A stretch of DNA of 64,000 nucleotides from the human T2T-CHM13v2.0 reference genome, Homo sapiens. The position numbers and the translations under genes were made by a program. The stretch is taken from NCBI RefSeq assembly GCF_009914755.1, contig NC_060927.1. One strand, given 5' to 3'. This document shows, in pieces, positions 1 to 64,000 of the stretch; the first letter of the stretch is position 1, and every line of letters begins with the position of its first letter. Below the pieces are notes generated by a model, which did not search any database, was not told the DNA's origin, and was given only the letters and a program-made list of their open reading frames with translations.

Positions 1-99
1 AATTAGAATTTTGAAAATTCTAATTTTCATTATCTGCCGCTGAACCTAATAGAGTCCCTAAACTTAACATCTTTCTGATGAGATTCTTGGTAATATTAA

Positions 100-760
100 C
101 AATTGTGGTTTTTTAGTATGGTATAATGAAAAGTATCAACATTTGGAACATCTACAAATGACCATGCAGGATACTATAAAATCATGTATGGGTAAGAGAT
201 CCATTAAAAGGCAAGAAAGACAAATTGATTTTAATGTAACTGAGTATGAAAAGTTTATTGATACAGTTTTAGATTACATTTTGCAACTTAAGAAACTTAT
301 CTTGTCAGGTTTTAGAATAGTACCAAAGAAAAATATCACAATTATCTGAAAAGTCTATTATAATACTCCTTCTTTTTCTACCTACCTATCTTTGTGAGGC
401 CAGATTTTCTTTTTATACTTTAATTAAAACATTGCATTAGATTGCATACAAAAGCATATATGAGAATCCAGCTGGGTACTATGAAGCCAGACATTTAAAA
501 ATTTTTTTAAATGTGAAAGAATTTCACTCTTCTCACTAAATTTTTTAAATGCATTTTTTGTTTCATGAAATATGTTACTTATATTAACATGTCATAGTTT
601 GTTGCTTTTAAATGAATTAGTAAATATTTAAAATTTTTATTTTCCCTATTTCAATTTCTAATATCATTAGATGTAATTCACATAACTAAAAGCTCTTTGG
701 AGTCCTCAGTAATTTCTACAAGTGTAAAGGAGTCCTGAGACCAAAATTGAGAACTTCTGC
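100..760 (+). mobile_element. Charlie1-family hAT DNA transposon fragment (3' end)
   Basis: Ends AAAAGCTCTTTGGAGTCCTCAGTAATTTCTACAAGTGTAAAGGAGTCCTGAGACCAAAATTGAGAACTTCTG, resembling the Charlie1 3' terminus; lies in a PIK3CA intron. Confidence 0.65.
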
Positions 761-1088
761 CCTACAGTTTTATTTCGATGTCAATTAAACATCTTTAAAT
801 TAACACATATTTTTAAAATCATAAATGTTTGTAAAATTTTAATTGCCACAATAATTTTCTTAATTCTTTTCTGATAAAAATACAGTGCTTTCTCAGTTGA
901 AGGTTATAATAAATGATGACAGGTAATTTTGAGGATTATTCCAGGAGTATGTTTATCACACCATAAAAAAGAAAATTAAAATTGGGGAAAGGCAGTAAAG
1001 GTCATGCATGACAAATTTACTAATAAAATACTCATGTTTTAGCCTGTTAAAACATTTGCTATTTTAAAATTCCATCATTTAATTGTAA

Positions 1089-1280
<192 letters not shown>

Positions 1281-1736
1281 TGAGTTGTATTATTCTTTCT
1301 TCCTATGTTAATCTAAGTTTTTGTTAGATGAGTCTGTCGGTGTTTGTGTATTCCTCTGAGTTAGAACAGAGAAAACAATTGTACTTTCTATGGAAAAAAA
1401 TATGCTCAACCTTTGAAATATTTGATGTTAATGGATTTAAATGATTATAATTACTTTTAATTTGGTAAAATCTTAAACATTCATCTTATGTATTATCTAA
1501 AATGTATTGTTATTGCTTATTCTTTTTAAAACAAATGAATATTGCACATTCAAAATTTTATTTCTAATTCATTGTTAAAATGATTAGAAAAAAATAATTT
1601 TAATGACATGCTAAGTATTTTTTCACATGAAGAATTATGCTTTGGTCAGGGAACATCTGGAAATTTCCTTAGAAACCCATGAAAACTTCACAATCTCAAA
1701 ATCTTTGGACATAATTTCCTTATTCGTTGTCAGTGA

Positions 1737-1976
<240 letters not shown>

Positions 1977-2058
1977 TAAAATGTTTTGGTGTTCTTAATT
2001 TATTCAAGACATTTTGTATCTGCATATATCAAACTATAACATAATTTCTTATTTTTGA

Positions 2059-2214
<156 letters not shown>

Positions 2215-2309
2215 TGAGCTCGAGCAATTAAAAACACAAAATAAAGAGTTCTGGCTGCTCTATTAGAAACAATCAATATTTTTCAAGCAATTTCAAAATA
2301 ATAAATGTT

Positions 2310-2612
2310 GGCTGGGTGTGGTGGTTCATGCCTGTAATCCCAACTCTTTGGGAGGCCGAGGCTGGAGGATCACTTGAGCTCAGGAATTGAAACCAGCCTG
2401 GGTAACATAGAGAGAATTCATGTCTACAAAAAAATTTAAAAAGTAGCCAGGCGTGGTGGCATGCACTGTAGTCCCAGCTACTCAGGAGGCTGAGATGGGA
2501 GGATCACTTGAGCCCAGGAGGTTGAGGTTGCAGTGAGCCATTATCACGCCACTGTACTCCAACCTGGGCAACAGAGTGAGACCCTGTATCAAAATAAATA
2601 AAATGAAATAAT
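2310..2612 (+). mobile_element. Alu (AluJ-like)
   Basis: Dimeric Alu sequence with A-rich tail. Confidence 0.9.
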
Positions 2613-3467
2613 AGAAGTTCTTTTACCACTTCAGCAAAAACTATTTTTTGTTTGTTTTTTATTCTATCTTATTTCAATAGCTTTTGGGGTACACGTGGTT
2701 TTTGATTACATGGATGAATTAAATAGTGGTAAAGTCTGAGATTTTAGCGCACCTGTAACCCAAGTAGTGTGCTTTGCCCCCAGTATATACTTTTTTATCC
2801 CTCACTGTTCTTCCCACCGTCTCCCATCTGAGTCTCTGTAGTCCATTATATCACTCTGTATGCCTTTGTGTACCTATAGCTTAGCTCCCACTTACAAGTG
2901 AGAACATACTGTATTTTCAGGTTTTCCATTCCTGGCCTCCAGCTCCATCCCAGTTGCTGCAAAAGACATTATTTCATTCTTTTCTGTGGTGGAGTAGTAT
3001 TCTGTGGTGTATATGTACACTTTCTTTATCCACTCATTGGTCAGTGGGTACTTAACGTTGGTTTCATATCTTTGCAATTGTGAATTGTGCTGCAGTAAAC
3101 ATACGATATGCATGCAGATGCCTTTTTGATATAATGACTTCTTTTCCTCTGGGTAGAGGGATTCCTGGACCAAATGGTAGATCTACTTTTAGTTCTTTAA
3201 GAAATCTCCATACTGTTTTCCATAGAGGCTGTACTAATTTACATTCCCACCAGGAGTGTATAAGCATTCTCATTTCACCACATCCATGTCAACATCTGTT
3301 GTTTTTTGACTTTTTAATTATGGCCATTCTTGCAGGAGTAAGGTGGTATCTCATTGTGGTTTTAATTTGCATTTCCCTGATGATTAATGATGTTGAGCAT
3401 TTTTTCATGTTTGTTGACCATTTATATATCTTCTTTTGAGAATTGTCTATTCATGTCCTTAGCCCAC

Positions 3468-3778
3468 TTTTTTTTTTTTTTTTTTTTTTTTTTTTGAGAT
3501 GGAGTCTCACTCTTGTTGCCCAGGCTGGAGTACAATGGCATGATCTCAGCTCACCGCAACCTCCACCTCCTGGGTTCAAAGCAATTCTCCTGCCTCAGCC
3601 TCCCAAGTAGCTGGGACTACAGGCACATGCCACCACACACGGCTAATTTTTGAATTTTTAGTAGAGACGGGGTTTCACCATGTTGGTCAGGCTGGTCTTG
3701 AATTCCTGACCTCAGGTGATCCACCCGCCTCAGCCTCCCTAAGTGCTGGGATTACAGGCTTGAGCCACTGCATCCTGC
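3468..3778 (-). mobile_element. Alu (AluS-like) inserted in L1
   Basis: Poly-T then Alu reverse complement; TSD-like CCCACTTTTT on both sides. Confidence 0.92.
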
Positions 3779-4689
3779 TTTAACCCACTTTTTGATGGGA
3801 TTCTTTGTTTCTTGCTGATTTGAGTTCCTTATAGATTCTGGATATTAGTCCTTTGTCAGATGCATAGTTTGGGAATATTTTCTCCCATTCTACGGGTTGT
3901 CTGTTAACTTTGATGATTCTTTCTTTTGTTATGCAGAGGCTTTTTAGTTTAATTAGGTCCCATTTATTTTGTTTGTTTTTGTCGCATTTGCTTTTGGGGT
4001 CTTAGTCATTTATTATTTGCCTAGGCCAGTGTTTAAAAGAGTTTTTCCTAAGTTATCTTCTAGAATTTTTATGGTTTCAGGTCTTAGATTTAAGTCTTCG
4101 ATCCATCTTGAGTTGATTTTTGTATAAGGTGAGAGACAGGGATCCAGTTTCATTCTTTTACATGTGGCTAGCTAGTTTTCCCACCACCATTTATTAAACA
4201 GAATGTCCTTTCTCCAATTTATGTTTTTATATGTCTAAGATCAGTTCGTTGTAAGTTTTTGGCTTTATTTCTAGGTTCTCCATTCTGTTCCATTGGTCTG
4301 TGTGTCTGCTTTTGTGTGTATCTGCTGTTTTGGTAATTATAGTTTCCTGGTATAATTTGAAGTCCAGTAATGTGATGCCTCCAGATTTGTTCTTTTTGCT
4401 TAGTCTTGCTTTGGCTATTCAGACTCTTTTTGGTCGGTTTTATATGAATTTTAGGATTTTTTTTTCTAATTCTGTGAAAAATGATGGTGACAGTGTTTTG
4501 TAGTTTTCCTTGAAAAGATCTTTCACCCCCTTGGTTAAGTACATTCCTAGGTATTTTTTTGAAGCTAAAAGGGCTTGTGTTCTTAATTTGATTCTCAGCT
4601 TGGTTGTTGTTGGTGTATAGCAATGCTGCTGATTTGTGTACACTGATTTTGTAACCTGAGACTTTACTGAATTCATTTATCAAATCTAG

Positions 4690-5032
<343 letters not shown>

Positions 5033-5886
5033 TAGGTATATGATTATGTCATTGGTAAACAGCTATAGTTTGACTTCCTCTTTTCCAATTTGGATGCCAA
5101 TGTGGGCTTCCTTGTCTTGTTCTAGTTCTCAGGGGGAGTGCTTTCAGCTTTTCCCCATTCAGTATGATATTGGCCGTGGGTTTGTCACATGACTTTTATT
5201 ATTTTGAGGTAAGTCCCTTCTATGCCTAGTTTGTTGAGTGAAAAACTATTTTAATTTTTTTTTTTTGTATTTATTTGTGTGATGCTGTGAAGGAAAATGG
5301 AAAGGGAATACAATTTAATTTGTTGAGCTAATTAAGGCCTAAAAAGAAAGTAATCCTTAAACTTCATAACACATTAAAGGTTTTTATTTACTGAGCTTTA
5401 AATAGTTGGACTCCACCTCTATATTGACAAATAATGTATAGTGCTTAATACGACATTTTTTGGTCATACACTTTGAGGAAAGTCAGTCAACCATAATCAC
5501 CTTGTTTATTCATAACTTTTTTACCACCTTATGGTATCTCATTAGACTATATCAGACTTTAAAGTACTTTTTACAATCTTCTATAAAATTCTGCTTTGTC
5601 TACAACACAGTCCTGACTCTAGCTTAAGCACAAAAGGATTTAGTATGAACCAATTCATACATTTAATACTTATTAAACTCCTGACATGCCAGGCATTGTT
5701 GTAGGTGCTGGTAATAAAGCAGTTTTTAAAAAGTCCTTATTCTCTTGAAGTTTACATTCTAGTGGGGTAAAGGGAATCAAAAGATGTTGGTAAGAGAAGT
5801 GAGAGAGGAATGCTATTTTTTTATAGCTTTGTCTACGAAAGCCTCTCTAATTTTGTGACATTTGAGCAAAGACCTGAAGGTATTAA

Positions 5887-6201
<315 letters not shown>

Positions 6202-6333
6202 AAAGATAACTGAGAAAATGAAAGCTCACTCTGGATTCCACACTGCACTGTTAATAACTCTCAGCAGGCAAAGACCGATTGCATAGGAATTGCACAATCC
6301 ATGAACAGCATTAGAATTTACAGCAAGAACAGA

Positions 6334-6339
6334 AATAAA
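6334..6339 (+). terminator. Candidate proximal poly(A) signal AATAAA of PIK3CA
   Basis: AATAAA ~130 nt after the stop; another at 6802-6807; usage not shown by sequence. Confidence 0.4.
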
Positions 6340-9300
6340 ATACTATATAATTTAAATAATGTAAACGCAAACAGGGTTTGATAGCACTTAAACTAGTTCA
6401 TTTCAAAATTAAGCTTTAGAATAATGCGCAATTTCATGTTATGCCTTAAGTCCAAAAAGGTAAACTTTGAAGATTGTTTGTATCTTTTTTTAAAAAACAA
6501 AACAAAACAAAAATCCCCAAAATATATAGAAATGATGGAGAAGGAAAAAGTGATGGTTTTTTTTGTCTTGCAAATGTTCTATGTTTTGAAATGTGGACAC
6601 AACAAAGGCTGTTATTGCATTAGGTGTAAGTAAACTGGAGTTTATGTTAAATTACATTGATTGGAAAAGAATGAAAATTTCTTATTTTTCCATTGCTGTT
6701 CAATTTATAGTTTGAAGTGGGTTTTTGACTGCTTGTTTAATGAAGAAAAATGCTTGGGGTGGAAGGGACTCTTGAGATTTCACCAGAGACTTTTTCTTTT
6801 TAATAAATCAAACCTTTTGATGATTTGAGGTTTTATCTGCAGTTTTGGAAGCAGTCACAAATGAGACCTGTTATAAGGTGGTATTTTTTTTTTTCTTCTG
6901 GACAGTATTTAAAGGATCTTATTCTTATTTCCCAGGGAAATTCTGGGCTCCCACAAAGTAAAAAAAAAAAAAAATCATAGAAAAAGAATGAGCAGGAATA
7001 GTTCTTATTCCAGAATTGTACAGTATTCACCTTAAGTTGATTTTTTTTCTCCTTCTGCAATTGAACTGAATACATTTTTCATGCATGTTTTCCAGAAAAT
7101 AGAAGTATTAATGTTATTAAAAAGATTATTTTTTTTATTAAAGGCTATTTATATTATAGAAACTATCATTAATATATATTCTTTATTTACATGATCTGTC
7201 CCATAGTCATGCATTGTTTTGCACCCCAAATTTTTTATTGTTCATAGCAGCATGGTCAGCTTTCTTCTTGATCTATAGATGAGGCTCAGGCACTATCCCA
7301 TTTATACCAATAACCAGTGTATAACTACTTAAGGAAAACATAAAAACTTCATCTTCTTTCCTTTTATTTCTTATGTGAATCTCCCGTCTTCCATTCTCTT
7401 TTATAATTGAGAATGTCTCAATCATATGAAATTAGTTACCAGAATTAACACAATTTAGACTATCTTCCTGATTCCTTAAACCCCTTTACTGAAGTATACT
7501 CATGAATAATACTTTAAAATATGGGGGAATAGAAACCATGAACTTTTTACCTTTTTAAACTATTTATCCATATCTCCAAAGTAGAACATTAAACCATTTT
7601 AAGATATGTCTCATTCCCAAGTAGTCAGAGCTCACTCTCCAACTTTATTAAATACTATTTGAGCACAGGACACATTCTTAAACATTTTGAAAAACATTAA
7701 CCCAAGATGTAGAGGCTACTGCTAGTCGTCATTCTAGAATCTGATATTTTACTCTGTATTTGAAATGAATGATTAATGTCCTAGGAAATTAGCTTTAGCA
7801 GATGTCCAGGTGCCACATCAAAAAAGTGCAATAATTATTGACAGTTTTTTAGATTAGGCATATTATTGGAAAACAACTTTATAAAGAGTGAACATTGTAT
7901 ACTCTAGTAAAACAGCATCACTTTAAAAATATTCATTTATGAAATCTGTTACCTATAGTTGAAGTCTTGAGTAGTGAACAAGGGACTCTAATACCAATAC
8001 TCTTAATATCTGGCTATTTTAGATCCCTTAAAGGGCATAATTATTGGAAATTTAGGTATTTCACTAAAGCATGTATATAATATTGCCAACAAGAAAAGTA
8101 AATTTGAAGATTAAGGGAACTTACTTCTGCAAACTGTCTTGCGATAGTTAAGCAGAATTTAAACTCTGTTTTAAGCAGGAAACCAGAAAGATTATTTTGC
8201 AGTTGTAGAAGATTTCATAACTTATTAAAACTTATTAACATTTTGTGTTGTTTAGATATAGGCAGTTGATACATACTAACATCCCAGCCTTTTCAATATC
8301 AGGGTTAAATTATAGGAAAACTCAGTAAAATGGTACAAATCTGAAAGTTTGATGGTAGAAACTGAAGATTTAACAGAGAACTGTGTTTTACCCGAGTGCC
8401 AAAAATGCTGTGAGCCTCCTTGCACAAAATTTATACCACTTTTGCATTTTTATCTATCAGTCCAGATAGTTGTCTCCCCTCCTTCTCCCAGGACCTCTCC
8501 ACCATTAAAATGCACAAACCACATGGCCGATTTCACCATTTACATTTATTTTCAAAAGTTACTACAACCAAATTAATTCTATTAGAAGAAATGTAGACAA
8601 ATTCTATAAAGACTATAGATTGTGACCTAAGAAAGAAATGAGGCAAAGAACCAAACATTGAATTAAATGCTACATGGGTGACTAAGATCTGTTTCAAGTC
8701 AGTGATAATATAGCCACTTCTGGGTACTTCAGTATCAGAGATCAGTTCTCGTGGTTTAGACAGTTCCTATCTATAGCTGACTATCCTTGTCCTTGAATAT
8801 GGTGTAACTGACTATTGGCTCTACAGTTTTATTGGGCCACTTAAGAAATATTTCCTTGAATAATTATTTTGAGAAAAAGTCTAAAAGTAATAAAAATAAT
8901 TTTAAACACACTGTAGTAAGAAATGACTGTTGGAAAATTATGCTTTCACTTTCTACCATATTCTCAGCTATACAAAACCATTTATTTTGAAGATTTTTAG
9001 ACTACTGTTAATTTGAAATCTGTTACTCTTATTGTGGAATTTGTTTTTTTAAAAAAGATGTTTCTAATTGGATTTTTAAAAGAAGAATGGAATTTGGTTG
9101 CTATTTTACAATAGAACCTAAGCTTTTTGTGGTTCTTAGTGTCCTATGTAAAACTTAGTGTCAAAGTAATCAACTTTGAGATTTTCCCTTCTATTCTGCT
9201 TTATATTAAAAGCCCATTAGAAAATGGGAACCTGGTGAATATATAATGAATTGTAAAATATTTTAATGTGTAACTTTTTCAACTGTGAAACTGACTTGAT

Positions 9301-11832
9301 TTTTTGATGAAAACAGCTGCTGATAAAGTATTTTGTGTAAAGTGTAGTTCTTATTAATCAGGAAAATGATGACTTGATTAGACTGTATATGCCCTCTTGG
9401 ATTTTATTTTAAATGGATTGGTGACTTTCACATAGGTAAAACACAGTCCATCTGTATTCTTTTTTCCATCAAAAATCGAGTGATTTGGAATTATAAAAAA
9501 ATTGTGAGCAGCCTATTTGAAAGGCATCATGGAAATTTCACAGCACAATAACACGGATTTGTTTTTTCTTAATGATGTAAATCCGTTTAATTCATACTTT
9601 GATCAATAGCCCATGCTTGCCAACTCTGAAGAAATTTAATTTCCAGCAGTATTTTAAAGCTAGCCTGTTAACTTTTTCTGAATATTTAAAGTTCCTCTTT
9701 TTTCTATGTCTGCACAAACTGCAGACCTGGGCTGGACCCACATACTCAAGAGTCCACCTTAAGAAATTATTTTGATGTCCAAGACATCACTAAAATATTT
9801 AAGTTTAAAGATAATATGTGGTGTTAATAGATTGTGGTGCTTTTACTATTTAAAGACAACTTTCATACTTCAGATGTTTTTGAGAAGAGGGGAATGTGAG
9901 GGGAGGGGGCAGAACAGGGAGGAGTTGTTTGAATGAATTACATTCTTTATATCCATCCTGCTCATTTGGGGCATGTCTTTAAGAGAAGGCTGAAAGTTGT
10001 GAGAGTATATTGTATACCGTAAGAGAATCAACTCTTCATCATGGATGGGATTGTGAAGGCTGAACTATAAAATTCAGCATTGACAGCATCCTCAATTAAT
10101 AATTCTTGGTGACAGAATAATACAGCTGGGCTGTTTTTTAAAATATAAACAATACCATTTTTAATTATTACATTAAAAATTGTAAATATATCTATGTGCC
10201 ATGGCCTGGGAAGCCTGCTTTCTTTTTTCATAAAAATTATTTTTACTGTATGAAAAGATCATGGGGTTTAGCTCAAAATATCTGTGGTCCTGATAAAATT
10301 GGATTGGTAACTCTACCTCAGAAGGAAAATGGGAAAAAAAAATAGATGAGTCACAATTCAATACTTCAAGCTCAGAAACTGTGCAGATCACTGAATTTTA
10401 GATTTATAAAGTCAGAGTTGGCATGCCTTGTTTTTAATGATATGGAAGACCTTAAGAAAAAAACTTGGCTGAAGTTTAATCGTTGGTCCAGCCATTTGAA
10501 AAAGGCAATAGTTTGAGGAGGTTCCCGAATTCGGCATTTGAAATTCATTTTGTTCTCTCTTCTTCATTATTAGTGCATTTGGTGTGTGTATACTTGCACA
10601 CAATTCTGTTTGTGTACACACTGCTTGCTTAGCCCTAGTCAAGAGGCATCTTTTATAAAAGGTGTAAAGAAATATCAAGGTTCTAAAATTCGGAAGAGTT
10701 TAGAATTTATTAGGAGTTTCCCAAGTTGGGATGTTAGTCTTTAAATAAACTTCATGCACCTATTCCACTTAAGGTTTTGCACCTCCTTTTTATTAGTGCA
10801 GTGCCATTTCTTCTGCTTGATTTTAGGTATGTTAATATTCCAGCCTTGCTAGTTAGCATAAAGTGACAGGTGTGAGCCATGAGGAAATTTTCTGACTTAA
10901 TTTGTACACAACTACATATAAGAGTTTTAGTGGAGGAAAAAAATTAGTCCCTTGTGCGTATACAGTAGTTAGGTAAATGATTTTTCTACCAACAGTATAC
11001 TCCATTCCTCATGTAGGTAAGTACAGAAAAGGTTTTTAAATGTATTTTTTTAGCCAGTTAAAGTCTATGAATCTATCTGCAACCTTATTTAATCTGTCAC
11101 TATAATAATTTTGTGGTTATGCTAAGAACCATGTATACTTTTAGGTATTCTTATTTTTGTCAATTTTTCTAGGTTGGCAAGGAGGCAGAAAACCTTCATT
11201 GTTTCATATTAAAATATAATTAGACTAAACTTAATTCTAGTATGAATTTCCAAAATCATTATCTATTTATTTCATTTTTATTTAATTTTGTTTTTATTTC
11301 ATTTTTAAAAGTCCCTTGTTCAATTTAACTTATGTTCCTAAGAGAGGTTGGAGAACTTGGCCTTCATCTGATTTCAAAAATGTTTTGAGTTTCAAATGAA
11401 GTTAATGGTTTCAGTGTGATTCAGTCCTCAGACCTAATTGGGTTGAATAAAATCTAAAAGAATATACCCTTTTGGAGCATAACATTTTAATACCTTGGGG
11501 AATGTGGCACTACCAAAAGAAGACTACTAACACGTCAGATGTTCACCTGGAAGCTTTATCAAGAAATTCGAACCACCCTTTTGGCCCCATTAATTGTAGC
11601 AAGTTTATTTCTCTATATTTTGTCATTCAGTGAATTGAAGTCCTGTGGTATACTGCATTCATTAGAAGAAAAACGTTTTTAATGTCCTTTTAATGATGGC
11701 CCAGAAAGCATTTGACACAGCAAGATGCATGTGTTACTATATTGAGAATATAGAATAATAACAGTATCACTAAATTTAAGACCTCTTCCCAGTCTTGCTG
11801 TTCCTAGCAAGAAGTTTGGCCTGTGACTGCAC

Positions 11833-11901
11833 TTACTGTTTATGCTCATCAGAAACTGTCAATGTCTGCTTTTCTTTAACTCTGCAGTCTGTAACATCAC
11901 G
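11833..11901 (-). CDS. KCNMB3: KCNMB3 alternative last exon CDS (RDVTDCRVKEKQTLTVSDEHKQ*), truncated isoform lacking TM2, antisense to the PIK3CA 3' UTR
   Basis: - strand poly-U..AATAAACAG acceptor at 11902-11903; phase 0 matches the exon 16332-16530 donor; 62+192+199+69=522 nt = 173 aa; candidate AATAAA (-) at 11604-11609. Confidence 0.75.
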   Translation of the reverse strand, partial: RDVTDCRVKEKQTLTVSDEHKQ

Positions 11902-11907
11902 CTGTTT

Positions 11908-11913
11908 ATTAAA
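11908..11913 (+). terminator. Distal poly(A) signal ATTAAA of the long PIK3CA 3' UTR
   Basis: ATTAAA then CTTTTTGTGT downstream element. Confidence 0.65.
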
Positions 11914-13089
11914 AAAAAAAAGAAAAATTACTTTTTGTGTCCAAACAATCCTTAGTGTACTACATAAGCAAAAAACTGTGATAATTCTCTTTTGCCATTC
12001 CTTTTGAAAAGCAAGCCGGTGTTGCTAATAATCAAAATTTAGCTGAATTTGAGTTCTTTTCAGTAATGACTAAGAATACTTGATTGAAAATCTGAAACTA
12101 TTATACCTTAAAAGCCAATTTTTCTACCCCAGTAAAGTGATGAATATTAAAGGAATGTATGTTTAAATATTTACTTCCTTTAAGCATAAAGAATTATATG
12201 CTTGTATTTTAAGAAATATATGTATATACATATATGTATGAATGTATGTATGTATATGCAATAGGTAAGTAGACTTTTTTCCAAGTCGTTTGAAGATCAG
12301 AACCTAGAAATGAAGTTAGGCTAGAAGCAAACTGGTTTTGCTTTCAGTTCTCATAAACATTGCAAAAGGTAAGTGTGGGCTTTTCTTTGACCATTAATGC
12401 ACATAGGCATTAACAACTTAGTATTTCTGAGCAATTAAGCAAATAATTACTTAAATTTTATTTATTTGCCAAATGGTTTAAATAATTTTGAATTGACTTT
12501 GTTCTCCAGGGATAATCTCTCTCTTTGCTGGAATGAATCAGGTAGCTCCTATCTAAATGGAAAACTGTGGTAATTGAAACACACGCTTTATATTTTAAAT
12601 TAGCAGTTTTGAATTTGTTAGGGAAAAAAAAAATCCCAGCAACTGCATATTGTTAGGTAGAAGTCAAATTTACAAAAACGGAATAGAGATGTGCCCTTGA
12701 GAAAAGTGTAGAATCTCAATGTGCAGATGATTTAAAATGTGCGTGCACATCAAATGTTCATGTGTACTTACATACTTTATTACAGAGAAGTCTTTGGTAT
12801 ACAAAATAGTTTACCACAACCTTTTAAACAGCAGGTTCTGGGCCTTAAATGCGTATCACATTTAGCCAAGAGAACTCAGGTAGGGGCATGGAAAATGAAC
12901 TGCAGCTCCCTATCCCTAGCCTCTATACCAGCTGTCCAGTGAAAAGTACCAAGGCTCACTGAATGTTATAACCTAGCAGATTTTTAAATAAATGATCTAA
13001 CATTTTTGAGCACTGCTACTAGATGCTAGAAGCTAAGCTAAAGTTTCACCTGCCCTACTTTGCTTATTCCATAAAATAACAACTGCGTG

Positions 13090-13200
13090 AAAGAACGGGT
13101 TATCCCCATTTTATAGATGAGAAAAGAAAGGTTTACACAGGTTAGCTTATTTGCCCAAAGTTGTAATTATGGCCTACAAAGTCAAATAAATCCTACTCTG
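13090..13200. mobile_element. MIR fragment
   Basis: CCCCATTTTATAGATGAGAAAA...TTGCCCAAAGT MIR core. Confidence 0.6.
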
Positions 13201-13619
13201 AGACACATGTTCTTTCCACCATTGCACACTAGAAAGGAAAACACCAAGATTATTCATTACTCATCAAGTCAATATTGCTGTATTCAGCTAATTTAGTAAT
13301 ATGTGTCGAAATTAATTGCTAAAAGGGATTAAACTGACTTAGAATCAGTTTTTTGTTTGATTACATCTACATACAAAAGTAGCTTCAAATGTCTCATTCC
13401 ACTGTCCATAATTTAAGATTTTTGAGTATAATAAAATTTTAAAGATACTTTGAGGCACTTTGGAAAATCAGACCAAAATCTCTTTTCCACTCATAGATTC
13501 GGCTTAATCAACCTGGAAAGCATTTGTTGAGAGCCTTATGACATCATTTAATAACCATGGTTGATTCATTAATTAAAGTACAGACAATTGTTGACTATCC
13601 ATGTGGGACTTCTTTTCTA

Positions 13620-13701
13620 TTAGGTTGATGCAAAAATAATTGCGGTTTTTCGCCATTAAAAGTTAACAGCAAAAACTGGAATTACTTTTGCACCAGCCTA
13701 A
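13620..13701. mobile_element. MADE1 (Hsmar1-derived MITE)
   Basis: TTAGGTTGATGCAAAAATAATTGCGGTTTTT...AATTACTTTTGCACCAGCCTAA terminal inverted repeats flanked by TA. Confidence 0.9.
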
Positions 13702-13950
13702 TACGATGTGGATCATCTGAGATGAATGTTAAAATCCAGTATAGCTTCTTCATATTTCTGGCCCATTTTTCCCACCAGAAAGTGCACAAAGTGAAATGAG
13801 CTTATGAAAAGCTTAATTAACTAGAAAAATGTTACTGAAAGAAAAATTACATGGTACATGACAAGGCTAAATACTAGTAACTCTAAACTTAGTGAATTTT
13901 CTAGGCAGCAGCTTTCCTCTGCTGTCTAGACTGGTAAAGAACAAACTAAA

Positions 13951-14250
13951 GCCAAGCGCAGTGGCTCATGCCTGTATTCCCAGCACTTTGGGAGGCCAAG
14001 GCGGGCAAATCACCTGAGGTCAGGAGCTCAAGACCAGCCTGACCAACATGGTGAAACCCTGTCTACACTAAAAATACAAAAATTAGCTGGGCGTGGTGGT
14101 GCACACCTGTAATCCCAGCTACTTAGGAAGCTGAAGCAAGAGAATTGCTTGAACCCAGGAGGCAGAGGTCACAGTGAGCCAAGACTGTGCCACTGTGCTC
14201 CAGCCTGGGCGACGAGCAAAACTCCATCTCAAAAAGGAAAAAAAAAAAAA
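13951..14250 (+). mobile_element. Alu (AluS-like)
   Basis: Dimeric Alu with A tail. Confidence 0.92.
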
Positions 14251-14740
14251 ACTATAATAAATATGTTAGCTCCATGTTTTCTTAAGTTTTCTACCAGATT
14301 TTTGTCTTTGTATAGTGAACAAACTGTTAAGAACTTTTTTATGAGAAATATTTTAGTATGACTATATTGCATAGAGTTAGGCTGATGGTTCAGTGTTCAG
14401 TAGATTAGATACCCTCATTGTTTATTTCCATATTGACTGGTTCTAGCTAGAGCTGAAATTAGGCAAAGAATATCTTGAACTCATTTTGCTATACAGGAAA
14501 AAAAACAGTGCTTCCTTAGCTCATTTGGAAAGAGATTGGGATTAGAAAAGATGGTGAATTTGTATGTATTTATAGAAATAAATAGAATACAAAATGAGGC
14601 TTTTAAATTTTTTCCCACATGAAAATATGATACTTTAATTATTACCTTTTACATTATTAGTTTGCAGACAGGCATAATTAGGTCCTCAGTTGCAGAAATC
14701 ACAGACATCTGAAGGCCAGCACTTTAATTTGGCCACCGTC

Positions 14741-15121
14741 TTAAGATTTCTCTGCTCTTCCTTTGCTCCTCCTCATAATGCACAGTTTGAACTGATGCTG
14801 TTCTATATAAGGTACTTTTCCACCTACCTCATCTCTGACTACAGTGCTATATTTTTCACACAGTAAGGACAGGTGTTGTGTTAATCTCACCATGCCAACA
14901 ATCAGGGCACCACCTAGCAGAGTCAGTGAAGGCCAAAATAAACAGTGGAAGATAGCCATTTGGTCATACTTTTTTATAAGAATGACATCTTCAGATTGGC
15001 TGGCTGGACTGTAGAAGCATGAAAAGGGGGTTCCATTTTTGTGATCGAAGAATTCTTTTATGTCCAGAGCACTGTTGAGCAAATCATTTCTATCTTGGTG
15101 GCACTTAGGTGTGTAAAAGCA
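14741..15121 (-). CDS. KCNMB3: KCNMB3 main last coding exon, 381 bp (CFYTPKCHQDRNDLLNSALDIKEFF...TM2...RRSKGRAEKS*)
   Basis: ttccTAG acceptor at 15122-15123 (-); ORF 14741..15082; hydrophobic TM2 (LFWPSLTLLGGALIVGMV). Confidence 0.97.
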   Translation of the reverse strand, partial: CFYTPKCHQDRNDLLNSALDIKEFFDHKNGTPFSCFYSPASQSEDVILIKKYDQMAIFHCLFWPSLTLLGGALIVGMVRLTQHLSLLCEKYSTVVRDEVGGKVPYIEQHQFKLCIMRRSKGRAEKS

Positions 15122-16331
15122 CTAGGAATATGGAAGAGGGAAAAAGATAAAGGCACTGTCACCAATACCAAATACTTAACAGTTTTTAATTATGAAATAG
15201 CTTCAGGCTGAAGTTATTAGTGGGCAGTTTCAATCTTAGAAGGTGGTAAAATATTACATAGCTCATGGGAAAGGGTTGATTGGAGGGCCACAGTGAAATG
15301 GCCATTTCCAGTCATTAAGCAAGGATGTGGAAGAGAATTCTTAGTTATATGACATTGCAGGAGAGTCAGTGACCAACTTCATAAGGAATATGACTCCTCC
15401 CTACATGCAGGTTCTTGGACTCTTGGACAGTATGAATCCGTTTGTCCATTGAACAAAAATGTATTGGGCCTCACTATGAGCTTTCAACGCTTAGTAATGC
15501 CTCTGTTGTCTCTGTCTTGATCTCCTGTAGCAAAATATCACCCTGAAGAAAAGCACGTTGAGGCTTTTGCTCTAGACTCACAGAGAGGGAGCCCCACCTG
15601 GACTTTGGTTCCTGGGAGACAGAACCAGTGGAGAAGGGAGCTCTGTCAGCTGGTGACTTTTTTCAAAAAAGCTTGAGGTTTATTACCATATCCATTAGGT
15701 ACTTGAGGTACTGTGCTAAAGGCCAAAAACTGTTTGAAATCTTAAAAATCATTGCATCCCAAACAGAAAACAAAAGTCATCGGATTGAAATTGATGCTTA
15801 AAGACAATAAAATGTAACATGTCAACTAATCTAACACAACTCAACTTTTATAGTTAGGTATAAATATAAATTTTAAATCATATGAAAGACTATTTCAGGG
15901 ATCATTTCTATAATTCGTTAAATCATATGAACCCATTGTGTAACTTACTAAAATAAAAATAATCTTTACATTTATTTGATAAGAAAAATTACTTGATTCA
16001 AGGGAGACTGTGAGTACACTGTAGCATATGTCATATGGCGCGGAGTGGAATCTCCAAAAGAAAGACTCCCCACAAATGACTACTCATTGGCTCAGCCTAT
16101 AAATTCCAGACACCAAGTTGTGAAATTGGAATAATTTCTCTCCTTTCTATATACCCCATTTCTCCACCAAGAAGAAAGCTTCATTTATCCTGATTTGATC
16201 ACTATAAAAATGTTCACTCCAAAAAAATAGATTTATCCCTAAAGACAGCCCTGGGTTATTTATGTACCCTGCTAGGGACAGTCTGGCAGGGAAGGGTTGC
16301 TGTCATAAGAACTCTTTAAACTTTACAATAC

Positions 16332-16530
16332 CTTGGGATTTATCTGGACAGCCTCTTCATTATAATGTAGGAGAGCTTTCTGACCTGGATGGCTGAGGTT
16401 CACAAACACCTGAAGACACGGGTACTTCCCCTGACCGTGGCAGTGCACACCACAGGTGAAGGCACAGTCCAGCCAGTCGTCCATGATATCTGTGTGGATG
16501 GCAGTGCAGGTCGATTCTTCTCTCTGAATG
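16332..16530 (-). CDS. KCNMB3: KCNMB3 extracellular-loop exon, 199 bp (IQREESTCTAIHTDIMDDWLDCAFTCGVHCHGQGKYPCLQVFVNLSH...QINPK)
   Basis: AG acceptor 16531-16532, GT donor 16330-16331; KYPCLQVFVN motif typical of BK beta subunits. Confidence 0.97.
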
Positions 16531-16788
16531 CTTCAATTTGAAAAAAAAAAAATGTTCTTCACTTATTAGAAAATTTCATTCTACATTTTGGTGTGGTTAT
16601 GAGCTTATGTACACAATGCCCAAGGCATTTGTGTACAAGGCATTTGTGTATTTTGAGGTGGTGCAGGATCCTTACAGCAGGCACATAATAAACAGGGAGC
16701 ATGGAAGACACAGAGTTGGGGTAAAGAGCCACAAAGTGCCAAGTTCCACCTCACTTCTGATGACCCTACTGGCATATTTCTCACTACA

Positions 16789-16952
16789 CCAGTGGTTTTC
16801 AAACTTCAGAATCATCTGTGAGTTTGTTAGAATGAAGAATTTGTTAAACTGTGGATTCCAGGGCTTCATTCCAGAAATTCTGATTTGGTAGGTCTGACTT
16901 GAGGCCCAGGAATCTTTAATAGTATTTAAGATGCAGGTATTTGGAGAACCAC
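16789..16952. mobile_element. MER5A-like hAT MITE
   Basis: CAGTGGTTTTCAAAC...AGAATCATCTG...ATTCTGATT...GGCCCAGGAATC. Confidence 0.6.
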
Positions 16953-17344
16953 AGTGTAAACAGTGTTAGCATTACCATAATGCTGTAACCACCAAGATTC
17001 ACCCTCACTCAGGAATCTCATCACCTCTCATGCTCATCATCTCAAGATGCACTGGCTTGTCCTGATGAAAATGTGCCTTTGGAAGGAGTCTAACTACAGG
17101 GCCGTTGGTCAACATAGCCTACACAATTTCTGGCAACAAGGTACAATTCCACATACCCACTACTTCCAAAGAGGCAAGTGCAAATCATACATGGAATCTC
17201 TCAGTAGAATACTTACCATATTTTTGCTATCAATTAAGTTCCTAGAGGTCAAGAGCTATATCCAATTCATCCGTATGTTCCTCAAAGCATGAAACAGAAT
17301 GCTTCTCACTGAGTAGATGTTTAATAAGTGCTGTACTGAATTAA

Positions 17345-17633
17345 TTTTTTTGGGGGGGGGGATGGAGTTTCGCTCTTGTTGCCCAGGCTGGAGTGGTGCA
17401 ATCTCGGCTCACTGCAACCTCCGCCTTCTGGTTTCAAGCGATTCGCCTGCCTCAGCCTCCTGAGTAGCTGGGATTACAGGTGCGCACCATCACGCCCAGC
17501 TAATTTTTTGTATTTTTAGTAGAGATGGGGTTTCACCGCATTGGCCTGGCTGGCCTTGAACTCCTGACCTCGTCATCCTCCCACCTTGGCCTCCCAAAGT
17601 GCTGGGATTACAGGCGTGAGCCACGGCTCCTGG
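17345..17633 (-). mobile_element. Alu (AluS-like)
   Basis: Alu reverse complement. Confidence 0.9.
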
Positions 17634-17914
17634 TCTGAATTAAATTTTACTTGGAAAATTTCTTGAGAATTTTCACATGTAATACATATGCAAAACATCC
17701 CAGAAGGGACAGACAAAATTCCTGCCATGAAGACCTTGTGGTGATGTTGAAGAGAAAGGACATGTGTATATGTATGAAATAATTTGAAAACAAGTCCAAG
17801 ACAAAGTAAACGAGGGGAAGAGGAAACGCTTTGATTGAATATATGAGACCAGCTCTTCATATACCCTCACACTCACATATAGGTGGACTCCTGTGTTTAC
17901 TTACCGGTTCCTTA

Positions 17915-18307
<393 letters not shown>

Positions 18308-20282
18308 TCACTAATCTCTTTGACCAAAATAATCATTTTCCCTTATTAATATAACAAACTTGAGACACACTGTGCAGTTTAACATGGCCTCAAGGTCTGG
18401 GGTATAAAAATCACTAGATATGGCCAAAGAAAAAATACTGGGCAAGTGAAAATACAAAAGCGGAAAATAAGATTATTTCATAGACTTAGCACTGGCCTGC
18501 TTTTTCACTAAATTAATTTATATGTTTATTTTAACTAGGCATCTTGAAATAATAATTTAGAGTTACTTTTTTATCTGTTAGAACTTAAGCTCTCTAAATC
18601 TTGACCGAGTACTGAACTGAGTATGATTTGAATTTTCCTTAAAGATTTTAGAAAGCTTCAAAATAGAGTGGGACATTCTGTCCCATGCACAAGGCCCCGG
18701 TCAGAGCCTTTCAGGTGGAACCAGGGATGTATTTAGGGCTAAAAAATAAGCATGTTCCTTCAATAGCATCGGGTGTGTATTTGGCTACAGCTGTGACAAA
18801 ATCCATCATCTGATTGAGGGATGAGAGGTTGAGGGAGTGGGGATAGGTATGAACTACGCAGGGCTTCTTAACTACCACCCTTTATGGAGCAAAACTACTC
18901 GCTGAGATGGCACAAGATGTAAGGCAAGAGAGAGATGAGAACTCACCACTCTTAGGCATTCACTTAATTAATTTAACCAAATAATTTCCAGGAATGCTTA
19001 GAAAAGTAAAACTTAATTATGAGCAACAGTTTGGTACCAGCTTGCAGAAGGTACCCTCAAGCCATCTCCCAAATATGTCACATTTTTAAAAATGATCTGC
19101 CTGTGCACACACACGGACATTTACTCAACATTCCCATACATTCAAACATTCAATCAAATTACATAGACATGTAATGCATATATATATATATATGATGAGA
19201 GGAAAAGGAGTAAATGAAAAAGAGGAAAAAAAGACAGAATGAAGTCAGAAGTGAGGTATAGCCAAGACAAGAGAATCGCTTGAGCCTAGGAGTTTGAGAC
19301 TAGCCTGGACAACATAGTGAGATCCCACTTCTTAAAAAAAAAAGTTTAAAAAAAAGTGAGGTACAAACATGTAATCTGCAGACCATAAGATCCCTTGTAG
19401 TTATGAGAACCGAGCTACAAAGTTGCCTCTGGGTTTCCTAGCAGCCAAAGCAATGAAGGAAACACAACCAGATACAAGACTCCTGGCGTCCATTAAATGA
19501 AAGTAAGCTGGTTGATCAGGAGCAGCACAGCTTCTCCTGGTGCTAATACCAGAGAGAAGCTTCTTCTGGAATTCTTCCAACAGTGGCACTGTGTGCTATA
19601 GTAAATGGTGACTTCTACATCTTTCCCCTAACAATGGTAACCTAGGAATGGCAGGAGATGAATCATAAATAACAGAAGTAGGCCACTCTCTTCCTTTTTT
19701 ATGACCCCTTTCCCTCACTGAACTCCTAGGCCTTCCTCTTCCACTCCCCCTGGGCCTCCTGTTGCTCTTTGGCTGTCCAAAAAAAAAAGGGCTGTCCAAA
19801 AATAAAGCAATGTCCAAAAAGCACCCCTTGCCTTCCTTTTACCCTGAACTGACCTGGCCCCAGAGTACCACATGTTGTGTGGGCCATCCTACAAAATTAA
19901 ATAGCCCCTCCCCTTCCCTAATCAGAACCCCCATTCCCCTCATTTCAGCAAACATCATTTAGGTATTAAGAAGCAAGTCTTACGTCAGAATGACAGGCAT
20001 ATTATTTACCGGCTATGTGAACTTGGGCAAGTTACTTGGCCTTTCTGAGCCTCAGCTTTCTCATTTATAAAATGAAAACTAAAATAACACTTCCATCATG
20101 GGCTGCTGTAGGTTTAAGTAGGATAAAATATAGTATGTATTGAGCATACAGCATATACTTAATAAGTAGCAACTAAAGTTGACCCTTGAACAATTCAGGG
20201 GTTAGGGATGCCAACACCACACCCCCAAACCTGCAGTCGAAAATTTGCATATAACTTTTGACTCCTCAAAAATTTAACTACT

Positions 20283-21149
<867 letters not shown>

Positions 21150-21215
21150 CAACCCCTTCTCTTAAAAAAATAAATAAATAAGCTAGAGAAAAGAAAATGT
21201 TATTAAGAAAATCAT

Positions 21216-21890
<675 letters not shown>

Positions 21891-22579
21891 AAAATCATAA
21901 GGAAGAGAAAACATGTTTACTATTTACTAAATGGAAGTGGATCATCATAAAGGTCCTCTCCCTGTCCTCTTCATGTTGAGTAGGCTGAGGAGGAGGAGAA
22001 AGAGGAGGGATTGATCTTACTGTCTCAGGGGTGGCAGGCACAGAAGAAAATCCATTTATAAGTGGATTCCCGAAGTTCAAACCCATGTTGTTCAAAGGTC
22101 AACTGTATCACTACATATATTGAATAAAGAACCTAATTAAAAGGAAGGAAACTAATATGTATTGAGCAACTACTATGTGCCAGGTAGACACTGTCAAACT
22201 CAAAAAATTCAGACTCAAAAAACTTTTATTGTGCTCACATACAAGGTTTAACTCTCTCTTGGAATACCAACATTTTAAGGGGAGGATTTATGACCTAAAT
22301 GAAGAAACTATAATTTGTGGATTACGTGTTTGGAGGTATATATAGATTATGAGATGGGAGGAGGCAGTGCAGGGAAATATCTTTGACCTTCTCGCCACCT
22401 CTTCCTCCACACCCAGCTGCCCCCAGCACTGACAGCGGAAGAGGAATTGTATTTTTCTTTTTCTAGACCATGGCAGAGAGTCACAGATTGAGAAACCAAA
22501 GCCAGCCTCTCCTCCTTTACCGCTGTGCCTGGATCTTATCTGAATTGGAAACTCTAGATTTCCTTCCTCTGTTTCTTAC

Positions 22580-22771
22580 CTGAGCATAAAAGGCTTTAGA
22601 ATGGTTGTTCCGAGCAAGAAGAACATTAGGACTGAGAAGCCCATCATGGCAAACCCCAGCATCACGGCTCGGTCCTCTCCAGCACTGGATGGCAGCCTCT
22701 TGTGCACACCTAGTGGGTCTCCATCACTGTAGTCTGTCTCTCTCTTCTTCCCTGAGGCAGGAAAGGCTGTC
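22580..22771 (-). CDS. KCNMB3: KCNMB3 shared exon 2, 192 bp (TAFPASGKKRETDYSDGDPLGVHKRL...TM1...KPFMLS)
   Basis: AG acceptor 22772-22773, GTaag donor 22578-22579; ORF 22576..22833; TM1 hydrophobic stretch. Confidence 0.97.
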
Positions 22772-22827
22772 CTTTGGGGAAAGGGAGAAGGAGATACTGC
22801 AGTGAGCTCATAAAGAAGGGGGAACAT
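22772..22827 (-). CDS. KCNMB3: KCNMB3 beta3c N-terminus (MFPLLYELTAVSPSPFPQR), contiguous with exon 2
   Basis: In-frame ATG at 22825-22827; total CDS 828 nt = 275 aa. Confidence 0.85.
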
Positions 22828-22872
22828 TTCCAATCCATGGGGACTGGAGGGATAATCTCATTTGCTGCCTAC

Positions 22873-22940
22873 CTGTGTCTCGTGAGCAGGATGAATGCAA
22901 CAAAATGAAATCCCAGTTCAGAGCTTGGTGAAAAGTCCAT
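22873..22940 (-). CDS. KCNMB3: KCNMB3 beta3d first coding exon (MDFSPSSELGFHFVAFILLTRHR)
   Basis: ATG 22938-22940; AG|GTaggc donor 22871-22872; phase 2; total 840 nt = 279 aa. Confidence 0.88.
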
Positions 22941-23550
22941 CTAAATAAGCTAAAGTGATGTGTAATCAAGTATTTTTAAAGATATTGTAGCAAACAAGCC
23001 TAAGAAATGTTGCCTCATGCAAGTCTGTAGAGATCTGTTTAATCAATAACTAGAGAATGTTGTATGTAAATAAGTGTTACGAACTTTGTTATCTTTCAGG
23101 GATATTGCACGTCCCTCCTGAAAATTTGTTTACATTCTCCTTTGAATTCCACATGAAAAGAATGACTCAAAAAGTTCACATTTGGAATTAACAGCGTCCT
23201 GAACAGGGTTTGACTTATTCTTTCATATTCACCTGTTGGAAAGGCAGCATATCCACCACCAGAATTTCTGGCCACTGCCCAGTCCACTCAGAATTATGAA
23301 GTTGTCATGGCTTCTTTGCTCCTCTCACCCTCCTTCTCCTCCTCTCTGGCCACTCATGGTTCTGCATAAGTGTCCCTTCATTTCTTCTCTCCTCTCTCCA
23401 CTGTGCCTGCAAACCTGCTCCAGCAAAGGATGAGATACATTCTCGCAGGGCAGGGTGTCTGGTGAACAGAAGAGTCCAACACAAAGGTCGCAAACCGGTG
23501 GGCATGGCGGCATCCAGCCCACAGATGTGTTTTGTTTGGCCTTCTCTGTC

Positions 23551-23856
23551 GTTTTTTGTTTTTGTGTTTTTTGGTTTTTTTTGAGACGGAGCCTCGCACT
23601 GTTGCCCAGGCTGGGTACGATCTCAGTTCACTGCAACCTCCTCCGCCTCCCAGGTTCAAGCGATTCTCCTGCCTCAGCCTCCCTAGTAGCTGGGATTACA
23701 GGCGCCGGCCACCATGCCCAGCTAATTTTTGTATTTTAAGTAGAGACAGTGTTTCACCATGTTGGCCATAATGGTCTCGAACGCCTGACCTCATGATCCA
23801 CCCACCTCAGCCTCCCAAAATGTTGGGATTACAGGCGTGAGCCACTGCACCCGGCC
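23551..23856 (-). mobile_element. Alu
   Basis: Alu reverse complement with degenerate T tail. Confidence 0.9.
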
Positions 23857-24553
23857 TGGTTTATTATTATTTTTTTAATGTGGGATAACTTGTTAAGACC
23901 TTAAAAATCATGACATTTCTCATAAAAATGCTGAGTTCTGACTTTGGAAATAATCCCAAGATGCACGTCCCTGCAGATGAACAGCGGGCCCAGCAGAGCA
24001 GTGGCTGCCCCTGTGGAAGGTGTGTTCTCTAGTTTGCCAAAATCCCTCCACTTCCTACGGTGTCACTGATTTGCCATTCCCTGCTCAGTAGCCATTTGAG
24101 TTCCAGAAGTATCTCCATTTTAAGAAGCTTAATGAAATCTTAAGCCAAACAAATGCAGCACTAATGGTAGAAACACAGGCTCCATCAAGCTTCCTAAAAG
24201 CTTACTGCATTTTAAAGTCAAGCAAAAACCCCATCAAGGAAATTACTGGTTGTTTTTTTCCCACAAGCATAGTTTATGCCTTATCCCACATCCTTCCCCT
24301 TCCCTCTCCCTAGCTCCCTTTTCCCCCAGCAACATCTTTAGGTTCTAAAGCGAGTAAAAGGAATGTCAGACAATCCAGAATGTTCCAAGAGCCTGTGCCA
24401 GGAAGCACCAACCTCAGAAGGTGGGGCACTCCATGGTTAACACTTCTTTGGGACCCGAGGATCTAGTTTAGGAATTTTTAGTTGTCTTTGATATTTTACT
24501 CATCCCCTATCATCCTACCACCAGAGAAGGGGCATGGAAAAAAAATTTAATGA

Positions 24554-24866
<313 letters not shown>

Positions 24867-25344
24867 ACATTTTCTAATTTATCAATAAATATGACAGATT
24901 GATTAAAAGAAAGTTTTAGCCCTAAAGTAGAGTTTGATGGTTTTTGTAGTTTCCAGGACCCAATATCCTGCATTTTCCCTTGTGCTCTAAAGCTGGACTT
25001 TAGTTGCTCTGTAGCGTAAGGTATCCCAGAGGTTTATTGTAAGATATCCTTGGAATCCATGGGTGAAGAGGCTTATAATGAGGTCGCTCTTCTAATGCAT
25101 CTCTAATACATTCTTTAACATACCCAATTATAATGGTATGTTATAAAAAACCGGCATAACCCGATTCTGATCTAATTTAGGAATAAGACAGACCTGTACT
25201 GTCCTAGACAAGACTTTTTATTTATAATTTTTCTGCCCACTTTGTTCCAAGGCTTTATGAAAAGTTGACAACTTCATAAGTCACTTGGAAAGAAGTTATT
25301 TCATGTGTGGGGAAGGGATAATATAAAATAATCATAAAAAACTA

Positions 25345-25666
<322 letters not shown>

Positions 25667-25719
25667 TTAAAAATTTTTTTAAAAAGCCCACATAGATATG
25701 TTTTTATTATTGTAAAAGT

Positions 25720-29045
<3,326 letters not shown>

Positions 29046-29552
29046 TACATATAGATGGTCCCCCAACTTAAGATGGTTCCACTTGCAATTTTTTTTACAA
29101 CTATAAAATGTTTTTATTTCAATTACATAATAACACTTATGTTTTCCTCAAATTTTAATGAGGATTTGGTCTTTTTGCATTCAATTCTATCTTGTAACAG
29201 TAATATGAATCTACATAATTTCATAAAATGTCAACATTCATAAGGTACATTCCTTTGTGATTTTATATTTTACAATTAAATCTAACTTTACAATTATTTT
29301 TAAATGTTTCTTTATATAGAAAACAGATATTTTCTTCAGGCAGATCAAAACAAGAATTTTCCAATAAGAATATACTGGGACATAACAAATGAAAACATTT
29401 ATAACAAAATACCAAAAGTGATTCAGCTCTTTAAAATATCCTACTCCAGTCTAATTTGTAGTTTGCACAAGAACAAGTAACCTTTTTTTACTGTTCTTTT
29501 GAATGATGATTAGAAATTCAAACAAAGAGAAGTAATTTTAAGGTTCAAAAAC

Positions 29553-30038
<486 letters not shown>

Positions 30039-30778
30039 TGACTGTCCCTGCTCAAATACTGCAGTAGGAAATGTAATTTGACATGTATCACTTCCAGAAA
30101 AAATCTTTAAACTTTGTATAAAATGAATTTGATACATCATCAGCATGAAGTTAAAATCTCCTACAAAGTAAATTCAAGTATCATCAACAATGAGATCCAA
30201 AAGCATTGGTTCAAAATCAAAGACTTATATGAGGTGAAGGCAAATAAAGCCCCTCATGCTTTCAGACCTTTACTTGTTATCCTTAAAATGATTATTGTTC
30301 TAAGGTGCAAATCTTTTCAGTGACCTATTTGCTATTTGGCGGTTTATCTCCTTTAAATAAAATACCATACAGGTTATAATGTATATTTTAAAATCAAATA
30401 TGAAAGTACACATATATGAACAAGACATTAATTTAAATATCAATTATATTCATAATACAGAAGTCTAAGAATGCTATTTGGTCATTTCAATTAGATGCTG
30501 ATATATTTGGTCAAGAATATTCACATTCCTATCAGCCTAAGGCAAATGGTAAATGCTTCTATTTTTATTAAGTGGACTATAAACAGTAGACATTATTGTT
30601 TGATACTACTGGATATATGCTCTCAATTAGAATGTACACTGATAACAAATATGTCTTTCTAATCTGGGTGATAACCTCAATGATTACATGGAAATCTACA
30701 AGTAACAGTCTATAACTTAAAGCAGTAGATCACCTGGTGATTGGCATACAGTGCATCTCTATGAATTTAGAACATTCT

Positions 30779-30786
30779 ACTTACAT
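30779..30786 (-). other. KCNMB3: KCNMB3 beta3b first-exon splice donor (CCAAT|GTAAGT); supplies the 'AT' of the start codon
   Basis: Perfect GTAAGT; AT+G(ACA GCC TTT) gives MTAF..., 2+192+199+381=774 nt = 257 aa, matching recalled beta3b; the exon 5' boundary cannot be determined. Confidence 0.75.
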
Positions 30787-32989
30787 TGGCAGTGGAGAGA
30801 AAAGAGCCCCTCACACTCAGACTTCCTGTGCACCACGCCTGCCGCCTGCCTCAGCTTAGGACATGGTACGGTCTTCTTTGCTTTTGCCCTTCTCGTTCCC
30901 TCCTCTGGTATCTTCTCTGCTTTCTGGATTGAAGTCCCCCGGCTCTCCTCCTGGTGCCAACAAGTCATGGTTTTTTAGGCTATTGCTGTCTAAAGCTTTC
31001 CTGATGGTCTGACTTGGATGTTCTGACATCCCACACCTCTCTGTACTTTCTGCTTCACAGGCATCACTAATGTCCTGTGAGGGACTTTCATTTTTGGGTA
31101 CGGTGCAGTGATCTGCATCTTCGCTCTCTGGTTCTTCAGGATTGCTTTAAGTGGCACCAGCTATTTTAGCATTATCTTTTGCAACACCTTCATCTAATTC
31201 TTCACCACCAGCCCTCGGGCCTGATGATTGAACTGTGACATCCTCAAAATCTAATGTGTCTCTACCAGCTAGTACCTCCTCAGCTGCTGTTTTTACATCA
31301 TTGCCTTCTTGGTCAAGTTTTCCATCCAACTTCATTTTAGGATTCTCTGGACAATCAACATTTTCACTGCTTTCTGCTGCAATTTTCTGTTTTGGATTTT
31401 CAGTCACCTCGTTTTGGGCTTCCACTGCTGACTTTCTGTCAGTAGACTTTACCTGCTCTTCTTCCTTAATTTCACTTAAATCTGTGTTCTGATAAGTTAA
31501 CTCTTTTTAAACATCTTTAAGGGTTTCTATGGGTACTGGGGATTTTTTCCTCTTCTTTTTCTTTTTCTTGTTCTTTCTCTTCTGCAATGAGTCCAATGCC
31601 TCTCCCTGTTGGTCATTCTTTTCTTCATCTGGCTCTTTCATATCTGAGGGTTCACTTTGAGTGTCTACTGTACTTGGACCTGTCGCCTCCTGACCCTTGC
31701 TCTCAGTTCCTGCTGGAGAACCAGGAACTTCTGTCTTGATTGGTTTCTCATCCCTTAATCCTTTTTCTTCACCCTCTTCTTCGTTGTGATCCCTACCTGC
31801 TTCTGTACTCTGCACTGGAACCTCCTTGGGCTCAGCTGCTTCCTGGTTGGTGAATTCTTTCTCTAAACTATGCCCTATGCTTGTCTCTAACTGTTGGGGG
31901 ACCTCTACCATACATCTGTCATCATGATAAACTGTGTCATCACTATGCCCTAAAGGACATGAGGCCACTGTGTCTGCCTGCTCTCCAACCTGAGTCACCG
32001 CTGCCTCTCCCACATTCTCTGTGTGGCTCCCACCATCTAAGTCACTCCAACAGTTGGATGGCTCAAGGGGAGTTCTGGTCCTGTCATCTGGTGCACCCAT
32101 GACCTCATTTGACTCAACCTGTGCTGTGTTTTCAGGGAGAGAAGCGCTCTCAAGAATTTGGCTTTGAACCTGTTCCTCATAGGTAGCACCTGCTAAGGTT
32201 CCTAGGAATGGGGCAGTGTCTTCAGAGGATTTCTGGTCCTCGGTATTCTCACCAGCAGTGAATACCTCTATGTCCACACAATCCTTCACTGTGTCCTCTG
32301 TGTGTTGTTCTTTCTCAGTATTGTGCAAGATTTCTCTTTTCCCCACATTCGCCACGATTTCATTCTTCACCTCCACCTCACTGGCTTTCCTAGGGTCCCA
32401 TCCCCTGTCGACTTGAGGGCATTTAACTCTTCTTTCGTCATCTTGGTAGGATCTTGGTATCAAACATTACTGAGAGTGTCGGAAGTCTCTCCATTGGTAA
32501 CTATTTCTGAATTTAGGATTATTCCATGTTTCTCGAGCATTTCCTCTGTTTGCTTCAGGGCCTCCTTGACTTCAGCAAACTGAAACTGCAGTATACTGTG
32601 GGCGTGTTTTTCCCTTTCAAATTATTTGTTTTTCTCTTCGTACTGCCGCCTATATTCAGCCAGCTGTTCTTCAATCTCCAGCAACATATCTTTCAGGGTG
32701 TCAACTTGGTAAATGAAGTTTGTGTTTTCATTGTCTAACTGAGCATTGGAAAACATAGCCTTCTTACATTTCTCTTCAACTTCTGCTAGAGAGTCCTTGA
32801 TTTCCCTGATGGACGCCTCGGTGTCGATGGATATAGAGGTGTCTCCGCTGCCTCTCTGAGAGGAAGTCCCACCCAGAAAGGCCAGCGTGGCTGCAGACGG
32901 GCCCAGCATGTTACGAGACCCCTTCTCAGTAAAATATTTTTCTGGTCTCTCTTCTACCTCCTTCTGCTGCCGCTCCAGCTCCTTCATGG

Positions 32990-33420
32990 GGATCTCACGA
33001 GCCTCCGCGCGGGCCTCCCGTTTTGCGGCGAGCCGGGCCTCCGCCAGCCTCTGCGCTTCCGCGCTCAAACAGTAGATCTCCCGGCTCTGCGTGGCCGCGG
33101 GGCTGGTCAACCTGCTGGGCTCGGCCCGCTCCACCCGGCGGGAAACGCTCGGGGACCGTGCCGGAGCCCCCCCCCGCGGGCCGGGCCAGGGGGCGCGCGC
33201 TCTGTCCGCGGAGACGGAGCCACTCGCCGCGAAGTGAACGCTCGCGCTTCCGGGGCCAAGAGCCAGCCCGCCGGGGAGCGGCTCGCGGGACTGGGCTCGG
33301 GCGCAGCCGGCAGGGGCGGGGCGTAGGTGGCCGCGGGCTGAGCCTGGCCGGGGGTGGAATGGCGCGGGGGAAGCGGGGCTCGGGCGCCTCCGCCCGCCCC
33401 ATGGCCCGCCCCGCCCCACA
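32990..33420. promoter_or_regulatory. CpG island with GC boxes at the 5' end of the retrocopy
   Basis: Very high GC and CpG density; GGGGCGGGGC ~33313 and CCCGCCCC motifs ~33393-33417. Confidence 0.8.
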
Positions 33421-34123
33421 CTTGCAATTTTTTTACATTACTATGGTGTGAAAGCAATATGAATTCAGTAGAAACTGTACCTCAAATTTTGAATTTGCAT
33501 TATTTCCTGGGCTAGCGATATGCAGTACCCTACTCTCTTGAGATGCTGGGCAGTGGCAGCCAGCCATAGTTCCCAGTCTGCCACACAATCATGAGGGTAA
33601 ATAGCTAATACTCTGAAGTTTTCAACTTACAGTATTTTCCACTTATGATGGATTTGTCAGGATGTAATCCCACTGTAAATGGAGAACTATCTATATGCAT
33701 GTTTTTACAAAAGATACATCTAAAACACAGATACAAAAAGGGTGAAATTTATAGGCAAAATGTAACAAAAAGCAAACATGAATGTTAAAAATTAAAAAGC
33801 TTTATTAGAAATTTAAAAATAAGTGTTTTAACACTGATTAAAGGCTCAATTCACACGGAAAATGTAACAATGCTAATTTGTAGGTACCTGATAGCATTGT
33901 TTCACTGATTAAACTACAAGAAGAAATAGACAAAATCCACTATCAGATTATGATGTATTTTTATACACTCCCCCAGTAATTTAGATAGCTTGACCTGAAC
34001 AAACCAGTAGGGTAATAGATTTAAGTAAAGCAATTAACAAGTTTTATCTAAATGATAAATATAGAATACTCACTTCTACAGAATATATATTATTCTCAAG
34101 CATGTATGGAACATTTATGAAAC

Positions 34124-35380
34124 TGTGTCCGGAATTGGTGGGTTCTTGGTCTCACCGACTTCAAGAATGAAGCCGCGGACCTTCGCAGTGAGTGTTATAG
34201 CTCTTAAGGCGGCGCCTCTGGAGTTGTTCATTCCTCCCGATGGGTTCGTGGTCTCCCTGGCTTCAGGAGTGAAGCTGCAGACCTTCGCAGTGAGTGTTAC
34301 AGCTCATAAAGGCAGCGTGGACCCAAAGAACGAGCAGTACCAAGATTTATTGCAAAGAGCAAAGGAACAAATCCTCCACAGCGTGGAAAGGGACCTGAGC
34401 AGGTTGCCACTGCTGGCTGGGGCAGCCTACTTTTATTCTCTTATCTGGCCCCACCCACATCCTGCTGATTGGTCCATTTTACAGAGAGCCGATTGGTCCA
34501 TTTTACAGAGAGCTAATTGGCCCATTTTGACAGGGTGCTGATTGGTGCGTTTACAATCCCTGAGCTAGACACAAAGGTTCTCCACATCCCCACTAGATTA
34601 GCTAGATACAGAGTGTGGACACAAACGTTTTCCAAGTCCCCACCAGAGTAGCTAGATACAGTGTCGATTGGTGCATTCACAAACCCTGAGCTAGATACAG
34701 GGTGCTGATTGGTGTGTTTATAAACCTTGAGCTAGATACACAGTACCAATTGGTGTATTTACAATCTCTTAGCTAAACATAAACGTTCTCCAAGTCCCCA
34801 CCAGACTCAGGAGCCCAGCTGGCTTCACCCAGTGGATCCCGCACCGGGGCCACAGGTGGAGCTGCCTGCCAGTCCTGTGCGTGTGCCCGCACTCCTCAGA
34901 CCTTGAGTGGTGGATGGGACTGGGTGCCGTGGAGCAGGGGGCAGCGCTCATCAGGGAGGCTCGGGCGGCACAGGAGCCCACGGAGGCGGGGGGAGGCTCA
35001 GGTATGGCGGGCTGCAGGTCCCAAGCCCTGCCCCGCGGGGAGGCACCTAAGGCCCTGTGAGAAATTGAGCACAGCAGCTGCTGGCCCAGGTGCTAAGCCC
35101 CTCACTGTCCGTGGCTTGTAGGCCGGTCGGCCACTCGGAGTGCTGGCCCGCTGAGTCCACGCCCACCTGGAACTCGGACTGGCCCGCAAGCTCCGCGCAC
35201 AGCCCGGGTTCCCGCCCGCGCCTCTCCCTCCCCACCTCCCTGCAAGCTGAGGGAGCCGGCTCTAGCCTTGGCCAGCCCAGAAAGGGGCTCCTCAGGCGCG
35301 GCCAGAGTGGGCGCCAAGGCCGAGGAGGCGCGGAGAGCGAGCGAGGGCTGCAAGGGCTGCCAGCACGTTGTCACCTCTCA
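34124..35380 (-). mobile_element. Solo LTR12 (ERV9; LTR12C-like) LTR
   Basis: - strand starts TGAGAGGTGACAACGTGCTGGCAG and ends CCAATTCCGGACACA; tandem CCAAT (ATTGG) U3 repeats 34468-34753; flanks AAAC/AGAC. Confidence 0.93.
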
Positions 35381-35471
35381 AGACCTGACTACAAACTTAG
35401 CCACAAAGAATTCCTCAACAAATGTCAAATGATTCATGAAAGTAATATATTTTTATATGCTCATTGTATGA

Positions 35472-35952
<481 letters not shown>

Positions 35953-37176
35953 TAAACAGAATGAGATCACATTAGATATGATTTGAGATTTTTTTGTTAA
36001 TCTTATCTTTTTCACTTAACATAATAAGCACTTTCCCATGTCATTAACAATTCTTTGTAATCCTATTGGCTACATAATGTTCCATCAATTAGATATGCCA
36101 TATTTCCTTAACCATTTCCTTATTATTGAATATTATTAGGTTGTTTCCAGTTTTCTCAGACCATAAACAGCCTTGTAATTAACTTTGTTGTATTTACAAG
36201 CATCTTTCATCCAAGGACCTCAAAGCACTTAAGTATGATCTAGTTTGCTTTCTAGTCAGGAAGATGGATAAAAAGCATATTGATTCCTTTTTCTGCCAGT
36301 AATACATGTCCGCTTCTAACCAGTGTATTACCTTGAGCTGTTTTATTCATAATCAAGGCAATATCCACCACCTTCTATTCTCTTCACTGCAGATAGGACT
36401 GACTTTCCCACCCAGCCCAAGTACGACACATGGCTACAGGCAGCTTCTGGCTTAGCCTGAGGCAAACTCAATTACAAACAGCCTGAACACACTCACCTGG
36501 GTGTGATCCCCACAGAAGCCAGCAGCCTCTCCCTCCAGCACTGAAACTTTTGCAAGAAGTATTCCTTAGAAACATGCTGTGGCTCATCAAAACTTCATAA
36601 TTCATCTGACATTCATTTCACGGGTGTATGTGAAATGAATGTCTAAACATGAAGTACACTATATTAATATTTCCCTGTAATTCGTTTTGGTTACAGAGGA
36701 GACCCTTGGTAATTATTTTTACTCTTCTATTTTTTAATTACAACATTATTTAACAACTTATTTTGAAACAGCAAATAAGGTTAAGTCAACATAGTTCATC
36801 AAGTTCAGCAAGAGGAAATAGCAATAATTCAGTTGTGCATTTCAGAAATGAAAATGGGATACAGTAGTTTGCTTTGATGACAACACAACTGCCTTTATAT
36901 CTAGTTAATTGTGTGACGTATGGGACACTAAAACTTGTTTGCTTGCATGTTTGTCATTTGATCTTTTGCCATAAAGTAATTCATTTTAATTGTCTGTTCA
37001 CAAAAAAATTGGTTCATGTCTAGCGAGAAGAACACCTTTCTTTCCTCTGTAGTCTGTCTGGTCCTTCTTCCCTGAACCCCCATCTTATCCAAACTCCTGT
37101 ATCTCACTCTCCTCATGCTCCCTCTCAAATACCCCTGAGTGCAGTTAAGTGATAATGGAAGTGAGTAACATGATGA

Positions 37177-37593
<417 letters not shown>

Positions 37594-37981
37594 ACAAAAG
37601 GTTTTAGTATCCCATTTGTCCAACACCCTCAGGCATCACTCTTCTCTCCATTTTGGTTCCCACATTGACTGCCCCATGCCCCAACCCTAGGGCAGGCAAA
37701 AGGGGTGCAGGTCACTAGAGGCTTTCAGCTTCTTTGCTTTTCATTTCCCTGGGGAGAAAACGGGTCCTGAAAATAATCTCTCACTTCCCCCTTTAAGGAG
37801 AAGAGTAGGGTGGGTAATAACAATAGCTAAAAGGCTAGAGTTTAGGGAGGTGTAGAGCGTATACCCGGTATAACAGTATAGTTTAGAGAGGATGTGGTAT
37901 ACTGTGCTGAGACACGCAGGGGCTCTTACTATCTGCATTTCACAGATAAGGAGATGAGGCAAACAGAGAAGTTAAGTGACT

Positions 37982-38141
37982 TGCCCAGTCATATGGCTGA
38001 TTAAGTGGTGAGCTGGGTTTGAATCCAAGGGCTGTGACTCCAGGGCTTCACCAATGGGACCTGCCCAGTCATATGGCTGATTAAGTGGTGAGCTGGGTTT
38101 GAATCCAAGGGCTGTGACTCCAGGGCTTCACCAATGGGACC
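37982..38141. repeat. Perfect 80-bp tandem duplication within a MIR
   Basis: 37982-38061 identical to 38062-38141; MIR core at 37930-37990. Confidence 0.95.
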
Positions 38142-38459
38142 AAATGCTGGTCTAATTTCTTCATTCCTCATTCAACCAACAGATCATTCTTGAGCACCAA
38201 CTATGGGCTGGGCTATGATCAGTGCTGGGGAGCTACAGGTGAGTTTAAAAGGTCTCCAGTCTCCAAGAACTGGCAACCTAGAGGATAGAGCCAACAGGAA
38301 AGGCTGCAGCCCCGTGATGTGAGTGCTACTGGGGAAGCCTGCTGGGTACCCTGGGAGGCATGGCAAGTGGGCATCCTCAGAGAAAAAGGAAACACTCACT
38401 CCCCAAGCTCGAGATGTCCCCTCTTCTTGCAACTGCTTGTTCAGCCAGATTCCCACTAC

Positions 38460-39020
38460 CGGCAGAGCTTCCGGAAGTGACTTACCTCCCCTGGCGCCTC
38501 CGGCTGCCCTGAAGTGTGATTTGCACGGGGATGCTGAAGGGCTGCATGAGGCCAGGGGTCTGAGAAAATGGCTCCCTTTCACCTGAGTCATGCCCCTGCG
38601 GGCGCAAGAAAGGTGAAGCTTAGACATCCACGGAAGTGGAGTCCCAGCGGGAGCCCCCAGCCCCCAGCGCAGCTGCAGCCATTAGAAGCCCCCCGCCTTC
38701 CTGGAGAGGTGAGAACTTCAGGCAGGCTAGCCACGTGGTTCTGCAGACTCCTGGCAAGGCGGAGCGGTCAGTTCTAGATGATCAAGAAGGACCTGCGTGG
38801 TTTGCTGCAGCCGAAGCTGCTTCTCTCTCTTTGCACTGTGCTTGCCGCCACCTCATCACCTGTGTTTCCGCCTCGGCAGCCGGGAGCATCGCCATAGAGA
38901 CCTCAACGCTTGTGGAAAGTTCTGAGGCCCAAGGGGACCCTCTATAATTGGTGAGGGACGTACTCAGTTCAAGGTTTATAAGAAGAGGAAATGTTTTGCC
39001 CTGGCCGCGTTTCCTTTTCC
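38460..39020 (-). promoter_or_regulatory. Likely KCNMB3 beta3a promoter/5' UTR region
   Basis: GC/CpG-enriched; ETS motifs CCGGAAGT 38471 and CGGAAGT 38631; AP-1 TGAGTCA 38584; TATAAA (-) 38975-38980. Confidence 0.55.
38486..38547 (-). CDS. KCNMB3: KCNMB3 beta3a first coding exon (MQPFSIPVQITLQGSRRRQGR)
   Basis: ATG 38545-38547; GAG|GTAAGT donor 38484-38485; phase 2; total 834 nt = 277 aa. Confidence 0.9.
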
Positions 39021-39497
39021 ACGTATTGTCTGTTAGAGTGCAAGCTGAAATAATGGGTTTTCTAGTTAATGGCATGTTCCAATTAAGATAATTCGCTTTT
39101 AAACCATATGTGATTTCCCAATTTTTCAAGATACAAAGGGCCATAAAATAACTCGCCATTAAAATTATCTCAAATTTTAAGAAAAGCTGTATCAAATATT
39201 ATTTTATCTTTCTCTGATGACTTAAAAGACATTTGGGGATCTTTCCACACTCCCAAATTAGGAACATCAATTACCATTATATTATAGTACCACACATTGC
39301 TACAGGCACCTGTAGATGTGGATGACAGAATGCCAAAGAGACCATGTTTGCTGTATGTTTTTCAGTCAAGGCGATATTATCTTAACATTTTCCAAGATGG
39401 TGTGGGCAAGAATGTAAGCGTAATCTCATCTATAAATATCCATGTACATATAGCTATATAAACTCTTACTTGCAGTCATTTTAATATTGCTTAATAA

Positions 39498-39856
<359 letters not shown>

Positions 39857-41765
39857 GAAGTATTTTAGTGAACAGATGCAATTTGGAATAAAAAATAATG
39901 ATAACAACTGGAATTTCTTCTTTCTGCCTCCTTCTTCCAACTTAACCTTGTATATATGGATAGCTTTTCCTTTTCAGACTTATTTGTGCTAATAAATTTC
40001 CCCTGCAACTTGGTAACTCTCTTCGAAGAAGTGTGTGATTTGCTGCTGCTTTTATGTATTTGATTCAACCTCAGAAATATGATCATTTTTTAGTCCATGA
40101 GGATCTTGTCACACAAAACTTGCACCTGCCTTTACCAGAGCCTCCTGGTCATTCTTATCTTATGATTCCGGTTCCATTTAAAAGAAAATACTCATGGACA
40201 ATAAGTGAGAAGGAGCAACATAGCTTTTTGCCCTCTGAACTTTTTCCCTAACGCCCCTTCACTTGATAACCAACTGGCCTCTCTGTCCACCAAGTACCAC
40301 ACTCACTCCACTCTTGGCCTGAAAGCCAAGCCCCCTACACACACACACTCCATTCAGGACTCACAGCCTATCTCTCAAGAAGAACCTAAAGTGGTCGGTG
40401 TGAGTTGCAATCCCAATGTGTGCATTCAGGAACACAGCAAGGCTAAGCCACTTAGAATGCAGTGATAAGAGATGCCAGGCACTGTACCTCTGGTCTCCTG
40501 GACCCTCCCTCAGCTTATTCCTTCCTCTGAGTCACTAAAGGTCACTTCCTGCTCCATAAAACAGCAACCATGAATTAACTGTCAAGTTCACAACGTGGGC
40601 CCCCTCCCAATCTGACCCAGAGGCTTTGACACTGGGTTCAAATTCTAGCTTTGTAACTGCAAGGAACCCTTTAAAAACTTCCTGCCCTGCTTTTCCAGAG
40701 TAAAAAGGGAGTAAATAAAAACTCAGTGTGAGTTGCAGGAGCATGGAAAAACTTAGTGTCTACAAACTGTTGTGAGATCTATATATGAAAGAGGCTATTA
40801 CTGCAAAGTGCTAGCATCGTGGATTCCAGATTCCAGAGTCCACAATCATTTCTTTTGCATTTAGTAGATGCTTTACTTAGGGGAAAAAAAAGAACCCTCT
40901 TTGCCTTTCACCATACTGGAGAAACTACTTCCTCATTGTTTTTCACATTCTCTCAATTAAATATACAATACCTATTATGGCTAAGAATTATTTTGTAGCT
41001 GAAATTCTCCATGTTCATGAAAACTATGTCTGTGTTTTCCAATTTAGAGATGCACAAATCATTGACAACAACCTAAAATTTACACAACAGCCTATGTTCT
41101 TTGCGTGACTATCTATATTTGTTCGTAGGAGAATAAGTAAACCCCTAACTGGACAGTTATTCCAATATGGAGAATTTTTGCTGATGTGAGCAAGAATTCA
41201 AACTGTCAAAAGTAAAGTCACATCTGATCTTACATTCTCTTTGCAGGAAAACAAACAACAAGGAAGTATGATCTGTGCCACAAACTTCTGGAGCCTTCGA
41301 TGGGATCTTTCCTTTCCTTTACCCTGATTATTATCTCCAGCCATCTTGCTAATCAAATGGGCACCTGACTGCCTGAACTAGGCTCACATCAGAGAAACCA
41401 GCGTCACCTCTGTGCAGATGCTTTTCCTGCTCTGAGTGATAATACTAGTGGCTACTATTTATGAGCTAGTTACAGTTCTAAGTCTATACAAATGTTAATT
41501 CACTTTTTGGGCTTTTTCAAGAGCAGAGAGCTACACTGACTTACACAAGCTCACAAGAGCCAGAGAACTTGGCCTATCCTGGCATACAAACAACTCGATG
41601 GATAGTGAGGCAGAAACTAATAGAAATAATAGCTGAAATTCTTTGACAGTTCAACAGCCCTCAATACTTTGTCTTGTTTGAAATCCACTGTGATCAAGTC
41701 TTTACCAGGTGGCACTTGCTACAGATACATTTCATATTTTAAGTTGAGGTAATTGTTCTACTACA

Positions 41766-41938
41766 TGAGTGGTTCTTGAACTCAGGTGTGATCCTCTGTT
41801 AAATACAGATTCCCAGGTCCCATCTCTAGAGATTCTGATAAAACAATTAGGGTAAAGGACCCAAGAACTTGCATTTTAAAAAGCCCTTCATATGATCCTA
41901 ACACAGGTGACCCTACATTTATACTTTGGGAGACATCA
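41766..41938. mobile_element. MER5-like hAT MITE
   Basis: GTGGTTCTTGAAC...CAGATTCCCAGGTCCCATCTCTAGAGATTCTGA...TGCATTTTAA. Confidence 0.55.
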
Positions 41939-42099
41939 GCTCACATTATACAGTAAATAGACCTTGGAGGCCTGGGCTTAGGAACCTAAGCACCATTTCT
42001 AGTCTCAGGTTATGCTGCCTCCTTGGAACTCAGCTTATTTCTCTGTGCAATGTGGGAGTTAGAGCAGATGATTTAATGTGCTTTTAAGATCTGCCTTTA

Positions 42100-42410
42100 A
42101 GCCGGGTGTGGTGGCTCACCACCGTAATCCCAGCACTTTAGGAGGCTGACGCAGGTAGATCTCCTGAAGTCAGGAGTTCGAGACCAGCCTTACCAACATG
42201 GTGAAACCCATCTCTACTAAAACTACAAAATTAGCTGGCCATAGTGGCGCATGCCTGTCATCCCAGATACTTGGGAGGCTGACGCAGGAGAATCACTTGA
42301 ACCCAGGAGGCAGAGATTGCAGTGAGCCACGATCAGATCGTGCCATTGCACTCCAGCCTGGGCAACGAGAGCGAAACTCCATCTCAAGAAAGCAAAACAA
42401 AACAAAAAAA
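42100..42410 (+). mobile_element. Alu (AluS-like)
   Basis: Dimeric Alu; TSD AAGATCTGCCTTT. Confidence 0.92.
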
Positions 42411-43121
42411 GATCTGCCTTTGAGATCCAATAAAGTGTATGAAACCGTAAGTTTGCTTGCAGGAAGCAGGTATCTTCTCTCCTGGAGTGACAATAATGCA
42501 AGGATTCCCCCATCAGCTGCTGAGAGGCAGCGCTCACCCAGAAAGAAGAGAATTCAACAACTGCATGCCCAACCCAACTTTCCCTAGACACATAATGATA
42601 ACTTGGGTGCCCTGAGTAACCATGTGCCAGGGATTGTGCTCAGTGCTATGAGAACATAATGTCCTTCAGACACAGAACTTGAGGAGGTAGGAACTTTTTG
42701 CGCATTCAGCAGATGAGGACACAGAAGACCAGAGAGTCCGAGGAACTTGTGCAAAAATCACAAAGTAACAAGGGCTAGGTCCGGGGCTCCAGAACAGATC
42801 ACATCCAAAAGTCCATGCTTCTACTGACAATATTCGGCCTCCTCGCTCAGGAGGAGCTTGGGCTTATTCTTTTAAGTGTCTTATTCTCAAGGCTTGAAGG
42901 AGCCTTAGCCCTTTGCGCCAGGAATGTTGCTGGCCAAGTTGTTATACAGACAGGATGTTCATAGCTTTTTATAAGTCTGCATGTCTTGATCACTTTTAGA
43001 TAAATTCTATTCCGGATCTGATGAAGCCCCCATTCTTGGCAAGTGATATCTGATCATGAATTTTGATGCATTCCTAAATGTTATAGAATAACCCCTATTA
43101 ATAAGAACACAAATAACCTGA

Positions 43122-43523
<402 letters not shown>

Positions 43524-43554
43524 CCAGTGCTTAATTTTTAAAAATAAAATCCCA

Positions 43555-43970
<416 letters not shown>

Positions 43971-44389
43971 TTAGCTCCTGCTGAGCTTGAAATTTTAGCT
44001 CCATGAAGGCCTGAATCTGTGTCTTTTATTTATAACTGTATCACCAGCTCCTGGAATAGTGCTTGGCATGGATGCTCAGTAAATAGCTCCTGGATGATTG
44101 AATAAGCTGGACACTACTGCAAAAACTATTCTGTATTCACCACTAAAGGCAGCAACTTCCAACAAATTGGGGTAGGCTTGAAAGATTAAACCATTAGGCT
44201 ATCCCTGTATAGCTCTTCTATTTATGTCTATAGTCTCTCCACATTGTGAATTAAAATTCAAAATGATGGCTGTGAGGATCTGCAAGATTCCTGCTCACTC
44301 TATTCTACAAGCATTTAATGAGCCTCTCATAGTGTAGAGTTCAATTTGACTCAAATATTCCACTTTAGTGGAATATTTAGTGGCGCCTC

Positions 44390-45784
<1,395 letters not shown>

Positions 45785-46126
45785 CTACTGTTCTCCTTGC
45801 TAAGAAAGCGGACAATTATGGTTTAGGATTTTTTTTCTAAGCTTGACTGAACATATTGTATTCCTTTCCTGACCCAAATGGGACATGTCTACTCAAGTGG
45901 ATCTATACTCCCATCTCAGTTGGTTCATTTGGGGGAGGTTTCAACATGCTTGTGCAGAGAAACGCAAACAATTCCTGCCTTGAAAACATCCAGCCTTCTC
46001 TATATGTCTAAGTTTATATATAAGAATATGTAAGCTGTCCTTTTCTTCCTCATCACCCCACCATCCTGTACCATTTTTAGGAAAGATCATTGACAGAGAG
46101 AGAGAGAGAAAGATTTTTCTAGTACT

Positions 46127-46692
46127 ATATGTTTTTTATTTCTTCTAAAAAAAAAAAAACAAACAGGATACATGTACAGAACATGCAGGTTTGTTACATA
46201 GGTATACGTGTGCCATGGTGGTTTGCTGCACCTACTGACCCATCCTCTAAGTTCCCACCCCTCACCCCTCATCCCCCACCCCGCAACAGGCCCTGGTGTG
46301 TGTTGTTCCACTCTCTGTGTCCATGTGTTCTCATTGTTCAACTCCCACTTATAAGTGAGAACATGCGGTATTTGGTTTTCTGTTCCTGTGTTAGTTTGCT
46401 GAGGATGATGGCTTCCAGCTTCATCCATGTCCCTGCAAAGGACATGATCTCATTCTTTTTTATGGCTGCATAGTATTCCATGGTGTATATGTGCCACATT
46501 TTTTTATCCAGTCTATCATTGATGGGCATTTGGGTTGGTTCCATGTCTTTGCTATTGTAAATAGTGCTGCAATAAATATATGTACACATGTGTCTTTATA
46601 GTGGAGTGATTTATAATCCTTTGGGTATATAACCAGTAATGAGATTGCTTGGTCAAATGGTATTTCTGGTTCTAGATCCTTGAAGAATCACA
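46127..46692 (-). mobile_element. 5'-truncated L1PA 3' end
   Basis: ORF 46338..46589 resembles the ORF2 C-terminus (TMEYYAAIKKNEIMSFAGTWMKLE); L1 3' UTR. Confidence 0.92.
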
Positions 46693-47283
46693 GGGCATAT
46701 AATATTATACTATGTTACAATGAGGAATCTGGGGGACTGAGAAACTTTCCCAAGTCCCACAGCTCATGAGTGGAGTCGTCAGGGTTTAGACAGCCTGCCT
46801 TGCAGCTGCCAATCAACAGACAGCTTACAGTCTTTGGCCTCTGCTCACCCCCTTTCCTGACTCCTTAACCATTGTGATCTAACTTCTCCATCTCATCACT
46901 GGAAAGTTGCTTTCTTTAAGGTTATTAACCCCTCAAGCATCAAATCTATTCTAGCACCTATTATCTTTAATAGAAAATTTTAATTACTTGTTTCACATTA
47001 TTTTGTTTTTAATTCACTAATTAACTATACCTGTGGTTCTCAATCTTGGCTGTATCTAGATCATCTATGGAGACTCTTAAATTTACACGTTTATTTTAAA
47101 TAGGTAATATTTAACCATGGTTCACCACTTTACAGTGAAGAGTCCTCCTCCCATCCCTGTTGCTCAGCTACCCAATAACCCTCCACAGAGACAACGGTAT
47201 TACCAGTTTTTCATATATCTGGACCTTGTAAAAAATACAGACTATTCTCCAAGAGACTTAAAGTTATTTAATAGGCCAGTATT

Positions 47284-47864
<581 letters not shown>

Positions 47865-49259
47865 TCAAACTTTTATTAGAGGCTCTCAATATGTTCTAAC
47901 TGGCCTTCTTATACTTTCCCTCCTATCCTTGCCAGCTTTCTTCTGACACCAGCCTTCCTTCCTTCCCTCTCCATTCTTGTCCTACATCTCTATCTCCAGG
48001 ATGAAGCATATGACTCAGGCGTAGCCTATCAGAGCAGCACATCCCCTTACCCTCATTTGTGATTCAAGGCGGGGCATGTGAATGAATATAGAGCCAATGA
48101 GCCATTAAGGAACGTTTTTTGGGGTTGTTGGAAGAGAGACAAGCTTTCTTTTTCCACAGGACTAGAAACTGAGATTAAAGCTCTGAATACCTGGGACCTT
48201 CTCATGGTAGCAAAGAATGAAACCAACATGATAGAAGGTAGATTCAAAAGCTGAACAGAAATGAAATTCTGACCATATTGCTTGAGATCCTAGATGAAAC
48301 TGTACCTAAATCAGGCTAATCAAACTACTTGATACTATTTTATTTACGGGAGCTAGAAATTCCGGGGTTTTTTGGTTTTTTTTTGTTTTGTTTTGTTTTG
48401 TTTTTGGTTTGTTTTTTTTTTTTTTTTTTTTTTTTTTGCTATAAAGACGTCTTTTTGGTGACTTTTAACAAATGGGTTCTAATTGATTCAGCTGAAATAC
48501 CAGCAGAGCTGGAGTGAGGTGAGGGAGGACATTACAGTATGTAATCTGAAGCATGTGCCCTAAAAATTCTTATTATATTTGTTTCCCTGCAATCTCACAT
48601 AGTAAGTACCCTTGGTACTCCCAATTTCTCTTCTCTCTCTTCCCTACTGACCTCGACAAAATAGTTCAGCCTTCCATCTCTGAATGGCTCCTCTCCAGTT
48701 GACCAATGCCTTTTCTTGTGTAATTCTGTTTAAATCCCCTGCTTCTTCCAAACCTTATGTTTATCTGTTAAACCAGTCAGCACGATAAGGTGTGCTAGGC
48801 TTAGCACTGCAAAGACGGGATCTTCCTTAGATAGCATTGGTTGGTAAAAGGCTAGAAACATGGAGATTTTCTTATTTGTATCCCCACCACATGCAGTTTC
48901 AGTAAATTCTAATTGGAACTACATTGTATGAGCATCAGAAAAGTTTTTGCCAGACCAGAGAGTACACAGGCAGCAGGCCTCTGGATTATCCTCGACACAT
49001 TCAGCACATAAGCCTCGCAGACTGGCCACTGCTCCAGGCCCACTAGGTCATTCAGAGAGTACAAGATCCATGCCCCACAGTCGCTGACTATCTTTCATAA
49101 ACATTAAGTCAAATCATAAATATTATTAAATACCCACTCTATGCAGGGTAGTGGGCAATGCCTCCTTTTATACAATATCATTTTATTTTTATTAACTTTG
49201 TCATTTTTGTAGTCGGCTGCATCATCAAATCATTTATAAAATTTAAAATATTTTTATTC

Positions 49260-49566
<307 letters not shown>

Positions 49567-49754
49567 TCAAAAGAATACAGAGCAGCATGTATTATTTTAA
49601 TTGGTGGCATGGCCCATGAGTGCCAGAAGACAGTGAAGGAGAGACAGGACAGAAATAAGCTTCCTGAAGCTGGAAAGACCCAGACAGTTCCAGAAGAAAA
49701 GGCAATATCTGGTAGAATGAGAGGAAGGCAGATATTTTGAAAGACCATTTGCAA

Positions 49755-50312
49755 GACTGTGGTAACTACAACTTTTGTCTGCTCATCCCGCTTCCCACCC
49801 CTTTTCTTCTGATTCCTTTGGAGAAACTACTCCTTGCCCACATGTGTCCTTAGGGATCTCTCAATTGTGGTATCCGGCCACCCTCCCACAGGGATGAGTA
49901 TTTCACCCAGATCATCCAGTTCACATATACCATGTTCCCAGTGAGGGACTACTTCCAGAATGAACACACGATCCAAGCGGAGCAAATGAGTTTTCTCTGA
50001 GAGTAGTGTAAGGATGCTGGAAGACAAAACTTCTATTTTCACCAGGGCTGTTCAGCTAGAGAATTTTATTCAGAGATATTGTCACCCATCTTACCTACCA
50101 CATAGAGGGAACTTGTCTGTAGGACAGACAAGGAGAGGGAAAAAGGTAGAGAGAGAAAAGTTGCCCAAATGAGAATGTTTGAACTTCTAGATCCAGCTGT
50201 GCCTGAAGCCAGTCCACTCCTGGATACACTTCCCTGTTACATGAGTCAGTAAATTCACTTTCTGCTGAAGCCAGACTGACTTGGGTTTCTTTCATTTGTC
50301 TCTGAAAGAGTG
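49755..50312 (+). mobile_element. MLT1 (MaLR) LTR, degenerate; a similar fragment lies at ~47990-48330
   Basis: CTAGATCCAGCTGTGCCTGAAGCC...GTTACATGAGTCAGTAAATTC...TTGGGTTTCT 3' signature. Confidence 0.55.
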
Positions 50313-52487
50313 AATTTCTGCCATCTAGGTAAAAGAAAGAAGTTTCACCAAAATACGAAAGTAATTATTCTTATTTTCTGCCTTCTTTTGCAGAAAAACT
50401 GACCCATTCGCATACTCATAAAGATGGTCATGAGTGAAGTACCCATCAACTTACCCACTTTAAATGATCTAGGAAAGGGCAAATAGGCTAGAAAATCAAA
50501 TTTGCTCTATGTGCCAGCTATTAATCATGAATTAAAGCCTACCTTCTAACTGAATATGAACTGTTAATCATAATGAATTATAATTATCAATCAATCATAA
50601 ATTGAAGCAAACTATCAATATTGGCAAAGTTAAGTGACCACATTCCCATTAACATTCTGGCAGCAAGGAATCAGTTCTCTCTGTAAGGACATGCTACACC
50701 ACGACTACTTCCAGAGCAAATGATTACTTGCCTCGCTTTGCAGCCAGGTGGGCAAAAACAATCAACAACTTCATGGGTTACCCCATCTGATTCGTCCAAG
50801 CTGAAATATTTATGCCTTGTTTCCCTGACAAGTAAAAAAAGGGAAACAGCAAAAGAAATCCTACAAATCTTAAGCCTGGACTAGATTGCAAAGTGCCAAA
50901 TGCAAAGAAATATTCACCCTGAAATATGTTAATGGCATTTCCTTTTTTGCATCTCTAACTGTGTGGTCTTTTCTCTAGTCAGCCCGAGACACAGAGCTCT
51001 CTGGGGCAGCTAAGCCAGAAGTGGGGATAGGATTTTTGCAATAAGGATGTCAACATTCAATCTCTGACATTCAAATGTATAATTTTGGTGACTGCAGCAA
51101 CAGTAGAATTTGAAAGCCAGGCTTTGTCAAAAGAAAAGGATTTTCTACATGGCTTTATGTTCCTCTTTAACATTTGAGAAGCAGATCAGGCGAACCCAAG
51201 TCTGGGGAGCTCAATTTTTTCAGAACCATAAGGATGATGTAACTTCTAATTTTCTCCCAGAACACAAGTCCCACAGGCTTAGGTGAAAAGATCAGAAGGA
51301 AGTGGAAATCGCAAAGGTCACCCTGAGCCTGACACATAGTGAGTGCTCAAAAACTACTTGTCCACTTGAACTGGAAAAATTCAGAGGTGAGGGCCTAGGT
51401 AGGGGGCTTTCCCATTCTGGCACATTAACAGTTAGCAAAATTTCCCTTCACTAAAGTATAAATTCAGGAAATAGGAAGAACCCAGGACAGATAATCCACC
51501 CACAACTTCACCCCTCAGGCTCTATATTCCAAATTAGGAAAATGGGTTGAATTTATTCCCACTTGGTTGCATACTGTGTATCTGTTTCTGGCTGAGTTGG
51601 CTGCAGCTATGACCCAAACTCATTGATGCTATGTTCTGAAGATATAAACTTAAATCTCTTCTCCAGAGCCACATCTGTGAGATAAAAAAATGACACCACA
51701 TCACTGAGTTATTTCCCAGCATCATCATAGGTCAAGAATGGACCAAACCACCACTCTAGGACCAGCCACCTCTGCTGGAAAGACCGCAGCAGCACCAAGC
51801 AGCCTGAATACTCACAGCTCCCTCTGCATGAGGGGCTGATATGAACTCCTCTTTCCAGAGGTTTTGCTGAATGTGCAAAAAAACACCAATAACAAAAATC
51901 TATTAAAACTGAAACACCTTCCTGGGTGGAAGGGTAGGACAATTAACTAGTTGAAAAGATCCACTGATTAAGCTGGGTCAAATTAACTCAAAATAAATGG
52001 GAAGACCAATGTCATTCATTTAAAAATATTTCTTGAGTGCCTACCACATACTCAATGCCAGAATAAAAGATGTATGAGGCCAATTCTGCTAACCACTCAT
52101 TTTGCCCCATCCACAGTTGGACTTACTGCAGAGGGCTGCTCAGGCTGTGCATTGCAATGGTACCTCCAAGAAGTACCATTCACACAAGCTAGTAACTGCA
52201 GGATGGACCCTGGGAGTTTGCAACATGGTGGCCCTGCCATGACATTTATATTCCTGCTGGTGAAAGAGCTATAAAGGGATAATTATGTGGGACAGGTGCA
52301 GGAATAAAGGTATGTGCAAAAAGTTATGGAAACCTGGTCAAGTAACAAAATAGCTCTATTCTGCTTGACATCCATAGCTTCCCTCAAATTAAGGGAGCAG
52401 CAGGCCCAGGGTTCATGTGTCTACAGGCATTCCTGCAAACAGCATTCTTGTGCAACAGGAAGCGCCTTTAGAAAGTAGTTAATACCA

Positions 52488-52827
<340 letters not shown>

Positions 52828-53446
52828 TTAGCTTCCAGGCTAGCTCCCAAAGCACAAACCCTGAGCAATAGTGAGGTAGCCGGTGTGGTGCTGACCACAG
52901 ACGCTGCACAGCCCACAAAGCAGGTGACTCAGGAATCCACAAGGGATCATTATTCCTTTTGCTTTTTGTCCCAGGAACCTGCAGTTGACTGGCTGGTGTT
53001 AAAGAGTAAAACCATGAGCTTCAAGTCAATGACTAGTAAAAAAGAAAAAGAAAAAAAAAAGTGAACCCAAAAGGTGGCTAAATATTTAGTTTGCTTTAAA
53101 AAAAAAACCATTTGGTGATTTCTCCCTGTCTTCTGGAAGAAAAATCTTAGTGCCAAGTTCATCAGTCTTTTGAGCACCTCTGTGCTTGCCAAGGGGGCTG
53201 AGGACATCAAATGACTTCAGTTGCCTTAGTGCACTCTTATGGGACACACAGAAGAGTCTCACTTCAATGACCCATAGGGGCAGCATAATTGAAACTAATA
53301 CCCTCTTAGATAAGGTCATATTTAGAGTTGCAAGTTACATGTGAGGATATCTCCTTCACTGAGTTGTAATTCTTTGCTTTAAACATCAAAGTAAATAAAT
53401 TACACAGATAACAAATAAACAAATAACCCTAACAGAAATAATGCAA

Positions 53447-54018
53447 GGCCAGGCACAGTGGCTCACGCCTGTAACCGCAGCACTTTGGAAAGCTGTGGCG
53501 GAAGGATTGCTCGAGCCCAGGAGTTTGAGGACAGCCTGGGTAACACAGGGAGACCTGGTCTCCGTTTTTTAATATTATAATATGTTTTTAAATTTGTTTC
53601 AAAAAAGAAATCAGAGAAGAGATAAAAAGATGCTACAAAAAAGGATAATTTTTGTTGATTATTACATAATAATAATTGAATAATAATTCTAAATAAATAA
53701 ATGTAACAATAATAACTACCATTTGTTAGCTATTTTGAAATAAGTTCTCATGTTGTTGCCCAAGCTGGAGCGCAGTAGCACAATCATGGCTCACTGCACC
53801 CTCAACCTTCCAGGCTCAAGTGATCCTCCCATCTCAGCCTCCTGAGTAGCTGGGACTACAGTCATGTGACCACAATAGTGGGCTAATTTTTTTCTTTCTT
53901 TCTTTCTTTCTTTGGAGAGACTGGGTGTGACTATATTGCCCAGGCTGGTGTTAAGCGATCCTCCCACCATAGCCTCCCAAAATGTTGGAATTATAGGCAT
54001 GAGCCACCGTGCCTGGCC
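53447..54018. mobile_element. FLAM-like monomer (+, 53447-53565) and AluJ-like element (-, 53745-54018)
   Basis: Alu-like sequences in opposite orientations. Confidence 0.8.
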
Positions 54019-54179
54019 TGAGTAATTATTTCCTAATTACCATATCTCATCATGCCCCAGGCACTGTGCATTGTCTCATTTAATCCTTAAAACAGTCCTG
54101 TAAGATAGATCCTAACAGACACCAACTATCAGATGAGGAAATTGAGGCTCAGAAAGTAACTTGTCCAAGAATACACAGT

Positions 54180-57832
<3,653 letters not shown>

Positions 57833-58397
57833 ATTTGCCATGAATAAACATTGATTAAATGAAACAGCATGAAATGAATCTGTTATCTTAATACTTGGAG
57901 TTGTCCCAATACCTGAAACAAATGTTCTATCTCTTGCCCTTTTGATTTTTCATCCTTCTGCCAGGGATATCAGTTGAAGGTTGAAGTGGCAGAGAGGAAT
58001 TAGGGAGCCTGTATAAAGTAAAACAAGCTTGGTGCCTGCTACAAAAGCTGGCTTTTTCATGCTGTCTTTGAAATACAGTCTGTATTTTACACTTCTAAAA
58101 TATCTCAGTAAGGACAGTAAATTTTCAGTGGTTAGAACCATGTATCGTAGAAACCTCCGTGGTTCACAGTGAAACCCAGGAAGGAGGGAGGAACTTGTCT
58201 TCTTTCCCAAACAGTCTGAATTACATCTTTCAGCAATTCTACATCTTGAGACCAGCAAGCTATAAAGGCCTAGAATATAACTAACAGAAAGACTGTCAGC
58301 GCAAAAAGGGAATAGTAAAGGGAGGAAGAGACATGAGCTGCAGGATTAGAAAGTGGGCATCTGGATTAAGTCAAGGATCAAATCTGAACATGGCTGA

Positions 58398-58741
<344 letters not shown>

Positions 58742-59009
58742 TGATTGGTGCCTTACACATGCTATTTCATTTAATCCTTACAACAACCTTATGAAGAAGA
58801 TGTGTTTCTACTCCTCAGATGAGAAAACTGAGGCCCAGTGAGGTCAAGAAGTTTGCGCAAAATCACATAGCTGGCAAGGGGGGATATAATTTATACTCTC
58901 TACTTTGAAAGTCCATGCTCAAAGCCACCCGGAGCTGAAGCTTCCCATTAGCTACCTAGAACAATAGGCTTTATTGTTGGAAGATGCAATTGAGATCGCC
59001 TAGTCTATC

Positions 59010-59803
59010 ACTATCCAATATGGATACAATGTGGACCATATAAATAATTTAAATTTTTCCAGTAGCCACATTTTTAAAACATTAAAAAGAAACAGGTGAA
59101 ATTAATTGTAATAGTATTATTTTATTTAATCCAACATATCTAAAATATTATCACATAAACATAGAGTCAATACAAAAATGTATTAATGAGATAGTTTATA
59201 GTGTCTTTCACACTGTTCTTTAAAGACGATTTTACACTTCTAACCCATCTCAGTAAGGATACTAAATTTTCAACGGCTAAAGTAAAATGTAGTGCTGTCA
59301 AAGTTACTACGTTTTGTTTAAAAGAGAAATGTTTTATGCCGTTCCCATTTTTAAATTTAAATTTGACAGTGCGGCAGCTTACACCTGTAATCCCAGCATT
59401 TTGGGAGGCCAAGGCAGGTGGATCGCTTGGGCCCAGAAGTTTGAGACCAGCTTGGGCAACATGACAAAACCTCATCTCTACAAAACAGTACGAAGAAGTA
59501 GCCAGCTGTGGTGGTGCACACCTACAGTCCTGGGTACTCAGGAGGCTAAGCAGAGAGAATCACCTGAGCCTAGGAAGTCAAGGCTGCAGTGAGCTGAGAT
59601 CATGCCACTGCACTCCAGCCTGGGTGACAAGGGATACCCTGCCTCTAAGTAAGTAAATAAGTAAATAAATAAATAAATAAGAATTTGAATTCATTAAAGT
59701 TAAATACAATTTAAAATTCAGTTTCTCCCCAGCCGCACTAGCCACACACATTTCAGGTGATCAATAGCCATATGTGGCTGGCGGCCACTGTATTGGAAAG
59801 TGT
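59010..59803. mobile_element. MER3/MER33 (Charlie5-related) hAT element with inserted AluJ (59370-59680)
   Basis: CTATCCAATA...TTCCAGTAGCCACATTT...ATGTGGCTGGCGGCCACTGTATTGGA. Confidence 0.6.
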
Positions 59804-61474
59804 CAAACTAGCTGAAATACCTCAACTTACAGATGAAGAAACTGTAGCACAGAGAGGTTAAATGACTTGCTCAGAGTTATTGTCAGTTCGTAGCTGAGTT
59901 GGAACTAACCCAAGCTTCCTAACACTGACCTTTCTATCACACCACGTGTAGTGAGGCACTGTTAAACTGATGGGTTGCTGAGGTTGATTTTCAGGCATTT
60001 TGGGGGCCATCCCTCAAACTGACTACATTCCCCTTCTGGCCCTCTCGCTCTTTGGACAAGCTCTCCTTGGGGACTCCTACATCGTCACCATAATTCCACC
60101 TGTAAAGCTCACCCGGAGCGTGCCCCCAAGCCAGGTCCCATATGGCCCTGTTCATAAGAAAGAAGTATGAATGAATATATATATTTTTAAAATATTTTGA
60201 CAAAATGACTTAAATCTAGTCATTTTTACACTATTTCCAAGGACAATTTAATAATGTATGCCAACAATTTTTAAGCATACCTTCATCCTCCAGCAGAAAG
60301 AATGTAGCAAATTTCTCTTGTTAACATTATTTTATGGGTAGAACCATGAGATGCTAAGAAATTGGACAATTTACCTAAGATTGCATGAAGCTTCAGGAGC
60401 TGACAAGTTGAGAACGCTTTCTATTCCTGTTCCTGGCCTCTTTCTAAGTCATAGCACTTCTCTTCGATTACCTGCATTTTCTAAATAGAAGATGAGGTCT
60501 GAATTTAAAGTAGAAAAGATTAGTATGTAAAAGCCCAATAGTTGAGATTTTTGTCATCCAAACAAAAGTCAAGGTAAAACTAATATTTTTAATTCAAGAT
60601 AAACTCATATTAATAGCAAGGTAATGTCCAAATTAATACCAAGGGCAACAGATACATCACTGTTTGTAGAGACTAATTTTTCACGTTGATTTGTGGGGAG
60701 TCCTTAGCAACACTCATTAGGAGCAATGCTGTGGAGGTTTAGGTGGCCCTGAAATTGATTTATGTCTTACCATGTCTTAGGTCTCATTTTTATAGACAAA
60801 GGTAGAGCTATACAGTACTCTTAACTGATGGTAGCCATGGAATTCTAAGCCTTGAAATGTAGTGTATGTAATGACCCAGAGAGGATCATCATTCCTCAGG
60901 AAGCAGATCTGCTGATAGAGAGCTGGAGCTTTTCTGCTGAGTCAGGGAACTCATAAGGTAAACCTTGGAAGAAAACAAGGGAATGAATAAGACGGGGAAG
61001 CGAGGTGCCCCATAAAAATGCCTTGCAAAAAATAACCCAGAAAAGGAATGCAACTTTTTTCTCTTCTGGGTTTTCGTTTTAAGATCAATCTGTTCCTCGG
61101 CTGATATGTAATGAATAAAAATCTGCCTACTGGAAGTGTCCACATAGCGTCCTCACTCTGCTCTTTGTCTGCCACAGGTTAGGCCCTCAAATCCCCAAAG
61201 ACAGCAATCTCCTCTTCTCTCCAAAGACTTATCTTTCTGCAGGTTAATCATACTCAGCTTCTTCAACTCTTCTTCATAGGACAGATTAATTCATTCAATC
61301 AACAAGATCACACCCTATTACGTTCCAGGCCATGTGCAGTGCACTCAGAACACAGAGATCAATGGGATGCAGTCCCACCCACACACTTCCCATGTCAGGG
61401 CTGATTTCCAACAGGCAAAAAATGCTACACGAGATGTGTTGATTTGCAATGAATTAAATTATAACTTCAGGTAA

Positions 61475-61518
61475 ATGATGTTCATCCTCTGGATATATGA
61501 TGTTCATCCTCTGGATAT
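61475..61518. repeat. Perfect 22-bp tandem duplication ATGATGTTCATCCTCTGGATAT
   Basis: 61475-61496 = 61497-61518. Confidence 0.95.
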
Positions 61519-61794
61519 TTTTTGAGAATCTTTTATGTACAGAGCGTATTTTAAGCCTTTCTAACCAGGAGAATCCTTAAGAAGTGGGGGTGAAGCAGTT
61601 TTTGCCCTCAACAACTAAGACTTTAAGCTTATTGCCTGTGTCTGTGGCTATAAAACTGTTTGCATTCTCATTAGTTATTTGCGCACTAAGAGCAGAATTG
61701 TGCATCTTTTCCACTGGAAAGTCACAAACATGGTTAAATTTAAGTAGACTCTGTGTGCTTGCATGTGTTCACGTAATAACAAGTATAATCCTTA

Positions 61795-62128
61795 GAAAAA
61801 CACTTTATTGAAGTACGATGGCAGGAAAAAGATTGTTCATATTTAATGTGCACACCTTGATGAGTTTGGGGATAAGAATACACCTGTGTAACCATCACCA
61901 CCATTAAGGCCACAGACATACACATCACCTTCCAAAGTTTCCTTCCACCCTATTTTATTATTATTATTATTATTTTCATGTTAAAAAACCTTTAAGATCT
62001 ATCCTTTTAGCAAATTTTAAATATATAGTACAGTATTGTTAGCTATAGGCACTATGCTGTATAGTAAATCTCCAGAACTTATTTATCTTACATAACTAAA
62101 AATTGTTCAGTTATCTTTGACCATCATC
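61795..62128 (-). mobile_element. Old L1M 3'-end fragment (target of the SVA)
   Basis: GTAACCATCACCAC...TTAAGATCTA..CTTTTAGCAAATTT...TCTCCAGAACTTATT resembles an L1M 3' UTR. Confidence 0.65.
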
Positions 62129-63577
62129 TTTTTTTTTTTAATTTATTTTTTTATTGATAATTCTTGGGTGTTTCTCACAGAGGGGGATTTGGCAGGGTCA
62201 TGGGACAATAGTGGAGGGAAGGTCAGCAGATAAACAAGTGAACAAAGGTCTCCGGTTTTCCTAGGCAGAGGACCCTGCGGCCTTCCGCAGTGTTTGTGTC
62301 CCTGATTACTTGAGATTAGGGAGTGGTGATGACTCTTAACGAGCATGCTGCCTTCAAGCACCTGTTTAACAAAGCACATCTTGCACCGCCCTTAATCCAT
62401 TTAACCCTGAGTGGACACAGCACATGTTTCAGAGAGCACAGGGTTGGGGGTAAGGTCACAGATCAACAGGATCCCAAGGCAGAAGAATTTTTCTTAGTAC
62501 AGAACAAAATGAAAAGTCTCCCATGTCTACTTCTTTCTGCACAGACACGGCAACCATCCGATTTCTCAATCTTTTCCCCACCTTTCCCGCCTTTCTATTC
62601 CACAAAGCCGCCATTGTCATCCTGGCCCTTTCTCAATGAGCTGTTGGGCACACCTCCCAGACGGGGTGGTGGCCGGGCAGAGGGGCTCCTCACTTCCCAG
62701 TAGGGGCGGCCGGGCAGAGGCGCCCCTCACCTCCCGGACGGGGCGGCTGGCCGGGCGGGGGGCTGACCCCCCACCTCCCTCCCGGACGGGGCGGCTGCCG
62801 GGCGGAGAGGCTCCTCACTTCTCAGACGGGGCGGCCTGGCAGAGACGCTCCTCACCTCCCAGACGGGGTCGCGGCTGGGCAGAGGCGCTCCTCACATCCC
62901 AGATGGGACGGCGGGGCAGAGGCGCTCCCCACATCTCAGACGATGGGCGGCCGGGCAGAGACGCTCCTCACTTCCTAGATGTGATGGCGGCCGGGAAGAG
63001 GCGCTCCTCACTTCCTAGATGGGATGGCGGCCGGGCGGAGACGCTCCTCACTTTCCAGACTGGGCAGCCAGGCAGAGGGGCTCCTCACATCCCAGACGAT
63101 GGGCGGCCAGGCAGAGACACTCCTCACTTCCCAGACGGGGTGGCGGCTGGGCAGAGGCTGCAATCTCGGCATTTTGGGAGGCCAAGGCAGGCAGCTGGGA
63201 GGTGTAGGTTGTAGCGAGCCGAGATCACGCCACTGCACTCCAGCCTGGGCACCATTGAGCACTGAGTGAACGAGACTCCGTCTGCAATCCCGGCACCTCG
63301 GGAGGCCGAGGCTGGCGGATCACTCGCAGCTAGGAGCTGGAGACCAGCCCGGCCAACACAGCGAAACCCCGTCTCCACCAAAACCAGTCAGGCGTGGCGG
63401 CGCGTGCCTGCAATCGCAGGCACTCGGCAGGCTGAGGCAGGAGAATCAGGCAGAGAGGTTGCAGTGAACTGAGATGGCAGCAGTACAGTCCAGCTTCGGC
63501 TCCGCATGAGAGGGAGACCGTGGAAAGAGAGGGAGACCGTGGGGAGAGGGGAGAGGGGACAGGGGAGAGGGGAGAGG
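62129..63577 (-). mobile_element. Full-length SVA retrotransposon
   Basis: (CCCTCT)n-like hexamers 63541-63577, Alu-like domain, GC-rich VNTR ~62650-63150, SINE-R ~62150-62640, poly(A); TSD GACCATCATCTTT at 62119 and 63578. Confidence 0.97.
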
Positions 63578-63784
63578 GACCATCATCTTTACTTCCTTCT
63601 GTTATTAAGCTATTACCATTCATTATCCATCAATGTCAAAAACATCATTTGCTCATTCATTTATTCATGAGTATTTGAATCCCTATCATGTACCAGGCAC
63701 TGCTCAAGGCTCAGGAAAAACAATGGTGCATGTAAAAGACCCAAATGTCAGCCTTTGTGGAGCTTATTAAGAGTTATGATTCCT

Positions 63785-64000
63785 GGCCGTGCACAGTGAA
63801 TCATGCCTGTAATCCCAGCACTTTGGGAGGCCGAGGCGGGTGGATCACTTGAGGTCAGGAGCTCAAGACCAGCCTGGCCAGCTTGGAGAAACCCTGTCTC
63901 TACTAAAAGAATACAAAAATTAGCCAGGTGTCGTGGCGGGTCCCTGTAATCCCAGCTACTTGGGAGGCTGAGGGTAGGAGAATCACTTGAACCTGGGAGG
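63785..64000 (+). mobile_element. Alu (runs off the window end)
   Basis: Alu left arm, linker and part of the right arm. Confidence 0.9.

What the first reader, a model, noticed from the sequence alone, without database searches (positions are those of the whole stretch)
30779..30858. KCNMB3 beta3b start codon is assembled across a splice junction from a pseudogene 3' UTR
Seen: ~70 nt past the retrocopy's native stop (30856-30858), on the KCNMB3 strand, lies CCAAT|GTAAGT. Joining it to the exon 2 acceptor (AG|G ACA GCC TTT) gives AT+G = ATG, in frame, MTAFPASGKK..., 257 aa. Known (recalled): human beta3b starts MTAFPASG and confers fast BK inactivation. Inference: this channel isoform exists only because an LRRFIP1 mRNA retroposed into the intron and a latent donor in its 3' UTR was exapted. 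It should therefore be limited to lineages carrying the insertion. The isoform is annotated, and its retrocopy origin may already have been noted.
Basis: partly seen in the sequence, partly recalled or inferred. Interest (0 to 1): 0.8.

Follow-up and report, generated by a model that had tools for sequence, protein, structure and literature searches.

The report
Pseudogene supplies KCNMB3 beta3b first exon
The first exon of the human BK-channel beta3b subunit, including two of the three letters of its start codon, is a piece of a dead retroposed copy of the LRRFIP1 gene, which explains why this known fast-inactivating isoform has been found only in primates.

Summary
On the minus strand the sequence reads CCAAT|GTAAGT, with the exon ending at 30785. 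Exon 2 starts at 22771 behind an AG. Joining them gives AT+G, an ATG that opens a 257-codon frame. The RefSeq rows supplied with the finding list exons 30785-31728 and 22580-22771.

- The stretch 29096-33418 is a processed LRRFIP1 pseudogene. It is colinear with eight chr2 exons spread over about 74 kb and flanked by a perfect 16-nt target-site duplication. It ends at the parent's poly(A) site, and its reading frame is broken.
- All of exon 1b lies inside it.
- The parental 3' UTR carries the same donor, identical over 49 nt around it, so the donor came ready-made.

Zeng et al. 2008 (PMC2442174) already reported that exon 1b codes one methionine. They found homologues only in chimp and rhesus, with the GTAAGT donor. 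The paper does not mention LRRFIP1 or retroposition, and seven paper searches found no statement of the link.

Retrocopy-derived first exons are a known class. This is a well-supported new member, of moderate interest.

Not tested here: primate distribution, the true transcription start, and translation in vivo. The 942-nt leader holds 18 upstream ATGs.

The parts
29096..33418 (-). LRRFIP1P1 processed pseudogene (retrocopy), 4323 nt, same strand as KCNMB3, inside the intron between exon 1a and exon 2
   Evidence: It is colinear with 8 chr2 exons (G000:C2:238182146..238255912), and all 7 parental junctions have canonical AG...GT. There are 197 substitutions in 4301 aligned bases, K2P 0.047. The start codon is now TTG. 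Four parental codons are now stops, and there is a 1-nt and a 3-nt deletion.
33419..33434 (.). Target-site duplication, upstream copy (relative to the minus strand)
   Evidence: Perfect 16-nt direct repeat CACTTGCAATTTTTTT (+ strand), family D3.
29080..29095 (.). Target-site duplication, downstream copy, directly behind the retrocopy's A run
30785..31728 (-). KCNMB3 exon 1b (944 nt), the first exon of the beta3b transcript. It is made of decayed LRRFIP1 coding sequence plus the first 71 nt of the LRRFIP1 3' UTR.
   Evidence: RefSeq exon row in the hub table. It lies wholly inside the insert. It differs from the parent at 49 substitutions in 944 nt. Its 5' end is not behind an AG, so it is a transcript start and not an acceptor.
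30785..30786 (-). AT, the first two bases of the beta3b start codon, from the retrocopy's 3' UTR
30779..30784 (-). Splice donor GTAAGT (intron side), with exon side AAT
   Evidence: Identical in the parental 3' UTR. Zeng 2008 reports GTAAGT at this exon in human, chimp and rhesus.
30856..30858 (-). Native LRRFIP1 stop codon TAA in the retrocopy
22580..22771 (-). KCNMB3 shared exon 2. Its first base G (22771) completes the ATG, and it encodes the N-terminal blocking peptide of beta3b.
   Evidence: hub table. Single copy in this genome.
33044..33418 (-). CpG-island fragment carried in from LRRFIP1 exon 1. It may be a promoter or regulatory piece; this was not tested.
   Evidence: GC 0.79, CpG observed/expected 0.91. 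46 of 56 parental CpGs are kept, against 16 of 38 in the last-exon part. It overlaps the RefSeq 'silencer 33022-33451' of the hub table.
29113..29118 (-). AATAAA poly(A) signal of the retrocopy, in sense to KCNMB3
   Evidence: The parent has the same signal, and its genomic sequence departs from the retrocopy right at the A run.

Best explanation
An LRRFIP1 mRNA of eight exons was copied by the L1 machinery into the KCNMB3 intron between exon 1a and exon 2, in the sense orientation. The LRRFIP1 frame decayed. The copy now serves as KCNMB3 exon 1b. A transcript with annotated 5' end 31728 runs 944 nt through dead LRRFIP1 coding sequence and 71 nt of its 3' UTR. It then meets AAT|GTAAGT, a strong donor already present in the parental UTR. 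It is spliced over 8,013 nt to the shared exon 2 acceptor. The retrocopy's AT plus the G of exon 2 make the ATG. The protein is one methionine followed by the exon 2 peptide, and that bare N-terminus gives the fast, trypsin-removable BK inactivation, with Phe4 important to it. Shown here: the sequence, the retrocopy anatomy, the identity of the donor in the parent, and the open frame. Taken from annotation or print: the exon borders, the cloned cDNA, the channel function, and presence in chimp and rhesus. Inferred: that the insertion created the isoform, its date (roughly 25-45 million years, from my own recalled primate rates), which promoter drives it, and that the protein is made in tissues.
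For:: donor, acceptor, junction ATG, 257 codons, in-frame TGA 27 nt upstream. The hub table gives exons 30785-31728 and 22580-22771; perfect 16-nt duplication at 29080-29095 and 33419-33434; the insert matches 8 chr2 exons in order, at 91.7-97.8% identity, and each parental piece is bounded by AG/GT; the copy ends 17 nt after the shared AATAAA, where the parent's genomic sequence goes on differently; the donor and 49 nt around it are identical to the parent; start codon lost, 4 stops, 1 frameshift, and 72 nonsynonymous against 29 synonymous codon differences, so it is a dead copy; only two places in the genome match 30500-31100, this one and chr2; exon 2 is single copy. PMC2442174 (abstract and sections 9, 13, 15, 16, 24 read): exon 1b gives one Met; it was found only in chimp and rhesus, with GTAAGT; human beta3b inactivates fast; F4L weakens the block.
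Against: I saw no junction read, cDNA sequence or long read. The link 30785>22771 rests on RefSeq exon borders without connectivity and on the description in the 2008 paper. The annotated leader is a poor one for translation: 18 upstream ATGs in 942 nt, one of them opening a 61-codon frame that ends on the start codon itself, and a C at -3 and an A at +4 around the ATG. The annotated 5' end may be a truncated clone. The donor motif alone occurs at chance frequency. No primate genome was available, and marmoset was not in the 18-species placental set named in section 9, the set the PhastCons scores were made on. 'Catarrhine only' is therefore not shown. The dating is loose: K2P 0.047 fits any time from the ape/Old World monkey split back to about the New World monkey split, depending on how constrained the parent is.
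Confidence: 0.9

Rival explanations
1. The origin is as described, but the beta3b message is mostly a by-product of transcription from a retrocopy. Little or no beta3b protein is made in tissues, and the isoform has no selected role.
For:: 18 upstream ATGs, an overlapping 61-codon upstream frame with a good context (ACCATGA), and a weak context at the real ATG; the 49 nt around the donor show no change, but the parent keeps them too, so this does not show selection on the copy. The parts of Zeng 2008 that I read cite only Northern blots for tissue distribution. My inference: an exon 1b probe would be about 95% identical to LRRFIP1 mRNA (49 differences in 944 nt) and could cross-hybridise. I did not see which probe was used.
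Against: According to Zeng 2008, the cDNA was cloned (Uebele 2000; that paper is not in the library). The donor is kept in chimp and rhesus. The upstream frame stops exactly on the ATG (ATGA), an arrangement that can allow re-initiation; that point is my own knowledge. Shorter leaders from a start nearer the donor are not excluded.
Confidence: 0.25
2. Exon 1b does not start at 31728. Transcripts start further up, at the CpG-island fragment carried in by the retrocopy (33044-33418) or beyond, so the retrocopy supplied the promoter as well as the exon.
For:: the fragment is still a CpG island (observed/expected 0.91). It keeps 46 of 56 parental CpGs against 16 of 38 elsewhere in the copy (Fisher p 1.2e-4), which suggests long-term lack of germline methylation. 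RefSeq marks 33022-33451 as a functional element; 31728 is not behind an AG, so it is a transcript 5' end, possibly an incomplete one.
Against: RefSeq gives 31728, which is 1.3 kb downstream of the island. RefSeq labels the element a silencer, not a promoter. Dense CpG sequence can stay unmethylated without promoter activity (general knowledge). I saw no CAGE or expression data.
Confidence: 0.2
3. The donor arose in the copy after insertion, and its identity with the parent reflects gene conversion or parallel change. On this reading the donor was not latent in the LRRFIP1 mRNA.
For: None from my calls. It is only formally possible, because I could not see outgroup LRRFIP1 sequences.
Against:: 49 nt around the site are identical, with ordinary scattered differences on both sides (30806, 30810, 30818; 30755, 30744). 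The two loci lie on different chromosomes.
Confidence: 0.02

Closest known systems
Retrocopy-derived alternative first exons of host genes, for example the CSMD3 short variant whose first two exons come from retro_hsap_4001 (Kubiak et al. 2020, PMC7290577, section 3.3.4 read). Baertsch et al. 2008 is cited there for 15 coding exons derived from nested retrocopies.
   Same: A retrocopy nested in an intron supplies a new first exon, a new transcript start and a new N-terminus to the host protein. Kubiak et al. count 71 transcripts using sequence of 56 retrocopies, of which 18 contribute to coding sequence.
   Different: Here the retrocopy gives only two bases of coding sequence, from its 3' UTR, and it lies in sense orientation. 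In 47 of their cases the retrocopy was used from the opposite strand. The functional gain is that an existing exon 2 peptide becomes a free N-terminus, not that new residues are added. KCNMB3 did not occur in the held part of their supplement. That file was cut when stored, and LRRFIP1P1 appears in it only as the known pseudogene retro_hsap_2887.
Human KCNMB3 beta3b and exon 1b as described by Zeng, Xia and Lingle 2008 (PMC2442174)
   Same: It is the same exon. It contributes a single methionine, has a GTAAGT donor, lies between exon 1a and exon 2, and was found only in primates. The beta3b protein gives fast incomplete inactivation.
   Different: The paper treats the exon as sequence of unknown origin. 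The words LRRFIP, GCF2 and retro do not occur in it, and 'pseudogene' occurs once, in a remark about alignment filters. This report supplies the origin, the insertion borders and the state of the parent.
Mouse and rat beta3b' (exon 1b') from the same paper
   Same: An upstream non-coding exon gives one methionine joined to exon 2.
   Different: It is unrelated sequence that lies upstream of exon 1a, and the subunit does not inactivate. It shows that the same protein design can arise from a different exon.

Membership tests
Processed pseudogene (L1-mediated retrocopy) | Intronless and colinear with the spliced exons of a parent gene elsewhere | tested here: met
   Eight chr2 pieces spread over about 74 kb match 4.3 kb here in order, and every parental border is AG...GT.
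Processed pseudogene (L1-mediated retrocopy) | Target-site duplication flanking the insert | tested here: met
   A perfect 16-nt repeat, 4339 nt apart, at exactly the ends of the homology.
Processed pseudogene (L1-mediated retrocopy) | Ends at the parent's poly(A) site with an A tail | tested here: met
   AATAAA is shared, and the homology stops 17 nt later where the copy has an A run and the parent has GCAAGCC. The tail is very short and merges with the A7 of the duplication, so its length cannot be given.
Processed pseudogene (L1-mediated retrocopy) | Disabled reading frame | tested here: met
   ATG changed to TTG, 4 stop codons, a 1-nt deletion, and a nonsynonymous:synonymous count of 72:29.
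Retrocopy-derived exon of a host gene (exaptation) | An annotated host exon lies within the retrocopy on the host strand | tested here: met
   Exon 30785-31728 (hub table) lies inside 29096-33418, and both are on the minus strand.
Retrocopy-derived exon of a host gene (exaptation) | Transcript evidence that the exon is spliced to host exons | not testable with these tools
   No reads or cDNA records could be fetched. This rests on the RefSeq borders and on Zeng 2008 and the work it cites.
Retrocopy-derived exon of a host gene (exaptation) | The exon is absent from lineages without the insert | not testable with these tools
   No primate genomes are held. Zeng 2008 found it in chimp and rhesus only. 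Marmoset is not in the 18-species placental set named in section 9.
KCNMB3 beta3b isoform | A start methionine supplied by exon 1b and joined to shared exon 2, with an open frame through exons 3 and 4 | tested here: met
   One search gives 257 aa. Zeng 2008, Figure 1 legend and section 13.
KCNMB3 beta3b isoform | Fast, trypsin-sensitive inactivation of BK current | not testable with these tools
   From print only.

The most novel reading that the evidence does not exclude
The LRRFIP1 retrocopy arrived as a complete cassette. It carried a CpG-island fragment that has stayed unmethylated and acts as the promoter, a transcript start, and a ready-made donor placed so that AT|G opens exon 2. On this reading a single insertion in the catarrhine stem created a new fast-inactivating BK channel subunit in one step. 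The sense-oriented poly(A) signal of the copy may also have lowered output of the ancestral beta3a form.
Probability: 0.2. Interest if true: 0.65.

Novelty: new member of a known kind. Interest (0 to 1): 0.45.

Why it matters
Beta3b is one of the best-studied inactivating BK auxiliary subunits, and its absence from rodents has limited work on its role. Its first exon turns out to be a dated, bounded retroposition event, which explains mechanistically why it has been seen only in primates. It also tells where to look in other primate genomes: a filled or an empty site at the 16-nt target. It warns that exon 1b probes and primers are about 95% identical to the LRRFIP1 message. Finally, it is a clean textbook case of a functional protein change in which the inserted DNA adds no new residues beyond the start signal.

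Tried and rejected
- Motif statistics. ATGTRAGT occurs at chance frequency in the window (5 against 4.62 expected), so I dropped motif counts as an argument.
- A second genomic source for beta3b. Exon 2 is single copy, and the exon 1b region matches only itself and chr2.
- Exon 1b as an internal exon. There is no AG before 31728.
- Precise dating. My first thought, that K2P 0.047 pins the event to the catarrhine stem, did not survive. It depends on unknown constraint on the parent and on rates I only recall, so I give 25-45 million years.
- Literature. None of the search listings I saw links the exon to the retrocopy. These were KCNMB3+LRRFIP1 (3 papers, unrelated by title and abstract), LRRFIP1P1 (1 unrelated) and KCNMB3+retrocopy (0). 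A six-term search listed 20 of 979 papers, none of them holding KCNMB3. A phrase search returned only Zeng 2008. KCNMB3+retrotranspos gave 4 unrelated papers and KCNMB3+pseudogene+first exon gave 0.
- Uebele et al. 2000 is not in the library, so anything about its probes and clones is second-hand.
- Supplements. The Kubiak 2020 file was cut when stored. Either could list this case.

Full report
**1. The observation**

- On the minus strand the window reads ...CTCTCCACTGCCAAT|GTAAGTAGAATG. The T is at 30785 and the GT at 30784-30783.
- The TAA at 30858-30856 closes a frame whose translation matches the end of the parental LRRFIP1 frame apart from single-residue changes. The donor therefore lies 71 nt into what was the 3' UTR.
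- The exon 2 acceptor reads ...TTTCCCCAAAG|GACAGCC, with the G at 22771.
- Joining the annotated exons in a script puts ATG across the junction and gives a 257-codon frame. An in-frame TGA 27 nt upstream (30813) means the frame cannot begin earlier.
- The motif is not itself remarkable. ATGTRAGT occurs 5 times in the window against 4.62 expected. Only one of those lies on the minus strand between exon 1a and exon 2, and it is this one.

**2. What the surrounding DNA is**

- A search of the window's own assembly with 30500-31100 found just two places: the window itself and chr2 at 95% identity.
- The whole stretch 28900-33600 matched chr2 in two large pieces: the last 3.3 kb and the first 375 nt. 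The part between them matched six further small chr2 pieces in order.
- A local BLAST and global alignments give eight colinear segments at 91.7-97.8% identity. Trimmed to the nearest splice signals, every parental segment is bounded by AG and GT. The eight exons span about 74 kb on chr2 and 4.3 kb here.
- The homology ends are flanked by a perfect 16-nt direct repeat at 29080-29095 and 33419-33434.
- The copy ends 17 nt after an AATAAA shared with the parent. There the copy has an A run, and the parental genomic sequence continues differently.
- The parental concatenation has a 752-codon frame. In the copy the start codon is TTG, four codons are stops, and there is a 1-nt and a 3-nt deletion. 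Codon differences are 72 nonsynonymous to 29 synonymous.
- This is a classical dead processed pseudogene, as RefSeq's name LRRFIP1P1 says. It lies on the same strand as KCNMB3.
- The Alu-like repeat inside its 3' UTR part (about 30026-29736, many genomic copies) falls inside the stretch that is colinear with the parent. It was therefore in the parental message before retroposition.

**3. The donor was ready-made**

- The alignment of 30650-30950 with chr2 shows the identical CCACTGCCAATGTAAGTAGAATG in the parental 3' UTR.
- The list of differences has none between 30805 and 30756. Ordinary scattered changes lie on either side.
- On the exon side the donor reads AAT and on the intron side GTAAGT. 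By the usual MAG|GTRAGT consensus (my own knowledge), that matches 8 of 9 positions.
- In the parent the site sits in a terminal exon. I could not check whether LRRFIP1 ever uses it.

**4. How it most likely works**

- A transcript with annotated 5' end 31728 starts inside the dead LRRFIP1 coding region. That position is not behind an AG, so it is a start and not an acceptor.
- It is spliced at 30785 over 8,013 nt to exon 2.
- The protein is a methionine followed by exon 2 sequence.
- Zeng, Xia and Lingle 2008 (PMC2442174; abstract and sections 9, 13, 15, 16, 24 read) state that exon 1b encodes only that methionine. They report that human beta3b gives rapid incomplete inactivation removed by trypsin, and that F4L weakens the block.
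- The retrocopy thus adds no residues of its own. It unmasks the exon 2 peptide as a free N-terminus.

**5. Distribution and age**

- The same paper found the 200 bp upstream of the 1b frame only in chimp and rhesus, both with GTAAGT, and in no other mammal aligned.
- The placental set named in section 9, on which the PhastCons scores were made, holds bushbaby and tree shrew but not marmoset. New World monkeys are therefore open.
- Copy and parent differ at 197 of 4301 aligned bases (K2P 0.047; 136 of 4016 outside CpG).
- With recalled primate rates and an unknown degree of constraint on the parent, this fits roughly 25-45 million years. That is at or before the ape/Old World monkey split, as presence in rhesus requires. 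I could not narrow it, and no primate genome is held by these tools.

**6. Points against a simple story**

- The annotated 942-nt leader has 18 upstream ATGs. The last long upstream frame (ATG at 30968, context ACCATGA, 61 codons) ends in a TGA that overlaps the real ATG across the junction. The real ATG has C at -3 and A at +4.
- Either the working messages start much nearer the donor, or translation depends on re-initiation, or little protein is made.
- I saw no expression, junction or protein data.
- Exon 1b differs from the LRRFIP1 message at only 49 of 944 bases, so older hybridisation data for "beta3b-specific" probes deserve a second look. I could not read Uebele et al. 2000 to see what was used.

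**7. A side observation**

- The first 375 nt of the copy, from LRRFIP1 exon 1, are still a CpG island (GC 0.79, observed/expected 0.91). They keep 46 of 56 parental CpGs, against 16 of 38 in the last-exon part (Fisher p 1.2e-4).
- The fragment coincides with the RefSeq element 33022-33451.
- This suggests the fragment has stayed unmethylated in the germline and may be regulatory. Whether it drives exon 1b is untested.

**8. Comparison with what is known, and novelty**

- Retrocopies that give first exons to host genes are a described class. Kubiak et al. 2020 (PMC7290577, section 3.3.4) count 71 transcripts using 56 retrocopies, 18 of which touch coding sequence, with CSMD3 as their example.
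- The isoform, its single-methionine exon and its restriction to primates are in print, and both features are annotated.
- What I did not find in print is the statement that exon 1b is LRRFIP1P1 and that the donor was latent in the parental UTR. Zeng 2008 holds none of the words LRRFIP, GCF2 or retro.
- The searches gave nothing relevant.
- I file this as a new member of a known kind. The reading is well supported and of moderate interest.

Noticed in passing
window 33044-33418 (-): The retrocopy's 5' end, from LRRFIP1 exon 1, is still a CpG island (GC 0.79, CpG observed/expected 0.91). It keeps 46 of 56 parental CpGs against 16 of 38 in the last-exon part. It coincides with the RefSeq 'silencer 33022-33451'.
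   Followed up: partly
window 30968 to the 30785|22771 junction (-): In the spliced beta3b message a 61-codon upstream frame (ATG 30968, context ACCATGA) ends in a TGA that overlaps the junction ATG (A-T|G-A). In all there are 18 upstream ATGs in the 942-nt leader.
   Followed up: partly
window 29113-29118 (-): The retrocopy keeps its AATAAA in sense to KCNMB3, inside the intron that beta3a pre-mRNA must cross. It could cause premature polyadenylation of transcripts from exon 1a. This was not tested.
   Followed up: no
window 22708-22710 (-): Codon 22 of the beta3b frame is GGT (Gly) in this assembly. I recall Asp at this place in the reference protein. That is recall only and was not checked against any record.
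   Followed up: no
window 29736-30026 and 29553-29697: Alu-like repeats lie inside the retrocopy's 3' UTR part, with thousands of first-look candidates genome-wide. They fall within the stretch colinear with the parent, so they were already in the LRRFIP1 3' UTR when the message was copied.
   Followed up: partly
L021 (G000:C3:37085008-37085151): A 75% match to the coiled-coil exon of the retrocopy on chr3. From recall it is probably the paralogue LRRFIP2.
   Followed up: no
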